This document shows positions 1-64,000 of a stretch of 64,000 nucleotides of DNA, piece after piece. The notes beneath the pieces are model-generated. The model was not told where the DNA came from, did no database searches, and saw only the letters and a list, made by a program, of their open reading frames with translations. The stretch spans positions 192,001 to 256,000 of the forward strand of contig CAWHXY010000006.1 in the NCBI GenBank assembly GCA_963833575.1, read 5' to 3'. Numbering within the stretch: the first letter of the stretch is position 1; each line of letters opens with the position of its first letter. Position numbers and translations under genes: made by a program. The stretch comes from Candidatus Bathyarchaeota archaeon. GTDB taxonomy: Archaea; Thermoproteota; Bathyarchaeia; Bathyarchaeales; Bathycorpusculaceae.

Positions 1-432
1 ACTAATTATCCCTGAATGAACAAACAAGGTCAATCCAAGTTCATGCTTAATTCTTTTAAATGTTTGAACGAATCCATCAAGAGGCACTGAGCCATCAGGC
101 AAACATCCTCCACTGACAAGGCAGCCTAGAGCCCCACCTTGTTTAAGCTTTAAGCATAAATCGAAAAGTTCTTTTTCTGATAACACAGGGTGCATAGTTT
201 GCAGTACTTTGCCCCCACAATGCTTACAGTTCAGGGTGCAAGATGTTCCAGTTATAGAAATTGTCGGAAAATCCGTTGTTGATGAACAGAAATATTTTGT
301 TTTGTAATAAGTAAAGCTTGGGGCATAGAAATGGATTTTCTTAGGTTTCAGTGCTAACTCCGCTTTCTCTAATAGGTTTAAAACCTCTTTTTGATTTAGT
401 TTCCAAATTTCTTCTGGAGAGAGCTGAAACAT
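1..432 (-). CDS. Radical SAM protein, biotin-synthase-like COG1856 / LipS1-like (5' part only; runs off window edge)
   Basis: Manual translation from ATG at 432: MFQLSPEEIWK...FPTISITGTSCTLNCKHCGGK...GCLVSGGC; CxxxCxxC motif; no stop before position 1; absent from ORF track. Confidence 0.8.
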   Translation of the reverse strand, partial: MFQLSPEEIWKLNQKEVLNLLEKAELALKPKKIHFYAPSFTYYKTKYFCSSTTDFPTISITGTSCTLNCKHCGGKVLQTMHPVLSEKELFDLCLKLKQGGALGCLVSGGCLPDGSVPLDGFVQTFKRIKHELGLTLFVHSGIIS

Positions 433-662
433 TCTTTTCAATGTAAGAATTAACTGTGTGGCTTATGAGTTTAGCGCAAACACAGTTTGCTAGCGGATTT
501 TCCAGCGCGCTTTCGATAGTTGAATCAGCACATTCACATCCAAGCTATATAAGCGCTTCAAGCAAGGTAGCGATTATTTTTCCGACATATTTTTTATTAA
601 GGAAATATAATAATTACAACTCAGAGCTTGAACATTTTTTGACGATACTTTCAGGATAGATT

Positions 663-1619
663 ATGAACCGAAAAGACCTTTTTCAATTATTCAAGACGTC
701 ATTCAAAGATTGGCGAGAAGATAACGTTACATTGCGAGCAGCGGCGTTAACATTCTTCATAATTCTACCCCTGCCATCATTGCTGCTTATAGTGGCTGCA
801 ATTTATGCTATGTTTGTTGGTCAAACTTATGCTGCACAACAGGTGATTCAACAGATTACTTCTTTGGCCGGACCTGCTGTTGCGGGACTATTCAATGAGC
901 TGCTTGCAAGCTCATCGTCACCCTTCACCTCTCTCTGGGGAGCTCTCACTTTGGTAGTTTTTTCAGTAGCGGGGGCAATAGGCACATTTGCCGTCTTACG
1001 TGACATAATGGATGTAATATGGGAAGTTAAATCTCCTCTTAGAAAACCGAATTTTTCAATAAGAGTTAAACAAAGAATTGGGCCGTTTATCGTCGTTTCT
1101 GGGCTTGGATTGATTGTAATAGCTTGGACAGGAATAGCAACCCTTCTGTTTAGTGCGATAAGGTTATATTCAATAAATGGAACGTTAACGTTTGTTGCCG
1201 TCGAGATAGCTCAAGTTCTGCTGTCGTTTTGTTTGGCAACACTACTTTTTGCGCTGATTTACAAAGTAATTCCAGAAGTAAGAGTTCATTGGATAGACGT
1301 AATCTTGCCTGCGGTAGTTACAGGCATTGCCTTTACCGTCGCGAATTATTTCTTAGGCATTTACATTCGAATCTTCACAGTGACCACAATAATTGGTGCT
1401 GCAGGCTCACTGATTATTATTTTATTATGGATTTTTATTTTAAATCAAATTGTTTTATTTGGCGCTGAGATCTCTAAGGTTTACGCTACAACAATTGGTC
1501 CTCATCCAAAACAACATTTGCCCGGTAGAGTGGAAAAGATACTTACAGCTTTAGATGAAGCAGAAGAAAAAATAGAAGAAGCAACAGGAAAAAACGTCGA
1601 CACCCACGGAGAAAACTAA
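663..1619 (+). CDS. YihY/BrkB family inner membrane protein
   Basis: AAALTFFIILPLPSLL N-terminal motif, about 6 TM helices, LLWIFILNQIVLFGAEI C-terminal motif. Confidence 0.85.
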   Translation: MNRKDLFQLFKTSFKDWREDNVTLRAAALTFFIILPLPSLLLIVAAIYAMFVGQTYAAQQVIQQITSLAGPAVAGLFNELLASSSSPFTSLWGALTLVVFSVAGAIGTFAVLRDIMDVIWEVKSPLRKPNFSIRVKQRIGPFIVVSGLGLIVIAWTGIATLLFSAIRLYSINGTLTFVAVEIAQVLLSFCLATLLFALIYKVIPEVRVHWIDVILPAVVTGIAFTVANYFLGIYIRIFTVTTIIGAAGSLIIILLWIFILNQIVLFGAEISKVYATTIGPHPKQHLPGRVEKILTALDEAEEKIEEATGKNVDTHGEN

Positions 1620-1748
1620 ATCAACTCTTAGAATGCTCATAATCCGGTCCTTAGACCTTTTGCTAAATTAATTTATGCATTGCTACCAAGATTTCAGGAT
1701 TTTTACAGGAGCGATTGCCGTTTAGGAAGTATTTTTCCTGACGTATGC

Positions 1749-2171
1749 TTACCATCTGAGAACTAATTTGATTACGCCTAGTGCTATTCCCATAGATACT
1801 ACACCGCTAATTATTGTTCCCACGATCAATGGAGGATAAAATTTTTTGGACTGAATACATAGCAGACGGCCAATAATTGCTACCTGTATTGGTGAGAGCA
1901 AAAACATCCCAAATATTATGCCTATCCAAGCATATTTGTTAATGATTCTTTGACCTCTAGCTGTTCTTTTTTCGAGCCAACTTCTGAAGCCTTTCTTCCA
2001 TTCAAGTAGTCTTTCAACAACTAATATGGAAGCAAAAACCGTTAACATATTTATTGTGAGAGTCGATGCAAAAACCAATATAGGGTTGAATCCGACGGCG
2101 ACTCCATAAAGCATGCCTCCTAGGCATTCAAAGACGATAGATATGAGAATGTAGATAAAGATCTCGTACAT
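1749..2171 (-). CDS. Small membrane protein (putative small multidrug export / DedA-like)
   Basis: 140 aa, 3-4 hydrophobic segments, INKYAWIGII motif. Confidence 0.55.
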   Translation of the reverse strand: MYEIFIYILISIVFECLGGMLYGVAVGFNPILVFASTLTINMLTVFASILVVERLLEWKKGFRSWLEKRTARGQRIINKYAWIGIIFGMFLLSPIQVAIIGRLLCIQSKKFYPPLIVGTIISGVVSMGIALGVIKLVLRW

Positions 2172-2230
2172 TCATCCACCACTTCGTAGAGCAATAATCC
2201 CAATAACGGGAGTACATGGTTATTTTGAGG

Positions 2231-2308
2231 TGGTGGGCCGAGCCGGATTTGAACTGGCGACCTTTCGATTATCAGTCGAACGCTCCAGCCGTGCTGAGCT
2301 ACCGGCCC
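2231..2308 (-). tRNA. tRNA-Ile(GAU), intronless, CCA encoded
   Basis: Reverse complement GGGCCGGTAGCTCAG...TTCGA CTGATAA TCGAA...GTTCAAATC...CGGCCCACCA folds as cloverleaf; anticodon GAT. Confidence 0.95.
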
Positions 2309-2403
2309 ACCTTGTGAAGCACAGAACTTAATATAATGTTAGTTTATAAGAATTGTCATAAATCTTTTAATGCTACACCATTATTGCTTGTTTTGTTAAG
2401 AGT

Positions 2404-2482
2404 GGGCTCGTAGCCTAGCACGGATTAAGGTGTCGGCCTTCGGAGCCGGAGATCGTGGGTTCAAATCCCACCGGGCCCGCCA
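2404..2482 (+). tRNA. tRNA-Arg(UCG), intronless, CCA encoded
   Basis: GGGCTCGTAGCCTAG...TCGGC CTTCGGA GCCGG...GGTTCAAATCC...CGGGCCCGCCA cloverleaf; anticodon TCG. Confidence 0.95.
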
Positions 2483-2649
2483 CATAAATTTTTGCCTCCT
2501 TGCCTCAAAGTCCTAAACCACAAATGCAACTCTAAAATTGCGACTCTTAGCCACCCGACTACGACATTGATCACAGCTTTTGTGACAATTGCAAACGACG
2601 CACACAACGTTAAGTCTCAATTTCTAGAAAAGACACTAAGCGACACTAC

Positions 2650-3357
2650 ATGAAGACTACAAACGTAATCGTTTTCCTCTTTGTAATAGTCTTATTAGTA
2701 ATTTCTGGAAATGCTGCGATGGTTCAAACACAATCTTCACAAACACAAATCCTTACCCATGATTTTGGCGATAACGCCGAAATCAATTCGGCAGACACGA
2801 ACGTTTTTGCCTATGATGTAAGTCAAAGTTTGGAAAATGAACCAAATGGCGGATGGGTAAGCGACAACATTTACCAAGTAAACTGGACTATACGGCTCGA
2901 CTATATTAACCAAGATATCATTAATGGCAGCAGTTACATTCTCTTCTTTTTGCCCTCACCTTTAGATACGAATTCCAACGTCGCGACACAAGCTATTACA
3001 AATCAAACGCAACTGAACCTTACTCAGAAAACTGGAACATTATGCGTAACGTTCAAACCCGAGAATATCACAGGCTACTTCTTTAGTCTCAATCTCCGAT
3101 TTGCAGTCTACATTAACGGCGTAATTGCAACGAATCATTTGAGAACCGATGCTTCTCAAAACGCAGGATTTTCAACCGAGATATCTCAAAACACAGAATT
3201 CTCACCCAATACATTAAGTAATGAAAACTCATTGGAAGTAGCACAAGCCCCAGAGATTCCATCGTTAGCGGTTGTAACAACGCTGTTGATTGCAGTCTTT
3301 GTGATCAGTTTAGTACTGTTGATGGTAAGAAAACGTATTGCAAACCACCCAACCTGA
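2650..3357 (+). CDS. Secreted/surface protein with PEF-CTERM-like C-terminal sorting signal
   Basis: N-terminal signal peptide; many N-x-S/T sequons; C-terminal APEIPS + TM helix + RKR. Confidence 0.65.
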   Translation: MKTTNVIVFLFVIVLLVISGNAAMVQTQSSQTQILTHDFGDNAEINSADTNVFAYDVSQSLENEPNGGWVSDNIYQVNWTIRLDYINQDIINGSSYILFFLPSPLDTNSNVATQAITNQTQLNLTQKTGTLCVTFKPENITGYFFSLNLRFAVYINGVIATNHLRTDASQNAGFSTEISQNTEFSPNTLSNENSLEVAQAPEIPSLAVVTTLLIAVFVISLVLLMVRKRIANHPT

Positions 3358-3370
3358 CAATCTTGTTTGC

Positions 3371-3778
3371 TCATTTATTGAGCAAAGAAATAATGAAACT
3401 TTGTATTTCCTCAAGACGAGATTGAAGGCTATCCAGAGCTGTTTTACCCGAATCTCCCAAAGCGTAAAATCTGGTTTTTTTATCTGGAATTACCTTAATG
3501 TATCCTCTCCGTTCTAGTTTGTAGAGAATAGAATATAGGGTGCCAGGGCTCATTCGAATATCATATTTTTTGAGGAAGAAATCTATTATATCCGGAGCAC
3601 TTAGAGCTTCCTTTCTAGTCAATTCTTCCAGAATCGCAATATCTGAGAATGCCTTAAGGAGCTTCCGTTTTTCTTCCAACACGAATTTATTGTCAAAAAC
3701 TGGATCAACTGTTGAATTTTCCAAAAAACTAGTTGGCTCATCGCTAAGGTGGATTCTATCTACCATTCCCACACACAC
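3371..3778 (-). CDS. PadR family winged-helix transcriptional regulator
   Basis: SPGTLYSILYKLERRGYI...YALGDSGK PadR signature. Confidence 0.85.
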   Translation of the reverse strand: MCVGMVDRIHLSDEPTSFLENSTVDPVFDNKFVLEEKRKLLKAFSDIAILEELTRKEALSAPDIIDFFLKKYDIRMSPGTLYSILYKLERRGYIKVIPDKKTRFYALGDSGKTALDSLQSRLEEIQSFIISLLNK

Positions 3779-3928
3779 TCGAAGCTCAATTGTTATTCTT
3801 CAGATTTAAAACTATCGCTTGCACTATATTCGGCAAAGCTTTAATTCAGAATTCGTTTATAGGAAACATCTTGAGGGTGTGTGCGTGCGTTTACTAACAT
3901 GTAACTTTAGGTTGGGAGGGGTGAGGGA

Positions 3929-5404
3929 ATGAATCAAGACTTTGTTATGAAATTAATCAGGTATCCGCCAGTTGGAAAATTGGCGTTGAACATGATGAAA
4001 AACAACGCCCTCAAACCATTTCTTATTTCATCCAAAGTTATTGCTGAGAAACAAGAAAAAATATTAAGAAAGAAGTTTCGAATTTTAGAACATACAGAAA
4101 TTGGAAGAAAACTCGGCGTAAAAGAGGGAGGAAAGCTAGAAGCACTTCCAGTTACAGATTATGAGTTTTATGCGCCTTTCTTCAACAATCCTTCTTCGAA
4201 CTCTCTAATGTATCCATTGAATGAATACGAACGAACAAGAACCAGCGGCACATCGGGAAAAGAGAAGTGGTTTTTGATACCGAGAAGCTATATCTACAAA
4301 TCAATAATTGAGACTGCTATACAAGTCCAACTTTTCTCTACTCATGATGGTGATAAAATTAGGTTGGATTATGGCGATACGATTTATATTAACACTGCTC
4401 CAAGGCCATTTTTAGGGGGAGTAATGGTTTCAGTGGCTTCTGGCAAAAAAGAAAAACCACCATTATTCAATGTGGTGCCTAATTTTAATATTTCATTTGA
4501 GGATAAAGTAAAATATTTTACTAATAATTGTGACCAAATAGATGTTGCTGTTACTCAAGCGTCCATACTTGTATCTCAAATAATGCCTGCTGCAAAAAAG
4601 GCTGTAAATCTGAAAGGATTATTTTGTCCAGACACTACTATTGCTGAGTCGTACTTTGATGAAATACAAAAATTCACTGGAGTCACGCCTAGAACTGCTT
4701 ATGGCTCGACTGAAACATTACATTGTTCAATCCCATCAGTGCAACATCCGCTGGGTTTCTTTCTAGACTGGAGACGAGGCTTTTTTGAGTTTAAATCTTT
4801 GAAACATGAAGAAGAAAAAGAAATAGTGGGCATTGATCAAGTAAAAGTTGGCGAAGTTTACCGAGTAATATTTACAAATCTTGAAGCGGATTTAACCCGT
4901 TATAACACGTCAAATTCGTTCAAATGTATTGCCACTGGAGATGATATTCTTGGCATTGATTACCCCATTTTCAAGTTCCATTCAAGATTAGATAAAACAA
5001 TTTCTCTGCACAACTTTACAAGGATAAATGAAAATGAACTCACAACAGCTTTGAAGGAAAGCAAAATACAGTGTGTCGAATTTGTAGCCAAGAGTGAAAT
5101 AACCGAAGGATTAGAATACCTGACACTTTATTTGGAGACCACAGATTGTCAAAATAAAGAAGATATTTCAAAAGCAATCCATAAAAGCCTTTATCAAATG
5201 GACGAGGCTTACAAGGATCTAGTCGATTTTTACCATTATTCTCCAATAAAAGTGGTTCTCTTACCTGAAGGTACTTTCGGAAAATACTTGACGCTAAAAG
5301 CTGCAACAGTTTCAAAAGTTGGAAGGATTGAGATGCCTGATGAAGAAATTAATAAGCTGATTCAAATAGCCAAAAGTAAGGACAACACATGGCAATCGAC
5401 CTAA
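3929..5404 (+). CDS. GH3 (auxin-responsive promoter) family acyl-acid amido synthetase-like adenylating enzyme
   Basis: LPVTDYE, motif I TSGTSGKEKWFLIP, motif II AYGSTE, FFEF, VGEVYRVIFTN...LTRY. Confidence 0.8.
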   Translation: MNQDFVMKLIRYPPVGKLALNMMKNNALKPFLISSKVIAEKQEKILRKKFRILEHTEIGRKLGVKEGGKLEALPVTDYEFYAPFFNNPSSNSLMYPLNEYERTRTSGTSGKEKWFLIPRSYIYKSIIETAIQVQLFSTHDGDKIRLDYGDTIYINTAPRPFLGGVMVSVASGKKEKPPLFNVVPNFNISFEDKVKYFTNNCDQIDVAVTQASILVSQIMPAAKKAVNLKGLFCPDTTIAESYFDEIQKFTGVTPRTAYGSTETLHCSIPSVQHPLGFFLDWRRGFFEFKSLKHEEEKEIVGIDQVKVGEVYRVIFTNLEADLTRYNTSNSFKCIATGDDILGIDYPIFKFHSRLDKTISLHNFTRINENELTTALKESKIQCVEFVAKSEITEGLEYLTLYLETTDCQNKEDISKAIHKSLYQMDEAYKDLVDFYHYSPIKVVLLPEGTFGKYLTLKAATVSKVGRIEMPDEEINKLIQIAKSKDNTWQST

Positions 5405-6552
5405 ATCTCTTAGCAGAGACGGCTAATTCGCTGGTCACTATAACCTGCGGTCTATTGCTGATATATCTTATTCAACGTGGAAAACTGCAGCATAATCGAT
5501 TTTATTACAGTTGGTCCGCAGGTTTTATTTTGTATGGAGTTTACATTTTTTTGAGGCCCTTATCCGCAAATGTTTTGATCGATATTCCTATGGTAATTGC
5601 ATTTCTCATTTTCATTCCATTTTCAATGTTCACATTGAATTCTCAGAAAAATGTAACCGCGCTAATTTTTGCTGCTACAATGCTTATCGTTATTTTGTTT
5701 GTGCCTTTTTCATATTTTGGTTATCTTAAGGAGAGTGTGTCTTTTTGGATTATCTCGTCTGTACTTTTTTACTTACCCGTTACTATTGTTATAGCAACGC
5801 ATAGAAAAATTTTTGGAAGTAGTGTAGATAAGTTTTTGATAGGCTGGGTTTCGCTATTTCTTGTAAACATCTTCTTTCCACTAGGAAACTGGATAACGAA
5901 TGCTCTTGCAATTGGGTGTAAACTTTTTTTGTTCATGGGGCTATTGGATTACGATTTTGCCATAGCTACAGAAAAAATCCGAAAAGGACTAGCGCCAAGT
6001 AGCCTGTCCCCAATTTCTGGGAATTGCGCTAAGGATGAAGGTGGCTTCGAACTCGTGCTGCTTAAACCCAGGGCAGAAGCTCCTTTGCCAATTGTGTCAA
6101 AATGGCTAGTTGATCACGTTGAGAAAAACATAAGTGGAAATGTTGAAACGACAGTTCTAATCTTGCAAGATGTTCTTCCCTATAATGTTGTACGGTCAAT
6201 CGTTTGGAGCAAGCCAAATCTTATTCGCGTTCTCTTCTTTTCTGATGGAGTTTCTTCAAGCAATCAAGAATTCAAAACTCTAAAATTTGGCGTAACTGAA
6301 ATAGGTGCAACCATCAATGAGGTAGCAAAATCAGAATCTAAAGCTAACCAATGCGGCGAAATAATCATAGTGGACCTTTCAATTATGATTTATAAGTTTG
6401 GAGTTAACCAAGTTTATGACTTATTATTGAACAAAATGGGAATTTTAAGATCCAATGGAACTAAATTGATAGCTCTTTTTCACCCACAGGCGCATGAAGA
6501 TCGTGTGACAGCTCTTTTCAAAACAATTGCCAATCGCATAACGAACTTGTAA
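5389..6552 (+). CDS. Membrane sensor-like protein: about 7 TM N-terminal domain + C-terminal inactive RecA/KaiC-like (DUF835-type) domain
   Basis: Seven hydrophobic segments in the first ~190 aa; C-terminal IIIVDLS...VYDLL...LIALFHPQAHEDRVTALFKTIANRI resembles DUF835, with no Walker A; overlaps the GH3 stop. Confidence 0.65.
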   Translation: MAIDLNLLAETANSLVTITCGLLLIYLIQRGKLQHNRFYYSWSAGFILYGVYIFLRPLSANVLIDIPMVIAFLIFIPFSMFTLNSQKNVTALIFAATMLIVILFVPFSYFGYLKESVSFWIISSVLFYLPVTIVIATHRKIFGSSVDKFLIGWVSLFLVNIFFPLGNWITNALAIGCKLFLFMGLLDYDFAIATEKIRKGLAPSSLSPISGNCAKDEGGFELVLLKPRAEAPLPIVSKWLVDHVEKNISGNVETTVLILQDVLPYNVVRSIVWSKPNLIRVLFFSDGVSSSNQEFKTLKFGVTEIGATINEVAKSESKANQCGEIIIVDLSIMIYKFGVNQVYDLLLNKMGILRSNGTKLIALFHPQAHEDRVTALFKTIANRITNL

Positions 6553-6686
6553 AAAGAACAAAGCCACAACTTAGATGCTATCTTAAGATAAAGAATTGCA
6601 AAGGTTCTGGAGACATTTTTAGCTGTAGATTAGCTACAAATTTGATAAACTTCTTCAGAAAAACTTACCAACGAAGGACGAGCTTG

Positions 6687-7412
6687 TTAAATTCTGATGG
6701 TTTCTGATGCGAATACTCTTAGTCCATTCTCTGTAATTTCATATTTTCGCGGTTGGTCGTCATGGGCTGTTCCTCTCATTTTTTCTACTCTGATTGTTTT
6801 AGTGACCAGAAAGTTCCGTAGTGTCTGTGCCATGATGATAACGCCGTCAGCTAGGTATTCTTCCACGTAGAAGTCATCTTCTGAGGGTGAGGAAGATTCA
6901 GAGGTTATCACTGAGGTGCACTTTAGTTTTCGTAGCGATTTTATTAATTCGAGGATTTCAAGTCTTTTGTCAGTTGGAAACCGCTGATGAATTATTGCGC
7001 TTGTAATAGGGTCAACAACTAGTCTTGTTGCTCCAAAACTTTCTGCTTCAATTACTATTTGATTAACGATTTGAGAGATCACTGGTTTGGGCGAGTTATA
7101 ATTGCTTTTAATTTCCTCACTGAATTTGAAGACCAATGGGCTGCCATCAATTAATTTGAGCATATTCTTTTTTTCCAGTTTCTCCAAATCTAAGCCTACA
7201 CTCGCTGCAGCCATTCTAATTGAGTCAATAGGTTCTTCAAGCGTTAGGTAGATACCTTTCTCCCCTTTTTTTGCACCTTCAGCAATAAATTGAAGAGAAA
7301 AAATAGTTTTCCCAGTTCCTGGTCCACCGCGAACTAAGATTATCTTGTTTTCGAGAAAACCTCCACCAAGCATCTCGTCTAAACCCGTTACGCCGGTCGA
7401 TATTCGAATCAT
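6687..7412 (-). CDS. KaiC-like RecA-superfamily ATPase (single domain)
   Basis: ISTGVTGLDEMLGGG, Walker A GGPGTGKT, TLEE, RLVVDP, EEYLADGVI, VEKMRGT. Confidence 0.92.
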   Translation of the reverse strand: MIRISTGVTGLDEMLGGGFLENKIILVRGGPGTGKTIFSLQFIAEGAKKGEKGIYLTLEEPIDSIRMAAASVGLDLEKLEKKNMLKLIDGSPLVFKFSEEIKSNYNSPKPVISQIVNQIVIEAESFGATRLVVDPITSAIIHQRFPTDKRLEILELIKSLRKLKCTSVITSESSSPSEDDFYVEEYLADGVIIMAQTLRNFLVTKTIRVEKMRGTAHDDQPRKYEITENGLRVFASETIRI

Positions 7413-7676
7413 CTTTTATCGCTTAAACTACTTAGATGTTTGTTATATATTTATTAATGAAGCAAACTAAGAAGTTTTCATCTCCGCACGAATTCCATCG
7501 CTAAATTGGATATTTTCAAATTTAATAGATAACTACACAAATGTCTTCCATTAAGCATACAAAGACAAATTTCTTAGAAATATTATGAATGATTGTGCCA
7601 TATTTTTGTTGGCAACCTTGCACGGTGACAAAGCTTTTATGCTGTTTGAAACAAAACAATTACAGAGGTTTTTAAA

Positions 7677-8240
7677 ATGTCGTTGGAGTCAGGAAAAAAT
7701 TTGGGCGGTATTGGATCAATATTTTTGGTAATTCCGGTGCCATTTCTAAGCATTGTAGGCATAATACTTGTTCTGATAGGCATGAAAAATTTGTCACAGG
7801 CATATAATGACGAAAGTATCTGGAAGAACACAATTTACGCAGTAGTCTTTGGAATCATAGGAATAGTCGGTGCAGGGTTGGCGCTTTTCTCAGTGTTTTT
7901 CGGATCGATTATTTCTGGCGCAACTTTAGGAGCAGGAGGAGGCTTAGCAGGATTTTTTGTAGGACTTATAGTATTTCTCTTTGTTGCTTTCATATTCTAC
8001 ATACTTGAAGCCATCTATATTCGAAAAGCATTTGATTCCCTCGCAAACAAATCAGGAGTCGGGCTATTCAGAACTGGAGGATTGCTGCTGCTCATCGGTG
8101 CGGTTCTTACAATCGTCTTAGTTGGTTTATTCTTGATCTTCATTGCCTGGATACTGATACTTGTCGCATTCTTCCAAATACCAGTAAATCCAACTTCACC
8201 GCAGACCCAGATGCCTTCGCCACCACCAACAATGACCTAA
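7677..8240 (+). CDS. DUF996 family membrane protein
   Basis: KNLGGIGSI...GIILVLIG...LFRTGGLLLLIGAVLTIVLVG...IAWILILVAFF pattern. Confidence 0.8.
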   Translation: MSLESGKNLGGIGSIFLVIPVPFLSIVGIILVLIGMKNLSQAYNDESIWKNTIYAVVFGIIGIVGAGLALFSVFFGSIISGATLGAGGGLAGFFVGLIVFLFVAFIFYILEAIYIRKAFDSLANKSGVGLFRTGGLLLLIGAVLTIVLVGLFLIFIAWILILVAFFQIPVNPTSPQTQMPSPPPTMT

Positions 8241-8485
8241 ACCCCTTTTTTCCTTTTTAAATAGCGGTAATGGCTATTTGTCATTAGAATTGGATAATGT
8301 TTGTTGAGGCTCTGGAAAAAATTTTTCTTTAAGAGAAAAGAATGCAATGAAATTAGCTATAACTACATTATTTGGTAAACGGATGTCATGCTTTTCAAAT
8401 GTGTCTTTCTCTGGTTAGTGCTTAACAAGAATGATTCAACACTGTTATATTTTGCGAGCTTACTAGAAAGTATAGGCGACAGTTT

Positions 8486-8929
8486 TTGAAAAAAGAATTG
8501 ACAAGTAGTATTGACGTAAATGGCTCGCCCGCCGAAATCTGGTCGGTGCTTACAGATTTTGCAAATTTTCCCATCTGGAATCCTTTTATGCGGTGGATAA
8601 AAGGTGACTTAAGGAAAGGGGCAAAACTTGAAGTGCGGATTCAACCTTCAGGGGCAAGAGGAACAACCTTCAAACCGACAATTCTCACTGTTGATCCGCC
8701 CAAGGAGTTGCGGTGGATCGGGCATCTTTGGACAAGTGGTCTCTTTGACGGAGAACATATCTTAAATATTGAACCCATCGGAAAAAATAAGGTTCGTTTC
8801 TACCAAAAAGAAATCTTTAATGGGCTTTTTGTCAGGGTTCTTGCAAAAAGTCTAGACAAGGATACCCTAAGGGGATTTAACGAAATGAATGAAGCCTTAA
8901 AAGAACAAGTTGAAAAGAGCCATAACTGA
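8486..8929 (+). CDS. SRPBCC/START (polyketide cyclase-like) family protein
   Basis: IWSVLTDFANFPIWNPF...ELRWIG...GLFDGEH...GFNEMNEALK. Confidence 0.85.
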   Translation: MKKELTSSIDVNGSPAEIWSVLTDFANFPIWNPFMRWIKGDLRKGAKLEVRIQPSGARGTTFKPTILTVDPPKELRWIGHLWTSGLFDGEHILNIEPIGKNKVRFYQKEIFNGLFVRVLAKSLDKDTLRGFNEMNEALKEQVEKSHN

Positions 8930-9080
8930 TAACTTTTTGACAGTAGTGAGCTTATGTTTTCATCGAGGAAAAGCAGAATATTTAGCCGGAAACAATGCGC
9001 TCAATTAGGTGACATAGTCAATTATTGTTAGTACAGTCGGCCTTTGAACTGGCTGTCTATTTTTTTTGTTTTCGACACAA

Positions 9081-9488
9081 TCAGCAGAATGTCAAAGTCG
9101 AATGTTCTCTGCGAAGTGATGAACTCGTCGAGATCATATGGGCTGTTTGTGTTGGGATTTTATTGTCGTTTGACATACTTTTAACGATAAAGTTTAGTGA
9201 GTTTTCGGTGAAGTTCAAGACATTTTTACCTTCGTTAGTGAGCGTGTACATTTTTCGTGGTCTTTCTGCATTCATGTTCCAAATGCTCTTTACGTAGCCT
9301 TTTTTCTCAAGTAATCCTAGCAGGGGGTAAACGGTACTGGGTCCGAAGTAGACACCGAAGCCTTTGCGGATTTTTGTGATAATCTGGTATCCGTGCATGG
9401 ATTCTTTGTCGAGATATTGAAGAACAATCAGGTCTAAGAGGCCTTTAGTGAGTTTTGTTTGAGTTTCTTTTTGGTAATTATTGTTCAT
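9081..9488 (-). CDS. PadR family transcriptional regulator
   Basis: KGLLDLIVL...MHGYQII...GPSTVYPLLGLLEKKGYV...RPRKMYTLTNEG. Confidence 0.92.
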   Translation of the reverse strand: MNNNYQKETQTKLTKGLLDLIVLQYLDKESMHGYQIITKIRKGFGVYFGPSTVYPLLGLLEKKGYVKSIWNMNAERPRKMYTLTNEGKNVLNFTENSLNFIVKSMSNDNKIPTQTAHMISTSSSLRREHSTLTFC

Positions 9489-9850
9489 TTTCTATATTTT
9501 TCCCCTGGTTTTGTTGTTGAAATGTGCAATGTTTTCTTCCAAGACACATTTCTTATGTCTTCATAGTACGTAAACTGACACATAAACCCTCGCACATAAC
9601 GCAAGCATATAAAAACTACACAGAACCCACTACTGTCGAACACAAAAACAGGTCAATACGTAAAATTTCTCCAAAAAAACAAAATATTTAGGTTAAGAGA
9701 AGCTGTACAACGAATCAACAGAAAAATGAGTTGGACACCAAGTTTACCAGAACCCTCACTATACAACCTCAGACGAAACCTCATAACTTGTTTCTTTACT
9801 GTATTCCAAAGCACTTAGTTTAGGCTTTATAATGAAGCAAGCTTAGTAAA

Positions 9851-10180
9851 GTGTGTGGGAAAACAGAATTGGAATATTTAATTCTCTTAATTTCAATTCT
9901 TCTAACATGCATAATCTTAAACCTGGTATTCAAACTTCAACTCTTCGAATCATCAAAACAAGCAGTGATTGTGCTTGTTTCTCTTTTTGTAATTGGAACA
10001 GTTTTAGACAGCTTCGCAGTTTTGAGAGGATATTGGAGCTACAATGAAAACGCAAACTTTTTTGTAGGGATAAAAATCGGTGTATTGCCGATTGAAGAAT
10101 ATCTCTTCATGATAGTTATTCCCTATCTAACACTAACCGTCTTTGGATTAATAAAAAAGACAAGCGCAGTTCATCAATAA
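9851..10180 (+). CDS. Lycopene cyclase domain (CrtYc/d-type) membrane protein
   Basis: D..AV.RGYWSYN...GIKIGVLPIEEYLF signature, 3 TM helices. Confidence 0.75.
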   Translation: MCGKTELEYLILLISILLTCIILNLVFKLQLFESSKQAVIVLVSLFVIGTVLDSFAVLRGYWSYNENANFFVGIKIGVLPIEEYLFMIVIPYLTLTVFGLIKKTSAVHQ

Positions 10181-10189
10181 AAAAACAGA

Positions 10190-12490
10190 TTAGAATACTG
10201 AAAGGCTTTTTTGTTTTTGTTCTCGAACTGACTTGCAGATAGAATCCGTTGTATATCCTTCAAAGTTGAGCAAATTTGCCGCTGCCGAGTAAAGAAGCAT
10301 GAGGTATTTTTCGGTGTCAGGCTTTACGCCTTTCTCAATTAGTTGAGCTGCTTTGACTCGTCGTTCATGCCGCTTATCTTTGGAATGCGTAAAAAGGAAT
10401 CTTACGCTGTTTCCCGCATGTACTTCCGCCCCCTCTTTGATCAGTTGCTCTGCTGCGATAACCTGGCTGACATGCTGACGGTATCGCTCCGGCTTTCTTG
10501 ACATACGCTTAGTAATAATTAGGTCCTCAACAGGCACTTCACCATCCAGTAGTTTCTGTCGATAAGTTCTCACAATCTCCAGAGCAAGAGGAATTTTCTT
10601 GCGCAACTCAGCAGTGTTGTTCGCCGTAGCCAATGTGTTAATCATTTCTGTTTGAGCATCAAACACAAATCGCGGTGTGTCTCTTCGTCTGATTTCTAAG
10701 CCGCGTACCTTGATTTTGCCATCTTCCATTACTCCATAGTAGCGGTTCAGCACACCTACGCGTGGATGAGTTTTCGAAGGTAAGAAAACGATCCATTTGT
10801 AGCGACCTTCAAAGTTAATGGGTATCCCTGATTGCGCAGTTATTATTTGGCATAGATTTTCATAGTCTTCTAGGCTGGCATCTGGTTTTTTGAGCCAAAG
10901 CGAATCGACAATGCCGTGAATAACTTCAAACCCTCGCTCCTCTGCGGTATGCGATGCCTTCAGCAGGGCTTCTCTGCCAAAAGCGCAGACCCCAATGTGG
11001 CCATCTACTGTTCCGAATTTGGCGTTTTTGTAACCTAAATAGCCAAAGCAAGTGACCAGGATCCATTTGAGAGCAGTTTGCCGGTTATCGTAAACTTCTC
11101 TGAGATGAGGATCAGAGGCTTCTTTTTTCATTCTCTTATAATGGAGACGTTTGTCTACCACGAATCTTAGAGTTTTAGGAACAATGCCAGTGCGTTTAGT
11201 GCATATATGATAGTTGAGTTCCGGGATGCGTATATATGAGTCTGGACAGCATTTGCAAAGAACAGTTTCTGCGGATATGTTGTTGTTTGCCATTATGCTG
11301 GGATACATGCTGCTGAAGTCTACTTCGCCGACATAATCATGAGCGCCCACAATGGGTTCATAGACGAATCCGCCGCGGTCGCCAACTAGGAGATCATATG
11401 CGGATTTGAAGGCTTCAGGGATGCTTTTGTTTCGTGGAATAAGCACGTCATCTTTTATGGCTTGATAGAATGGTAGCGAGGACATGCTTGAGCCTATGGA
11501 GTTTCTTGCTGCAGTGTGAAGTGGTACTCGGCATGTTCTTGTGATTTCAATCAATCCGTCGAACCCTGCTTCAGATAAAACAAAGGTGTTGCTCTGGTCG
11601 ATGTGGATTCTTCCGTAAAGCCTAATGGGTCCAGCTTTGTAGAAAGTTCGTCCATAGGAAAAAAATGTTTTACCTGAAGGCGTTTTTGAAGAAAATGGCG
11701 TACCATCTCTGCTCAAAGTAAATTTGTCAATAATGTTGTTTATCGTTGCTCGTTCTGTTAGGTAAGGAAAAAGGTGCGAGTCCCCGCCGGAAGTCACCAA
11801 GAAGTCTGGATCAAGTTCTCGGACCACTTTAACGAGTTGCTGTAGTTTCTCTAACTCGTCGCCGGAATCGATTGGTATTTCGTTTTGGTCTTGGCTTAAC
11901 CGAATTGTACCTATGGGATCTTTGAAGTTGGCAATTTTGTTTTTCTTAGCAATTTCAACCTTTAATTTCATTATTCGCAAGGGAGGAATAGCATAATCGG
12001 TGCTGGCTACCGAATCGAGCAGAGTGTATTGGAGACCTGTTTTTTCTACCTTAACTTCCAAAAGTGCCAAGGGAAAGATGTCGTGGCTGAAAAAGTAGTC
12101 GCGGTCTCCTCTCAAGTCGCAATTAGAAACCTGATAACGCAGGTAATCCCCCATCTTTAGGATGATGTTTGTTAGGCTCTGGATTCTTCTACAGTCTCTA
12201 AGTACAAGCTCCAGAACTTTGGTTTTCTCTGAATCTGTAGGCTGAGCATACTTGTAAGCAAAACTCCATTTTGCAATGTCTGAGTTGTTGTAGAGTTTGC
12301 CAATTAGGGGGTCAATATTTTCTTGTTTTGATGAAACATAGATTTTGGGTTGGAACTTATCAATTAAACGTATCCTTTGACCTGCTTCGCTTATAATCCA
12401 GACTGCGATTTCACCTTCGTTTGAAGGGTAAGCATCAAGTATCCAGCCCTTAATTTTGCAAGGACTACTGACTGAGAGCAAAGAAAACAC
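10190..12490 (-). CDS. polB2: Family B DNA polymerase, PolB2 group
   Basis: VDFSSMYPSIM (motif A), KWILVTCFGYLG (motif B), HGIVDS replacing YGDTDS (motif C), degenerate exonuclease domain. Confidence 0.85.
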   Translation of the reverse strand: MFSLLSVSSPCKIKGWILDAYPSNEGEIAVWIISEAGQRIRLIDKFQPKIYVSSKQENIDPLIGKLYNNSDIAKWSFAYKYAQPTDSEKTKVLELVLRDCRRIQSLTNIILKMGDYLRYQVSNCDLRGDRDYFFSHDIFPLALLEVKVEKTGLQYTLLDSVASTDYAIPPLRIMKLKVEIAKKNKIANFKDPIGTIRLSQDQNEIPIDSGDELEKLQQLVKVVRELDPDFLVTSGGDSHLFPYLTERATINNIIDKFTLSRDGTPFSSKTPSGKTFFSYGRTFYKAGPIRLYGRIHIDQSNTFVLSEAGFDGLIEITRTCRVPLHTAARNSIGSSMSSLPFYQAIKDDVLIPRNKSIPEAFKSAYDLLVGDRGGFVYEPIVGAHDYVGEVDFSSMYPSIMANNNISAETVLCKCCPDSYIRIPELNYHICTKRTGIVPKTLRFVVDKRLHYKRMKKEASDPHLREVYDNRQTALKWILVTCFGYLGYKNAKFGTVDGHIGVCAFGREALLKASHTAEERGFEVIHGIVDSLWLKKPDASLEDYENLCQIITAQSGIPINFEGRYKWIVFLPSKTHPRVGVLNRYYGVMEDGKIKVRGLEIRRRDTPRFVFDAQTEMINTLATANNTAELRKKIPLALEIVRTYRQKLLDGEVPVEDLIITKRMSRKPERYRQHVSQVIAAEQLIKEGAEVHAGNSVRFLFTHSKDKRHERRVKAAQLIEKGVKPDTEKYLMLLYSAAANLLNFEGYTTDSICKSVREQKQKSLSVF

Positions 12491-12746
12491 CTGTAGGGAC
12501 TTCCGCTTATTCTGGAAATCCTTTAAAAGAAATTCGTCTAAACGACTCCTGAGCTCAGTGGAGAGTAAGGTGAAAATAAAAATACTTAAGCCTTAAAAAA
12601 TCTTACCGGACCTGCTTCTTACGTGTTAAATCTTATTTCTCAGCACATGAAAATAAAAATCACTTGAACTAAAAGTCTCTTTGCAAATCTGCAAAGTCCA
12701 CTTCACAAAAAACATTAAGTTATCAAGGCGAATATATTCCGTGTTG

Positions 12747-12929
12747 ATGGGTTTGCCAAAATCTCGTATGGTTAGAAGGCAGTCCTCAAACGGTGAGATT
12801 CACTTTATCATCCCAGACGATAAGTTTGATGCGACTAAGGAAACAATAGAAGACTTTGATGATCTTCAAATAAGAATAATTATGAAACAGGAAGCTTCCA
12901 AACCACTTTTGCTATTACGTACAGAGTGA
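12747..12929 (+). CDS. Small hypothetical protein
   Basis: ORF with plausible composition; start uncertain (12747 or 12768). Confidence 0.4.
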   Translation: MGLPKSRMVRRQSSNGEIHFIIPDDKFDATKETIEDFDDLQIRIIMKQEASKPLLLLRTE

Positions 12930-13085
12930 AGGCGTCTCATCTGGAATTTTAACCGTTTGGTTACAAATGGCTATGCAAATATTTTTCTAAAATGTTGCTT
13001 TCCATGGTTTTTAACTCTTTTTTCGCAAATTTTATATCTACCTGCTTAGCTCTAACAACAAGAGGTAGTGTGGGGGAGAAATGAC

Positions 13086-14036
13086 ATGGTAGATATACTC
13101 TTAGTTTTCGCAATAATAGTACCATTAATAGTTTTAATATACGCGTTTTTTTCAACAATTCGAATTGTGAGACCAACTGAAAAAGGATTAGTTGAACGGT
13201 TGGGCAAATACCGCAGATTTGTTGAAGGAGGCGTCACATTCCTTTTCCCATTTATTGATCGCATCATAAAAGTCAACATCACCGAGCGCATGACGCCTGT
13301 ACAACGCCAAGATGTCATAACAAGAGATAAAGTGTTCATGGGCGTAGACGCCGTCGTATTCTACAGAATCAAACAAGACGAAATATCAGTGAAAGCTTCT
13401 CAGTACAACGTGGCAAACTTTTCAGCGCAAATAGACACTTTGGCACGAACAGTGCTAAGAGACATCATAGGCGGCATGGACATGAGCGTAGCTAACACAT
13501 CTAGACCCATAATTAACACCAGCCTCAAAACAGCCCTCGACGAACAGACAGAGAAATGGGGAATCGAAATCGTCAGAGCGGAAATCAAAGACCTAGAACC
13601 CCCAAAAGAACTAATCATATCCATGGAATCCGTGCTCAAAGCAGATAACGACAGACAAGCAGCTGAGAAAACTGCTATAGCTCAAGCAACCCTGGCAAGC
13701 GGACAAAAAAATGCTGCGATTCAAGTCGCCGAAGGACAAAAGCAAGCCGCGATCCTACAAGCAGAAGGCCAGAAAACAGCAACCATCGCCATAGCCGAAG
13801 GAGATGCACAAGCAACCAAACTAAGAAACGAAGCCTTAACAACCTACTTCAAAGACAGCGCCATCGTGTTTAAGCAACTGGATACAATCACATCCTCATT
13901 ACAAAACAACACAAAGATCATTGTCCCCGAAGGCAAAGCCATATCATTAATCCTAAACGAACAAGAAAACCTATCCAAAGCAACCATCATCCCAATAACA
14001 CAGCCAGCACAACAAAAAAGCAGCAAACAAATGTAG
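13086..14036 (+). CDS. SPFH/Band 7 (stomatin/QmcA-like) protein
   Basis: N-terminal TM, GLVERLGKY, QDVITRD, WGIEIVRAEIKDL, AEG-repeat coiled coil. Confidence 0.92.
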   Translation: MVDILLVFAIIVPLIVLIYAFFSTIRIVRPTEKGLVERLGKYRRFVEGGVTFLFPFIDRIIKVNITERMTPVQRQDVITRDKVFMGVDAVVFYRIKQDEISVKASQYNVANFSAQIDTLARTVLRDIIGGMDMSVANTSRPIINTSLKTALDEQTEKWGIEIVRAEIKDLEPPKELIISMESVLKADNDRQAAEKTAIAQATLASGQKNAAIQVAEGQKQAAILQAEGQKTATIAIAEGDAQATKLRNEALTTYFKDSAIVFKQLDTITSSLQNNTKIIVPEGKAISLILNEQENLSKATIIPITQPAQQKSSKQM

Positions 14037-14183
14037 CGAACTGGCAAATAAGCTCTAATTAAGAGGCAGGCACCTTTTTGGCGCTAAATCATTTCTTTTG
14101 TGAACTCAAACTGTGATGGCGTTCTGCAGTCACAAATCTGTATTAGCTACTTTGACTTTTTTGAAGTAGAGTTTCTGATTATT

Positions 14184-15089
14184 ATGCAAGTTCAACCCCT
14201 TGAGAAGAATACAGATTATTTTAAAATGTCCGATGGATTCAACCTTTTTTACAGAAGATGGTCGACCACTGAACAAGCGGATCGAGTAGTTATTTTTCTT
14301 CACGGAATCGAAGTTCATTCCGGAGCATTTAGTTTTATGGGACCTGAGTTGGCAAATAGTAACTGTGAAGTATATGGTTTCGATCGACGAGGCTTTGGAA
14401 ATTCAAAAGAACAGGATTTCCCAAGAGGCGATGTCAAAAGTTTTGAACGGCATTTAGAAGACATTAATGAAGTCGTGGAAGCTGTACGCAAAAACCATCC
14501 TGGAAAGAAAGTGTTCATATTTGGCCATAGCATCGGATGCACCTATGCCCTTTGGTACGCCGTGCATTATCCTCAGCAAATTGATGGACTAATTCTTGCT
14601 TCGAATCCTCTGAAAACGGGTTTTAAAGTTCCAACCCAAGACACAGTCAAGCTTGTCTTCTCGCCGATAATTGAGCATCATTCAATGTATGATTTGATTG
14701 ATAAATGGCCGCAAGCCTTCAGGGAAGGGGAAGAGTACAAGTTGATCTCGGAAGATGAGCTTTGCACTAAAGTTTTCGGCTTAGGCTTTCTTTTTGAGCT
14801 CCAAACTAGATTAGCAAATAAAATGGGTCACTACGCGTCAAAAATTGATAAACCTACACTTTTGATCCACGGCGATGCTGACATTATTGCACTTCCCGAA
14901 AGCGCAAACAAACTCATGGAAAAACTTGCCTCAAACGACAAAGCCGTCCAGATGTTTCCAGGTGCAGATCACTGGCTCTACCAGAGCATTATTCCAAAGA
15001 TGAGTTCAAAATACACCTTAGAGCAGAGAAAACAAGTTTCCAATATAGTTAAGAATTGGCTTGAAAAGCAGGCAATGCCTGTGCTATGA
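14184..15089 (+). CDS. Alpha/beta hydrolase, lysophospholipase/monoglyceride lipase-like
   Basis: HGIEVH, DRRGFG, GHSIG nucleophile elbow, HGDAD, FPGADH. Confidence 0.88.
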   Translation: MQVQPLEKNTDYFKMSDGFNLFYRRWSTTEQADRVVIFLHGIEVHSGAFSFMGPELANSNCEVYGFDRRGFGNSKEQDFPRGDVKSFERHLEDINEVVEAVRKNHPGKKVFIFGHSIGCTYALWYAVHYPQQIDGLILASNPLKTGFKVPTQDTVKLVFSPIIEHHSMYDLIDKWPQAFREGEEYKLISEDELCTKVFGLGFLFELQTRLANKMGHYASKIDKPTLLIHGDADIIALPESANKLMEKLASNDKAVQMFPGADHWLYQSIIPKMSSKYTLEQRKQVSNIVKNWLEKQAMPVL

Positions 15090-15181
15090 CACCTGGCGAA
15101 ACAGCTTCCGCTTAAAAAAATACAGAAAAATAAAAAAGGGTTAAAAACAAAATCTTATCAAAAACATTTTATTTTCTTTTT

Positions 15182-15307
15182 TTATAACCCATCTACTAGA
15201 TGGGCTGTTCCGTCTGGACAATAAACGCAGTTACCTTTCTCAACGACAAGGTAACGTCTATTGCACGTTTTCATTTGCGAGCATCCGTCGCAATCTCTTG
15301 ACAACAT
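15182..15307 (-). CDS. 41-aa Cys-rich putative zinc-binding microprotein
   Basis: Manual translation MLSRDCDGCSQMKTCNRRYLVVEKGNCVYCPDGTAHLVDGL; AGGAGG RBS upstream; T-rich tract downstream. Confidence 0.6.
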   Translation of the reverse strand: MLSRDCDGCSQMKTCNRRYLVVEKGNCVYCPDGTAHLVDGL

Positions 15308-15531
15308 CCTTTTCTTATCCTCCTACATGTTATTGTAATTTTTTATCGGGCAAGCAGCGCATGTTTGCTGAACTGGCGACCTACCGATTCGCAATGTGCC
15401 TACGCACTGATAAAACTGGGTATAGATGAAGAAGTCGCTCTTAAAGGTTATCATGTTTCTGAAGATTACAATGCTAGCCTGTTAATCGTGGTTTTTGCGC
15501 AAGAGTCTTAAGTTTTGTTGCTGATTGGTGT

Positions 15532-15601
15532 TTTTGGATGATGAGCACTAGAGTCACAGAGCTTATGCAGTGATAATGGCTCGACGGGCGAACTGACAAA
15601 A
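15532..15601 (+). ncRNA. Box C/D sRNA; D guide predicted for 16S rRNA Cm1402 (E. coli numbering)
   Basis: C box ATGATGA 15538-15544, D' CAGA 15557-15560, C' GTGATAA 15570-15576, D CTGA 15593-15596, terminal TTTTG/CAAAA stem, guide GACGGGCG antisense to conserved CGCCCGUC. Confidence 0.8.
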
Positions 15602-15728
15602 CAAAGCTTATGAACAATCATAAGCACAACAGAACTGAGAGGGTAACCTCAATGTTGCTACTGCGCGAGTAGCGATAGGTATTATTCGACGATTTACTAT
15701 TTTATAAAGTGAAGAAACGGGTTTTTAA

Positions 15729-15848
15729 ATGGTTAAGGATAACGATCCTGACTCTAACGAAAAAATTATAGATGAAGAAAAAGCCAAAGAACTTTGGCTA
15801 AAAGCAATCAAAAAGAAGAAAACCACAAAAAGAAAACGGCTTTCATAG
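15729..15848 (+). CDS. 39-aa hypothetical peptide with basic C-terminus
   Basis: Manual translation MVKDNDPDSNEKIIDEEKAKELWLKAIKKKKTTKRKRLS. Confidence 0.4.
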   Translation: MVKDNDPDSNEKIIDEEKAKELWLKAIKKKKTTKRKRLS

Positions 15849-16033
15849 ATTTGATAAGTGAAGTGTTCAAGTCATACATTACCCAATAGACAATAATGGC
15901 TCTGCACACTTTTTGGTTTGATTTTTCGGGCGAACTGACACTTCCTATCGGAAAACTTATCAGTGAAGCAGACATGAAAAACTAAGCTAAACACTAACTA
16001 ACAGCGCGCAATGGGAATCGAGGTGAATATGAA

Positions 16034-16315
16034 ATGGTTGAAATGAAAGTCGATGCTTCAGAACTTAAAGGTGACGAAAGCAACTTAATCGAGAAGCTAG
16101 CAGATTTCCTCAAAGAGAAAACAGGCGGAGACGTTACAACAGACTCAAAAACCGTAACGGTAAAAGGTGAAGGCGAAGCCCTATCAAAGAAATACGTACG
16201 CATAATTATTAAAAAATTCCTGCACAAACACCAGTTGACAGAAACTTTCAAAGTTATCGGTCAAGAAGAAGCGTTAAAAGTTAAAGAAAGAAAACTCTAT
16301 GATGAAGAAGATTAA
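16034..16315 (+). CDS. rpl22e: Ribosomal protein eL22 (L22e)-like
   Basis: LADFLKEK...LSKKYVRIIIKKFLHK..L...FKVI resembles eL22 (FSKRYLKYLTKKYLKK..LRDWLRVV); acidic tail; GGTGA RBS. Confidence 0.7.
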   Translation: MVEMKVDASELKGDESNLIEKLADFLKEKTGGDVTTDSKTVTVKGEGEALSKKYVRIIIKKFLHKHQLTETFKVIGQEEALKVKERKLYDEED

Positions 16316-16451
16316 CAACTTTTCCCCAAAATTTAACTAATTTTTATTTTTCAAAAATCTATTTTGCTGTCCACTCTCTGGACACTCTGTTCCAAAGCTT
16401 AGCATTAAATCAAAAAACTCTAACTCTACGCTATACACAGGTGAGTTAAGG

Positions 16452-16625
16452 TTGAGCAGCAAAAACATAGCCATCAGCGCAGTCATCTTAGTTTCAATAA
16501 TAACCTTCATAACCCTGCTGGGGCAAACCTACATCGCTCTTCAAAGCGTAAACCCAATAGCAATTATTGCAGCCATAACGGTAGCCTTCATAGGAATTAT
16601 CTGGTTCAAGAAAACAACAAATTAA
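16452..16625 (+). CDS. 57-aa two-TM membrane microprotein
   Basis: Manual translation from TTG with AGGTGA RBS: MSSKNIAISAVILVSIITFITLLGQTYIALQSVNPIAIIAAITVAFIGIIWFKKTTN. Confidence 0.6.
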   Translation: MSSKNIAISAVILVSIITFITLLGQTYIALQSVNPIAIIAAITVAFIGIIWFKKTTN

Positions 16626-16647
16626 AAAAAAGAAAACAAAAAATGTT

Positions 16648-19104
16648 CTATTTGCGTTTCAGCATATTTTCTAGAATAGGCTTAAGCTTAGCGTTTTCAG
16701 CCTGGATTTTCTCTTTGCCGAGCTCTTTTCTTTGGGCATCGATTTCTTTGATGACTTCGGCGTAGTGTATGCCTTCTGCGGCTGAAACGTATTCTACTCG
16801 AAACCGTTCTGGACTCATTCCTAGTTTTGTTAGCATGCCTTTGAGGGCGTCGGTTCGTGCTTTCATCTTGTAGTTTCCGTTGATGTAGTGGCAATCGTAG
16901 GGTAAGTGGCATGCACCGACCAAAACCATTCCTGCGCCAAGTCGAAGTGCTTCAAGGACGAATTCTCTTGCAACTCTGCCGCTACACATGACGCGGATGG
17001 CTCGAACGCTGGCTGGGTAGTCGAATCGGCTGATGCCTGCCAGGTCTGCGCCTGCGTAGCTGCACCAGTTGCAAAGAATTGCTAGGATTTTGTCTTCAGG
17101 CTTATCCTCAAGAGCAGCGCGGATTTGAGCCAGTATTTGGGCGTCAGTAAAGTGCATCTGAGTAATTGCGTGTTGTGGACATTCGGCAACGCATGTTCCG
17201 CAGCCATGACAGTTTGCTGTAGTGATGAATGCTGCTTTGCCTGGTTCAGCTTTGATGGCGCCGTAGGGGCATTTGTCAACGCAGACACCGCATTTTGCAG
17301 TTTTGTTTCTGCATTTGGTTTCGTCAACTATTGAGATGATTGGTTCAATCTTCCATTTCTGCTTGCTGATAACTGTGGCTGCGCGTGCTGCGGCGCCGCT
17401 TCCTTGCGAAACGCTGTAGGGAATATCTTTTAAGCCTTGGCAGGCACCTGCGTAGAAAACGCCGTCGGTTGGGGCATCCATGGGTTTAAGTTTGGGATGG
17501 GACTCCATGAAAAAGCCGTCTGAGCCCCTCGACAGATTGAGGATGCGTGCTATGTCTGCAGAACCTTTTTTGGGTATGGCTGCAGTTGCCAGCACGACCA
17601 TATCTGCATCTACTTCAATTGGGACTCCAAGGATTGAATCTTCAGAGTGAACCGTTAAATTATGAGTTTTTGGGTCCTCGTCTATGCGACTTACCCGACC
17701 GCGAATGAAGTTTACACCTCGTTCCCGGGCGCGGTCATAGAATTCTTCGTAGCCTTTGCCTGGACTGCGAATGTCCATGTAGAAAACGTAGACTTCTATA
17801 TCTTCCTTGTACTTTTCCTTAAGCTGAACAACATGTTTGAGGGTGTACATACAGCAGAAGTTGCTGCAGTAGGGGTACTTGCTTTTGTCCCGGCTGCCAA
17901 CACATTGGATGAAGGCGATTCTGTGAGGTTTTTTACCGTCTGATTGCCGGATCACTTTGCCGCCTGTTGGACCAGCAGCCAATATGAGTCTTTCAAACTC
18001 CATGCTGGTGATAACGTTGGGGTATTTTCCGTAGCCTAACAGTGGCATGTCGTAGGGTAAGTAAACGTCAAAGCCTGTGGAAACAATAATTGCGCCAACA
18101 TCAAATTGTACTTCTTCAGGTTTCTGGTTGAAATCGATAGCTTGACGCGCACCGCATACCTCGGTGCATTTGAAGCATTCGATGCAATAATCCTTGTTAA
18201 TAGAATAAATAAGTGGTACAGTCTGGTCAAAGGGCACTGAAATTGCTTTGCGTGTGCCAAGGTTCATGTCCCACTCGTTGGGGTACTCGATTGGGCAAGC
18301 GTCTTTGCATTCTCCGCAGCCCGTGCATTTTTCGGGAATGACATATCGCGGGTTCTTTTTGATTGTTACTTTGAAGTTGCCGATGTATCCGTCAACTTTT
18401 ACAAGTTCCGAGTTAGCGAAAATTGTTATGTTTGGGTGGCGTCCGCAATCGACCATTTTAGGTCCTTCAATACATATGCTGCAATCTAATGTGGGGAACG
18501 TCTTGTCAAGTGCTGCCATATGCCCACCGATGCTCTGCGAGTTTTCAAGCATGTAGACTTTGTAGCCCATTTCAGCGAGGTCTAGAGCCGCGTTCATTCC
18601 TGCGATGCCGCCGCCGATGATTAATGCTTTGTTGGTGACTGGCACTTCGATTGTTTGAAGTTGCTGCATTAACCGGACTTTTGCCACCGCCATACGCACG
18701 GAATCTTTGGCGCGTTCCGTTGCAGCTGCTGGATCATTCTGGTGGCACCATGAAGCGAACTCGCGGATGTTAGCCATTTCGTAGAGAAACGGGTTTAATC
18801 CTGCTTCGGAGACTGTGCGTCTGAAGGTGGGTTCATGCATTCGGGGTGAACAAGCAGCGATGACCACACGGTTAAGTTTTTGTTCACGTATGGCTTTGCG
18901 TATTTCTTCTTGCCCCGGGTCAGCACATGTATAACGATTCTCCTTAACGAACACAACATCTGGAATGGTCTTGGCGTATTCAGAGACTGCCTTAACGTCT
19001 ACTGTGCCTGCAATGTTTAAGCCACAGTGACAAACGAAAACGCCAACTCGCAACTCTTCAGGTTTTGCGCTTTCAGTTGGGCTACAACAAGAGGGAGTAC
19101 TCAT
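16648..19104 (-). CDS. hdrA: Heterodisulfide reductase subunit A fused to MvhD
   Basis: VGVFVCHCG, GGGIAG FAD motif, KTFPTLDCSIC, QCVGSRD, YCSNFCC, ferredoxin motifs; C-terminal CNWCSYAGAD / RVMCSGRV / DCHY of MvhD. Confidence 0.93.
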   Translation of the reverse strand: MSTPSCCSPTESAKPEELRVGVFVCHCGLNIAGTVDVKAVSEYAKTIPDVVFVKENRYTCADPGQEEIRKAIREQKLNRVVIAACSPRMHEPTFRRTVSEAGLNPFLYEMANIREFASWCHQNDPAAATERAKDSVRMAVAKVRLMQQLQTIEVPVTNKALIIGGGIAGMNAALDLAEMGYKVYMLENSQSIGGHMAALDKTFPTLDCSICIEGPKMVDCGRHPNITIFANSELVKVDGYIGNFKVTIKKNPRYVIPEKCTGCGECKDACPIEYPNEWDMNLGTRKAISVPFDQTVPLIYSINKDYCIECFKCTEVCGARQAIDFNQKPEEVQFDVGAIIVSTGFDVYLPYDMPLLGYGKYPNVITSMEFERLILAAGPTGGKVIRQSDGKKPHRIAFIQCVGSRDKSKYPYCSNFCCMYTLKHVVQLKEKYKEDIEVYVFYMDIRSPGKGYEEFYDRARERGVNFIRGRVSRIDEDPKTHNLTVHSEDSILGVPIEVDADMVVLATAAIPKKGSADIARILNLSRGSDGFFMESHPKLKPMDAPTDGVFYAGACQGLKDIPYSVSQGSGAAARAATVISKQKWKIEPIISIVDETKCRNKTAKCGVCVDKCPYGAIKAEPGKAAFITTANCHGCGTCVAECPQHAITQMHFTDAQILAQIRAALEDKPEDKILAILCNWCSYAGADLAGISRFDYPASVRAIRVMCSGRVAREFVLEALRLGAGMVLVGACHLPYDCHYINGNYKMKARTDALKGMLTKLGMSPERFRVEYVSAAEGIHYAEVIKEIDAQRKELGKEKIQAENAKLKPILENMLKRK

Positions 19105-20048
19105 TTCATCGAATCCTTTCCAATTTCATGTGCGACGAATCTTCTGTTAACTGCATCTCGTCTGTTCTCGTCAGCTTGAGTTTTTAATTCTTTTAACGCA
19201 TCGACTGGCGAAGTTATTCGTTCTAACGCTTTATTCCAAGTTCCTGAGTGTATGGGAGTATGTTGGACTTTTGTGCGTTTAACCATTAATGCTTCGTCTA
19301 CTGGGCAAACGTTTTTGCATGCGCCACAATAGGTGCAGAATAATTCGTTAACGTGAACTTTCTTGTCCTCACCAAGCGTTAATGCTCCTGGAATGGGGCA
19401 AACATCAAGGCAGTCTTTGCATCCGACGGGGCACTTCTCCTGATCAATGTTGATTTTTCCTTCAAAGGCTTTTGTAACTTTTAATGCGCCTGGACTACAT
19501 TTAAATTCACAAACTCTGCAAGTTGGGCAATAATCCTTTTGGATATCTAAGTTAACTTGAACGCGCTGTTTGGCGCTTGGAGATAAAGCTGCTATGTCTT
19601 CGACAGGGGAACCGTCAAAGCCAACTCTTGAAATTTTGATGAGCGATAACGGGCAGGCATTTTCGCATTCTACACACTCTTTCTGACATAAGTGAGTGTT
19701 CACTTTTATATCGCGGATCAGTTGCGGATAACTTTCCTTCTCCAAAATGGAGAGGTCATGTGTATTATTCAAGGTAACTTTTATCGCTCCATAAGGACAG
19801 GTAACATCACAGATTCCACAAAAAGTGCATTTAGCTAAGTCAACGTCCACTTTGGCTTTCTTAGCTTTCTGCCCTTCAATTTTAGGTTGCTTTTTGGTCG
19901 CAATGGCTTCTTTGGGGCATGCCAAACGGCATATTTGGCAACCAACACAACGGTTCTTATCAATAGTTAATTTGTAGTTTTTAACCTGCAAGACCCACTC
20001 TAAAGTCTGGGCATCTGCCGTATCCTTCTTTACGGTTTGTAACGGCAT
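19101..20048 (-). CDS. Polyferredoxin (FwdF-like)
   Basis: About six CxxCxxCxxxCP-type motifs; overlaps hdrA start. Confidence 0.85.
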   Translation of the reverse strand: MPLQTVKKDTADAQTLEWVLQVKNYKLTIDKNRCVGCQICRLACPKEAIATKKQPKIEGQKAKKAKVDVDLAKCTFCGICDVTCPYGAIKVTLNNTHDLSILEKESYPQLIRDIKVNTHLCQKECVECENACPLSLIKISRVGFDGSPVEDIAALSPSAKQRVQVNLDIQKDYCPTCRVCEFKCSPGALKVTKAFEGKINIDQEKCPVGCKDCLDVCPIPGALTLGEDKKVHVNELFCTYCGACKNVCPVDEALMVKRTKVQHTPIHSGTWNKALERITSPVDALKELKTQADENRRDAVNRRFVAHEIGKDSMK

Positions 20049-20261
20049 TTATTTTATCACCAAGAGGTCATTACATGCAGGATACAAATTATTCCAACGC
20101 CTAAAGGTTAGAAGATTTGAATACAGAGCTTTTGATATAAATATTACTTGAACAAATCTGCAATCCAATATGAAATAGACAACAAATAAAGAACACCGAG
20201 AATAATGCTTGGCTTTGCAACATTTAAATTCTACTTTAGCATAAGTTTTGAAGGGATTATT

Positions 20262-21443
20262 ATGTCAACCCAAATTTTTGCAAAAGATGTTTATTCAAAA
20301 GATTATAACGCTGTTGAAGCAAATGATACGTTGTCTCGATGTTTAGACGCATTCGAAAAAGGGAAGCCTCCAGTTTTAGCTGTTTTAGACGAAAAAGGCA
20401 AATACTTAGGCATGATATCAAGACGCACGATCTTAAGGTCAAGACTTGACCCAACCACTACCAAAGTCAAAACTTTGATGAAGACTGCTCCGCCGGTTAC
20501 CTTTGATTGTTCCGTAGGTAAAATGGCTAAGTTGATGATTGAAAGTGAAAGTAGGCAGCTTCCAGTTTTTGAAAAGAACAAGATAGTTGGGTTTGTCACT
20601 GATGAGGACATAATTCATGCGGCCGTGCTTGATGAATGGGGAAAAACTCCAATTGAGAAAATCATGACCAAAGCACCATACACTCTTGAATCAAACCGAT
20701 CAGTTGGAGCTGTTCTAAGCTTAATGAGAGAACGAGGTATCTCACATGTTCCAATAATGGACGAAGGCAAACTTGTTGGCATAATTACCATTCAAGATAT
20801 TTTGGAGAATATTTATTGGCCGCAAAGACGTCAGACAACCGGAGATATAGTTGGAGAGAAAATTGAGACATTAAGCGTTCCTGCTAAAGGCATCATGGCA
20901 AGACCAGCTATCACGGTTGAAGCAACAACGAACTTGCGAACTGCTGAGAAGCTTATGCATGATCGAGATGTTTCTTCTCTAGCTATAGTTACAAGCGAGC
21001 GTTTAGTAGGCATTATTACAAAGCTTGATTTTCTTGAGCCACTTTCGCAGTTAGAGGTTGCAGAAAAGAAGTTATCCGTACAGTTCGGAGTTAAAGACTT
21101 GGAAATTAGCCCAGACCAGCAAGGATTCATGATGGATGAATTCGATTCCTTCACACACAAATACCAAGAAGCATTCCAACTAGGAACACTCTTTGTCTAC
21201 ATGAAAAGCCAAGGAAATACAAGCTTAAGAGGAACGCCGCTAGTTCACTGCCGACTGCAGTTTCGAACAGCTAAAGGAACATTCTTTGCTGCCAGCGAAG
21301 GCTGGGGCGTCGAACCCACCTTCAGAGTAGCACTTGACAGACTGGAACGCAGACTGCTCAGAAGCAAAGAACTCCTAGCATACAACCCCAAATACGCAAA
21401 AGATTACATGCGAAAGATCGGGTTGCCCCAAGAAGAAAGCTAA
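20262..21443 (+). CDS. Tandem-CBS protein with C-terminal HPF/RaiA-like domain (putative ribosome hibernation factor)
   Basis: Four CBS repeats followed by ...FFAASEGWGVEPTFRVALDRLERRL, resembling the HPF/RaiA C-terminal helix. Confidence 0.75.
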   Translation: MSTQIFAKDVYSKDYNAVEANDTLSRCLDAFEKGKPPVLAVLDEKGKYLGMISRRTILRSRLDPTTTKVKTLMKTAPPVTFDCSVGKMAKLMIESESRQLPVFEKNKIVGFVTDEDIIHAAVLDEWGKTPIEKIMTKAPYTLESNRSVGAVLSLMRERGISHVPIMDEGKLVGIITIQDILENIYWPQRRQTTGDIVGEKIETLSVPAKGIMARPAITVEATTNLRTAEKLMHDRDVSSLAIVTSERLVGIITKLDFLEPLSQLEVAEKKLSVQFGVKDLEISPDQQGFMMDEFDSFTHKYQEAFQLGTLFVYMKSQGNTSLRGTPLVHCRLQFRTAKGTFFAASEGWGVEPTFRVALDRLERRLLRSKELLAYNPKYAKDYMRKIGLPQEES

Positions 21444-21734
21444 GCTTTCTTTTCTTGTGTTTTAGATCCCTTTGAAAAGCCTATTTACTGTAGCCAATAG
21501 ATTTTCTTCTAAAAAACATTCTACGCTACATTGCATGTATAGGAAATTCGCTTTGGTAAGCAAGATTTCCGCTCGACAGTTACTGACTTGGTCTACGGCT
21601 AAGTTATACCCCTATTAATTAACTCGGGAATCGGTGGTAACTTCTTCCGCTATTTTATGTCTACAGGGAACTAAAAGGTAAGAAAATTTGGAAACATTTT
21701 TTACTTACTTTTGATACTACTTTTTTGTGAGAAA

Positions 21735-21965
21735 TTGCCTGAATGTGTAACAGTCTCCACAAAAATTCCCAAGCAACTCAAAGAAAAAATGAGAAACCTC
21801 AAAATCAAACCATCCAGAATAGTACGAAAAGCTATCGAAGATGAAATAAAAAGAAAAGAAGCAGAACAACTTAGAGAAGAAATTGACAAATTAAAGCCCA
21901 TACTCGAGAAAGTAAGCATAGAAGACATAGTTAAAAGCATAAGAGAAGACAGAGAAAGCAGATGA
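21735..21965 (+). CDS. vapB: VapB-type (RHH) antitoxin
   Basis: TVSTKIPKQLKEKM...IRKAIEDEI-like RHH pattern, ending SIREDRESR; overlaps the PIN gene (ATGA). Confidence 0.8.
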   Translation: MPECVTVSTKIPKQLKEKMRNLKIKPSRIVRKAIEDEIKRKEAEQLREEIDKLKPILEKVSIEDIVKSIREDRESR

Positions 21966-22354
21966 AGTACCTATTTGACTCTTCAGCCATATTTAGAGCT
22001 ATCAAAGAAAACAAAATCGACCTTTTAGTTGGTAACTATACGTTAGAAATAGCAAGGTATGAGCTGGGAAATATTGTTTGGAAAAACTATTTCTTGCAAG
22101 CCAAAATCTCAAAAGACGAAGCAAAAATGATCTTAGAAGCAATAAAGCACACGCTAAAGATAATAGAAGTGATACCGATAGAGGGCAATGAAGAAGAAAT
22201 ACTGGAGGCGGCTATACAATTGAAAACTACATTTTACGACGCCTCATACGTTCAAATAGCCAGACTTAAAGAGCTGCAACTAATAACCGAGGACCTACAT
22301 CTAATCAAAAAAGCAATACCAGCCATTAAAGCATCAGTACTAAATGATATTTGA
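21962..22354 (+). CDS. vapC: VapC PIN-domain toxin
   Basis: YLFDSSAI, YELGN, TFYDASY, LITED. Confidence 0.88.
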   Translation: MKYLFDSSAIFRAIKENKIDLLVGNYTLEIARYELGNIVWKNYFLQAKISKDEAKMILEAIKHTLKIIEVIPIEGNEEEILEAAIQLKTTFYDASYVQIARLKELQLITEDLHLIKKAIPAIKASVLNDI

Positions 22355-22466
22355 AAATAAAATCGTAAATTTTCTCGCAATTTCTTTAGATAAAAAGCAA
22401 GCAATTTTCGCTATGCCAAGTTTGAGCTTATTGATTAACTCTGAAGTCGATGTTTGGGCTTGCGGT

Positions 22467-22745
22467 CTAAGCTGGTTCAACCATTATCTCTAACGGATAG
22501 CCGAATAGACAGGTGTCTTCGTCTTCTATTAGAGCTAGAATCAGCTTTGGAACTGTTAGGCGTCCGTCTTTATGCATTTTTCCATAGTAGAACTGCCATC
22601 CTTTGTGGAGCCCAAGAAAATTGACTCCTATCTTTAGTGCTTGGTTGCTTTCCAGTTTGAAACGCCATCGAACCAACTTGGGGATCTGTACATTATTTCT
22701 GTTTTGAAGAGTGGCGGTGAAAGTTACTTTTTCAGTTAAAGGCAT
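22467..22745 (-). CDS. AbrB/MazE-like double swapped-hairpin protein (92 aa)
   Basis: Real start at MPLTEKVTF; two repeats NNVQIPKLVR / DGRLTVPKLIL; the upstream RS repeat in the ORF track is microsatellite read-through. Confidence 0.65.
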   Translation of the reverse strand: MPLTEKVTFTATLQNRNNVQIPKLVRWRFKLESNQALKIGVNFLGLHKGWQFYYGKMHKDGRLTVPKLILALIEDEDTCLFGYPLEIMVEPA

Positions 22746-22782
22746 ACTCTTTTGCTTGTGCAACCTGTTACTTAAGAATTTA

Positions 22783-22872
22783 GAACGGGAACGGGAACGG
22801 GAACGGGAACGGGAACGGGAACGGGAACGGGAACGGGAACGGGAACGGGAACGGGAACGGGAACGGGAACGG
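22783..22872 (+). repeat. Perfect hexanucleotide microsatellite (GAACGG)15, followed by degenerate AACACG(T/C)AGAACAACGGG repeats to about 22935
   Basis: 15 exact units counted directly. Confidence 0.97.
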
Positions 22873-23073
22873 GAAAACACGTAGAACAACGGGCAGACAC
22901 GCAGAAACACTTGCAAACACGCAGAACAACGGGAAAACACTCAACCTGCAAACATTTCAAAGCCTAAAGCAAAAAAGCAACTTAACACAAAGAACAAAAA
23001 TGGACCAGCAGGTGGTGGTTTTTCGGGCAGGTGGTCTATTTCCTGTTGAAACAGCGACATGGGTGCGTCTTGT

Positions 23074-23892
23074 TTAGATAGGGATTCTTGAGCCGTCAAA
23101 GCCTAATTTGGAAATGCCCAGTTCGTCTTTGACTTCGCGTAGTTGTGCTGCATTGAAAACGGGGCCGTCTCTGCAGACGCGGTATTTGCCGATGACGCAG
23201 CTTCCGCATAAGCCTATGCCGCACCGCATTAGACGTTCAAGGCTTGCTTCTAGAGGCAGTTTACGTTGTTCGGTTAGTTCAAAGATCTTTTTCACCATGA
23301 CTTCGGGACCGCAGGTGTAGATCATGTCGAATTTTTCTTTTTCTAAAAGTTTGCTCAAAGGCTCTGTGACTAGGCATTGTAATCCGTAGGTGCCGTCGTC
23401 GGTTGTGGTTACCAAATTTTTCTCTGCACAGATACCGTTTAGCTCTCGAATGAATAGGAGTTCGTTTTTGGTTTTGGCGCCCTCAACAAATGATAGCCGC
23501 TCTGTTTTAGCCGAAAGCTGCTTTGCAAGGAAAAGAAGTGGCGCTGTTCCTGTGCCTCCGCTTATCAAGAGGACTCGGCCTCTGCTTTCAGTAAAACTGT
23601 TGCCGAAGGGTCCACGTACGCCAACTGTTGCGCCTGCCTTCATGCTGTGTAAATGTCGGGTTGCGTCGCCAACTTGTTTCACTGAGACGGAAACTAACCC
23701 GTTGCTGGTGTCCATTATGCTCAGGGGGATTTCATCTATGCCGGGTATCCAAAGCATTAAGAATTGTCCGGGTTTAGCTTTTGCGCATAGTCTGTCGGTT
23801 AGAATGAATGTTTTTACTGTGGGGCTCTCGGATCTGATTTGCACAATTTCTGTTGTTCTGAGCGTGTTAACAGTGGTGAGCGAGGTTGACAA
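23074..23892 (-). CDS. pyrK: Dihydroorotate dehydrogenase electron transfer subunit
   Basis: PGQFLMLW, VRGPFG, GGTGTAP, CGPEVM, CGIGLCGSC...VCRDGPVF. Confidence 0.93.
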   Translation of the reverse strand: MSTSLTTVNTLRTTEIVQIRSESPTVKTFILTDRLCAKAKPGQFLMLWIPGIDEIPLSIMDTSNGLVSVSVKQVGDATRHLHSMKAGATVGVRGPFGNSFTESRGRVLLISGGTGTAPLLFLAKQLSAKTERLSFVEGAKTKNELLFIRELNGICAEKNLVTTTDDGTYGLQCLVTEPLSKLLEKEKFDMIYTCGPEVMVKKIFELTEQRKLPLEASLERLMRCGIGLCGSCVIGKYRVCRDGPVFNAAQLREVKDELGISKLGFDGSRIPI

Positions 23893-24790
23893 TTTCTTTT
23901 ACACTCCTGAAATGTTTTTTTCTCAAATAACTTTCGACACCTCTAGTTATCGCTTGGAAAACATCAATATTCTCCAAAGCAAGGGCTGTGCCTACTTGCA
24001 CCGCTGAAGCCCCAGCCAACAAAAACTCAACAGCGTCCCGCCAATCGACGATTCCGCCACACCCTATTATGGGCACGTCTGGCAGTTCTTCGCGGATATC
24101 ATATACACAACGGAGGGCTACCGGCTTCATTGCTGGACCTGACAGACCGCCTTTGACGTTGCTTAAAACTGGCAACATTGTTTCAGAATCAATTGCCATC
24201 GCTTTAAGAGTATTGACAGCAGTTAGCACATCTGCCCCGGCTCTAGCAGCAGCCCTAGCAGTTACTGCGATATCAGCAACATTAGGCGACAACTTCACTA
24301 TTACAGGCTTGCCCACTACCGCTTTAACTTTTCCAACCACTTCAGCCAGCAATTTGGGGTCTTGACCTATTTCTGCACCAGTAAACTGAACATGCGGACA
24401 AGAAACGTTAAGCTCCACAGCGTCAGCACCGGCATCAACCGCTTTTTTCGCAACCAGAGCATATTCATCCGCTGAATAGCCAAACACACTTACAATAACT
24501 GGAACACGCAGAACAGTTTTACAAAATTTTATTTCTTGAGCATACAAATCAATACCCGGATTCGGCAACCCCATAGCGTTAATTAAACTAGCTTCAGCCT
24601 GAACCACGGTCGGGTTCGGGTAGCCAACTCTAGGTTGTAAGCAAATAGATTTTGTGACCACGGCTCCTGCGCCACCTTTGGCTACCCTATTTAGGGACTC
24701 AGCTGAATAACCCAAAACGCCTGAAGCAAGCATAGTTGGGTTTTCCAATTTCAAACCTGCCAAATTCGTACTTAACGAACTAATTTCCAA
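23867..24790 (-). CDS. pyrD: Dihydroorotate dehydrogenase B, catalytic subunit
   Basis: NAMGLPNPG, ELNVSCPH, VKLSPN, GGLSG, AVQVGT. Confidence 0.95.
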   Translation of the reverse strand: MEISSLSTNLAGLKLENPTMLASGVLGYSAESLNRVAKGGAGAVVTKSICLQPRVGYPNPTVVQAEASLINAMGLPNPGIDLYAQEIKFCKTVLRVPVIVSVFGYSADEYALVAKKAVDAGADAVELNVSCPHVQFTGAEIGQDPKLLAEVVGKVKAVVGKPVIVKLSPNVADIAVTARAAARAGADVLTAVNTLKAMAIDSETMLPVLSNVKGGLSGPAMKPVALRCVYDIREELPDVPIIGCGGIVDWRDAVEFLLAGASAVQVGTALALENIDVFQAITRGVESYLRKKHFRSVKEIVNLAHHC

Positions 24791-24974
24791 ATCTTGTTCT
24801 CACCGCTCAATCTTGTTAATTATTTTAACAAGTCAAGGTTCTTTAGACCAAATTTCTGACCTAAAACCATTTTAGTTTAGCTAATTCCAACTATAAATGT
24901 TTACTTATAACCTACTGGAAAGTCTTTTATATCCGCGCGATGTAAAAAATTACACAGCTTTGAAAAAAAGTCCA

Positions 24975-25095
24975 GATGGCTAAATGATGCATTGGAGTAA
25001 ATACCTAATGAAATCCAATAGCGCATGGTTAAGGTGAGCAACCTATAACATATTTCATAACGAAACAGTTTTTTCTTTTGACAAAAATAGCCATC
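24975..25095 (+). promoter_or_regulatory. Structured 5' leader of the pterin operon with internal U-tract
   Basis: GATGGCTA(24975-82)/TAGCCATC(25088-95) closes two internal hairpins; TTTTTTCTTTT at 25069-25079; TATA-like TTTTATAT near 24925. Confidence 0.4.
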
Positions 25096-25127
25096 CAGAT
25101 AACTTTGAACTAACGAGGTAACAAATA

Positions 25128-25892
25128 TTGAAAGACGTCCAAAATGAAAAGCCTGAAAACGAAATTGAATTAAACAAAGTTGGAGTAGAAGGGCTAAGAA
25201 AATACGTCATAGTTAAAAGTCCAACAAAAAACTATCATACAATCGTAACAATCAACAGCTACATAAAATTGCCCTCCAACCTCCGCGGAGTACACATGAG
25301 CAGGTTTGCGGAGTCAATAGAAGAAATCCCCGAAGAAACAACTTCAATCGAGGACTTAGCTGAAAAAATCTCTAAAACCTCCCTTGCAAAACACCGCTTC
25401 GACTGCTGCACCAAAGTGTTCTGCGAATTTCCATTTGAAAGAACCAGACCCAACGGCGAAAAAGAAAATGCAATAGCCCAAATGTCCGCAAGATACTCAA
25501 CTGCAACCAAAAGAAAAACTCTCTGCATTTCACTTAACGGGGCACTTGCTTGTCCATGTTCAAAAGAAATGTGTAATGGCTTAACGCATAATCAGCGGGG
25601 AAATTTGAGCATAGATATTGACGTTTCAAAAGGCGAAGTTGAACTCTCAGACATCATCAGTACTTGTAGCGAGAGTTTTAGTTCGCCAACATTTTCAATC
25701 TTGAAGAGACCTGAAGAAAAAAAACTTGTTGAGCAAATGCACGAAAACGCCAGATTCGTTGAAGATGTTGTTAGGAAATGTGTCCAGTCACTAAGAGAAA
25801 AATACCCCAATAGGTATTGCAGCGTGAAATGTTCCAGTTATGAATCTATCCACGACCATAATGCCTACTCAGAATGGCGAGGAACACTCTAA
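25128..25892 (+). CDS. mptA: GTP cyclohydrolase IV / FolE2 (MptA) family
   Basis: RGVHMSRF, ACPCS, THNQRG, LKRPEE, FVEDVVR, ESIHDHNAY. Confidence 0.9.
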   Translation: MKDVQNEKPENEIELNKVGVEGLRKYVIVKSPTKNYHTIVTINSYIKLPSNLRGVHMSRFAESIEEIPEETTSIEDLAEKISKTSLAKHRFDCCTKVFCEFPFERTRPNGEKENAIAQMSARYSTATKRKTLCISLNGALACPCSKEMCNGLTHNQRGNLSIDIDVSKGEVELSDIISTCSESFSSPTFSILKRPEEKKLVEQMHENARFVEDVVRKCVQSLREKYPNRYCSVKCSSYESIHDHNAYSEWRGTL

Positions 25893-25907
25893 ACGGATAT
25901 GCGTTAA

Positions 25908-26270
25908 ATGTACAGGCTAAAGGTAGAATCTGATTTCGATGCAGCCCACAAAATAGATGGGTACCAAGGCAAATGTGCTCGACTTCATGGTCACACCTAC
26001 AAAGTCGAAGCCTTCTTTCTAACAAAACAGCTAGATTCAATCGGCGTTTCAGTTGACCTTAGAACCCTAAAAGAAAAGTTGATCAAAATAACTGAACAGT
26101 TTGACCACAGGTATCTAAATGATTTTGCAGAATTAGGCAATCCGACTACTGAAAACCTTTCCCACCACATTTTTCTACGCTTAAAAGATAACTTACCAAA
26201 CGGAACGACTCTGGAGAGGGTAAGGGTTTGGGAAACTCCGAAAAGCTGGTGTGAATATTTTGAAACCTAA
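25908..26270 (+). CDS. queD: 6-carboxytetrahydropterin synthase / PTPS family
   Basis: FDAAH, KCARLHGHTY, FDHRYLND, NPTTENL, VWETP. Confidence 0.92.
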   Translation: MYRLKVESDFDAAHKIDGYQGKCARLHGHTYKVEAFFLTKQLDSIGVSVDLRTLKEKLIKITEQFDHRYLNDFAELGNPTTENLSHHIFLRLKDNLPNGTTLERVRVWETPKSWCEYFET

Positions 26271-26319
26271 AGCCATAAAACAAATGGCCAGTCAATAAAT
26301 GTGGGAGAGGAAACTTGTA

Positions 26320-26676
26320 ATGTCGGACAAGGTCTTTGTTAAGAATCTAGTTGTTCCATGCAAAGTCGGGGTTACTAAAGAGGAAAAGTCGAAAAAACAA
26401 AATATTATCGTTGATATTGAGGTTTTTTGCGATTTAAGCCATGCTGGAGCCACGGATGTTATAAGCAAAAGTATAAGTTACTCTGAAATACAAGAAAAAG
26501 TAATTAACGCCGCTGCAAACAGAGAATTCAACCTTTTAGAAAGCTTTGCCGAGAATCTGGCATCGTTGATCTTGCAGAGTTCTGTCGCTTCCAGAGTTGT
26601 GGTAACTGTTAAGAAAGAAAAATACGGGAAAGAGCCAATAATGGGAATTGAAATTGCAAGGGACCGACATGGTTGA
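26320..26676 (+). CDS. folB: Dihydroneopterin aldolase (bacterial type)
   Basis: MSDKVFVKNL...GVTKEE...Q..VDI...SISY...FNLLESFAE...VTVKK. Confidence 0.85.
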   Translation: MSDKVFVKNLVVPCKVGVTKEEKSKKQNIIVDIEVFCDLSHAGATDVISKSISYSEIQEKVINAAANREFNLLESFAENLASLILQSSVASRVVVTVKKEKYGKEPIMGIEIARDRHG

Positions 26677-27205
26677 AGCGTACATTGCTTTAGGCTCCAA
26701 CATAGGCGATCGAGAGGCAAATATAAAAAAAGCATTTGACGCATTAAAAGAACGAATTAAGATTGTTAAAGCATCTTTGCTTTATGAAACTAAACCTATG
26801 TATATAGAGGACCAAGGATGGTTTCTAAACTGCACCGCTAAAGTTGAGACAGATTTAACTCCTAAAGAGCTTTTGAAGTTTTTGAAGAGCATAGAACAAA
26901 AATTAGGCCGCAAAACCGTAAAACGAAACGGTCCCAGAATCATAGATTTAGACATTCTCTTCTACGGAGACCAAATTCTTAAAGAAAACGATTTACAGGT
27001 ACCTCACCCAAAAATTGAGGAAAGACCGTTCGTTCTCGTTCCTTTAGCCGAAATCGCACCTAACCTCATTCACCCAGTAAACAAAAAAACCATTGCTGAA
27101 ATGCTCTCTGAATTGGATTATGACAAATCAGAAATCAACCCAAAAACCAAAACAATGATTAACCAAAAAAAAAGTGGAATGACAAGACATGAAAGTTTAC
27201 GTTAA
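26669..27205 (+). CDS. folK: 6-hydroxymethyl-7,8-dihydropterin pyrophosphokinase (bacterial type)
   Basis: YIALGSNIGDR, FLN, GPRIIDLDIL, VPHP, RPFVLVPL. Confidence 0.95.
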   Translation: MVEAYIALGSNIGDREANIKKAFDALKERIKIVKASLLYETKPMYIEDQGWFLNCTAKVETDLTPKELLKFLKSIEQKLGRKTVKRNGPRIIDLDILFYGDQILKENDLQVPHPKIEERPFVLVPLAEIAPNLIHPVNKKTIAEMLSELDYDKSEINPKTKTMINQKKSGMTRHESLR

Positions 27206-28145
27206 GACCCCAGCTAGATTACATTTGGGACTTGTGGATTTGAACGGCGATTTAGGGCGAATTTTTGGAGGTTTAGGGGTAGGCATTGATCATCCAAATG
27301 TAATTTTGGAAGCAAAAGAAAGCCAAACGTTAACGGTTGGAGGCGAAAAAGCTGAGTTAACGCAGAAACTTACTATCGCATTTCTGCAGGCGTATGGAAT
27401 AAAAGAGAAAGTTGCAGTTGATGTTAAGCAGGTGATTCCGGAGCATGTTGGGCTTGGCTCAGGTACCCAGCTGGGTTTAGCTGTTGCCGTTTCACTTTCT
27501 CGGTTGTTTGATGTGAAGGGTTCAATTCACGAATTTGCAGTAGTTATGGGTAGAACGAGTCAGTCTGGAGTGGGCACGGCAGTGTTCGAACACGGCGGAT
27601 TGGTAGTGGATGCTGGAAAAAACACGCATGACCCATCCAAGAAGGAAATACCGCTAATTTGCCGTCAACCCTTCCCAGATGAGTGGCGCTTCGTTGTAGC
27701 AATTCCAAACGTAAAAAAGGGTTTGGCAAACGAAACAGAGGCTTCAGCGTTTAAGCAACTTCCACCCATGCCTACGTCAGAGGTTGGCAAAATCTGTCGA
27801 TTAACGATGATGAAGCTCCTGCCAGCTATCCCAGAAAAAGACCTAAAAAATTTCGGCGAAGCATTAACTGAGATCCAACGTATTGTGGGCGACAGCTTTG
27901 CAGAGGCTCAGGGAGGCAGATACTCAAGTTCCACAGCCACCCAGTGTATTGAGTTCATGCTTGAAAACGGCGTTTACGGTTCAGGGCAAAGTTCGTGGGG
28001 ACCAACGGTTTATGGTGTAGTTAAAAAAGAGGAAGCCAAAGAAATCCAATTGAAAACTCAAGCTTTTCTTAACCAGAGTGTTGGTGGAAATGTTTTTGTT
28101 GCCAAAGGTAATAGTCGGGGAGCAATTATCAAAGTTATCAATTAA
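27189..28145 (+). CDS. Beta-RFAP synthase (GHMP superfamily), copy 1
   Basis: TPARLHLGLVDL.G..GR.FGG, HVGLGSGTQ, GR...SGVG, GQSSWGPT. Confidence 0.88.
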   Translation: MKVYVKTPARLHLGLVDLNGDLGRIFGGLGVGIDHPNVILEAKESQTLTVGGEKAELTQKLTIAFLQAYGIKEKVAVDVKQVIPEHVGLGSGTQLGLAVAVSLSRLFDVKGSIHEFAVVMGRTSQSGVGTAVFEHGGLVVDAGKNTHDPSKKEIPLICRQPFPDEWRFVVAIPNVKKGLANETEASAFKQLPPMPTSEVGKICRLTMMKLLPAIPEKDLKNFGEALTEIQRIVGDSFAEAQGGRYSSSTATQCIEFMLENGVYGSGQSSWGPTVYGVVKKEEAKEIQLKTQAFLNQSVGGNVFVAKGNSRGAIIKVIN

Positions 28146-28192
28146 GAGTTGAACGAAAAACTTATAATTCTGCTTGGCTGCATCACCGTGCA

Positions 28193-29164
28193 GTGGACAG
28201 AATGCAAGAAACTAAAAAAGTTACGGTAACTGCACCGGCTCATCTTCACACGGGCAATTTTGACATGACAGGAGATCTTGGAAGACTCTATGGAACTGTT
28301 GGTTTCGCAGTTGACAGGCTTCTTGAGATTGAAGTCACCAAAACTAACGACGTTAAGTCTGAAGATGAGGCGGCTTATCTTTTCGCGAGTCGTTTTGTCG
28401 ATGCCTTCGACTTGGCTGGGGCTGAGGTTAAGGTTAAAAAGAGCATTCCAAAATTTGTGGGAATGGGGTACCATACAACTTTAGCGCTGTCAATAGGTTC
28501 TGCATTAGCAAAATTGTACGACTTGAAGTTAACCACTGAGCAAATTGCTTTGACAATGCAGAGAGGAGCAATAACTAGCCTAGGTGTTCATGCCTTCAAG
28601 GTAGGCGGGTTTATCGTTGAAGGGGGTTTCAGAGTTGATCAGAGAGAAAAAATGATTCCTCCACTTATCTTCCGTCAGCCGGTTCCAAGCAACTGGCTCT
28701 TTGTCATAGCCATAGCCGCTGAACCTCAAGAAAAAATCGTTAAAATGCGGGAAAACGAAGATCACATTCTTAGAAACCTCAAATTGATGCCAAAAGAAAC
28801 CTCAGATATGCTCTCAAGAATTGTGCTCGTTAAAATAATTCCGTCAATAATCGAGAATGATCTCAAATCGTTTGGCGAAGGCTTAACAGCTTTTAACTCG
28901 GAATTGGGCAAGTTTTGGAATGAATACCAATGTGGCAGAACGTACTGTCATCCAGTAGTTGAAGAGGCAATAAAAATTATTCTACGCAGAAGCACATGTG
29001 CATGTCAAACCTCGTGGGGACCGACAATCTACGGTATAGTCGATGGAAAAAATCAAGCTGAAACCTTAACTAAGGAACTTAAGGAGTATTTAGCCAAAAA
29101 CGGTGGGGGAGAGGTCTTCTACACCAAAGCTAATAATGTTGGAGCGGTGATTGGAGGCAAGTAA
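28193..29164 (+). CDS. Beta-RFAP synthase paralog, copy 2 (divergent)
   Basis: APAHLHTG.FDM.G..GRLYG, FVGMGYHTT (altered GHMP loop), CQTSWGPT. Confidence 0.8.
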   Translation: MDRMQETKKVTVTAPAHLHTGNFDMTGDLGRLYGTVGFAVDRLLEIEVTKTNDVKSEDEAAYLFASRFVDAFDLAGAEVKVKKSIPKFVGMGYHTTLALSIGSALAKLYDLKLTTEQIALTMQRGAITSLGVHAFKVGGFIVEGGFRVDQREKMIPPLIFRQPVPSNWLFVIAIAAEPQEKIVKMRENEDHILRNLKLMPKETSDMLSRIVLVKIIPSIIENDLKSFGEGLTAFNSELGKFWNEYQCGRTYCHPVVEEAIKIILRRSTCACQTSWGPTIYGIVDGKNQAETLTKELKEYLAKNGGGEVFYTKANNVGAVIGGK

Positions 29165-29167
29165 TCC

Positions 29168-30319
29168 TTGGTTAAAGCCATAGGTATTGATTCTGGAACA
29201 AAAACTATGGACATTTTCGGTTTCGACGACAAAGACGGCAGCATAATAATTGACGTAGCCATTCCAAGAGATCAGATTACAGAAGGATCCAAACTTGTAC
29301 TCGAAAAACTAAGAGATGTACAAAATCGCGTTGGAAAAATAGATGCCATTGTTGGTCCATCTGGTTATGGTATGCAGCTTAAGAGGGCTCAAGAAGCTAC
29401 TGATGAGGAAATTGCTGAGGCAACCTTTGTAACAGAAGCTGACGTTAAAAGGCGACTGCGAATCATTGGTCTGCGAGAGCTTATGGCCTGGCTAAGGAAC
29501 GCTGACGATTTAAACACTTACTTTACACAGAGCGTCATTCACCTGAAGACGGTGCCGAGATATAGAAAAGTTAACAAAATAGACATGGGAACTTCAGACA
29601 AAGTTTTAAGCGTGGTTTTAGCTGTCAAGGACCAAGCTGAAAGACGGCAAATTCCATACAGCCAAACCTCATTCATTCTTCTTGAAGTCGGATTCGGCTA
29701 TACATCTGCAATGGCAGTCCAAAACGGAGAAATCGTTGACGCAATGGCTGGTACTGCTGGTTTTCCATCGTTTCTCGGAATGGGCTTTCTTGACTCAGAA
29801 GTAGCCTACGCCTTAGCTAACGCTACTAAGGACTTTTCAAAACAGCTCCTCTTCGCTGGCGGAGTAGCTTCATTTGCAGGGATTGATCCCTCTAAGCCTT
29901 TGGAAGAATTTGTCAAGAATGCAAAAACTGACCCGCAAATCAAAGAAGGCTATAAGCTGATGCTGGAATCAATAACTAAAGATGTTTCCTCGCTCCTTCC
30001 ATCGGTTAAACCTAAAGAAATAATACTTAGTGGGAGATTCACGCGGATTCCAGAGTTTCTAGCAGCTATGAAGGAAGAGCTTTCGCGTTTCTTTGCTGGA
30101 ACTGGCTTGAAAATTGACATTTCAGTGCTTGAGGGAAAAGCAGCTGTAACTAAGCAAGCGGCTGAAGGCGCGGCGGTATTCGCCAACGGATTGGCAGGCG
30201 GCAAATACAAACAACTAGTTGATACTATGAGGCTTAGAGAAAGCGAAGGAACTGTGTTCAGCAATCTTTGTCTTGGCAAGGATATCGCTGAAGGATTAAA
30301 AGTGTTTAAAAAGTTATGA
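29168..30319 (+). CDS. DUF1464 family ASKHA-fold (butyrate kinase-like) protein
   Basis: IGIDSGTKTMD, GPSGYG, NKIDMGTSDK, IILSGR, KQAAEGAAVFANGLAGG. Confidence 0.82.
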   Translation: MVKAIGIDSGTKTMDIFGFDDKDGSIIIDVAIPRDQITEGSKLVLEKLRDVQNRVGKIDAIVGPSGYGMQLKRAQEATDEEIAEATFVTEADVKRRLRIIGLRELMAWLRNADDLNTYFTQSVIHLKTVPRYRKVNKIDMGTSDKVLSVVLAVKDQAERRQIPYSQTSFILLEVGFGYTSAMAVQNGEIVDAMAGTAGFPSFLGMGFLDSEVAYALANATKDFSKQLLFAGGVASFAGIDPSKPLEEFVKNAKTDPQIKEGYKLMLESITKDVSSLLPSVKPKEIILSGRFTRIPEFLAAMKEELSRFFAGTGLKIDISVLEGKAAVTKQAAEGAAVFANGLAGGKYKQLVDTMRLRESEGTVFSNLCLGKDIAEGLKVFKKL

Positions 30320-30330
30320 GCTTTCTCTGA

Positions 30331-31908
30331 TTATTCTTTGAACATTGGTTTATCTTGGATGTATTCCTTGCCTGTTCTCAATGCAATTTCGGCTTTTGTC
30401 AACTCGCTTCCTAAGTAAGCGGAATGATCCATCCTCGAAATTAAACCCAACTCGATAATCTTCCTGTATATGCCGTCGGCAGTTTTGCCCTTAACAATTA
30501 ATGTGGGGACTTCTAAATCCGTTAACGTTAAATGGATAGCTACAATGCTTTGCTTTTCCCGGTCAACAAAAATTCTAAAAGATCCCTGCTTATCAATTTC
30601 CGCAGATCCCTCATTGTTCTTGATTGTCAAAATATGCGTACTTTCCTCAAGTTTTTTGTTGTATTTCTCTTCTCGGTTCCTCTTGTCCTTCAAAATAAGC
30701 AGATCTATCCCAAGGTCTTTGGGAAAAGATCCCCGCTTTTTTGCCAAAAACATCATTTTTGATGCAGCAACCTCTTCTTTGATGCTTCCTTGTGCCTTGT
30801 CACTTTTCTGTGTAGCCAACATCATATCTGCGCCGATTTCTGAGCAGAGCCGTGCAAGCAAAGCGTTGACACCTACAGAATCCGCATCCATAAGTTCAGT
30901 AACATTAGAAACCCCAACGAAAAGCGGAACATCTGGATTTCTCTGTGCAAATTGTCGGAAAGCAAGAAATGATCCTAAAACGTCTAAGGGGTCAAGAATC
31001 AAGTCAGCAAAAACATTCTCTGTGCCAAATCTCTTGGCTTTAGCAATTACTTGTTCTAGCAGTTGCACGCGTTCCTCGGGTTTCTTTGGGAAGCATCCTT
31101 CACGTTGGTTACTGGGGATTGCTACCACGGCAACATTGCTTGGAAGAGGTGCTATTGCCTCTATGTTTCCAGCGTCAACACTAAGTATCAATTCGGCACC
31201 GGCAGAAACAGCTGCTTTAATTTCCTCTGGATCAAGCGAATCAATACTAATAGGAACCGACACTACATCTTTTACTGCGGCAACAATCCGCTTGGCGTCT
31301 TTTGGCCTGCTTTCACCAGCAACCATTCCAACATCAATAACGTCCGCACCAAGGGCAACATACTTCTTAGCTAACCGCTGAATCTCTCTGTTACTCAGCA
31401 AAGCGGCATCAACTATTTCAGCCAACACACGCATGGGAAAATCTTTTCCAACAGCTAAATTTTTAATTTCCATGTTCCCTGGTTCTTTCAGGAGGGTTTC
31501 TTTGTTTTCTTCAACTTTCAATATTTCCTCAAGAGCCTTCTTCTGAAGTTTTTCTCTGAGTAATTCGCATGCAGGCACAACTGTTGAAAGCGTCACTTCA
31601 CCAAGCATTTCGAGAACAGTTGGTAAGTCAGCAGCATATTGCGGACCCTTAAACGCTGGAATGCCAGTGGTTTTGAAGATAACTGACGTATCGCCTCGAA
31701 CTAGCCCTGGAACAAGAATTAAATCAAAATCGTTCACTTTCGCTTGCTTTAAAGATTGACTAATTGTTTGAGGCGTCAAAAAAGCCGCCACTGGAACATT
31801 CAGCACCATAACTTTGGTTTCAATTTGGCTCTGAATGGCGTAATATTCAACGGTTTCTTGTGCAAGTAAACCAGTGATTAACAGCACCTTCACTGCCGTT
31901 GCCTCCAC
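30331..31908 (-). CDS. Dihydropteroate synthase-like protein with C-terminal DUF4346-like domain
   Basis: VLAEIVDA, GADVIDVG, PISIDS, NVTELMDADSVGVNALL, DHSAYLGSELTKAEIAL..GK.YIQD. Confidence 0.85.
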   Translation of the reverse strand: MEATAVKVLLITGLLAQETVEYYAIQSQIETKVMVLNVPVAAFLTPQTISQSLKQAKVNDFDLILVPGLVRGDTSVIFKTTGIPAFKGPQYAADLPTVLEMLGEVTLSTVVPACELLREKLQKKALEEILKVEENKETLLKEPGNMEIKNLAVGKDFPMRVLAEIVDAALLSNREIQRLAKKYVALGADVIDVGMVAGESRPKDAKRIVAAVKDVVSVPISIDSLDPEEIKAAVSAGAELILSVDAGNIEAIAPLPSNVAVVAIPSNQREGCFPKKPEERVQLLEQVIAKAKRFGTENVFADLILDPLDVLGSFLAFRQFAQRNPDVPLFVGVSNVTELMDADSVGVNALLARLCSEIGADMMLATQKSDKAQGSIKEEVAASKMMFLAKKRGSFPKDLGIDLLILKDKRNREEKYNKKLEESTHILTIKNNEGSAEIDKQGSFRIFVDREKQSIVAIHLTLTDLEVPTLIVKGKTADGIYRKIIELGLISRMDHSAYLGSELTKAEIALRTGKEYIQDKPMFKE

Positions 31909-32540
31909 ACATCTACTCGCCGAATCAAATCAGCCATAACCAGCGAATAAGGTGAGTTTGGAGCAACCCTATTTACCACTTTATTGCAGTCGTCAATCAT
32001 TTCCAAAAGGTGGACGTTTTTTCTCTCTGCCTGATCATTTCCTAGCGCCTTAACGCGGGTTGCATGTATAATTGCTTCAAGCGTCAGCGACATGGCGCGA
32101 CATTGAACTTGTGGATATTGCGGCTTTGCATTTATTAGGTCTATCTTAAACGTAGCTTTGGTTTTCTGTGAATCAATCGGCCAAAGGTTGTCAATTGAAA
32201 TATCAATTGTGGCATCAGCTGAACACATTTTGGGAGCGTTAACAATTTGTGATTTCTCAAACCAGTCTTTAGGCAGCTTGCCATCGGGATTTGCTTCTTT
32301 GAAAGCTGTTTTATAGAAAAACGCTATGTCACTTGTTAAGTTTATAACCGCACATCTGTTTGCCACAATATTGCTGCAGGTTGCTGTTGAATTGAAAAAG
32401 TCTATGGTCAGGTGTTTTTCGTCTTCCATTATGATTCCCATGGGTGCTGCATTCGGTGTTTTATCTTTGTTGTAAGTAGAAACTATTGCTTCTGCAATTA
32501 TGCCTTTCAAGAAACCCAAATCAGATAATTTCGCCATCAA
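31890..32540 (-). CDS. DUF447 family (flavin-reductase-like split barrel) protein
   Basis: EAIVST....PNAAPMGI, LEAIIHATR; usual neighbour of DHPS-like genes. Confidence 0.8.
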   Translation of the reverse strand: MMAKLSDLGFLKGIIAEAIVSTYNKDKTPNAAPMGIIMEDEKHLTIDFFNSTATCSNIVANRCAVINLTSDIAFFYKTAFKEANPDGKLPKDWFEKSQIVNAPKMCSADATIDISIDNLWPIDSQKTKATFKIDLINAKPQYPQVQCRAMSLTLEAIIHATRVKALGNDQAERKNVHLLEMIDDCNKVVNRVAPNSPYSLVMADLIRRVDVWRQRQ

Positions 32541-32657
32541 ACCAGCCCGAGCAACTTAAGAGGTTGAAAGCATTTTGTTTCAATCGAATGTAAAATTTCA
32601 CAGTGCCATAATAAAGTTTTGCCAACATGACCTGTGTGCATGAAATTATTGGCTGAT

Positions 32658-32819
32658 TGTTAAAGAAGAACAACAACTGGTGGTAGCTCCGGGTGTTGTT
32701 CTTCTCTTGAAAGAAGAAGGAGGACAATCGTGCACAGCACCGCGCCTCCTTCTTCTCTGGATTTGTTGAAAGAAGAAGAAGCTTCGCAGGGGCGCACTTC
32801 TTCTTCTACCTCTTTTTTT
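32658..32819 (+). repeat. Array of three tandem hairpins sharing an AGAAGAA/TTCTTCT basal stem, with variable upper stems; putative ncRNA
   Basis: Arms 32664-75/32694-705, 32712-23/32745-56, 32771-81/32797-807; each preceded by TT(G)AA; T7 tract at 32813-32819. Confidence 0.75.
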
Positions 32820-32960
32820 GAGTTGACTGTTAAACTTTTCATTGTTGAAGAAATGCTTAAGACTAATTCGGGATGTGCCTTTGCTATGTAAGGTTTTTAA
32901 AGGATAAGACGAGTATTTTTATAAGAAATTTTACTTATTATTTTGGTGGTTTAAAACTAA

Positions 32961-34337
32961 ATGGCAATTAAAGTAGCCTTGGTTTACCCTTATTTTCACC
33001 CTGCAAATGATAATTCGATCTTTCGTTTTCCACCTTTAGGTCTCGGCTACATTGCAGCTGCTTTGAAAAAGAAAGGCGTTGACGTTGATTTGATTGATTG
33101 CACCTTTCTGCGGTTTAGCGAAGCAGTTGAACGGGTAACTCGTGCCAAACCACAAATTGTGGGTTTCTACTCGATGTTTTCGATGAAGAAAACCACTTTT
33201 GAGCTTGCAGCAGCTATCAAAAAAAATAGTGAGGGCAATCTTAGTTTGTTTGTGGTTGGCGGTCCTCTGCCTACTTGGTCGCCTGAAAGCTTTCTTGACT
33301 TCTTTGATGTGGTTGCTATTGGTGAAGGAGAAGAAACTATGGTTGAGCTTTCGAGCTGTGTTGCGGAAGGGATTGGATTTTCAGGCGTAAATGGACTGGT
33401 TTACAAAGAGGGAGAACAATTTGTTCGAACTGAGCCGAGAAAATTTATTGAGCAGTTGGATAGCTTAGCTTTTCCTTCGCGCGAATTGTTTGATAACGAA
33501 TCATACAAAAAGTATTACCGCGACAGGTTCGGCTACTCAACTTCTGCCATGATTACTTCCAGAGGTTGCCCCTTTTCATGTGACTTTTGCAGTCGACCAA
33601 TCTTTGGCGCAGAAATGAGAAGCCGCTCAGTGGGAAACATTGTTGATGAGGTTGAAGAAATTGCCTCTTTGGGTTACGATCGGGTTTGGTTTTCGGATGA
33701 CTGTTTCACGTTAAACCGCCAGCACATTTTAGCCGTTTGCAGTGAACTTGTCAAGCGTAAGGTGGATATTAGCTGGGAATGTTTATCGCGAGTAGATACG
33801 ATGGATGCGGAAGTTGCACAGGGCATGAAACGTGCGGGTTGTCTAAGGGTTTTCTTCGGAATTGAATCAGGTAATAACTCTGTTTTAGGTTTAATGAACA
33901 AACACATTACAACCCTGCAGGCAAAAAAAGCTGTTTACGCGGCTAAAACTGCTGGATTAAAAACTGGAGCATTCTTTATTATTGGTTACCCAGGAGAAAG
34001 TGACAAAACAGTATTAGACACTGTTCGTTTTGCTTCAAGTTTACCGCTTGATTACTTATCGTTTACCTTGCCTTATCCCATTCCTGGAACTCCACTCTAT
34101 GAACGTGTCAAAGACAATGGCGTTGCAATTGAGGATTGGGAAGAACCCAAAAATTACCGTTTAGTCAGGCATAAGCTTCTATACGCTTCAGGCTTCAGCG
34201 AAGGAAAGTTGAAGTTTGCTATAGGAAAAGCAAATGCACAGTTTTATGGCAGGCGATATCTTGGGAAATTTGGGTATAAGGTGGTGGGTACGCCGTTTGA
34301 GCGTTTAACTGATTTCACATTTAAGATGATGCGTTGA
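32961..34337 (+). CDS. B12-binding radical SAM protein (class B methyltransferase-like)
   Basis: PPLGLGYIAA, VVGGP, GEGE, TSRGCPFSCDFC, FGIESG, FIIGYPGE, PIPGTPLY. Confidence 0.92.
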   Translation: MAIKVALVYPYFHPANDNSIFRFPPLGLGYIAAALKKKGVDVDLIDCTFLRFSEAVERVTRAKPQIVGFYSMFSMKKTTFELAAAIKKNSEGNLSLFVVGGPLPTWSPESFLDFFDVVAIGEGEETMVELSSCVAEGIGFSGVNGLVYKEGEQFVRTEPRKFIEQLDSLAFPSRELFDNESYKKYYRDRFGYSTSAMITSRGCPFSCDFCSRPIFGAEMRSRSVGNIVDEVEEIASLGYDRVWFSDDCFTLNRQHILAVCSELVKRKVDISWECLSRVDTMDAEVAQGMKRAGCLRVFFGIESGNNSVLGLMNKHITTLQAKKAVYAAKTAGLKTGAFFIIGYPGESDKTVLDTVRFASSLPLDYLSFTLPYPIPGTPLYERVKDNGVAIEDWEEPKNYRLVRHKLLYASGFSEGKLKFAIGKANAQFYGRRYLGKFGYKVVGTPFERLTDFTFKMMR

Positions 34338-34458
34338 TTCGGCAGTTTTGCCGCCAATTTTTCTGTTTGTGTTTTAGGCTGATTTTCTGATTTAGAGTTT
34401 GATAAATATTCGTTTGATTTTTAGGTTAAATAAACGCATTCAACAGCACAAATTTTTC

Positions 34459-34788
34459 TTACTCATTTTGCCCGAGCACGTAACCACAATAACTTACCAC
34501 CAAATAATAATTGGACAAGAAAACATCTTTTCTGATCCTCCAGCCAGAGCGGATAAAATGAGCGTGTACGAGCAGAGAAGGATTCTTTTTCTTTGGTTGT
34601 CTTTCCCAATTCATTAACCAATAACCGGTGGCAAATAACAAAATACCAAAGAAGATTAACAAATCGAAGTTAACCTGATGATGGTAATAATAATTAAAAT
34701 TGTTGATGAACTCATCATAAACCCAGATGAATAAGAGCGCCAATCCAACTGCAAAAAGAAACAGACCTACCAATCTCAAAAGTCTCAT
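34459..34788 (-). CDS. Hypothetical membrane protein
   Basis: Two clear N-terminal TM helices; C-terminal half looks atypical. Confidence 0.45.
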   Translation of the reverse strand: MRLLRLVGLFLFAVGLALLFIWVYDEFINNFNYYYHHQVNFDLLIFFGILLFATGYWLMNWERQPKKKNPSLLVHAHFIRSGWRIRKDVFLSNYYLVVSYCGYVLGQNE

Positions 34789-35070
34789 AATGCCACTGAA
34801 TTTGTATATGTTTTAACCTCGATTAAAACATTAACATTCTAAGAAGCGTATGTTTTGTTTCAGGTTTTTCCACTTAGGTCAAGTGGGCAATTTGCTATTT
34901 GTACTAATACTGGAAAAAAAATAAAGGGGAAAATTTTATTTCGTTTTTCGTTTGTACGCGTAAGTTTCAAAAGCAATAGCTGCAAGCATTAAAGTTAAAA
35001 GGCTCCAGAAGCACTCACAACTCAAACTTGTAAAGAGCAATAAGCAAAATATCTCCATAAAAGTGAAACC

Positions 35071-35571
35071 ATGAAACTAACAGCAATCCCTACAATCATA
35101 AGCTCACTGCGAATCGCAGTCCTACCACTCTTCATTCATGTCTACAACACAGCAAACATAGCCCCATGCCTAATTCTGCTCGCTTTTTCAGCCGCAACAG
35201 ATTTTTTTGATGGTTACTTAGCTAGAAAATTGAGGGCAACCTCGAGGTTTGGTGCTTACTACGATGCCACAACAGATTTCACTCTAGTAATCGGCGTATT
35301 CACATTTTTTGCAATTAAAGGATTTTACCCAATTTGGCTACTATTACTTATTGCTGCATCATTTGTTCAGTTCTTGGTTACAAGCCATTACGCCAAAAAA
35401 GTATATGATCCAGTAGGAAAGTACATTGGAAGCGCCCTCTACATAGGTATAGTTTTAACGCTTGTTTTCCCAGAACAATCGACATACAGTTTTGTGCAAT
35501 TTGCCTTCGTCGGATTCTTCTTGATTTCGCTCGGAAGCCGCGTGATAAGTTTAGCGCGAAGCCGCCATTAG
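35071..35571 (+). CDS. CDP-alcohol phosphatidyltransferase
   Basis: TDFFDGYLARK...SRFGAYYDATTD matches the DxxDGxxAR...GxxxDxxxD motif. Confidence 0.9.
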   Translation: MKLTAIPTIISSLRIAVLPLFIHVYNTANIAPCLILLAFSAATDFFDGYLARKLRATSRFGAYYDATTDFTLVIGVFTFFAIKGFYPIWLLLLIAASFVQFLVTSHYAKKVYDPVGKYIGSALYIGIVLTLVFPEQSTYSFVQFAFVGFFLISLGSRVISLARSRH

Positions 35572-35589
35572 ATATAAAACAACTATTTG

Positions 35590-35880
35590 CTACTTGTATT
35601 TTTCCAAAACTTGCCTTCCAAAATTAGTTATCTCTACCGCATAAAAATCATAGGGTGGCAATTTCTCTGAGACAGTTGGATTATTTACAAGCAATGATTT
35701 TTCTAGAATTCTAACTGCTTCACTTATGTCTCCTGGAGTCAAGCTAGTTTTTTTATGTAATTGTTCGCCTTTCGCAAATTCACCCTCATTAAATTCTGAA
35801 AGAGCTACAAGTACTTTCTTTGCGTTCATATCAATCATATTAAAATCGTCAAGGCTAAAGTCATCAGACATTCCTTTCAC
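35590..35880 (-). CDS. Small winged-helix-like hypothetical protein
   Basis: LTPGDISEAVRILEK...EITNFGR; GAGGTGA RBS. Confidence 0.6.
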   Translation of the reverse strand: MKGMSDDFSLDDFNMIDMNAKKVLVALSEFNEGEFAKGEQLHKKTSLTPGDISEAVRILEKSLLVNNPTVSEKLPPYDFYAVEITNFGRQVLEKYK

Positions 35881-36039
35881 CTCATTTAAACTAGTGTAAT
35901 CTTGAACATAAAAACAATTTGAAAAAAATTATTAGCCAGCTCTCATACGATTATTGCCTTTCAGGGTTTCTCAATAATTTTTTTGTGTCATGTTAACTAA
36001 TATAGCATTTTCACGTTATCTTTCCGTTTTGATGGAGCT

Positions 36040-37062
36040 TTGAGAGAAAAACAGCATACAGATCAAATAGATTTACCTGAACAAATTCGAGTTTCATTAG
36101 GCACCGCCATTGTTCTCGGCTTGTTAATTGGCAAGTTAGATGCTGAACCCACAACTGCGTACCTTATGACCTACAAAGAAGGAAAGTGCACAGCTAACTG
36201 CGGTTTCTGTCCCCAAGCTAGAGAAAGTAAAAGCAGCACTGATTTGCTTTCTAGGGTTTCGTGGCCAACTTTTTCCACTGCACACGTTTTGACATCTCTC
36301 GGAGAAGCCGTCAGCCAACAAAGAATTAAGCGCGTCTGCATCCAAGCTCTAAATTATCCACAAGTTTTTTCTCAACTTCAAATTCTTGTGAAAGAAATAA
36401 AAAAACAAGTCAATGTATCGGTCTCTGTTTCTTGTCAACCGCTCGTCAAAGCAAACATAAAGCTCTTGGCACAAGCAGGTGTTGATAGGATAGGAATTGC
36501 TTTGGATGTTGCAACTAAAACCTTGTTTGAAAAAGTTAAGGGAAAAGACACAGGCAGCGGTTACACTTGGGAAAACCAATTCAGCATTCTAAATAAAGCG
36601 ATAGAGGTTTTTGGAAAAGGAAATGTTAGCACCCATTTGATTATTGGGTTAGGCGAGACGGAGACAGAAGTAGCACAAGTAATTCAAAAATGTGTTGACA
36701 TGAGCGTTTTGCCAGCGCTTTTCGCGTTTACTCCAATCCGAGGAACAGCATTGGAAGATTGTTCTCAGCCGCCTATTGAATCGTATAGGCGAGTTCAGCT
36801 TGCCAGATACTTGATTGTTAAGGGGTCGTCAAGCTTTGACACGATAAAATTTGATGACAATGGGAAAATAGCTGGTTTCAACTTATCAAGAGAAGAGTTA
36901 AAACCGATAATTGAATCAGGAGAGCCTTTTCTAACTTCAGGTTGCAAAGACTGCAACCGCCCCTACTACAACGAGAAACCAAGCGGACCAATCTACAATT
37001 ACCCGAAAAAACCAAGCAAAGAAGAACTTGGGAAAATAAAACAGCAACTTAACTACTGTTAA
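36040..37062 (+). CDS. Radical SAM protein, LipS2-like (COG2516)
   Basis: CTANCGFC, LSRVSWP, THLIIGLGET, LFAFTP, C-terminal TSGCKDCNRPYYNE. Confidence 0.82.
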   Translation: MREKQHTDQIDLPEQIRVSLGTAIVLGLLIGKLDAEPTTAYLMTYKEGKCTANCGFCPQARESKSSTDLLSRVSWPTFSTAHVLTSLGEAVSQQRIKRVCIQALNYPQVFSQLQILVKEIKKQVNVSVSVSCQPLVKANIKLLAQAGVDRIGIALDVATKTLFEKVKGKDTGSGYTWENQFSILNKAIEVFGKGNVSTHLIIGLGETETEVAQVIQKCVDMSVLPALFAFTPIRGTALEDCSQPPIESYRRVQLARYLIVKGSSSFDTIKFDDNGKIAGFNLSREELKPIIESGEPFLTSGCKDCNRPYYNEKPSGPIYNYPKKPSKEELGKIKQQLNYC

Positions 37063-38408
37063 GCTATCAATTTGTCAGCTGTTTGCAGGGGTTGTTTCTT
37101 GTTGTCTTTTGGCAATTTCGGTTTTTGTCTTGTCACTTGCTCAACTAATCGCCAGAATTCGTCCATCGTGAAGCCTTTCAGCAGGTCTTTCATGAGTTTT
37201 TTCACTTGGTAGTAAGTCATTTGAGCTTCTCCTTTGTCTAAACTTTCCTGTGGACCCTTAATGCGCCTGAAAAGTTCATCCATCTGTCTTGGTGAAGCTC
37301 GAATTCCTGCTTTCTCCAAAAGTTTCTGAATCAGCGTTTGCCCCGTGTTTCTTCCTATAAAGATCATCGTTTCTCTGCCAACGATTTCAGGTGGAAAAGG
37401 CTCAAAAACTAATGGTTGAGCCATCATTTCCTCCACTTCTTCTTCCACTTCATGAGTGAAAATGTTCTCGCCGATTATCGGTTTATGGAATTGAATGGGC
37501 AGAGCAAAAGCTTTTTCTGCAGATTGAGCAAGTCGATAGATTTTTCCCATATCTACTCCAGTGTCAATATTATAGAGTAGTTCTGCTGCTGTTACGACCT
37601 CTTCGAAAGGAGCTATTCCAGCGCGTTCACCAAACCCTGCAATGCATGTATGCAGGTAAGCCACGCCTTCTTCCATTGCTGCAAGAGTGTTTGCCGATCC
37701 TAAGCCGAAATCGTTGTGGCAGTGAATTGAAAGTGGTACTTTCTTTCTTATTGAATCAGGCAATCCATCACGGATATGTGACATTAAGTAACGCATGGAA
37801 AGTGGTCTCATGAATCCTACTGAATCAGCTATTGCCAACCGGTTTGCTCCAGCGTTGGCTGCTGCTTCAAAAACTTCGAGTATATCTTCCAGCGGGGTTC
37901 TTGTGCCATCCATAAGCACGAAATTTACAGTCGCTCCATGTTTTTTTGCGTAATCAATGTTTTCAACAATTTTTTGTAACGCTTGTTCCTTTGTCATTTT
38001 TAGTTTGTATTGTAGATTTAAACCGTTAATTGGTGATTCAATTGTTATTTCTTTAATGCCGCATTCTAAACAGGCATTTACACTGTTTTTGGTGGCTTCA
38101 GCTGATGCAGTGAGCTTTGAGTAGGTAAAGGTTTCATTAACAATTCGTTTAACGTTGCGTTTTTCATCTTCAGAAATGGCTGGGAAACCAACGTTAATTA
38201 TGGCAACTCCTGCTTCATCCATTAATTTTGCCAGCCTAACTTGCTCGACGTAAGTCAAATAGACAGTTGGGGCTTTGAGGCCTTCCCTGAAAGTTTCATC
38301 CCAAATAAATACTCGGTCAGGAAGTTTAGGTGGTAAGTTTTTTCTTAAACGATTGTAATTAGCAATTAGCCCTTGAGCTTCTAACTTTTTAAATATGGTC
38401 TTTCTCAT
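37059..38408 (-). CDS. Isopropylmalate/homocitrate/citramalate synthase (DRE-TIM) family protein with degenerate active site
   Basis: WDETFREG, IADSVG, IHCHNDFGLG, GFGERAG, KPIIGENIFTHE. Confidence 0.8.
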   Translation of the reverse strand: MRKTIFKKLEAQGLIANYNRLRKNLPPKLPDRVFIWDETFREGLKAPTVYLTYVEQVRLAKLMDEAGVAIINVGFPAISEDEKRNVKRIVNETFTYSKLTASAEATKNSVNACLECGIKEITIESPINGLNLQYKLKMTKEQALQKIVENIDYAKKHGATVNFVLMDGTRTPLEDILEVFEAAANAGANRLAIADSVGFMRPLSMRYLMSHIRDGLPDSIRKKVPLSIHCHNDFGLGSANTLAAMEEGVAYLHTCIAGFGERAGIAPFEEVVTAAELLYNIDTGVDMGKIYRLAQSAEKAFALPIQFHKPIIGENIFTHEVEEEVEEMMAQPLVFEPFPPEIVGRETMIFIGRNTGQTLIQKLLEKAGIRASPRQMDELFRRIKGPQESLDKGEAQMTYYQVKKLMKDLLKGFTMDEFWRLVEQVTRQKPKLPKDNKKQPLQTADKLIA

Positions 38409-38617
38409 CGAGACACAATCCGCACAATGTGGAACCTATATAACATGTTTAAGTTACAGATTCCTCTATAAAAACTGCATCGTCAAGAGTCACCGGCGCT
38501 TTAATGCCGTCTCGAAAAACTAGTAATCCGGTGGGCTAAAACGTGTTTTTTGCCGTTTAAATGCAAAAGTCTTAAGTGCAAAAAAGATAAATACATTAGT
38601 TGCCTAAGGGGAAACAT

Positions 38618-38797
38618 ATGAGCAGCCTCCAAAAAACAATTGAAAAGATAAAAAATCTTGAAGTTGAAAAGAAAAATCTTCTCGCTGAAATGGAAGATCT
38701 CAAAAAAATGGCTGATGCCAAAGCAACTAATCTAGAACTGGAGATTGCTTCAATTAGGAATGAGATTAAATCTCTAAAAGTTATAATGGGGCAATAG
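38618..38797 (+). CDS. Small coiled-coil protein
   Basis: Continuous heptad pattern, 59 aa. Confidence 0.65.
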   Translation: MSSLQKTIEKIKNLEVEKKNLLAEMEDLKKMADAKATNLELEIASIRNEIKSLKVIMGQ

Positions 38798-38856
38798 AAG
38801 CCAACCATAGATCAGGTAGCTAATCGGTTAAGCTTTAATTAGCTTTTCACGCCGGT

Positions 38857-39717
38857 TCATTTCTGAGGCTCAGAAGACATAGGCGTTCTTTGGATAACAC
38901 CATTAATAGCGTTAGCCAATGCATTTGCTGCTTCTTGTCTTATGCTTAATGATGCGTCAGTTTCAAGTTTTTCAAGTTCTTTGTGTAAGCTATCTGATTT
39001 TTCGTTTAGCTCCTGCTTTCTTTTTTCGTAATTATCATGCATTTTTTCTTGTTCGGCAGTGAAAGTCTGCAGTGTTACTTCCAATTCGTTCTTTGTTGAC
39101 TTGAGTTCTTTTTGGGTTTGAGCAAGCTGCCCTGCAGCTTTTCTTTTTGCAGTAAATTTGTAAAAGCTGATCTTAATTTCTTGTTGACTTGCAACTTTGT
39201 CTTCTAATTCTCGGATTTTGGTGCTTAATCTTTGAACGTCTGCGTTTCGTTTGCAACTGCGTTCTCTTGTTTCTTCAGCATATTCTTTATCGGTTTCTAC
39301 TATGAGATGGTTAGTGTCAGATAGTTCTTTCTCTTCTTCGGTAAGATTAGATTCTTGAAGCCTCTTTTGTGCCAGTGCAGCTTCAACATCAAGAAAAATC
39401 TGCGATCTCTCCTTCACAAATTGCTCATCAACATTTGTTACAGAGTTAGACTCGAATTCTGAAACTGTTTGCCTTAAGTTCACAAGCCAATCGTCAAAGT
39501 ATTGGCTAAATGGTGAAAGTGCAAAAATTTGAGTACCAAGCTTACTTAAGATACCGAGAGTTTTCTGCGTAACCTCTTTTGATGAAACCTCAGTCTCTTC
39601 TTGAAAGTATTTAATGCCAGAACGTTGCTTTCTTTCTTTCGCTTTCTTTTCATGAGTAGACTTTGAGAATTGTCGAGCAGCACCTCGGCGTGAACCTGTT
39701 TGAGGTTTAAAGCTCAT
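38857..39717 (-). CDS. Coiled-coil hypothetical protein
   Basis: Long E/K/Q-rich heptads; start probably MSFKPQ. Confidence 0.7.
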   Translation of the reverse strand: MSFKPQTGSRRGAARQFSKSTHEKKAKERKQRSGIKYFQEETEVSSKEVTQKTLGILSKLGTQIFALSPFSQYFDDWLVNLRQTVSEFESNSVTNVDEQFVKERSQIFLDVEAALAQKRLQESNLTEEEKELSDTNHLIVETDKEYAEETRERSCKRNADVQRLSTKIRELEDKVASQQEIKISFYKFTAKRKAAGQLAQTQKELKSTKNELEVTLQTFTAEQEKMHDNYEKRKQELNEKSDSLHKELEKLETDASLSIRQEAANALANAINGVIQRTPMSSEPQK

Positions 39718-39785
39718 AAACAAACACTGTGTGCAAGAAATATTTAAACAATGCACATTTCTCCGAGGGTTTGAGCGACAAAGGT

Positions 39786-40757
39786 TTATCTTTCTCGCTT
39801 TGAGGTGCCTTTTCTGGGAACTACTACTGTTTCTGTTTGAGGCTTACGTCGTCTTAACACAAGGAATGTTCCCACAATTGCAACGATAACAAAAACAGCT
39901 ACTAAAGCGTAGATTAGCGTTGAGTTTGATGAAGTATTTGAGTTGACGGCTCCGTTTGTTGATGAAGGCGTATTTGTGGCACTTGATGAACCGTCGCTAT
40001 TTGGTGTAATTGTTGGTGCGGTTCCCTGAAGGACTGGCCCTTGAGGCTGAAGAAGCAGTGAATATTTTGTAATTTTCTGGTCTGAAGATACCTGTGATTG
40101 ATTTCGGTCCCATGCCGCAACCTGAAATGCAACGGTTCCAGAGGGTGCCAGGGAAGGAGCTACGTAGCTGTTGGAACTATAGGTATTGCCTACTGCGACT
40201 ACGTCACCTTTAGAATTGAAGAAAGTTGCGATGATCGTTAAGTTCGTTGCCGTTTGGCTTCCTGAATTTTGAACTACACCGTTTACAACGTAGGCACCAT
40301 TATAGTCTCCAACAGTACCAACCGTACCTGAGCTACTTGTGACTTTAAGGTCTGGATATAGATAACTGGTGGTCGCATTTGCCTGCACTACTGTGAGAGA
40401 AACGTTGCCGATGCTGGAGGCTACCCAACCATTTGAGTTTTGTGGCGGCTGGAACTCCATGTAATAGGGTGCAACTTGTTGTGGAACTAGATACTTAACC
40501 CAAACATAACAGTATGAGTTACCCAGAGTCGACCCATCGGAGGCATAGATTGTACCGGTCAAGACGACAGGATCAACTGTGTTAGAGCCGATATTCTGGA
40601 CCTGCCCCACAACATCAAGATATCCAGCGTTATCAATATAATAGGTGTGGCTTAAAATTTCCACGTTTCCTGTCTGACCAAGTGAAGCAGGAACCAAAGT
40701 TAATGCTAAAGAAAATAGTGACAAAGCGAGAAACATATAAACTGTTCTTTTCCTCAT
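39786..40757 (-). CDS. FxLYD-domain surface protein with C-terminal TM anchor
   Basis: Signal peptide; two V.G.VQN.G....T.Y/F..G repeats; S/T linker; TM + RRRK. Confidence 0.75.
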   Translation of the reverse strand: MRKRTVYMFLALSLFSLALTLVPASLGQTGNVEILSHTYYIDNAGYLDVVGQVQNIGSNTVDPVVLTGTIYASDGSTLGNSYCYVWVKYLVPQQVAPYYMEFQPPQNSNGWVASSIGNVSLTVVQANATTSYLYPDLKVTSSSGTVGTVGDYNGAYVVNGVVQNSGSQTATNLTIIATFFNSKGDVVAVGNTYSSNSYVAPSLAPSGTVAFQVAAWDRNQSQVSSDQKITKYSLLLQPQGPVLQGTAPTITPNSDGSSSATNTPSSTNGAVNSNTSSNSTLIYALVAVFVIVAIVGTFLVLRRRKPQTETVVVPRKGTSKRER

Positions 40758-40985
40758 GAACCCCTTCCCTCTTATTCGTACAGATTCCAACAAAGCTACT
40801 TTGTACTATAAAACACTTTTTCAAAATTAGACCTAAATGCCGAAAAAAATCGTTTAACAGAATATTCTTTCACAGCCTTTTTTGCGAAAGATGTTTTTCA
40901 AAGATCGCCACTCCAACCCTAAAATACTATGAAGGATAATTCTTAAAAGTAAAAAGAAAGGATAAAGATATTATAAGGCTAACAT

Positions 40986-41465
40986 ATGACCGAAAAGTTA
41001 CATCCCTATGTAGTATTTCTTCCAATGGAAAAAAAAGACAAGATATTAAGTGCAATCTTCGGATCCAAAGCAGGCGTCGACCTACTTCGCTTCTCACTTA
41101 AACAAGGTATAACCAAAAACATTTACCAAAAAGAACTCGTTAAAAAACTGAACTACTCAAACAAAACAATTATAGAAAACCTAAAAACCCTAACCAAACT
41201 CGGCGTTCTCAACGAAAGCATGGAGAAAAACGAGAATGAAGGAAGAATCATTTGGGTAAAAACTTACCAACTTACAAACCTCGGCAAGTGGTTTGCACTT
41301 TTAATGGCTGAAGAAAAGGAACTCTCAGAAAAAGAAAAAGCCGAAATCCTCCAAAGCCTCTTCCGAACTTACGTGAAACAGGTAAAACGTTTAGCAGAAG
41401 AAATAGGCATAAACAAAAAAATGCTAGAAGAAACCTTTAGAGAAGAAATGAAAAGCACCTTATGA
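40986..41465 (+). CDS. Winged-helix transcriptional regulator
   Basis: YQKELVKKLNYSNKTIIENLKTLTKLGVL...YQLTNLG. Confidence 0.75.
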   Translation: MTEKLHPYVVFLPMEKKDKILSAIFGSKAGVDLLRFSLKQGITKNIYQKELVKKLNYSNKTIIENLKTLTKLGVLNESMEKNENEGRIIWVKTYQLTNLGKWFALLMAEEKELSEKEKAEILQSLFRTYVKQVKRLAEEIGINKKMLEETFREEMKSTL

Positions 41466-41655
41466 ACCCCCATAAATAATTAAATTCATGTTTCTATAAT
41501 TTTTGATTCGACGATTAAGATTGGCTGTTAATAGGGTATTTATCAAATAATCGTTATTTTATCGGAGAAACAGAGTTTCTTATAACTGGACCTCAGATTA
41601 ACTCCTTTTCAATTTCTCCCTAAATTTGTTAATTAGAACAGCTGAGAGAATTAAG

Positions 41656-41759
41656 AATGGGTTGGTTTTGGGTTGTTGGGTTTGGAGATAGTTTGAGGGG
41701 GAGAAGGGAGAGCGTGCTAAAAATTAATTTTCTCTCCAAACCTTTCCACCCAACCCATT
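41656..41759. repeat. Long imperfect inverted repeat downstream of cdvC
   Basis: AATGGGTTGG...GGTTTGGAGA // TCTCCAAACC...CCAACCCATT. Confidence 0.65.
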
Positions 41760-41784
41760 GTTTTGGTTTTTTTGCCCTCAATAG

Positions 41785-42963
41785 TTACAAGGCTTTGAAC
41801 GCCTCGAACCACCTGCTGTATGCTGACAACATGTCTAAGGAAACGCTTGGTTTACGTTCTTCTAGGATCTGTCTAAAGTCAACCATAGTCAAAAGCCTTG
41901 GTTTTGCTTCTTTGTCCATTGCTTTGCCTGATTCAAAGAATTCTCCGATAAGGCTAAGTTGAGCTGATTGGCAAACGTCCCTTATGTCACTTCCTGAAAA
42001 TCCTTCAGCAAGCCGAGCTAACTCATGGAGATCGACATCGCTATCTATGGCTAAAGTGCTTGAGTAGAGCTTTAGCATGCTTAGTCGGGTAGCGTGATCT
42101 GCTAGTGGAACGAGAATTCTTTTTTGGAAACGTCTGATAAATGCCCAGTCGAGGTCCCATGGTTTGTTGGTTGCGCCTATGACGTAAACGTGAAGGTTTT
42201 TGCCCTTGTCAACTATGCCATCCATTTCTTTTAAGAATTGGTTTCTGACTCGGATTTCTCCGCCGACCTCATTGGTATGTGCTCCCATTAAAGAGTCCAA
42301 TTCGTCAACAAAAACGATAGCTGGTTTCCCTTCCATTGCGGATTTGCGGGCTGTCCCGAACAACTTTGAAACATTTTGCTCAGCTTCACCTAGCCACTTT
42401 GACATGATAGATGCCGCATCAATTGAGTAGAAGTTAGCGTCGATTTCTGTTGCAACCGCTGCAGCCAGCAAAGTTTTTCCGCAGCCAGGAGGACCAAACA
42501 GCAGTATGCCTCGTGGCCAACCAAGCGGGAACAAGTCGGGTCTTTGCACTGGGTAAACAATGGCTTCTTTCACTGCTTTCTTAGCGGTATCTAACCCGAC
42601 GACTTCACCCCAGCTAATATTTGGTTTTTCAGTAATTACAAGCTCTTCGTGTTTTCCGTTTCCACCGTTACCTTCCATAGTTGCTCCTGAACCTCCTTCA
42701 TTATCATTATTGGCAGCTTGATTCATCTCTGTGGATGAAACTGCTCCTTGCAAAACTTTGATTCTTTCTTGGTAAGCAATTGCCCTTTGTACGTAAACTT
42801 TATTCAGTCCGTATTCGGGGTAAAGCTGCACAAGTTGCAGTAAGCTTTCTATTGCTTTTTGATAGAGGGTAATGGCTCTGCCTTTTTGTTCTTGTTTATC
42901 TAAGCGAACAGCATCTAATGCATACGCTGTCGCTGCTCTTTCTAGTTCACTTGATGCACTCAT
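41785..42963 (-). CDS. cdvC: Vps4/CdvC AAA+ ATPase
   Basis: N-terminal MIT domain, GPPGCGKT, SKWLGEAE, VDELD, ATNKPWDLD, RRFQKRI. Confidence 0.95.
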   Translation of the reverse strand: MSASSELERAATAYALDAVRLDKQEQKGRAITLYQKAIESLLQLVQLYPEYGLNKVYVQRAIAYQERIKVLQGAVSSTEMNQAANNDNEGGSGATMEGNGGNGKHEELVITEKPNISWGEVVGLDTAKKAVKEAIVYPVQRPDLFPLGWPRGILLFGPPGCGKTLLAAAVATEIDANFYSIDAASIMSKWLGEAEQNVSKLFGTARKSAMEGKPAIVFVDELDSLMGAHTNEVGGEIRVRNQFLKEMDGIVDKGKNLHVYVIGATNKPWDLDWAFIRRFQKRILVPLADHATRLSMLKLYSSTLAIDSDVDLHELARLAEGFSGSDIRDVCQSAQLSLIGEFFESGKAMDKEAKPRLLTMVDFRQILEERKPSVSLDMLSAYSRWFEAFKAL

Positions 42964-42982
42964 GTTTTTCCTTCTCCTTCTC

Positions 42983-43876
42983 CTATTCAGGTGACTTTAA
43001 TTCAATTTTTATTCTACCCTTTGTTCCTAAACTTTCCAATGCACGCTCAATCTCTTCATTAGAAGTTTGCAGTTCACTCGAACATCTACCTAAATCTATT
43101 TCGCCATTAGTTTTACGGACATATTGGAGAACCATATCTTCTAAAGATGAATCTTTGTTAAGCTTTATTGAGAACTCCTTGATCTCTTGCTTCTTGTAAG
43201 AGAAAACGGAGTTCTCTGGATCAAAACCAGCTTCCTCAGTTGTTTTATGCTCAATCACTTGTGACGAAGAAGCCGTAAGGGCTACAAGCTGTTTGATAGG
43301 TGTTTTCTCTTTCACGGGCGTCTCCGCAGGAGGCTCGGGAAGAGTTTCAGTTAACTTCTGCTGCATGAAACATGTTACTTCTTTAAGGATTTCTTCTCCG
43401 CCTTCAGTCTTTTTGCCCACAGGAATAATATTTTCATCCGTTGAAATCTTTGTAGATTGAAGCGTCTCCTGGATTGCGGCATTAACATTATTTAATTCTG
43501 AACTAACATCAGGCAATACCTGAAACAGCTCAGCTGAAACCCCTTGAAGCAAACGCAAGGCAGGCTTTAAATCAGCAACAATATCGCCCAGTTCCCTTAT
43601 GGTTTCAAGACGAAGAATTACACGTTCAACCGCTAATTGAACATTATACAAGAACTTGACAAGTTTTCGAACTTCAGCAAGTTCTGTGGCACACATCGCG
43701 GCTTTTTCACGATTATTCTTCTTTAGCGCACCCATGCATTTTTCAAAAAGCATGCGGTCTCTTTCTTTTAAACGAAAACTTGCTTGCTCTAATTGGTTTT
43801 GTTGAATTTTAAGAGTTGTAATAGATTTGGTGGCAACTTCACGAATAGGTGGAGGGGTTTGATTAATTAGTTTCAT
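42983..43876 (-). CDS. cdvB: ESCRT-III CdvB with C-terminal winged helix
   Basis: Snf7 core (ELAEVRK...ERVILRLETI), MIM2-like LPEPP, C-terminal wH. Confidence 0.88.
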   Translation of the reverse strand: MKLINQTPPPIREVATKSITTLKIQQNQLEQASFRLKERDRMLFEKCMGALKKNNREKAAMCATELAEVRKLVKFLYNVQLAVERVILRLETIRELGDIVADLKPALRLLQGVSAELFQVLPDVSSELNNVNAAIQETLQSTKISTDENIIPVGKKTEGGEEILKEVTCFMQQKLTETLPEPPAETPVKEKTPIKQLVALTASSSQVIEHKTTEEAGFDPENSVFSYKKQEIKEFSIKLNKDSSLEDMVLQYVRKTNGEIDLGRCSSELQTSNEEIERALESLGTKGRIKIELKSPE

Positions 43877-43916
43877 ATCTTACCCTCCACAGTGTGAAGT
43901 CTCCACTCGTTTGGGA

Positions 43917-44645
43917 TTAAATGCCTGCTTTCCCGATTTCTTTTACGTAAACAACCACTGGGGGTTCGGGAAGCTTTGATGCGGCATCATTGTTGTTGTT
44001 TATGACGTGCTCTGCGTAGATTTTGTTCAATTTTGGAGTCTGGGATTGGTCACCGAGCAGAACGCTTGAGACTTTGCTTTTTGTCATTTCATAGTCAGAT
44101 TTTTCTGAAGATGCACGTTTTAGAGTTTCCTGAAGCAATGCGAAAGCAGATTTGTAAGTTTCTTCGTCGACTTTTCCTATTTCATGTTCAATTTCCAAGT
44201 TAGCAATAGCGTAGCTGAGCGATGTTATTTCATCTCGGCACCGTTCAATCTCTACAGCGGATTCATCTATGATAACTTGAGCGTCCTTCTTTAGCTGTGT
44301 CAATACGGTTCCGAAACTGTTATGAAGATCCTGGAATACATCTGGAGTGATTTTCTTCTTTTCAAGCAAATCCTTCAGGGCTTCATCTTTACGCCAAATT
44401 AATGGTATATGGTCACAAAGCGTCCCTGCTTGAGTCTTAATTTTTGTTACAAATGTGATTTCAGCACCATTAAATCGTAAGTTTTCCATGGGCTGTCTTG
44501 TAAATTGACCATCACCAAATTCCACGTATACAGCGTCAAATTTCCCGTCGGGGGTTAATGCGAAAGATGCAACTTTACCAATTATGCGGCCATAATCGTT
44601 CTTTATAGGTTTACCAATATAAAGAAAAAGATTGGAGTTAGACAT
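43917..44645 (-). CDS. cdvA: Cell division protein CdvA
   Basis: PRC-barrel IGKPIKNDYGRIIG, coiled coil, C-terminal PVVVYV strand; operon context. Confidence 0.88.
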   Translation of the reverse strand: MSNSNLFLYIGKPIKNDYGRIIGKVASFALTPDGKFDAVYVEFGDGQFTRQPMENLRFNGAEITFVTKIKTQAGTLCDHIPLIWRKDEALKDLLEKKKITPDVFQDLHNSFGTVLTQLKKDAQVIIDESAVEIERCRDEITSLSYAIANLEIEHEIGKVDEETYKSAFALLQETLKRASSEKSDYEMTKSKVSSVLLGDQSQTPKLNKIYAEHVINNNNDAASKLPEPPVVVYVKEIGKAGI

Positions 44646-44664
44646 TTGTGTTTTATCCTCCTAT

Positions 44665-45324
44665 TTAGAAACTTTGTGTTGATTTTTCCGATTGTGGGGC
44701 TGCGGGCATTCCTGGGGGCAGATCTGGGAACTTGTCTTTTATCTTTTGTTCTGCAACGGTTGCTGCTTCTGCAAGAATCTTTGATGCGTCCTCGTTTACT
44801 GAGTCAAAGTTTAATGTCATTCCGCTGCCTTGGCCTGCTTCAATCATTATTCCGCTGAGCATGTTTCCGATTTCGCCTAGTTCATTTTCTGCTTCTGGAA
44901 ATACGCTAACTAATCCTGATCTAACTGAACGTAGAACACCAACGGCTGGACCTAAAGTTGAAACTACGTCGCCTAATTCTGAAACTGTTCGTAATCTTAA
45001 TGTAATTTGTTCTAGTGCAAGTTTGGCATTCATTATTAACTTTGACATTTTTCTAACTTCGGCTAGTTCATTAGCGAAAACATTTGCGCGTGCGCTATCG
45101 TGTTTTGCATATGCATCGACAATTCTGGCAAAGATTGCTTTGTCTCTTTGGCCGAACCTGTCTGTAGCTTGGTCAAGCTTCTGTACTTGAAGCTCAATAC
45201 GTCTTACGGCAAAATCAAGTCGCGGTTTTAGTGGTCCTGGTGGTTTTACTGCGTCTTTAATGCGGTTTTGGAATGGTTCTTCTTCCCGTTTACTTTCCCA
45301 CTTTTTTGCAAATCTTTCTGACAA
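44665..45324 (-). CDS. ESCRT-III / Snf7 paralog (CdvB1/2-like)
   Basis: ARANVFANELAEVRK...LEQITLRLRTV, EDASKILAEA, FPDLP; no wH domain. Confidence 0.9.
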   Translation of the reverse strand: MSERFAKKWESKREEEPFQNRIKDAVKPPGPLKPRLDFAVRRIELQVQKLDQATDRFGQRDKAIFARIVDAYAKHDSARANVFANELAEVRKMSKLIMNAKLALEQITLRLRTVSELGDVVSTLGPAVGVLRSVRSGLVSVFPEAENELGEIGNMLSGIMIEAGQGSGMTLNFDSVNEDASKILAEAATVAEQKIKDKFPDLPPGMPAAPQSEKSTQSF

Positions 45325-45550
45325 TTTGATTACCTCTTGAGTCAGAAGGGGCGTGAAACAATCTTATACATTGTTAATATGTTCAGAATATGCACGTATA
45401 TACGTAGAGCTATACATGACCTAAAAAAGTCCATTGAGCTTTAACTATTAGAGTTAAAGACGATGCGACCACTAACCTGTTTATACAGAAATGTGTAAGT
45501 TAGACTAAAAAGAAGGCTGGAGCAATCCTAAAACAAAAAAGGTGAAGTGA

Positions 45551-45775
45551 ATGAATAGCAGGTTGAAAGTATTCGGGTTAATAGCTCTCTTAGGTTTCGT
45601 AGCAGGCATTATAGCACAACTAACAGCAGTCTACCTTATCCCATGGATGGTCTCAATTTTGCCGTTACTCGGCGGAGCAACAACATACATGATTTCTGGC
45701 TTCGCTGGCGCAATCCTAACATGTGCGATAGTCGGCGCTTGGGCTTACATGACCGGTAAAAAAGAGCCCTACTAA
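45551..45775 (+). CDS. Small two-TM membrane protein
   Basis: 74 aa hydrophobic; GGTGA RBS. Confidence 0.7.
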   Translation: MNSRLKVFGLIALLGFVAGIIAQLTAVYLIPWMVSILPLLGGATTYMISGFAGAILTCAIVGAWAYMTGKKEPY

Positions 45776-45960
45776 AATAGAGCTCTCCAATCTTTTCTTT
45801 ATTGAACCCTAACTTTTTAAAATAAAAAATATCAGTTTTCTAATCACATTAAGTTCACCTTGTCTTTCCTGACTCGCTTTAAGAATCAACTACAAAAGAT
45901 AACCGATTTGTCCAAACAGCAAATGTGCCTACCAACAAAATACAAAACGAACTAAGAAAC

Positions 45961-46053
45961 AATGGACTCAGTAGCGGAAAAAGCTTTCATCAGCCTTCAG
46001 CTTATTTACCCCGCCTTAGGCTTCACCGTACCTCGATTACCTCACAGTCCATT
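45961..46053 (-). ncRNA. K-turn / box C/D-like structured RNA
   Basis: Terminal stem AATGGAC/GTCCATT, 3-nt bulge, GAGGTA/TACTGA K-turn; internal CTGA...TGATGA (D'/C'); T-rich tract downstream. Confidence 0.65.
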
Positions 46054-46225
46054 CAAAAATAAGAATTATGTTAATTTCAATGTTTTGGTAACAAGTAGCT
46101 ATATCATTAATTGAATAAGGAGACATTAGACTGAGTTTGATTCGACGGCAACTTTACAGGAACTATGAATCAAGCATAAATAATGTTTATTAATACTTAC
46201 TACAGCAAGCAATAAGTGAGAGCAC

Positions 46226-46699
46226 TTGAAACTCAAGAAAACAGTCCCGATAGCCATAGCCGCGTTAATCTTTATCGGAGTAGCCATTACAATAGCAACT
46301 ACAGCCTCACTACAAACCAAACAAAACACCCAAAACATTCCACCACAAGGAAACTTTAGCGGGAGTTCATTAAATTCAATAAACATAGTGGTCTACACAG
46401 ATGCAGCTGCAACGATCAATTGCTCTAGCATAGATTGGGGCAAATTAAGTAAAGGCGATTCAGTAAACCGCATTGTATACATTAAGAATTCAGCTAATTC
46501 AATTGAAACACTCAACATGACTGTAACTGGCTGGAATCCCACATCCGCGAATTCAGTTTTATCTTTGAGTTGGGACAAAGAAGGTGTTTCGATTTCCCCA
46601 GGGCAAACTATTCCAGCAACTCTTATACTTACAGTTGCAGCAGATACAGGAACGTTAAGCTTTTTCAATCTCAACATCTTGATATCGGGTAATAGTTAA
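46226..46699 (+). CDS. Secreted/membrane-anchored hypothetical protein (Ig-like)
   Basis: N-terminal hydrophobic segment; IDWG.L..G....VYIKN beta-rich domain. Confidence 0.7.
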   Translation: MKLKKTVPIAIAALIFIGVAITIATTASLQTKQNTQNIPPQGNFSGSSLNSINIVVYTDAAATINCSSIDWGKLSKGDSVNRIVYIKNSANSIETLNMTVTGWNPTSANSVLSLSWDKEGVSISPGQTIPATLILTVAADTGTLSFFNLNILISGNS

Positions 46700-46813
46700 A
46701 AATGTTTGAAAAGCTTATCATATAAAGTTAAATTAAAGGATGATCATTACAGAATTAGTCTTTTAAGATAAAGAGTTAAAGCATTCGGTTTTAGTCTAAT
46801 TTAAAGTAAGAAA

Positions 46814-49705
46814 ATGCAATTTGAAGGGTCCAGCTCTGTTTTCGACTTACTTGCTAAACCTGTCCGCAAAGCCTTAGCAGAGCTCAGGTTTTCTAAACCT
46901 ACTTTGCCGCAGACTTTGGCGTTTCCCCCTGTTCTGGAGGGAAAAAATGTGCTTTTGATTGCCCCAACCGGAACGGGAAAAACTGAAGCTGTACTTCTAC
47001 CGGTTTTCTCAAAGCTTATTGAGCAGAAGAATCATGAAAAAGGTGGCATTCAAGTAATTTATATTACGCCTCTTCGTGCGTTGAACCGTGACATGTTTAA
47101 GCGGTTAACATTCTGGAGTGAAAAGTTAGACATAACGGTTGAGGTTCGACATGGCGACACTGAAATGAAAATTCGACGAAAACAAGCAATAAAGCCGCCA
47201 GAAATGTTGGTCACTACGCCTGAAACCTTGCAGGCGATTCTTCCAGGCTCACAAATGCGTCGACACCTTATCAACATCAAATGTGTCATTATTGACGAAG
47301 TGCATGATTTGGCGGAAAGCAAACGCGGAGCTCAACTTTCGATTGCACTTGAACGTATCTTGGAGGTAACGGGCAAAGAGTTCCAGAGAATTGGATTATC
47401 GGCAACCATTGGAAATCCCGATGAGGTTGCAAAGTTTGTTGCTGGAACAGGCAGAGAGATCAGCATTGTTCAGGCAGTTTTAGCTAAAAATTACCGTTAC
47501 CACGTGGAATATTTGACGCCGACTGAAAAGGATTATGAATTGGCTGCAAAACTTGAAACAACTCCTGAGGCATCTACTCGAATTCGACGGTTAACTGAAC
47601 TAATCGATTCGCACAAGTCCTCTTTGGTTTTTGTTAATAGTCGAACTATCGCCGAACTGCTTGGCCATAGATTCGACCAGCTAAACCGCCCAGACATAGC
47701 TGTGCATCATGGATCGCTTTCAAGAGAAGAACGCACCAGCGTTGAAGATGCTTTCAAAGCTGGAACGCTTAAGGCAATTATCTGCACAAGCACATTAGAA
47801 CTCGGCATAGACATAGGCAATGTGGATTTAGTTATTCAATACATGTCACCCAGGCAAGTCAGTAGTCTTATCCAGCGGGTTGGAAGAAGCGGACATAGTC
47901 TTGAACGGCTCTCAGAGGGAGTAATCATCACAGCTTTTCCTGATGATACTTTGGAGTCAATGGCAGCCGTGGAAAACGCGAAACAAAACAAGCTTGAACC
48001 CGTGTTGCTCCACATGAATGCCTTGGATGTCTTGGCTCATCAAATTGCGGGCATACTTATGGATAAGGAAACCATAAGCCAAAGTGAACTCTTAAAAATT
48101 GTCAACCGAGCCTACCCCTACAGCACACTCACTGGGGAGAAGCTTGAGGACATCGTACGGTTTTTAGAAAGCTTTCATAAACTTAGAACAGAGGAAGAAG
48201 GAAAGATTTTGAAGAAAACAGGAAGAACGCGCGAATACTACTACAGCAACCTATCAATGATACCTGACGAAAAACGTTACCCAGTAATCAACATACTTAC
48301 GGACAGAAAAATTGGCACTCTTGGCGATGAATTTATGACGCTTCATGCTCGTGTAGGATTGCATTTTATAATGCGCGGAAAAGTCTGGCGCATGGTCCAA
48401 ATTAACGATGAAACAGGAACAGTGCACGTTGTCCCCGCCGAAGACCCATCAGCCGCGATTCCAGGCTGGGACGGAGAAATCCTTCCAGTACCTTTTGACT
48501 TAGCACAACAAACAGGAGAAATGCGAGAAAAACTCGGCAAACTAATTAGAACCGGCAAAAAACCCGAAGCAGCAGCTAAAGAGTTAGCCACTGAACTAAA
48601 AACGGATAAGGCAACACTTCTTGACGCAGCCATTGAAATTGATGAATACCTGAAATCTGGAGCACCTTTGCCCAACCAGAATCGAATAGTTATAGAAACA
48701 TTAGACCGCTACATCGTTGTTCATGCCTGTTTTGGCGAGATTGTTAACCGCACCCTTGGCGGAATCTTTGATTCGGTTCTGTCCGAACGGGAGGCAATAA
48801 CAGGATTGTGGACAGACGGCTACCGAATCCTGCTTGAAACCACCCATAAATTATCTAGACTGGAGATTGAAGGCTTACCCAAAGAGCTCTTCCCTTTAAC
48901 CGATGAACGCATTGACGAAGCTTTTTTGAACTATGTAAACTCAAAGTTCCCTTTTGTTGCAAGAATGAAGGCTATTGCTGAAAGATTTGGTGCCATGCCA
49001 AGAGGAAAAACATTAGCCCATTCTGAGCGAGGAGAAAAACTCAAAGCTGCTTTTGAAGGCACTCCAATTTACGATGAAACTTTACGGGAAGCCATGATGG
49101 ACAAGGTTGACTTAAAAAAGACCAAGCAAATAATACATGAGATAAAAGAGGGAAAAATAACTGTCAACACGCTTGCCCGTGAATCACCGACGCCTTTGGC
49201 ATATCACATTTTGATGCAGTACGCCGACACGGCAGAACTGATGGCGCCTGAACATGTAATCTTAAGCAACATTGACAGAATGAAACATTCTATCGAAGTC
49301 AGAACTGCCAGACTACTTTGCATGAACTGCGGAATATGGACAACTCAAGTTCGTATAAAAGATTTACCCGATGAGCCACAATGTGGAAACTGTCATTCAC
49401 GTTTACTCACCCAGTTGTATTTTAGCCAAGACGTAGAGAAGTTGAAGGTGGATTTACAAAAGCGCCGTGAAGGGAAAGAACTTACTCCTGAAGAACTCAA
49501 GGAACTAAGCACTGCCAGACGCAAAGCCGATTTGATACTGAGCTATGGAAAGCAGGCAGTTAAAGCGTTGCAGGTGAAAGGGGTGGGTCCCGAAACTGCA
49601 TCTCGTATTCTAGGAAAGATGCATCCTATAGAAGAACAATTCTACATGGATTTGCTAAAAGCAAAAATTCAGTATTTGCGAACTAGAGAATTCTGGGACA
49701 AATAA
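46814..49705 (+). CDS. lhr: Lhr family SF2 helicase with C-terminal Zn finger
   Basis: APTGTGKTEA, PLRALNRD, TTPETL, DEVH, HHGSLS, TLELGIDIG, QRVGRSGH; CMNC/CGNC. Confidence 0.92.
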   Translation: MQFEGSSSVFDLLAKPVRKALAELRFSKPTLPQTLAFPPVLEGKNVLLIAPTGTGKTEAVLLPVFSKLIEQKNHEKGGIQVIYITPLRALNRDMFKRLTFWSEKLDITVEVRHGDTEMKIRRKQAIKPPEMLVTTPETLQAILPGSQMRRHLINIKCVIIDEVHDLAESKRGAQLSIALERILEVTGKEFQRIGLSATIGNPDEVAKFVAGTGREISIVQAVLAKNYRYHVEYLTPTEKDYELAAKLETTPEASTRIRRLTELIDSHKSSLVFVNSRTIAELLGHRFDQLNRPDIAVHHGSLSREERTSVEDAFKAGTLKAIICTSTLELGIDIGNVDLVIQYMSPRQVSSLIQRVGRSGHSLERLSEGVIITAFPDDTLESMAAVENAKQNKLEPVLLHMNALDVLAHQIAGILMDKETISQSELLKIVNRAYPYSTLTGEKLEDIVRFLESFHKLRTEEEGKILKKTGRTREYYYSNLSMIPDEKRYPVINILTDRKIGTLGDEFMTLHARVGLHFIMRGKVWRMVQINDETGTVHVVPAEDPSAAIPGWDGEILPVPFDLAQQTGEMREKLGKLIRTGKKPEAAAKELATELKTDKATLLDAAIEIDEYLKSGAPLPNQNRIVIETLDRYIVVHACFGEIVNRTLGGIFDSVLSEREAITGLWTDGYRILLETTHKLSRLEIEGLPKELFPLTDERIDEAFLNYVNSKFPFVARMKAIAERFGAMPRGKTLAHSERGEKLKAAFEGTPIYDETLREAMMDKVDLKKTKQIIHEIKEGKITVNTLARESPTPLAYHILMQYADTAELMAPEHVILSNIDRMKHSIEVRTARLLCMNCGIWTTQVRIKDLPDEPQCGNCHSRLLTQLYFSQDVEKLKVDLQKRREGKELTPEELKELSTARRKADLILSYGKQAVKALQVKGVGPETASRILGKMHPIEEQFYMDLLKAKIQYLRTREFWDK

Positions 49706-49765
49706 GTGCTGGATGCTTTGCAAGGTTTTAATAATTAATTATTTGAATCTTTCGATTATCGTGAG

Positions 49766-51064
49766 TTGACAGTGGAAAAACAAGAACCCAAGAAACTGAA
49801 ATGTTCAATTGGTTTATGGAGTGCCGTCGCCATTAACGTAGGCGCAATTATAGGGGGCGGAATCTTCGTTGTCACTGGCATCGTTGCTGGTTACGCTGGC
49901 TCAGCACTTATCATATCCATGATCATCGCAGGCATTATAGCCACGATTACGACAAAAAGCTTTGCAAAGCTAGCAGCGTGGCAACCTGTAGAAGGAGGCG
50001 TTTACGAATATGGGCGACAGCTTGTTTCGCCTTTTTCTGGTTTCTTGGCGGGTTGGATGTGGCTAGTCGCTAACACTTTCACGGGAGCAGCAGTTTCCCT
50101 TGGGTTTGCATATTATTTGACTGCGGCTTTTCCAGGTTTACCAAGCAATCTAGTGGCGGCTACTTTGTGATTAGGTTTTACCGCCTTGAATTTGGTTGGA
50201 GCCAAAGAATCAACAGGAGTCAACAACGTTCTGGTGAGCATTAAGGTCGCAGTGCTAGCGTTTTTCGTGGTTTTCGGCTCTCTACACTTTAACTCAGCCA
50301 ACTTTATTCCCTTTCAACCTTTAACAAGCGGTGTCCTCTATGGATCTTTTTTTATCTTCTTTGCTTACGGCGGCTTTGCAAGGGTAACAGTTGTTGCGGA
50401 AGAAGTGAAAGATGCTAAACGAAACGTGCCTAAAGCGTTGCTTTTATCGCTGGGTATCTCAATAATTGTCTATGTGTTAGTTGGTGTAATAGCTGTTGGA
50501 TTGCTCAAACCTGCAGGATTAGCAGCTTCAGGTTCACCATTAACAGCGGCTATGAGTGTTACCGGCAACTCGCTGGCTCTCAACATCATCTCAGTTGGCG
50601 GCTTAGTGGCTACTGCAAGCGTTTTGCTAACAGCGATTTTGGGGGTTTCAAGAATGGCTTATTCTATGGCTCGCAGAAACGATTTGCCGTCGGTTTTGGC
50701 TCGGTTGCATTACAAGTTTTTTACTCCGAACTATGCGATTTTAGGCACTGTCGTTTCAATGACTTTGCTAGTCCTGCTAATCCCGAACTTAACCTCGATT
50801 GTCGCAATCAGCACGTTTGCTCTTTTGTTTAACTACTCCATTACTAACATTGCTGCTTTCAAACTGAAGGAAAAAAAGGAACGCAACAAAGTTTTGCCAA
50901 TGTTTGGTTTAGCAACCTGCATATTGTTGTTGGCATTTTTACTTTTAGCTTCAACAGAAGCATTGATAATCGGCGTTGCTTTCCTTATTGCAGGTACAGT
51001 TTACTACGCAGCCTGGAAAAAGCGCAGACGAGCACATAAGAAAAACGCGCCTATGCTGCGATAA
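49766..51064 (+). pseudogene. APC family amino acid permease interrupted by one in-frame TGA (50168-50170)
   Basis: GAIIGGGIF and FFAYGGF halves lie in the same frame: ...VAATL*LGFTALNLVG... Confidence 0.8.
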
Positions 51065-51107
51065 GGATTTTAAGTTTAAGTTTGGTTTAGCTGTAAGGAA
51101 AAATGCA

Positions 51108-51824
51108 ATGCCGATTAAAGCTGTCTTATTTGATATGTTCGATACAATCATGATGATCAGAAAAAATCATGATTTCTATAGTCCAGCATTAATGCGAATG
51201 TATAGGTTCCTCAACAAAAAGGCCATAGATGTCTCCTTTGACACCTTCGAAAAAGCTTACGTTAAAACGCGTGATGAGCTTTATGCTAAAGTAGATGCTG
51301 ACCTTGGGGAGCCTCACTTCAACGTTCGAGTCTCTGAAACTCTCAAAAGCTTGGAATTTAACTATGATGTTTCCAGTCCCCTCGTAACCGAGGCGACTAG
51401 CGAGTTTTGTGAAGAATTTATGACGTTTGTTTACTTAGACCAAGATGCCAAAACTGTTCTTCAGGCGCTTCATAGAAAATATCAAATAGGGATAGTCTCA
51501 AATTTTGCCATACCTGAATGCATCGATAAACTGCTTAAAAATCACGGTTTAGACGAGTTGCTAAACGTGGTCGTTGTTTCAGCAGCTGTTAATAAACGTA
51601 AACCCAGCCAGGAAATTTTCGAAAACGCTTTGAAAGCGCTGGGCGTTTCTGCAGAGGAAACTGTTTTTGTAGGCGACACTCTAGATGCAGATATTGAAGG
51701 CGCTAAAGGAGTAGGTATGAGAGCTGTATATATCGAAAGACGAAATCAAGAGGCGGGACGTTTTAAGCCGGACAAAACCATAAAGCACCTATGCGAACTT
51801 ACTTCAGCGCTTGAAGAATTATAG
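51108..51824 (+). CDS. HAD superfamily hydrolase
   Basis: FDMFDT, IVSN, KP, VGDTLDADIEGA. Confidence 0.9.
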   Translation: MPIKAVLFDMFDTIMMIRKNHDFYSPALMRMYRFLNKKAIDVSFDTFEKAYVKTRDELYAKVDADLGEPHFNVRVSETLKSLEFNYDVSSPLVTEATSEFCEEFMTFVYLDQDAKTVLQALHRKYQIGIVSNFAIPECIDKLLKNHGLDELLNVVVVSAAVNKRKPSQEIFENALKALGVSAEETVFVGDTLDADIEGAKGVGMRAVYIERRNQEAGRFKPDKTIKHLCELTSALEEL

Positions 51825-51875
51825 GTATTAAGAAATATAGAAAACCTTTACTTTATCAGAAAGAAAAACAACAAG

Positions 51876-52382
51876 GTGAAAAGGATGCTCATAGGCGCAA
51901 TTTCAGATACGCATGATAATTTGCCTCAAATAGAAAAAGCAGTAAAATATTTGAATGAACAAAACGTGGGTTTAGTGCTTCACGCTGGAGATTATGTTGC
52001 AGGTTTTGTTATCCCCAAATTCAAAAAGTTAAACTGCAAACTCATCGGCGTCTTCGGCAATAACGACGGAGACCACGAATTACTAAAGAAACGGTTTAGT
52101 GAAACCACAAACTGTGAAATCCATGACAGATTTGCATCAATAGAATTGGAACACTACAGATTAGCTCTTTTACACGGCACAGAAACTGAACTGCTCAAAG
52201 TTATAATTGACAGTGGTTACTTTAGCGCTGTCATTCATGGCCACTCGCACAACAAAAGCATTGAATTAAGAGGAAAAACCTTAGCCATTAACCCTGGAGA
52301 ACTCTGCGGGTACCTGACAGGAAAATCAACAGTAGCAATAATAGATACCGATAAGCAAGAAGCAAAAATAATTGAACTGTAA
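51876..52382 (+). CDS. YfcE/Vps29-like metallophosphoesterase
   Basis: SDTHDN, HAGD, GNND, HG, GHSH, NPG. Confidence 0.92.
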   Translation: MKRMLIGAISDTHDNLPQIEKAVKYLNEQNVGLVLHAGDYVAGFVIPKFKKLNCKLIGVFGNNDGDHELLKKRFSETTNCEIHDRFASIELEHYRLALLHGTETELLKVIIDSGYFSAVIHGHSHNKSIELRGKTLAINPGELCGYLTGKSTVAIIDTDKQEAKIIEL

Positions 52383-52494
52383 GCTGCAATAATAGTGTTT
52401 AAAACTAAAGAACCTTATAGACCATCTAAAAAATGAAAAATGTTATAGTGAGCCATTTAGACAGATTTAATTGGGTTGAAATTTATTCATTGTT

Positions 52495-53844
52495 ATGCTT
52501 CGCTTGTGGTTTGACAAAGGCACACTTCTTTTGAAAGGCGAAGTGGGAACTCCTTACGGAAAATGGGATCCAAGAGTTGGCTGCTACAGAATTAAATCAT
52601 ACCATTATCGAGATGTTTTGGAGTACTTTGCTGAAAGCCGACTTAGAGTTGGGGATGACTCTCCAGCGCTGCCCCCTATTGAACAGATTAAAAGCAATGT
52701 TGCGCTCAGGGATTACCAGAACGAGGCTTTGGACAATTGGTACCGAGCCCGCAACAGAGGGATTCTGGTATTGCCAACTGCAGCTGGAAAGACCTTCATC
52801 GCGTTAAAGGCAATTGAACGATTAAAAGTGCAGACGTTAATTGTTGTTCCAACATTGGACCTGATTGATCAATGGAGAAAACGGGTAAAGGAGTGCCTTA
52901 ACTTGGAAGTAGGTGCTGTTTGCGGAGGTGAAAACACCATTCGGATGGTGACGATTACAACATATGATTCAGCATACATACGCGCGGGACAGCTCGGCAA
53001 CAAATTCATGTTACTAGTTTTCGATGAGGTCCATCATTTAGCGTCTACAGGGTACATCCAGATTGCTGAGATGTTTATTGCACCTTACCGTATGGGCTTA
53101 ACTGCCACATACGAAAGAAGTGATCAGAGGCATTCTCTTCTCTCTCAACTTGTCGGCGACCCAGTTTATTCAGTTGGCATCGAAGAACTATCGGGAGAAC
53201 ATCTCTCGCCATACACGTACGAAAAAATACTAGTTGAGCTGACTCCCCAAGAGCAACAAATCTACGAGTCGCAAATGGCGATTTTTAGAAGCTTTCTTCG
53301 AAAACGAAAAATCATTTTGAGAAGCCCTGCCGACTTCCAAAAATTCATAATGACTACGGGAAAGGATCCTAAGGCTCGCGAAGCATTACTCGCAAGAAAC
53401 CGAGCCGTGAAGGTTGCAGTGAACTCTGAAACCAAGCTAAAACTGTTAGCCCAAAAACTTGAAGATTACAAGAATGAGAAAATCCTGATTTTTACTCTCT
53501 TTAATGATCTGGTTTACACAATCAGCATGCGCTTTTTAATTCCAGCGATCACATATCAGACACCTAGGGAAGAACGTCGAGAAATATTGTCAAATTTCGG
53601 GAAAGGCAAGTACCCCGTTGTTGTTACTTCTCAGGTGCTCGACGAAGGTTTGGATGTACCCGACGCTTCAGTAGGCTTAGTCTTAGGTGGGACGGGAAGC
53701 AACAGAGAATACGTCCAAAGACTCGGACGATTACTCAGAAAGAAAGAAGGCAAAACAGCTCAGCTAATCGAAATAGTTTCCAAAGAAACAATGGAAGTAG
53801 CGACAAGTCGCAGGCGCCACCAAAAAACTGGAGAAGCAGCATAA
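52495..53844 (+). CDS. xpb: XPB helicase
   Basis: LRDYQ, LPTAAGKT, DEVHH, GLTAT, VLDEGLDVP, QRLGRLLR; adjacent to Bax1. Confidence 0.9.
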   Translation: MLRLWFDKGTLLLKGEVGTPYGKWDPRVGCYRIKSYHYRDVLEYFAESRLRVGDDSPALPPIEQIKSNVALRDYQNEALDNWYRARNRGILVLPTAAGKTFIALKAIERLKVQTLIVVPTLDLIDQWRKRVKECLNLEVGAVCGGENTIRMVTITTYDSAYIRAGQLGNKFMLLVFDEVHHLASTGYIQIAEMFIAPYRMGLTATYERSDQRHSLLSQLVGDPVYSVGIEELSGEHLSPYTYEKILVELTPQEQQIYESQMAIFRSFLRKRKIILRSPADFQKFIMTTGKDPKAREALLARNRAVKVAVNSETKLKLLAQKLEDYKNEKILIFTLFNDLVYTISMRFLIPAITYQTPREERREILSNFGKGKYPVVVTSQVLDEGLDVPDASVGLVLGGTGSNREYVQRLGRLLRKKEGKTAQLIEIVSKETMEVATSRRRHQKTGEAA

Positions 53845-55401
53845 ATGTTTCCAAGCAATTTGCTTTCAGTGTGGAAAAGAAAAGGCGAGATCCTACCGCG
53901 ATACGCCAAACCTTCCACAATTAACGATGAGGCTGCGAACACTCTAATCGAAGCTTACAAGGTACACATTGGAGAAAAAAAGAAAGCCCTAAAAGCCATA
54001 GTCACGGAATTGGAAGACAAAGGCTACGAGTACCGCTTTGTCAGGGCACTGTCATTGCTGCTTGACCGAAAAAGCACATTTGTCTTTCAGAGCAAAATTG
54101 ACCCTGTTGATTTGCGCAGAAAAATATTTCAGGTCACCGAAAAACTGGGTATACCTACTACTTCTGAAAAAAGACAAAAAATACTAGCAATCGTAGCTTC
54201 TGAAATGAGACTATCAAAAGATGATGTTGAAAAAAATTTTTACTCTGATTTAGATAGTGAATTGGTTCTTGAGAAGTTTAGGGCGCCTTCAGCCTTTGAG
54301 CTGCTGGAGGAATATAATTTGGGGTTGACGCAGACGTTACTTTTTGATGCTACAGAGCTAAATTTCACAGCTTCAGGTAACTGGCAAGATATCTTCCATG
54401 CGATAAAGAAATTTGGGTTGATTTATGAAGTTTGCAACGATAATGGTTTGTGGGTTAAAATAGACGGCCCAGGCAGCTTGTTCAAGCTAACTCGAAGATA
54501 CGGAGTGGGGATGGCCAAGCTGTTGCCAATCATCATCGCTAACCCCGATTGGAAGATTAATGCAAAGGTTCTATGGAAATTTACAAACGAAATCTACGAC
54601 TTCAAAATTGAAAGCCAAAAATACGCATCTTTACTAAAGAAACCGCGCTTGCCCACTGTGATTTATGACAGCTCTATGGAATTGGATTTTGCCTCCCAGT
54701 TTCAAGCCTTAACTACTGGCTGGGTTTTGAAAAGGGAACCTGAACCTGTAATTGCCGGGAAAAACGTGATTATTCCCGATTTCTCCCTCGAAAAAGCGGG
54801 TATCAAAATCTTTTTGGAAATTGTTGGATTCTGGACAGAAGAGTATTTGCTGCGGAAAATAGAGAAATTAAAGCAAGTAGAAGTAAAAACGCTTCTATTG
54901 GTTAACGAGTCTTTGGCTTGCGAAAAACTCTCTGCCTTAGAAAAACGCTCACAGATTGACATTATTTATTACCACAACAAAATTCCTCTCGGTCCGATCT
55001 TGAGATATTTGGAAACAAAATTTGAAGAAGCCAAATCTAAAGAAATCACGCTTCTAGAGAGTTTGACAATTAAATTTACTGAACCAATAGTTTCTTTCAA
55101 GGAATTTGCTGATAGAATTGGCGTTTCAACGGAAGCGGCAAGAGCCTTCCTTGTAGCGAATCCACCTTCAGGCTATATCGCGATAGCTAATACTTTGATT
55201 AGTAACAAAAAACTTCTGCAAATCGATGCAAGAATTAAAGAAAACATAAGTCGTTTGGGAAAACTACGTCTTAGAGAAGCAGCAAGAATCATCGAAGAGG
55301 AGGGAGTAGATGACTCAGCTAATGTTTTGGCAGCACTTAGCTACAAAATCCTGTGGCGGGGAATCGATAGCGATCAAGCACAAGTGGAACCATCACAATG
55401 A
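53845..55401 (+). CDS. bax1: Bax1 nuclease (DUF790)
   Basis: DGPGSLFKLTRRYG, YDSSME..F, REPEP, IPDF, EIVGFWTEEYL. Confidence 0.9.
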   Translation: MFPSNLLSVWKRKGEILPRYAKPSTINDEAANTLIEAYKVHIGEKKKALKAIVTELEDKGYEYRFVRALSLLLDRKSTFVFQSKIDPVDLRRKIFQVTEKLGIPTTSEKRQKILAIVASEMRLSKDDVEKNFYSDLDSELVLEKFRAPSAFELLEEYNLGLTQTLLFDATELNFTASGNWQDIFHAIKKFGLIYEVCNDNGLWVKIDGPGSLFKLTRRYGVGMAKLLPIIIANPDWKINAKVLWKFTNEIYDFKIESQKYASLLKKPRLPTVIYDSSMELDFASQFQALTTGWVLKREPEPVIAGKNVIIPDFSLEKAGIKIFLEIVGFWTEEYLLRKIEKLKQVEVKTLLLVNESLACEKLSALEKRSQIDIIYYHNKIPLGPILRYLETKFEEAKSKEITLLESLTIKFTEPIVSFKEFADRIGVSTEAARAFLVANPPSGYIAIANTLISNKKLLQIDARIKENISRLGKLRLREAARIIEEEGVDDSANVLAALSYKILWRGIDSDQAQVEPSQ

Positions 55402-55457
55402 GAATTTCATTTTTTGTTTTGTATAGCTTCAACTGCAAAACTTGCTAATCCAAGTAA

Positions 55458-56390
55458 TTATTGGCTTTTATTATATGGCTCTCTTAGCTGGTTCGATTTC
55501 ATGAATAGTTGTTTTAATTCTTCGTCACTCGCGCCCTGGCGCATGGGTGTCAGGATGTCGATTAGGTTATCATTTCTCATGAGACAAGGTTTTAGTTTGC
55601 CGTCGCTTGTAACGCGCATTCGGGTGCAGTGCATACAGAAGTCGCTGTTTTCTATCGGATGTACTACTTCAACGGTTACTTTGGGCAGATGATAAATTAA
55701 CCGGTCGTGCATGAATGGTCTTTTCTCAACAGTTACAGCTTTTTCTTTAAGCATTTGCTCTTGCTCATCTAAACTGCGGTGATGCGTCGAATAGTAGCTA
55801 CTTGTTACATTTATGGGATCAAGCTCTATCAGCTGCAATATAACGCCAGTTTTCCGAGAATACTCTATCATCTCTGGTACGTCGCCCACATTTACGTCTT
55901 TTAAGAGAACCATATTGAGCTTTACTGGGCAGAAACCAGCTTCAACGGCTGCTTTGACTCCTGCTAATGCCTGGCGCAGATTTCCTCCCGTTAATTTATG
56001 ATAAGTTTCCGGATTTATTGATGGCAAACTAATGTTAACGCGTTTCAATCCGCGTTCGTGTAAAATCATAGCAGTGTCATTGAGCAATAAACCGTTAGTT
56101 GTTAGTGACAAATCCTTTAAGCCAGGCAATGAGCATATTCCAGAGATGATTTCAGGGAGGTCTTTGCGCATGAGTGGTTCTCCACCTGTAAGTTTTACTC
56201 GTGCAATGCCCAAGCTAACAGCTATTTTGGCTATTCGCACAATTTCTTCAACCGTCATTTTCTCTGCGGAAACGTTGGCGTGTTTTACTTCGCCTTCCCT
56301 GTGGCAGAATAAGCAACGATTGTTGCACTGCTGAGTAATCGATATCCTGAGGTTAAGAAGTGGTCTGCCACAATTATCCGTTAAACTCAT
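55458..56390 (-). CDS. moaA: GTP 3',8-cyclase
   Basis: LRISITQQCNNRCLFC, TGGEPL, FCMHCTRMRVTSDGKLKPCL. Confidence 0.95.
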   Translation of the reverse strand: MSLTDNCGRPLLNLRISITQQCNNRCLFCHREGEVKHANVSAEKMTVEEIVRIAKIAVSLGIARVKLTGGEPLMRKDLPEIISGICSLPGLKDLSLTTNGLLLNDTAMILHERGLKRVNISLPSINPETYHKLTGGNLRQALAGVKAAVEAGFCPVKLNMVLLKDVNVGDVPEMIEYSRKTGVILQLIELDPINVTSSYYSTHHRSLDEQEQMLKEKAVTVEKRPFMHDRLIYHLPKVTVEVVHPIENSDFCMHCTRMRVTSDGKLKPCLMRNDNLIDILTPMRQGASDEELKQLFMKSNQLREPYNKSQ

Positions 56391-56393
56391 TCG

Positions 56394-56927
56394 TTATTCC
56401 CGCGCGTGCTTAACGATGTGAGGAGCCTCAGGCAAAATAAGCATTTCTACCGCAACTCGCACTGCATCAGGGGAACCTGGGATACAAAACAAAGCTTTGC
56501 CCTTGGCTACTCCAGCCGCGGCACGGGACAAAACCGCAGCAGAACCAACCCGATCGAAACTTATACGCCTAAAAAACTCGCCGAATCCTGGCAGGGTTTT
56601 CTCAAAAAAAGGTGTTACCGTTTCGATTGTTATGTCTGTTGTAGTGATTCCTGTTCCGCCAGAGAAAATCGCTACATCCAAATCCGACAAACCCAAGGCA
56701 TCTTCCACAGCATCCTGAATTATTGTTTCGTCGTCAGCAATTATTTTTTTAAAAAGCACGTTTTGACCAGCGTTTCTAAGTAAATTGACAATTGTGTCGC
56801 CTCCAACATCACTAATCTCCGCTTCGCCTTGCTCAATTAGCTTGTTACGTGATGTGCTACAGACGTAAATGCAGAAATTCAAAACTTTAGGTGCCTTAGA
56901 CTTATGTTCTTTAGAGCTTTCACTCAT
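56394..56927 (-). CDS. moaB: Molybdopterin adenylyltransferase MoaB/Mog
   Basis: SGGTGITTTDIT, LPGFGEFFR, SRAAAG, IPGSP. Confidence 0.92.
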   Translation of the reverse strand: MSESSKEHKSKAPKVLNFCIYVCSTSRNKLIEQGEAEISDVGGDTIVNLLRNAGQNVLFKKIIADDETIIQDAVEDALGLSDLDVAIFSGGTGITTTDITIETVTPFFEKTLPGFGEFFRRISFDRVGSAAVLSRAAAGVAKGKALFCIPGSPDAVRVAVEMLILPEAPHIVKHARE

Positions 56928-56931
56928 ACGT

Positions 56932-57369
56932 TCACGCCTGCTTAAACTTGCGCACAACATGAATATTCTCAATCGCTGTAGAAGGATACTGCCCAGCTGC
57001 GTCTTTTTCATATTGCTTGGTCATGTCCCAAACAGTTAACAGGGCTACAGAAACCGCGGTTAATGCTTCCATTTCTACTCCAGTTTGCGCCTTCGTTTTA
57101 ACAGTAGCTGTAGCCTGCACTGTGTTCTTGTCAGATACTTTGACGTCAACTTCCACGTTTGTTAGAGGCAAGGGGTGACAAAGGGGAATTAGATCGCTTG
57201 TCTTCTTGGCTGCAATTACGCCTGCGATTTTCGCTGTGTAAAGCGGGTCGCCCTTTGCGATTTTTCCATTTGTAATTAAATTAATTGTCTCAACCTTCAA
57301 CTTTATAGTTCCGGTTGCAGTCGCTTCACGAAAAATTTCAGCTTTGCCTGATACATCAACCATTGCCAA
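56932..57369 (-). CDS. moaC: Cyclic pyranopterin monophosphate synthase
   Basis: MVDVSGK, LIPLCHPL, TGVEMEAL. Confidence 0.95.
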   Translation of the reverse strand: MAMVDVSGKAEIFREATATGTIKLKVETINLITNGKIAKGDPLYTAKIAGVIAAKKTSDLIPLCHPLPLTNVEVDVKVSDKNTVQATATVKTKAQTGVEMEALTAVSVALLTVWDMTKQYEKDAAGQYPSTAIENIHVVRKFKQA

Positions 57370-57426
57370 AGTTTTTTCCTCTAAGAACTTTATGTTCAGT
57401 TGAATATTTTGTTTTCCGCTCTTTTA

Positions 57427-57720
57427 TTACTTGGTGTGGAGACCTTTTGTTTTTTCTTGATCTTCTTTCCAAGTTTCTATTAGGTTTTGAACAGCTTTGG
57501 CTTTCGTTGAACCCACATTAAATCTGTACATCCGAACTCGGCCGTAAGTGAGCTCCTGTAGAATTCCCTCAGCCTCTAAAATTTTTAAGTGTTCAGAAGT
57601 CGAGGCAAAATTGGTTTTAAGCCGCCTTGCAATATCTGAAACATTAAGCGAACCCAGATCATTGATAAGTTTTAAAATTTTCATTCGAAGCTTTGATGAA
57701 AAAATCTCTTCTATCTCCAT
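57427..57720 (-). CDS. ArsR-like winged-helix protein
   Basis: RMKILKLI...LNVSDIARRL...SEHLKILEAEGIL. Confidence 0.8.
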   Translation of the reverse strand: MEIEEIFSSKLRMKILKLINDLGSLNVSDIARRLKTNFASTSEHLKILEAEGILQELTYGRVRMYRFNVGSTKAKAVQNLIETWKEDQEKTKGLHTK

Positions 57721-57727
57721 AGCCTTT

Positions 57728-58921
57728 TCACCTGCTTCCTGTTTCTTGGTTTATTGAGGCAGCTAATTCTTTTTCTAGTTCACTTGCTGGAATTGAGAGC
57801 AAAGAAACCTGAGTAGACCTACCACGTGTAGTGGAGCTTCGGACTTCGACCTTCAAGATTTTCAAAGAGGAAAGGAACTGGGCGTAATTCCACAGTTGTG
57901 TGTGACTGTTCGGTTGTTCACCCATCTCTTCACAGATCACAGAATATGTTTTTTCTACTTCAGATAATAAAGCGTAAGCCTGCTCGTTCTGCTCCTTGAA
58001 GTAACGTGCTACTGCAAGCAAAAACAGTCTTTCGTGTAATCCAAGCCCTGCTAAATCGCTTCGCTTTGTGCCTGGAATAATATTGGATATCGCCATGCGA
58101 ACGCATTCAGGTTCAACCATTCCTGCCTCTTCCGCGTCAGCATATTTGCCAGCACGCCATAATAATTCAATTCCAAAACGGGCATTTCCAGTTTCTGTAA
58201 AAGCCAACTCAGCAATCAACCCAACAACATCTTCCTCTACTGCTCCCAATTCAAAAGCCATAGAAACACGCTGGTTCAAAATGTCTACAAGCTGTTCTTT
58301 GCCATAACGTTCCAAATGTACGATGCTCCGCTGAAGTGTGCTACTTGCGCTGGCATCCAACCGCTCAAGAGATTTTAGATCACGCATAATAAAAATAAAG
58401 GACAACCTTTGCGGTTTGCCCTGGCGCATTTCCTGCAGACGGGTCAGCTTATAAACGGCATCTGAACCTTCATTCTCGATTAAACTGTCAAATTCATCTA
58501 ATGTTAACACCATGAAAGTGTTTTCTTCATCTAAAACCTGAATTAACGTTGAGAGAACTTCGTCGACAGAGTAGCCACGGGCTGGATATTTGGGACGAAA
58601 AATGGTCACAGCTTTATGTAGAATCGGTTGCAGACTTCCGCGGTATTCACGGCAGTTAAGGTGCGCATAACTGAATTTTATGGCTCGTTTGTTAGCTTCT
58701 GATGTGATGCTGGCTCCGAAATGTTGAGCAAGAACCGTTTTTCCTGTGCCCACATCACCAGTTATGATAACTCGCTGAGACATTCGTTCTGGGCAACGTG
58801 TGAGGAAACTGTAGAATTCCATTAGTAAACGGTGTTCTTTTTCTCTATGAGGCAATGTTTGCGGAATGTAATTTATGTCAAGCTTGGCCTCATCTTTGAA
58901 CACGCTACGACGCGAAGACAA
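57728..58921 (-). CDS. cdc6: Orc1/Cdc6 replication initiator family protein
   Basis: YIPQTLPHRE, GDVGTGKT, LNC, LDEFD, GNARFGI, C-terminal wH. Confidence 0.92.
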   Translation of the reverse strand: MSSRRSVFKDEAKLDINYIPQTLPHREKEHRLLMEFYSFLTRCPERMSQRVIITGDVGTGKTVLAQHFGASITSEANKRAIKFSYAHLNCREYRGSLQPILHKAVTIFRPKYPARGYSVDEVLSTLIQVLDEENTFMVLTLDEFDSLIENEGSDAVYKLTRLQEMRQGKPQRLSFIFIMRDLKSLERLDASASSTLQRSIVHLERYGKEQLVDILNQRVSMAFELGAVEEDVVGLIAELAFTETGNARFGIELLWRAGKYADAEEAGMVEPECVRMAISNIIPGTKRSDLAGLGLHERLFLLAVARYFKEQNEQAYALLSEVEKTYSVICEEMGEQPNSHTQLWNYAQFLSSLKILKVEVRSSTTRGRSTQVSLLSIPASELEKELAASINQETGSR

Positions 58922-59019
58922 ATTTGAATCCTCAATGAATTTGACTTCTCAATATATTACTGAGTCTTAAAACAAAAGCCTAATAAATGCATTCTGTAAT
59001 CATTGTTTCCGAACCCGAA

Positions 59020-59583
59020 ATGATACCAAAATACTTCTTCTTCACTAAAGGAGTCGGCAAGCATAAAGAGCAACTCCAATCATTCGAATTAGCCCTCAGA
59101 GATGCAGGCATACAAATGTGCAACCTCGTCAGCGTTTCAAGTATAGTGCCACCAGCATGCGAGCAACTTACCCGTGAAAAAGGCATGAAAATGGTGCAGC
59201 CAGGCGAAATCACCTTTGTAGTTATTGCCAGAAACGCAACCAACGAGCCACATAGGCTTGTCGCGTCATCCATAGGCGTAGCTATCCCTTCGGGCAAAAA
59301 CCAGTACGGTTACCTCTCAGAACACCACTCCTACGGACAAACCGATGAGACAGCAGGCGACTATGCAGAAGACTTAGCAGCAACCATGCTTGCAACAACC
59401 ATGGGTATCCAGTTTGACCCAGAAACAGCATGGGACGAACGCAAACAACTTTTCAAAACCACAGGATTAATCATCAAAACAGCCAACATAACACAATCTG
59501 CAGCAGGAGACAAAAACGGTTTATGGACAACAACCGTTGCAGCAGCCGTATTCGTTCCCGAAAACAACAAACCAAAAGAGTAA
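59020..59583 (+). CDS. pdaD: Pyruvoyl-dependent arginine decarboxylase
   Basis: [20 protein letters not shown] (Ser-Ser self-cleavage site), YGYLSEH. Confidence 0.92.
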
Positions 59584-59775
59584 CAATTTTATTTTTTCTT
59601 TTATTAGCTCCTCACAAAAGTTGAAATAAACCCCGAAAGGGTTACAATCTTTTTAATTCTTACCAGCTATTTTATTATCACATTCAAAAGTTCCGAGAGT
59701 TAAGAACAGCGAAACGACTTGACTGGAAACTTCTTATCCTTCCAACGCCAATGAGACCTGACAGGAAGAGAGAAA

Positions 59776-60249
59776 ATTAGCGCAACGATAGAGTTCCCAA
59801 AAAAATTCACAGTAATCGGCAACCTTTCCCTCGCCTTCTGGATCGCACTAGACACCGTAGGTTTACTCCTCATCAATTTGACAGCTGGGGTAGTATTTCT
59901 ATTGGCTGCACTCGTCGCTATTTACGGGATACTAAAGTTTCTTGGCTGCCTCAGACCGTGTTACAACTGCAAAAAATGTACCTTTGGCTTAGGCAGATTA
60001 GCCGCTTTGTATTTCGGAAAACGCAACCTCAAAGACTACAAATACAACTACAAATTAGGCACAGCCCTCTTTTTCTACGCATTAATCGGTCCATTTCCCG
60101 CAACAGTCTTGCTTATCTCGACAGTTCAAGAGTTTACGATAATCAAAACTGTGGTTGTTGCTGTTCTATTGACATTTTCAATTTATAGCGCAACGACTTG
60201 GCGCACTGCCAACAAACAGGATAATCCTAAAACGCCAACGTCAAATTAA
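59776..60249 (+). CDS. Cys-motif membrane protein (start uncertain; reading frame open from 59755)
   Basis: CLRPCYNCKKC between TM helices; extra upstream in-frame TM segment lacks an ATG/GTG/TTG start. Confidence 0.6.
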   Translation: MSATIEFPKKFTVIGNLSLAFWIALDTVGLLLINLTAGVVFLLAALVAIYGILKFLGCLRPCYNCKKCTFGLGRLAALYFGKRNLKDYKYNYKLGTALFFYALIGPFPATVLLISTVQEFTIIKTVVVAVLLTFSIYSATTWRTANKQDNPKTPTSN

Positions 60250-60277
60250 TAGTGGCTTTCTAAAGCTCAAATTATAA

Positions 60278-61078
60278 TTATTTTGGATTGAAGAATGTTT
60301 CCAGCTTTTGGTTTTCGCTTTTCTTGAGAACTTCGGCACAGGTTTTCGGATCTAACGCCTTAAACTCTAAGCCAAGCGTAACTAGCATCCTCTGAACATC
60401 TTTGGCGAGGCTAGGAGCAACCAACACGGCGCGAACTTCCCGATTTACTTTGGCTTTGATGGGTTCAATGTACTTTGCCAATTGCAAGGCGGCTTCTTTT
60501 GAAGCAGTTTTACGTTTAACTTCAACAATGACTAGCTTGCCGTTTTTGTCTTCTCCATAGATGTCCACGAAACCAGGCTCAACTTTTTTCTCCCAACTAA
60601 TCGGTTTAAAACCTTCTTCTAGAAGCTCAGGCTTAAGGAGAATCGCTCGGTGCATGTCATCTTCGCTTGCATGTAAAAGAAAATCTCCTGAATCAGACAG
60701 ATTAAGCGACGAAACCATGTAAACGCTTTCAAATGTTACACGAACACTTTCATGTGGCTTTTGCCGAACTCCATGAACCTCTATTCCGTTATCTTTGACT
60801 TGCACGTGAAAGACGCCGCCAGCTGGTTGCCAATTTACCGGTTCGTACCCAACCGGACGGTGCACAAGAAGTGAACCATCTGACTTAATGATTAAGATTC
60901 GTTCTCCAAGTTCAAGCGTTGAGCTAGCCCTGCCAACATAATGTACATGACATATGCCTGCGACAATCAGAGTTCTTCTCTGTTCGAAGGCACGCTCTAT
61001 CAACGTGGCAGCTTCCACTAAAGTTGGGAGCGTTAACACTGAGAGTTTGTTTGATTGCTGCAATTTGTTTTCAGCCAA
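60278..61078 (-). CDS. nucS: Endonuclease NucS/EndoMS
   Basis: YVGRASS, IKSDGSLLVH, PVNWQP, GFVDI, VEVKR, QLAKY. Confidence 0.93.
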   Translation of the reverse strand: MAENKLQQSNKLSVLTLPTLVEAATLIERAFEQRRTLIVAGICHVHYVGRASSTLELGERILIIKSDGSLLVHRPVGYEPVNWQPAGGVFHVQVKDNGIEVHGVRQKPHESVRVTFESVYMVSSLNLSDSGDFLLHASEDDMHRAILLKPELLEEGFKPISWEKKVEPGFVDIYGEDKNGKLVIVEVKRKTASKEAALQLAKYIEPIKAKVNREVRAVLVAPSLAKDVQRMLVTLGLEFKALDPKTCAEVLKKSENQKLETFFNPK

Positions 61079-61128
61079 CTATTTTAGTCAGAGCTTGGGT
61101 ACATAAGATTTCTTGAAGGAAAACAGCA

Positions 61129-61680
61129 TTGACTGGATGGAAAGACAAGCGCAAAGTGATGCAACGTTACGACTTAACGGCGCAAATGTATGATGAGCGG
61201 TATACGGAGGAGCAAAATACGAAATATTTGGCATCACTTGAAAATCTTGATTTGCTGAGTTGCGATGTTCTAGATGTTGGTTGCGGATCAGGCTTGTTTT
61301 TCAGCCAAGTTGCGGCTCAAGCTAGCTTGGTTGTGGGAGTTGACATTTCGCGCAAGTTGCTACTTAAAGCCAAAGAGCGAGCGGGTGTTTTTGGTAATGT
61401 TTTGGTTTTGCAAGCTGATGCTGATCACTTACCTTTCAAAGAATCAGCTTTTGACATGGTTTTCGCGTTTACTGTGCTTCAGAACATGCCTAAACCAAAT
61501 GAAACGTTAAACCAGTTAAAGCGTGCTACTAAGGTTGGCGGCAGAGTTGTGGTGACGGGGCTAAAGAAGGCTTTTCCGCTACCTGTTTTCATGGATGTTC
61601 TTGAAGGCTCTGGTTTAGCAGTGGTTAGTTTTGTTGACCGTGAAGATTTGAAATGTTACGTTGCGGTGTTAGCTGCTTAG
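61129..61680 (+). CDS. Class I SAM-dependent methyltransferase
   Basis: VLDVGCGSG, GVDIS, ADADHLPF. Confidence 0.9.
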   Translation: MTGWKDKRKVMQRYDLTAQMYDERYTEEQNTKYLASLENLDLLSCDVLDVGCGSGLFFSQVAAQASLVVGVDISRKLLLKAKERAGVFGNVLVLQADADHLPFKESAFDMVFAFTVLQNMPKPNETLNQLKRATKVGGRVVVTGLKKAFPLPVFMDVLEGSGLAVVSFVDREDLKCYVAVLAA

Positions 61681-61932
61681 CATAACATTATCATGGTTTA
61701 TTCGGTTTTCACAATCTTCTGATTTGATTTTTAGCCATTTCAAAATAACGTTTATTTAAAATAGAGCAGGGTTAATGAAACCGAGCGCTGTTTAAATTAA
61801 CAAAATGGCTGAGGCAAAAATGATTCAATCATGCAAATTCACTGGTTTAATCGGCATAAACTTGTCAAATTGTTTTAATAAGACGTTTTTCCATTAAATA
61901 CGATCGCTTAATTTAGAGGCATAGAAAGCTTA

Positions 61933-63858
61933 ATGTTAATTCAGGAAGTTATACTTGAAAATTTCATGAGTTATGAGTATGCTAGGGTTCCGTTTAAGCA
62001 AGGAGTAAACGTTATCGGCGGACCTAACGGTGCAGGAAAATCCTCATTGCTCCTAGCGATTTCAGTGGGTTTGGGACAATCATACACGGAACGCTCCCGA
62101 AAACTTAGTGATTTAATCCGCTGGGGAAAAGACCAAGCACGAGTAACACTCATTTTAGACAACAGCAAACAGGGAAACAAACGCCCAGTGGCAAAATACT
62201 CAAAGGACCAACTTTTTCTCACCCGCGTGCTGCGACGCGATGGAAAATATGGGTTTGAACTGGAAAACCGAGCCGTTGGCAAGCAGGATGTTGATCGGCT
62301 ACTCGGCAAATTCGGTGTTGATCCCGACAACATGTTAATTATTATGCATCAGAACATGGTAGAACAATTCACTGTTCTTAGCAACACAGAAAAACTGCGT
62401 ATGGTAGAAGAAGCAGTTGGATTAGAGCCTTTTCACGAAAATGTCCTACAAGCAAAAACAAAACTTATGCACATTCTCACACAAGAAGAATCCGTAAGCA
62501 AACTCCTAGAACAAGCCCAACAAACACTCAACTATTGGCGTGAACAATACGATAAATATCAAGAGAAAAAACAATTACAGATCAAGCGCCGGTTTTTAGA
62601 ACGAGAATTAACTTGGGCAGAAGTTGAAAGGCGCGAAGGCATAGTTAAAAATTTACAGGCAAACTTGAACAAAAATCAAGATTCTCTTAGCAAAATTGAA
62701 GAACAAAAACATGCACTGACCAACCAGCTAAACACGCAACAAAACCAACAAGCAACACTCAAAAAAGAATCACGAACAGTTTTTGAGGAGAGACTAAGTC
62801 TTGAACATGACATCGCCCAAAACCAATCAACTCAATCATTAATCAGCCAGTTACTTGAAGAAGCCCAAATGCTTGAACAAGAAATTCAAAGCAGCAAAAA
62901 ACGGCTTAAACTACTTAGAACCGAAAACTTGAAAGAAATACTCAAAAACGCTCAACAACAAATAAGCAAAACAAACGAGCAGGTAAAAGAAAATCAAACC
63001 AAAATGCTCACTCTTGAAGAGTCTGCTGACAAAGTTACAGATGAAGTGCTGGATAAGCGGGTAAGCTTTGCATTGCTTGATTACAAGCGGGCAAACGCCA
63101 TTATTAACCTAAAAGAAAATGAGAAGTCATTAAATGAAGCTCAAGAAAACTTGAAAGTAACGGTACAAAAGGCTGAATTGTTAGGTGAACGAATAGCAGT
63201 CATAAAAAGTGTCGCTGATATTCAAGATGAAATGCGCTTAACAGACGGGCACCTGGCTGCGCTCGCTAATGTTTCAGAAGACATTGAACGCCAATATGAA
63301 TCATATTCGAAACTTTACTTGGAATTAAAAGAGAAGGCGCAGTTGGTAGCTGAAAACCGAGAGAAAACCCTTGAAGAAGTTAAAGCCCGAATGCTGTCAT
63401 GGAAAGCTGTAATGGAGAATTTGCTTGAACGGGTAAATGTCGAGTATAAACGAATTATGAGCCAAACGTTAGCGACTGGCGAAGTGCAACTTTCAAATTC
63501 ACAAGATATTGAAATGGCAGGGTTAGAAATCCTTGTTGGATTCAAAGGCGGAAAACCCGTTGCATTGAATGCTTATACTCAAAGCGGCGGCGAACGAACC
63601 ACTGCAACCATGAGTTTTCTTTTAGCGTTGCAGCAACACGTGCGTTCACCATTCAGAGCAGTAGATGAATATGACATTCACATGGATCCAAAAAATAGAG
63701 AAATGATTGCAAAAATCCTTCTTTCAATGATAAAAGATGCAAACGCTCAATACGTCGTAATTACTCCAAGCCAAATTACTTTTGCGCAGCAGGATGCAAA
63801 CGTTATTACAGTTCAGAATCTTGAAGGAAAATCAGTTGTACGTGAGGTTGTGCCATGA
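61933..63858 (+). CDS. Short SMC-family ATPase (SMC5/6-like head, no evident hinge; coalescin/archaea-specific SMC-related type)
   Basis: LENFMSY, GPNGAGKSS, coiled coil, QSGGERT, SPFRAVDEYDIHMD; only 641 aa. Confidence 0.85.
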   Translation: MLIQEVILENFMSYEYARVPFKQGVNVIGGPNGAGKSSLLLAISVGLGQSYTERSRKLSDLIRWGKDQARVTLILDNSKQGNKRPVAKYSKDQLFLTRVLRRDGKYGFELENRAVGKQDVDRLLGKFGVDPDNMLIIMHQNMVEQFTVLSNTEKLRMVEEAVGLEPFHENVLQAKTKLMHILTQEESVSKLLEQAQQTLNYWREQYDKYQEKKQLQIKRRFLERELTWAEVERREGIVKNLQANLNKNQDSLSKIEEQKHALTNQLNTQQNQQATLKKESRTVFEERLSLEHDIAQNQSTQSLISQLLEEAQMLEQEIQSSKKRLKLLRTENLKEILKNAQQQISKTNEQVKENQTKMLTLEESADKVTDEVLDKRVSFALLDYKRANAIINLKENEKSLNEAQENLKVTVQKAELLGERIAVIKSVADIQDEMRLTDGHLAALANVSEDIERQYESYSKLYLELKEKAQLVAENREKTLEEVKARMLSWKAVMENLLERVNVEYKRIMSQTLATGEVQLSNSQDIEMAGLEILVGFKGGKPVALNAYTQSGGERTTATMSFLLALQQHVRSPFRAVDEYDIHMDPKNREMIAKILLSMIKDANAQYVVITPSQITFAQQDANVITVQNLEGKSVVREVVP

Positions 63859-64000
63859 TGCAGTCGGCAAAACATCAAAAAACGCTGGGCAAAGAGAAAC
63901 TTCAACGTATAATTGAAATGTGCATCGCAATAGAAAACCGCACGGCTGAGCCTTTTACATTAGATATTGATGAAATAATCAAAGTAGTCAAAGAGTATTT
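63855..64000 (+). CDS. Partial gene, ScpA/kleisin-like N-terminus
   Basis: ATGA overlap with the SMC stop; MMQSAK...LQRIIEMC...EPFTLDIDEIIKVVKEY resembles ScpA DPWDIDI..L...Y. Confidence 0.5.
   Translation, partial: MMQSAKHQKTLGKEKLQRIIEMCIAIENRTAEPFTLDIDEIIKVVKEY

Follow-up and report, generated by a model that had tools for sequence, protein, structure and literature searches.

A GH3-like ligase gene paired with genes for a seven-helix membrane protein and a KaiC-family ATPase: a possible signalling cassette in Bathyarchaeia

Genes for a GH3-like ligase, a seven-helix membrane protein (7TM) and a single-domain KaiC-family ATPase form a real and conserved unit in Bathyarchaeia, recognizable from gene linkage, co-divergence, the folds and conserved motifs of the encoded proteins, and the modular shuffling of their domains. 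This GH3-7TM-KaiC cassette looks like an archaeal signalling unit that has not been described before, and our verdict is that it represents a new variant of the signalling hub composed of KaiC and inactive KaiC. We tentatively favor, with somewhat less than even confidence, a signalling cassette that spreads horizontally and comprises a core of three genes plus an accessory fourth, in which a conjugate made by GH3 would be sensed by the 7TM protein and relayed to KaiC. The cassette was found in a 64,000-nt stretch of a Candidatus Bathyarchaeota archaeon genome (GCA_963833575.1 CAWHXY010000006.1:192001-256000), which was analyzed as a whole and is referred to below as the window.

Gene organization and distribution

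Analysis of the open reading frames (ORFs) confirmed the four-gene layout proposed in the first-pass annotation. The gene for a PadR-like winged-helix regulator (135 aa, 3371..3778, minus strand; match to PF03551) is divergent from that of a putative GH3-like ATP-dependent acyl-acid amido synthetase (491 aa, 3929..5404, plus strand; matches to Pfam GH3_M, GH3, and GH3_C), from which it is separated by a spacer of 150 nt. The GH3 gene overlaps by 16 nt (5389-5404) with the gene for a membrane protein of 387 aa (5389..6552, plus strand), and 134 nt beyond the stop codon of the latter lies the convergent gene for a KaiC-family ATPase with intact catalytic motifs (241 aa, 6687..7412, minus strand; match to PF06745). 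The block had also been described as AT-rich and situated about 1 kb from a tRNA-Arg gene, which agrees with a G+C content of 37.1% compared to 40.9% for the window (among the lowest 2.5% of same-size windows) and with a tRNA-Arg at 2404-2482, 0.9 kb from the 3' end of the PadR gene.

The same genes were expected to occur together elsewhere, and a neighborhood survey bore this out. Eighteen metagenome loci extended for 2.5 kb or more on each side of a related GH3 gene (fully flanked loci); a 7TM gene was adjacent to GH3 in all 18, and a KaiC gene was also present in 15. The 78 metagenome loci recovered with a GH3-profile search contained a 7TM gene in 64 cases and a KaiC gene in 45, with 41 having both; many of the surveyed loci stem from related samples and do not count as independent. 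A search with a 7TM profile retrieved eight genome loci, five of which had the full trio, and all four related genomes with a 7TM gene had a convergent KaiC gene next to it. The 38 distinct trios show five gene orders, for which at least seven rearrangements are needed on the GH3 tree. Of the 27 co-directional loci, 25 have their 7TM start within −17 to +33 nt of the GH3 stop, and pairwise distances correlate most strongly between GH3 and 7TM (r = 0.95), followed by GH3 and KaiC (0.71) and 7TM and KaiC (0.69). Split forms, with the order tail gene, GH3, 7TM gene, occur twice in one genome. Since KaiC is absent from both of these and from three of the fully flanked loci (L077, L085, and L091), a relay through KaiC would not be obligatory. 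One locus (L073) has KaiC and GH3 with no 7TM gene within 4.6 kb downstream, and another genome (that of L135) has a solo 7TM gene.

The cassette is present in 48 of 401 Bathyarchaeia genomes and in only 1 of 103 from the window organism's own family. One Bathyarchaeia family has a match in 39 of 71 genomes, with two to four copies per genome in many of its members. In the window, the cassette is part of a 10.5-kb segment beside the tRNA-Arg that is absent between the same flanking genes in a same-genus genome. Tyrosine-recombinase-like genes, named by reading their translations rather than by a family scan, are located near two other copies (L017 and L025), and entire cassettes have decayed in L016, L025, and L090.

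Predicted properties of the encoded proteins

The assignment of the ligase to the GH3 family, made in the first-pass annotation, is supported. Of the family models used (PF03321 / PF23571 / PF23572), GH3_M matched the window protein at 27.1 bits (cut-off 23.6), whereas the GH3 N-domain (22.3 bits) and GH3_C (16.9 bits) were detectable below their cut-offs; most of the 76 relatives have a precomputed PF23571 match. As a single sequence searched against solved structures, the protein matched solely JAR1 at E ≤ 0.01 (E 6e-6); among the weaker matches up to E 1 were GH3.5/GH3.6 as well as a designed protein and a polymerase polyprotein without relation to GH3. With a profile of 14 relatives, plant GH3 enzymes were the only sequence relatives of solved structure in the PDB (JAR1/GH3.11, E 1.2e-7; GH3.12/PBS3, E 2.3e-4; GH3.8; GH3.5). 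Compared to these, the window protein has detectable matches to all three GH3 Pfam domains and retains motifs 1 and 2, but it is about 85-120 residues shorter (491 aa versus 575-613), is related at E-values of 1e-7 or weaker, and is encoded in an operon with a putative receptor. The nucleotide-binding motifs 1 and 2, given as SSGTSxGxxK and YGSSE in PMC12493201, are both intact, as T105SGTSGKEK113 and Y258GSTE262. Among 23 relatives, T105, S106, G107, T108, G110, K113, T261, and E262 show little or no variation; K463/R466 are nearly invariant. In the region of motif 3 (YRxGD), T323 and R324 are conserved; where JAR1 has the terminal Asp, the window protein has Asn, as do its closest relatives, and many others have Asp.

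Prokaryotic GH3-like chemistry has a precedent in OlsH of Singulisphaera acidiphila, which uses ATP to link a free acid to an amino acid and so forms an N-acyl amino acid, namely N-acyl ornithine in the first step of ornithine-lipid synthesis; the chemistry proposed in the first-pass annotation thus exists outside plants (PMC12493201). An N-acyl-amino-acid product would fit GH3 chemistry, including that of OlsH. The partner of OlsH is the alpha/beta-hydrolase OlsI of lipid synthesis, whereas that of the window GH3 is a 7TM/KaiC pair (PMC12493201). No OlsI-like gene recurs in the neighborhood clusters of the cassette loci.

The membrane protein consists of a predicted seven-helix, sensor-like domain (residues 1-205; 5389..6003, plus strand) and a cytoplasmic tail (residues 206-387; 6004..6552, plus strand). 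In its AlphaFold2 model (pLDDT 79.4), seven membrane helices precede an alpha/beta domain (residues 219-386), and the helices were also seen in a domain-only model of a homologue (pLDDT 91.4). In a comparison with 48,161 PDB representatives, the top 50 structural matches of the 7TM domain were all bundles of the GPCR, rhodopsin, or PAQR type (Z 13.5-9.9), with no transporter fold among them. The best superposition reached Z 13.5 over 185 aa at 3.7 Å, although helical bundles at Z 10-13.5 may share arrangement alone, and Foldseek comparison with bacteriorhodopsin gave TM-scores of 0.55-0.60 (E 0.03-0.1), a range to which the same applies. In these models, the membrane half resembles a GPCR/rhodopsin-like seven-helix bundle and appears receptor-like rather than transporter-like. 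The fold matches include ACER3 (Z 12.0) and adiponectin receptor 2 (Z 10.8), which are both 7TM lipid-amide hydrolases. Neither HisKA_7TM (PF16927) nor any other named 7TM sensor domain of Pfam matched the membrane domain at E ≤ 10, and the protein family is compact (110 matches among 1.84 billion representatives). Elsewhere the 7TM domain stands alone at about 205 aa or is fused to a sub-threshold NitrOD5 match (P0163, 25.6 bits, cut-off 27). Across 45 sequences, N13 in helix 1 and K178 in helix 7 are invariant. The most conserved residues of the entire protein are polar and membrane-buried, which implies a small-molecule site that an amphiphilic GH3 product would fit.

The tail had been described as RecA-like, inactive, and of the DUF835 type. 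The first two attributes hold: VIA-align superposed the tail model on RecA, Rho, and FlaH with Z-scores of 12.8-13.0 and 146-152 aligned residues (RecA 4psv, Z 13.0, 146 aa, 3.2 Å; FlaH 4yds, Z 12.8, 150 aa), and a GK[ST] P-loop was not found in the 387-aa sequence. The third holds as remote similarity, while the Pfam DUF835 model (PF05763) matched neither the window protein even at E ≤ 10, nor anything in the whole genome at E ≤ 1, nor 28 distant family members at E ≤ 0.1. An hhalign comparison of 60 family members with six DUF835 domains, two of them sub-threshold Pfam matches, gave a probability of 93.3% (E 2.7e-7, 104 columns), compared to 0.2% and 1.2% for controls against KaiC; a single DUF835 sequence in place of the six-sequence profile yielded no match to the tail family. 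Judged by remote profile similarity, the tail is a distant DUF835 relative with a P-loop-less RecA fold ("inactivated KaiC"). It has also been found fused to a receiver domain (P0159).

The KaiC-like ATPase was correctly annotated as intact, with a PF06745 match of 201 bits and with Walker A (G29-T36), the Glu pair (E59/E60), and Walker B (D134) invariant in 38 cassette KaiCs. It is the sole strong PF06745 match in the genome, and orthologues of at least 48% identity occur only in genomes that also carry a 7TM gene or at a contig edge. A circadian-clock KaiC was considered and rejected, as the protein has one domain of 241 aa rather than two in tandem (~500 aa) and reaches just 113 of the 546 bits required by NCBIfam circ_KaiC; no KaiB-like gene was seen among the cassette neighbors.

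Phenolic acids are the classical signals for PadR regulators. The PadR assignment in the window is marginal, at 28.6 bits for PF03551 against a cut-off of 27, while four of five scanned cassette-linked relatives score 37-47 bits and the fifth (L026) falls below the cut-off at 21. Of 89 other loci, 17 have a PadR-like gene of the same cluster next to the cassette, placed in one of three arrangements, and such a gene is present in 7 of the 18 fully flanked loci. PadR is thus a recurrent minority accessory of the cassette rather than one of its constant members. Alignment of the spacer between PadR and GH3 (3779..3928) with its counterparts in L032, L082, and L063 revealed the invariant blocks CAGATTTA.AA, CAAAGCTTTAATT, and TATAG, and the spacer probably contains two putative back-to-back archaeal promoters and possibly an operator.

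A possible signalling role and its alternatives

Membrane DUF835 proteins and KaiC-like ATPases were reportedly proposed as archaeal signal-transduction hubs by Makarova, Galperin and Koonin in 2017. The cassette shares with such membrane DUF835/KaiC pairs an architecture in which seven N-terminal helices are followed by a tail of about 170 aa that has a RecA fold and no P-loop. In related genomes (L122 and L124), true 7TM-DUF835 genes are convergent with KaiC genes, and the HisKA_7TM-DUF835 protein of L122 resembles the window protein in size (388 versus 387 aa) and in the convergence of its gene with one for a single-domain KaiC. Unlike known DUF835 proteins, however, the window family forms a separate group that lacks Pfam matches to DUF835 and HisKA_7TM, and unlike known DUF835/KaiC pairs, its 7TM gene is bound to a GH3-like ligase gene. 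A full-text literature search found no description of a GH3 ligase paired with a 7TM-DUF835-like protein and KaiC. LuxI/LuxR is a bacterial two-gene pair of signal synthase and receptor. By functional analogy, the cassette shares with such pairs the adjacency of enzyme and receptor genes, their joint divergence, and several diverged copies per genome, whereas the protein families are unrelated, and export of the GH3 product or a readout of cell density would be hypothetical.

In the mechanism that we propose, the core would be formed by GH3 and 7TM, whose genes are translationally coupled. In the cytoplasm, the GH3-like enzyme would activate a carboxylic acid by ATP-dependent adenylation and couple it to an amine, most likely giving an amphiphilic conjugate of the acyl-amino-acid type. 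This conjugate or its precursor acid may occupy a membrane pocket of the 7TM receptor lined by the buried invariant Asn of helix 1 and Lys of helix 7. The state of the pocket would be passed through the tail, possibly within tail-KaiC hetero-oligomers, to the adjacent intact KaiC ATPase, much as has been suggested for other pairs of membrane DUF835 and KaiC proteins. A PadR-type repressor, where present, could couple receptor state to transcription of the divergent operon and so provide feedback. Points that count against this mechanism are the motif-3 Asn, the loci without KaiC, the minority status of PadR, the missing Pfam matches to DUF835 and HisKA_7TM, and bundle Z-scores that may be non-specific. 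A direct enzyme-receptor complex explains the tight coupling and co-divergence equally well. The strongest version is more doubtful, namely that the cassette is the first archaeal hormone- or quorum-like system built on GH3 chemistry, in which a cognate 7TM protein would read the conjugate of its own ligase in the membrane via the helix-7 Lys and helix-1 Asn and relay it through the dead tail to KaiC.

Rather unlikely is a receptor-controlled enzyme: the 7TM/DUF835-like protein and KaiC would sense an unrelated external or membrane cue, and a docked GH3 would be the output enzyme. Its on/off control would determine whether an intracellular carboxylic acid is conjugated, and thereby activated, inactivated, or stored, and its product would not be the ligand of the receptor. 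GH3 and 7TM indeed have the tightest link in the cassette by adjacency (18/18), start/stop overlap, and co-divergence (r = 0.95), the position of GH3 between the tail and 7TM genes in the split forms suggests a physical complex, and the tail acts like an output or transmitter module, for instance when fused to a receiver domain. Docking, however, is conjectural, matched ligand-receptor pairs are the simpler explanation for several diverged copies per genome with an enzyme each, and the conserved buried polar residues point to a small-molecule site suited to an amphiphilic GH3 product.

We consider a metabolic or envelope role less probable still. GH3 would then make an amino-lipid-like N-acyl amino acid or detoxify an aromatic or fatty acid, 7TM would insert, flip, or export the product, KaiC would give energy or assembly, and PadR would sense the acid. 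The classical tie of PadR to phenolic acids and the lipid-amide hydrolases ACER3 and adiponectin receptor 2 among the fold matches are in its favor, but the 50 best structural matches include no transporter fold, the neighborhood clusters lack a recurrent second acyltransferase, the tail and 7TM domains are shuffled with signalling (receiver and, weakly, NitrOD5) rather than metabolic domains, and the patchy distribution and frequent decay speak against a core envelope function. OlsH, with its N-acyl ornithine for ornithine lipids, also favors this role (PMC12493201), whereas DUF835/KaiC pairs are regarded as signalling parts in Galperin et al. 2018 (PMC5847659). Patchiness, low G+C, the missing 10.5-kb segment, nearby recombinase-like genes, and decayed copies would also suit a mobile conflict cassette, i.e., an accessory anti-virus or competition system on variable genome segments. 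This is very improbable, as PADLOC models found nothing for GH3 or 7TM and only weak P-loop matches for KaiC, 2.9 million scanned viral contigs contained no relative of the cassette, the window segment has no att-like repeat or integrase, and no defence genes were found among the cassette neighbors. If the strongest version, a hormone- or quorum-like system in which each 7TM protein reads the conjugate of its own ligase, is true, the diverged enzyme-receptor pairs within single genomes of one Bathyarchaeia family would represent insulated signalling channels.

Composition and conservation of the cassette

The four open reading frames claimed by the first-pass annotation lie in the window at exactly the places it had given: a PadR-like gene (3371–3778, minus strand; 135 aa; Pfam PadR 28.6 bits against a cut-off of 27), a GH3-like gene (3929–5404, plus strand; 491 aa; GH3_M 27.1 bits against a cut-off of 23.6), the gene of a seven-transmembrane (7TM) membrane protein (5389–6552, plus strand; 387 aa), whose start does overlap the end of the GH3-like gene by 16 nt, and a KaiC gene (6687–7412, minus strand; 241 aa; PF06745 201 bits), which is the sole strong PF06745 match in the window's genome. 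The G+C content of this block is 37.1% against 40.9% for the window, within the lowest 2.5% of same-size windows. An Rfam scan of positions 1–14000 detected nothing besides a tRNA-Ile (2231–2308) and a tRNA-Arg (2404–2482).

That the GH3-like, 7TM and KaiC genes co-occur in other genomes, as expected of a module, was borne out by the gene-neighbourhood survey. Among 60 related genomes, four carry the 7TM gene, all with an adjoining convergent KaiC gene, and a close GH3 gene is intact in two of the four and present as a remnant in a third. KaiC orthologues of at least 48% identity were found only in the 7TM-bearing related genomes and once at a contig edge, the next-best relatives reaching at most 39%. 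Scanning species-representative genomes with the 7TM profile yielded eight loci, all titled Bathyarchaeia, Bathyarchaeota or Thermoproteota, with the full trio in five. A GH3-profile scan of metagenomes, with partner genes found by HMM searches of six-frame ORFs, gave 78 loci, of which 64 have the 7TM gene, 45 KaiC and 41 both, counts that exceed the independent cases owing to near-duplicates among these loci. Most of the 14 loci that lack the 7TM gene end a few hundred bases from GH3 on one side, and every one of the 18 fully flanked loci (at least 2.5 kb on either side of GH3) carries the 7TM gene, with KaiC as well in 15 (not in L077, L085 or L091).

The order of the genes is far from fixed: GH3>7TM>KaiC< occurs in 19 loci, KaiC>GH3>7TM< in eight, KaiC>GH3>7TM> in seven and 7TM>GH3>KaiC< in five (arrowheads give direction), and further orders exist beyond these four commonest. 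Mapped onto a GH3 tree built from 38 distinct complete trios, five gene orders require at least seven changes; that the linkage has outlasted such repeated rearrangement is our strongest argument that the cassette genes act together. The window and locus L032, a 93% identical relative, nest within a clade with KaiC upstream, so that their downstream KaiC is a secondary relocation, which accounts for the 134-nt gap between the 7TM and KaiC genes in the window.

The genes are also closely coupled in sequence. In 25 of the 27 loci where both genes are co-directional, the 7TM start falls −17 to +33 nt from the end of GH3, and pairwise protein distances across 31 complete loci correlate at r = 0.95 between GH3 and 7TM, with lower values for KaiC against GH3 (0.71) and 7TM (0.69), all three being partly owed to shared descent. 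Where the 7TM and KaiC genes are adjacent and convergent, their 3′ ends share 11 or 14 nt in 22 of 27 pairs (loci L015, L017, L020, L021 and L036–L047 included), an overlap that could provide antisense or termination coupling. The overlap is exactly 11 nt in 19 loci and 14 nt in three, though the proteins are only 30–50% identical. A split form occurs twice in genome G538 (L133, 4012–6618; L134, 4232–6884) as overlapping, co-directional genes for a tail-only protein, GH3 and a 7TM-only protein, with no KaiC in either locus; one other genome has the order 7TM>GH3>7TM>KaiC<, and another a solo 7TM gene. In L016 (genome G046), L025 and L090, GH3, 7TM and/or KaiC are all broken by stops or deletions, and the cassette genes appear to decay as a unit.

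The GH3-like ligase and the membrane protein

Besides GH3_M, the GH3-like protein matches the GH3 N-domain (22.3 bits) and GH3_C (16.9 bits) just below the Pfam cut-offs, and NCBIfam has no model for either it or the 7TM protein. As a single sequence searched against solved structures, its only match at E ≤ 0.01 is JAR1, with GH3.5/GH3.6 and unrelated proteins among the weaker matches (E up to 1). When 14 relatives were combined into a profile, six matches reached E ≤ 0.01, all of them plant GH3 amido synthetases, led by JAR1 (E 1.2e-7) and followed by GH3.12, GH3.8 and GH3.5. A word-indexed search recovered 76 relatives (23–94% identity, nearly all 460–495 aa), named in their sources as "hypothetical protein" or "GH3 auxin-responsive promoter", one record being assigned to Bathyarchaeota. 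Of the GH3 nucleotide-binding motifs set out in excerpts of PMC12493201, motif 1 (T105SGTSGKEK113) and motif 2 (Y258GSTE262) are present and conserved, and motif 3 keeps T323/R324, with Asn in the window protein at the position of the JAR1 Asp. A C-terminal K463…R466 pair is nearly invariant in the family, and with these motifs in place the window enzyme is probably a GH3-type adenylating ligase that still works. N-acyl-amino-acid chemistry is established for such enzymes outside plants, as the bacterial GH3-like enzyme OlsH converts free fatty acid to N-acyl ornithine (PMC12493201, excerpts). Four related genomes also encode distant GH3 paralogues of 543–567 aa, and neither a 7TM nor a KaiC gene lies in the flanks of ~1.5 kb around these.

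A whole-protein model of the 7TM protein built with 19 homologues (pLDDT 79.4) has seven membrane helices joined through a linker helix to an alpha/beta domain (residues 219–386). The RecA-like tail proposed by the first-pass annotation is recovered in this model: the tail (residues 206–387) superposes on RecA 4psv (Z 13.0, 146 aa, 3.2 Å), Rho (Z 12.8) and the KaiC-like FlaH 4yds (Z 12.8, 150 aa), and its top domain match in Foldseek is PH0284, an archaeal RecA-superfamily ATPase. The protein sequence has no P-loop. The DUF835 label given to it earlier stands in part, as Pfam returns nothing for the protein up to E 10, while a DUF835 profile matches it remotely: in hhalign, the 7TM family aligned with six DUF835 domains of related genomes, two of which are themselves sub-threshold Pfam matches, at a probability of 93.3% (E 2.7e-7), which makes the tail a remote relative of DUF835, the domain labelled an inactivated KaiC in an excerpt of Galperin et al. 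2018. No similarity was detected by hhalign to the neighbouring KaiC family or to one lone HisKA_7TM-DUF835 sequence. Five of 28 distant family members have sub-threshold DUF7504 matches in the tail, and the ESM Atlas places the protein with its own cluster and with DUF835-, MEDS- and KaiC-bearing clusters at 0.82–0.90, which serve as leads only. Prediction of a complex between KaiC and the tail (residues 203–387), with both supplied as alignments, gave a score of 0.00 where the mark is 0.32, which is neutral as to binding.

The membrane half (residues 1–205) was modelled alone from a natural 206-aa stand-alone homologue and 44 alignment rows (pLDDT 91.4, pTM 0.85). Compared with 48,161 PDB representatives, its top 50 matches are all seven-helix receptor, rhodopsin or PAQR bundles, with no transporters among them: a designed GPCR-like fold reaches Z 13.5 (185 aa), GABA-B and GPR156 Z 12.4, and rhodopsins Z 10–12.3. 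Against bacteriorhodopsin, Foldseek gave TM-scores of 0.55–0.60 with non-significant E-values, and PDB sequence searches with the 7TM protein or its profile returned nothing meaningful; the structural scores speak to how the helices are arranged and do not demonstrate homology. Applying the positive-inside rule, we infer that the N-terminus lies outside and the tail in the cytoplasm. Across 45 sequences, N13 in helix 1 and K178 in helix 7 are the sole invariant residues of the whole protein, with W42, G45, F46, G152, W153 and N160 nearly invariant. The idea that the helix-7 lysine marks a true rhodopsin was set aside because a conserved counter-ion Asp is seen neither at Lys-4, which is Ala, nor in helix 3, a comparison based on what we take to be the bacteriorhodopsin residue positions.

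Distribution, mobility and neighbouring genes

Exhaustive searching of 1.84 billion representative proteins with the family profile turned up no more than 110 relatives of the 7TM protein, 49 with E ≤ 1e-30; almost all of the relatives are ~380 aa long or fragments. Protein P0159 fuses a receiver (REC) domain to a DUF835-like tail, P0163 combines the 7TM domain with a weak match to the response-regulator output domain NitrOD5 (25.6 bits against a cut-off of 27), and stand-alone 7TM proteins are ~205 aa long, so that both halves are modular. The family is present in 48 of 401 sampled Bathyarchaeia genomes, and 39 of these holders belong to one family of 71 genomes, often with two to four copies each; the window's own family has it in only 1 of 103 genomes. 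Of 401 genomes sampled from the whole phylum, just three are holders, all Bathyarchaeia.

Relative to the same-genus genome G003, the window has an extra segment of ~10.5 kb (2483–13067), bounded by the two tRNAs on one side and a conserved gene on the other, that contains a 235-aa secreted/membrane protein, the cassette, DUF996, SRPBCC and second PadR genes, a 109-aa membrane protein and a 766-aa DNA polymerase (within 10190–12490, minus strand; assigned to family B from its translation). The extra segment, together with the low G+C of the cassette block, points to lateral acquisition in this lineage. Neither an att-like direct repeat of the tRNA nor an integrase was found in 2200–13300, which lends no support to a recent integrase-mediated insertion. 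Genome G001, of the same genus, matches the stretch 10190–12490 in three places at 68% nucleotide identity, which suggests paralogues or an element-borne polymerase.

Neighbour clustering of 89 other loci and the window ranked a PadR-like protein of 111–156 aa as the fourth most recurrent neighbour family. Its gene adjoins the cassette in 17 of the 89 other loci, 7 of which belong to the fully flanked 18, in three arrangements, and four of five cassette-linked members scanned against PF03551 scored 37–47 bits, that of L026 falling below the cut-off at 21 bits. The regulator had been put forward as a part of the module; it does recur beside the cassette but is not constant, and on this pattern of neighbourhoods PadR is a real but optional member. 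The PadR–GH3 spacer retains invariant blocks in four loci whose GH3 proteins are only 47–93% identical; we read these blocks as divergent promoters, and the spacer possibly also includes an operator.

Other genes were found near the cassette as well. A 141-aa protein without a Pfam match is encoded beside the PadR gene in six loci (including L036, L041, L054, L063 and L082), and a MoxR/CbbQ-type AAA ATPase with a VWA protein is found near the cassette in five to seven (L015, L047 and others). In the window, the genes past KaiC (7677–9488) encode a DUF996 membrane protein, an SRPBCC (polyketide-cyclase-like) ligand-binding protein and the second PadR, the stronger match of the two (60.5 bits); neighbour clustering found none of these three kept with the cassette at other loci. 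Classical membrane DUF835 proteins are encoded convergently with KaiC genes in L122 (genome G330) and in L124 of G013, a genome of the window's genus, which thus also has a canonical DUF835/KaiC pair.

A proposed circuit and its alternatives

The module itself, consisting of the probably active ligase, a 7TM receptor-like protein with a dead DUF835-like tail, an intact KaiC and, in a minority of loci, PadR, is near certain. For its function we tentatively favour a chain in which the ligase would produce an amphiphilic amide, this conjugate or its precursor would bind in the membrane pocket that N13 and K178 mark out, the tail would signal to KaiC in the manner proposed for other DUF835/KaiC pairs, and PadR would couple the state of the receptor to transcription; as a complete sequence of steps this is plausible, if somewhat short of probable. 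The main rival draws on the same parts and makes the ligase the output of the receptor instead of the source of its ligand, which we consider rather unlikely, though the computed evidence does not tell the two readings apart. An envelope or detoxification role is less likely still. Least expected, and in our view quite improbable, is a mobile conflict system; PADLOC gave no defence match for the GH3-like or 7TM protein, and a scan of viral contigs found no relative.

No description of a GH3/7TM-receptor/KaiC pairing was found in the full-text literature, in a search that did not reach Makarova et al. 2017 and in which "GH3" mostly meant glycoside hydrolase family 3, and a term search within PMC6393860 likewise found no such pairing. 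In our view the cassette combines a known kind of system, the KaiC/inactivated-KaiC hub, with a tightly bound enzyme partner that is new.

That archaea signal through KaiC-like ATPases and the inactivated relatives of these proteins has been proposed from computation, with very little experiment behind it, and not much is known of chemical signalling between archaeal cells. The cassette offers a compact testable case, with an assayable enzyme, two obvious receptor residues, an ATPase read-out and a candidate operator. GH3-type ligases are known for controlling plant hormones and now also for bacterial amino-lipid synthesis; the cassette adds a conserved pairing of such a ligase with a receptor in Bathyarchaeia. 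Since these abundant sediment archaea have no genetic system, there is value in a cassette that is self-contained and can be transferred to a heterologous host.

Follow-up and report, generated by a model that had tools for sequence, protein, structure and literature searches.

The three-hairpin array described here lies between two divergent genes in a stretch of DNA of 64,000 nucleotides from a Candidatus Bathyarchaeota archaeon (the window), and is probably one copy of a non-coding, non-autonomous dispersed repeat that behaves as a DNA-level element in a few related sediment archaea, a sub-clade of one Bathyarchaeia genus. It is an archaeal case of a known kind, the small dispersed intergenic hairpin repeat, and the best reading by analogy would place it closest in kind to REP/BIME- or BOX-like DNA repeats. 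The parts of the array are as follows.

Positions 32664 to 32705, plus strand: hairpin A, arms of 17 nt, 88% complementary
Positions 32712 to 32756, plus strand: hairpin B, arms of 12 nt, 100% complementary
Positions 32771 to 32807, plus strand: hairpin C, arms of 11 nt, 100% complementary
Positions 32658 to 32705, plus strand: unit A (leader TTAAAG and hairpin A), arms AGAAGAACAACA.., head core of GTAGC type; type A alignment of 44 copies
Positions 32707 to 32756, plus strand: unit B (leader TTGAA and hairpin B), arms AGAAGAAGGAGG/CCTCCTTCTTCT; type B alignment of 42 copies
Positions 32766 to 32807, plus strand: unit C (leader TTGAA and hairpin C), head inverted in the orthologous copy of the relative G009; type C alignment of 44 copies
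Positions 32808 to 32857, plus strand: 3' tail of the element, family consensus ..ACCTGTTTGGAGTTAACTGATTAGCTTTCAAGTATTGAAG.., from an alignment of 15 copies with flanks
Positions 32616 to 32857, plus strand: match of the window copy to positions 7-245 of a family profile made from 15 genomic copies (nhmmer, C6:224616-224857, E = 2.8e-58)
Positions 32660 to 32842, minus strand: open reading frame of 60 aa, regarded as a side effect of purine/pyrimidine runs free of stops rather than a gene

Directly 5' of every unit in the array stands TTAA or TTGAA. The shared AGAAGAA/TTCTTCT base that the initial annotation had seen in the three hairpins is far above chance: the pattern AGAAGAA-N15-45-TTCTTCT matches four times in the window (the three hairpins, one of them in two registers) against 0.02 expected, a count reached by none of 100 shuffles, and RNA folding of positions 32650-32825 gives three separate hairpins on the plus strand (-66.7 kcal/mol, z = -4.0) as well as on the minus strand (-68.6 kcal/mol, z = -6.5). 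The inner stems, described as specific to each unit yet paired (CAACA/TGTTG, GGAGG/CCTCC, GAAG/CTTC), are indeed so among the three units. Two finer details hold in part. The T7 tract said to close the array is present in the window copy but does not extend to the family, since other copies read ACCTGTTTGGAG and the G009 orthologue has no T run. Similarly, the ACA/AGA/ACA that follows the hairpins on the minus strand can be traced to the TTGAA-type linker plus the arm of the next unit, but the B-C linker is variable among copies and often has no ACA. A coding reading of the array was rejected, given the low-complexity peptide of the 60-aa frame and the open frames on both strands of nearly all copies: of the 16 copies examined in the host genome, 15 have several frames, on either strand, with stop-free stretches of at least 50 aa. 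Furthermore, linker lengths vary among copies by non-multiples of 3. Protein-level conservation of this frame with loss of the pairing, and an array both unique and untranscribed, were the two outcomes that had been set beforehand as counting against the initial description, and neither was found; the frame is not a conserved gene, and the array is one of 19 loci in its genome.

These loci came from the genome-wide pattern search that the initial annotation had proposed and from sequence comparison in G000, the window's own genome, with C4, C5, C6, C7 and C8 among its contigs. The pattern gave 47 forward matches against 3 for the reversed control pattern, and BLAST together with a profile made from the copies (nhmmer) gave 42 hits, which fall into 15 full and 4 partial loci. 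Alignment of the copies reveals a modular unit of about 230 nt with a 5' part, hairpins A, B and C in fixed order, and the tail. The 5' part is weakly conserved, and a subset of copies carries there the box ..GCGA..CGATTTATC..TTTT... The order A-B-C was seen in all 21 copies with three typed hairpins and is consistent in all 28 two-hairpin copies. Every one of the 19 loci is intergenic (0/19 overlap an ORF of at least 110 aa), and the neighbouring genes are functionally unrelated, encoding pelota-like, TFB, ABC ATPase, hybrid-cluster, RNase H, DUF1697 and other proteins (Pfam-backed only in part). Copies stand between divergent genes in 6 of 15 cases and several end 74-146 nt before a start codon; some are located between convergent genes and others right behind stop codons. 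All six copies between tandem genes are co-oriented with those genes, and 12 of 15 copies have the same orientation as the gene that follows. A polarity toward genes was nevertheless rejected, as the six-of-six bias of G000 is not seen in relatives, where the 40 of 44 loci with both neighbours called comprise tandem arrangements in 14 co-oriented and 11 anti-oriented cases, the rest having divergent (8) or convergent (7) neighbours, a tally that may count shared sites more than once and uses crude ORF calls. The two largest contigs, C4 and C7, together carry ten full copies, nine of them on one strand, which is not significant at such small numbers, and no usable GC skew or gene-strand bias was found on C4/C7 for a link to the replication strand. 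Three short contigs from one DNA sequencing run also match the element, and their flanks are those of other (paralogous) copies.

The window copy is an insertion, with two filled genomes (G000 and G009) and five empty ones. Its surroundings are laid out as follows.

Positions 31890 to 32540, minus strand: DUF447-family gene, the left neighbour (Pfam PF04289, E = 3.5e-17)
Positions 32590 to 32626, minus strand: left block conserved in filled and empty relatives, probably the DUF447 promoter region (7 orthologous intergenic regions aligned)
Positions 32627 to 32884, no strand assigned: insertion at its largest extent, in G000 and G009 and missing from five relatives with the same DUF447/radical SAM pair; the flanks align on both sides
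Positions 32885 to 32960, plus strand: conserved right block with an A/T-rich box and a GGTGGT motif, probably the radical SAM promoter and ribosome site (same 7-region alignment)
Positions 32961 to 34337, plus strand: B12-binding radical SAM gene, the right neighbour (Pfam PF04055, E = 2.8e-26; PF02310, E = 2.7e-17)

An orthologue of the DUF447 gene, which has a pterin-binding gene farther to its left, was found at 30 loci, and the divergent radical SAM gene is also kept at 7 of them. The region between the two genes measures 420 nt in G000 and 422 nt in G009, and 229, 231, 232, 228 and 173 nt in the five empty genomes; the flanking blocks align in all seven, and the difference of about 200 nt is the element. 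In the G009 orthologue the stems of hairpins A and B are mismatched without compensation. The GGTGGT about 10 nt before the radical SAM ATG, together with the A/T-rich box, may represent the local promoter and ribosome-binding pattern. G000 has 13 B12-radical SAM paralogues, eight of which are clustered at C4:1.02-1.07 Mb (C4:1020726-1069818). Four of the 13 adjoin a copy of the element, but an association with these genes was rejected, given the inconsistent geometry and the location of two of the four in one duplicated cluster. Two rSAM-element-DUF71-like groups occur 4 kb apart.

Other sites also differ between relatives in the presence of the element. For example, at C4:150142-150627 (locus L123:643-1128) a carbamoyltransferase gene and a DUF1697 gene, which abut or overlap (0-9 nt) in four relatives, are separated by an insert of 486 nt with the element that runs precisely from the stop codon of the first to the ATG of the second. 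The borders of this insert read ..GAAATAG and ATGACG.., with no duplicated bases in comparison with the four empty relatives, and its 3' 211 nt resemble nothing elsewhere in G000. Conversely, C4:283912, C7:610773 and C6:251605-251726 are empty of the element in G000 and filled in relatives. The last of these falls in the window (positions 59605-59726), where the intergenic region has a full copy between the same flanks in G111, G115 and G058, and where G105 is probably filled too, judging from one flank.

The distribution of the family is narrow. The window copy, used as query, matches 6 of 31 relatives (G000 counted), all from the same genus, and none of 12 genomes from 11 other genera in the order; across the genus, 14 of 120 genomes match (E <= 1e-5). 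Six genomes besides G000 have at least 6-8 scored matches each, with scoring confined to six candidates per genome, and whole loci as query give 13-21 matches in each of five such genomes, a number that includes flanking genes. The exact A-B junction pattern recovered 16 stretches from 185,579 species genomes, ten of them with the whole element and all ten in records titled Candidatus Bathyarchaeota archaeon. The remaining six stretches, five of them bacterial and one from Bathyarchaeota, match by chance. The same pattern gave 0 stretches in viral contigs and 19 in metagenome contigs, 5 of the latter with the whole element.

Comparison of the hairpins themselves bears on how the family evolves. 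In total, 130 hairpins from 60 copies in ten genomes were typed by alignment to type motifs, because the arms of different units cross-pair in whole-region MFE folds. The heads had initially been described as unrelated, a view that does not hold across the family, as they are type-specific in all copies (A ..GTTGGTGGTAGCACCGGG.., B ..AATCGCAGGTAGCACCGCG.., C ..CTTCGCAGGGGCACAC..) and those of A and B are homologous. The sequence GTAGCACCG is common to hairpins A and B, as is GCACCG(G/C)G, the conserved 3' half of their heads, and some relatives have a B head that equals the A head. It follows that all three units arose from a single hairpin by duplication and divergence. Pairwise identity averages 0.84-0.97 for the arms, 0.78-0.90 for the 3' half of the heads and 0.51-0.74 for their 5' half. 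Conservation of the arms and of the 3' head half would also be expected under selection on structure or on a binding motif, and it counts against the reading as a DNA repeat.

The heads are reversed relative to the scaffold of linkers, 5' part and tail in 8 of 125 confidently typed hairpins, distributed over six copies; the partial copy C7:272353, with its uncertain scaffold orientation, was left out of this count. All three hairpins are reversed at C4:600286 and B only at C8:141340. Inversions separate orthologues at three sites, namely hairpin C in the window copy versus G009, hairpin A at C4:492274 versus G009 and G040, and hairpins B and C at C4:600286 versus G009. From such in-place inversion of a head it is clear that both arms of a hairpin interact on the level of DNA. 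Moreover, in a tree without branch-support values, built from the short core sequences after flipped heads had been turned back, copies group mostly by genome and not by orthologous site. G000 has nine sites in common with G009, G040 or G115, and at each of them some paralogue within G000 is more similar to the G000 copy than every orthologue is; at five of the nine even the median G000 paralogue beats the best orthologue. One copy in G115 has 0.97 identity to a paralogue against 0.69-0.79 to its orthologues, with orthology taken from one flank only. The pattern is not seen in G009, whose copies look decayed. Copies within a genome that are more alike than orthologues point to gene conversion between copies or to repeated replacement at the same sites.

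Several known classes of repeat were compared with the family. REP elements and their BIME clusters belong to proteobacteria, where they are mobilised by RAYT transposases, Y1 enzymes of IS200-IS605 type with genes flanked by the repeats. According to passages of PMC3733652, REP sequences are palindromes with a GTAG or CGTC tag at one end, outside the pairing, and REP/BIME elements have been associated with recombination and mRNA effects in passages of the same source and of PMC3184786. The likeness, as far as these passages describe it, lies in short extragenic hairpin palindromes with many dispersed intergenic copies, side-by-side clusters, variability among related genomes and G-T pairs in the stems (PMC3733652; PMC3184786). 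The differences are substantial. Hairpins A and B are flanked by TGAA/CTTG and TGAA/CTGG with no GTAG/CGTC tag, and GTAG occurs only at hairpin C, on the minus strand and overlapping the stem, in 9 of 15 G000 copies. There are about 15-20 copies per genome (19 loci in G000), whereas REP often number hundreds; the units are 37-45 nt long and form three distinct modules in fixed head-to-tail order, whereas REP units are 20-40 bp and mostly alternate in orientation; and REP units are G+C-rich, in contrast to the 11-17-bp A/G-rich arms found in this archaeal host. The only match to an IS200/IS605-type Y1 transposase in G000 (C7:653945-654303) is a broken fragment with two frames and one TGA. The family profile finds no element within 2 kb of this Y1_Tnp match, and only 3 of the 7 element-rich genomes have a Y1 hit, compared with 42 among the 120 genomes of the genus. 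A link to RAYT/IS200 mobilisation was rejected on these results, and strict REP identity was rejected on the untagged A and B, the missing RAYT, the low copy number and the fixed order.

The BOX element of pneumococci has a modular boxA-boxB-boxC architecture. BOX in Streptococcus pneumoniae is described in passages of PMC3184786 as non-autonomous and transcribed, and the likeness to it extends to distinct modules in fixed order, non-coding character, dispersed intergenic location, strong folding, chance ORFs and the lack of an enzyme of its own. The family thus has the features of a BOX-like modular intergenic repeat, a likeness in kind with no relation in sequence, and it differs from BOX in its archaeal host and in three modules that are all homologous hairpins on one base; head inversion and same-site homogenisation are documented for the Bathyarchaeia family. 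The miniature inverted-repeat transposable elements known as MITEs are similarly small, non-coding and multi-copy, present or absent at orthologous sites and uneven among close relatives. MITE identity was rejected, with no terminal inverted repeats beyond shuffles in 15 copies (best inverted match between the two ends scoring 4-10, reached by a fraction of 0.05-1.0 of shuffles) or in the 486-nt insert, and no target-site duplication at C4:150142-150627 against four empty relatives. A possible CAAAGC/CAAGC pair in G040 (L074) is too weak to count as a target duplication, and no parent IS element was found for the family. An H/ACA guide RNA consists of a hairpin with an internal pseudouridylation pocket and a K-turn or K-loop, followed by a conserved ACA box. 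In the family the stems are continuous with no two-sided internal loop, the A-B linker is TTCAAG on the minus strand and the B-C linker often has no ACA; the H/ACA reading was rejected, there being no pocket and no conserved ACA. The small inversions associated with hairpins in non-coding plastid DNA (for example PMC6824564) resemble the head flips in that a loop between inverted-repeat arms turns in place, recurrently and irrespective of the sequence around it, but they affect single hairpins at fixed plastid loci with no dispersed family, and the likeness is therefore to the inversion process only. A search of the literature on small dispersed hairpin or palindromic intergenic repeats in Bathyarchaeia or Bathyarchaeota found nothing in print, and the initial statement that the array matches no catalogued element class holds.

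Taken as a dispersed DNA repeat, the element would be a unit of about 230 nt, with up to about 480 nt inserted at one site, made up of the 5' part, three homologous hairpins A-B-C and the tail. The window copy would have been inserted between the divergent DUF447 and B12-radical SAM promoters before G000 and G009 split. The element would be gained or lost at orthologous intergenic sites, apparently tolerating every intergenic context and both orientations, and the likeness of copies within a genome may stem from gene conversion or from repeated replacement at the same site. The complementarity of the arms may be kept mainly by DNA processes acting on palindromes, such as arm-to-arm templated repair, loop inversion and conversion between copies, and not by selection on an RNA fold. 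Spread could proceed via host recombination or some enzyme acting in trans, and effects on neighbouring genes would probably be secondary. Against the DNA-repeat reading stands the result that neither a mobilising enzyme nor any target duplication or terminal repeat came to light. It also counts against this reading that some copies carry a TTTATC box in the conserved 5' part which could be a promoter.

The alternative that survives best, although we consider it unlikely, is a transcribed structured RNA. The array would then be a three-hairpin small RNA or a portable leader or UTR module, read from the plus strand and affecting the stability, processing or translation of neighbouring RNA, and the DNA repeat behaviour would be the spreading mode of an RNA gene family. 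Very stable folds speak for it, as do stems far better kept than the 5' halves of the loops and two conserved T-G pairs in the apical stem of hairpin A, which pair on the plus strand only (G-U 92 versus 24) and hint at an RNA read from that strand. Some copies have the TTTATC box roughly 60 nt ahead of hairpin A, and the co-orientation of G000 copies with the next gene is also a point in favour. Furthermore, the C4:150142 insert splits abutting genes and leaves the downstream DUF1697 gene intact, so that read-through or a promoter within the insert would be required. Against these points, covariation within hairpin types is not above controls (two double-sided pair changes per type, with 1-5 in slid controls), and G-U pairs over the 130 hairpins number 150 on the plus and 154 on the minus strand, with the counts for hairpins B and C favouring the minus strand, hence no single strand is favoured. 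In-place inversion of a head would turn the loop into its complement, relatives have no orientation bias, and the G009 orthologue decays with no compensation. The window element is also situated between two conserved promoter blocks and thus probably outside both likely transcripts.

Rfam likewise offers no match at gathering score, even with permissive E-values; the best of 11 hits, mir-283, scores 23.3 bits against a cut-off of 50, and all are far under their cut-offs, being weak chance hits to miRNA and plastid hairpin models. A tRNA-like origin was rejected, as ARAGORN finds 0 genes at positions 32300-33200. The notion of a constant handle with variable cargo, which lay behind the RNA option in the initial annotation, is not supported by heads that are family-specific and homologous, by the Rfam and covariation results, or by the 386 head 13-mers (both strands, 43 G000 heads), which have 4 hits in the rest of the genome against about 16 expected; with matches below chance, a guide or decoy role was rejected. 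Three options had been proposed, namely a processed guide- or decoy-like multi-unit RNA, repeated protein-binding stems and DNA cruciform sites. The guide- or decoy-like RNA is the one that falls away, and the DNA-level options fit better with presence or absence at orthologous sites, head inversion and occurrence in every intergenic context and orientation. Arm-to-arm templated repair in DNA palindromes can give rise to pairing differences between units, which are therefore not by themselves proof of an RNA.

A more speculative and distinctly improbable proposal is that some undescribed hairpin-directed copy-and-replace process in Bathyarchaeia uses the family as its substrate, installing or overwriting the element at fixed intergenic sites with no terminal repeats or target duplication, or that, in place of this or together with it, the array gives transcripts that are cleaved into hairpin RNAs of unit length with variable loop 5' halves. 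The copy-and-replace process, if true, would explain both the genome-specific versions at orthologous sites and the head flips. We regard it as more doubtful still that a dimeric protein, DNA-binding or architectural, recognises a palindromic head core (GGTGCACC or GTAGCACCG) and that the hairpins serve as its double-stranded DNA sites, forming upstream regulatory or insulator arrays between promoters. The 3' head half common to A and B agrees with this, a near-palindromic site would tolerate inversion, and the copies between divergent genes, together with those ending 74-146 nt before a start codon and hence upstream of the core promoter, are placed as such a role would predict. However, the neighbouring genes are functionally unrelated, the purine/pyrimidine arms of 11-17 bp would be superfluous for such a site, copies also occur between convergent genes and right behind stops, most of the genus lacks the element and keeps the neighbour genes and promoter blocks, and no candidate protein was found.

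Changes in gene content next to some copies suggest one further reading, the least probable of those considered, in which copies are recombination seams where gene blocks are inserted, deleted or exchanged via a site-specific enzyme or plain homologous recombination. At C5:98005-103030 (L154:706-5731), two direct sister copies flank a 4.6-kb block (C5:98235-102826) with genes for an Mrr-type restriction nuclease and an SNF2-family helicase, just upstream of a TFB gene, and G009 has a single copy and no block at the same flanks. Indels or broken gene order are likewise found beside the copies at C4:600286 and C8:141340 in comparison with G009. Several points stand against this reading: most copies, the window's included, lie in collinear regions with no block change, no integrase or recombinase is linked to copies, and breaks at repeats in fragmented MAGs (320 contigs in G009) may be assembly errors; any dispersed repeat that recombines would look alike, with no dedicated function needed. 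In G009, two near-identical copies without hairpin B (L063, 3006-3129; L066, 771-882) each join a flank mapping to C8 (about 141 kb) with a flank mapping to C6 (74-83 kb), which in G000 is a block of genes for secreted or surface proteins. Such junctions could reflect rearrangement at the repeat, or else the fragmented assembly was joined wrongly there.

To summarize, the array is probably one copy, in an archaeal genus, of a kind of small dispersed repeat with hairpins that is well known from bacteria (REP/BIME, BOX, ERIC and MITEs). The practical value of the finding is modest at present. It carries a caution, as paired differences between adjacent hairpins mimic RNA covariation and can arise in DNA palindromes, and such repeats break MAG assemblies and mark gene-block change. 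Genome comparison alone reveals three processes: insertion, both between divergent promoters and into the junction of an operon; the flipping of hairpin loops in place; and homogenisation of copies within a genome.
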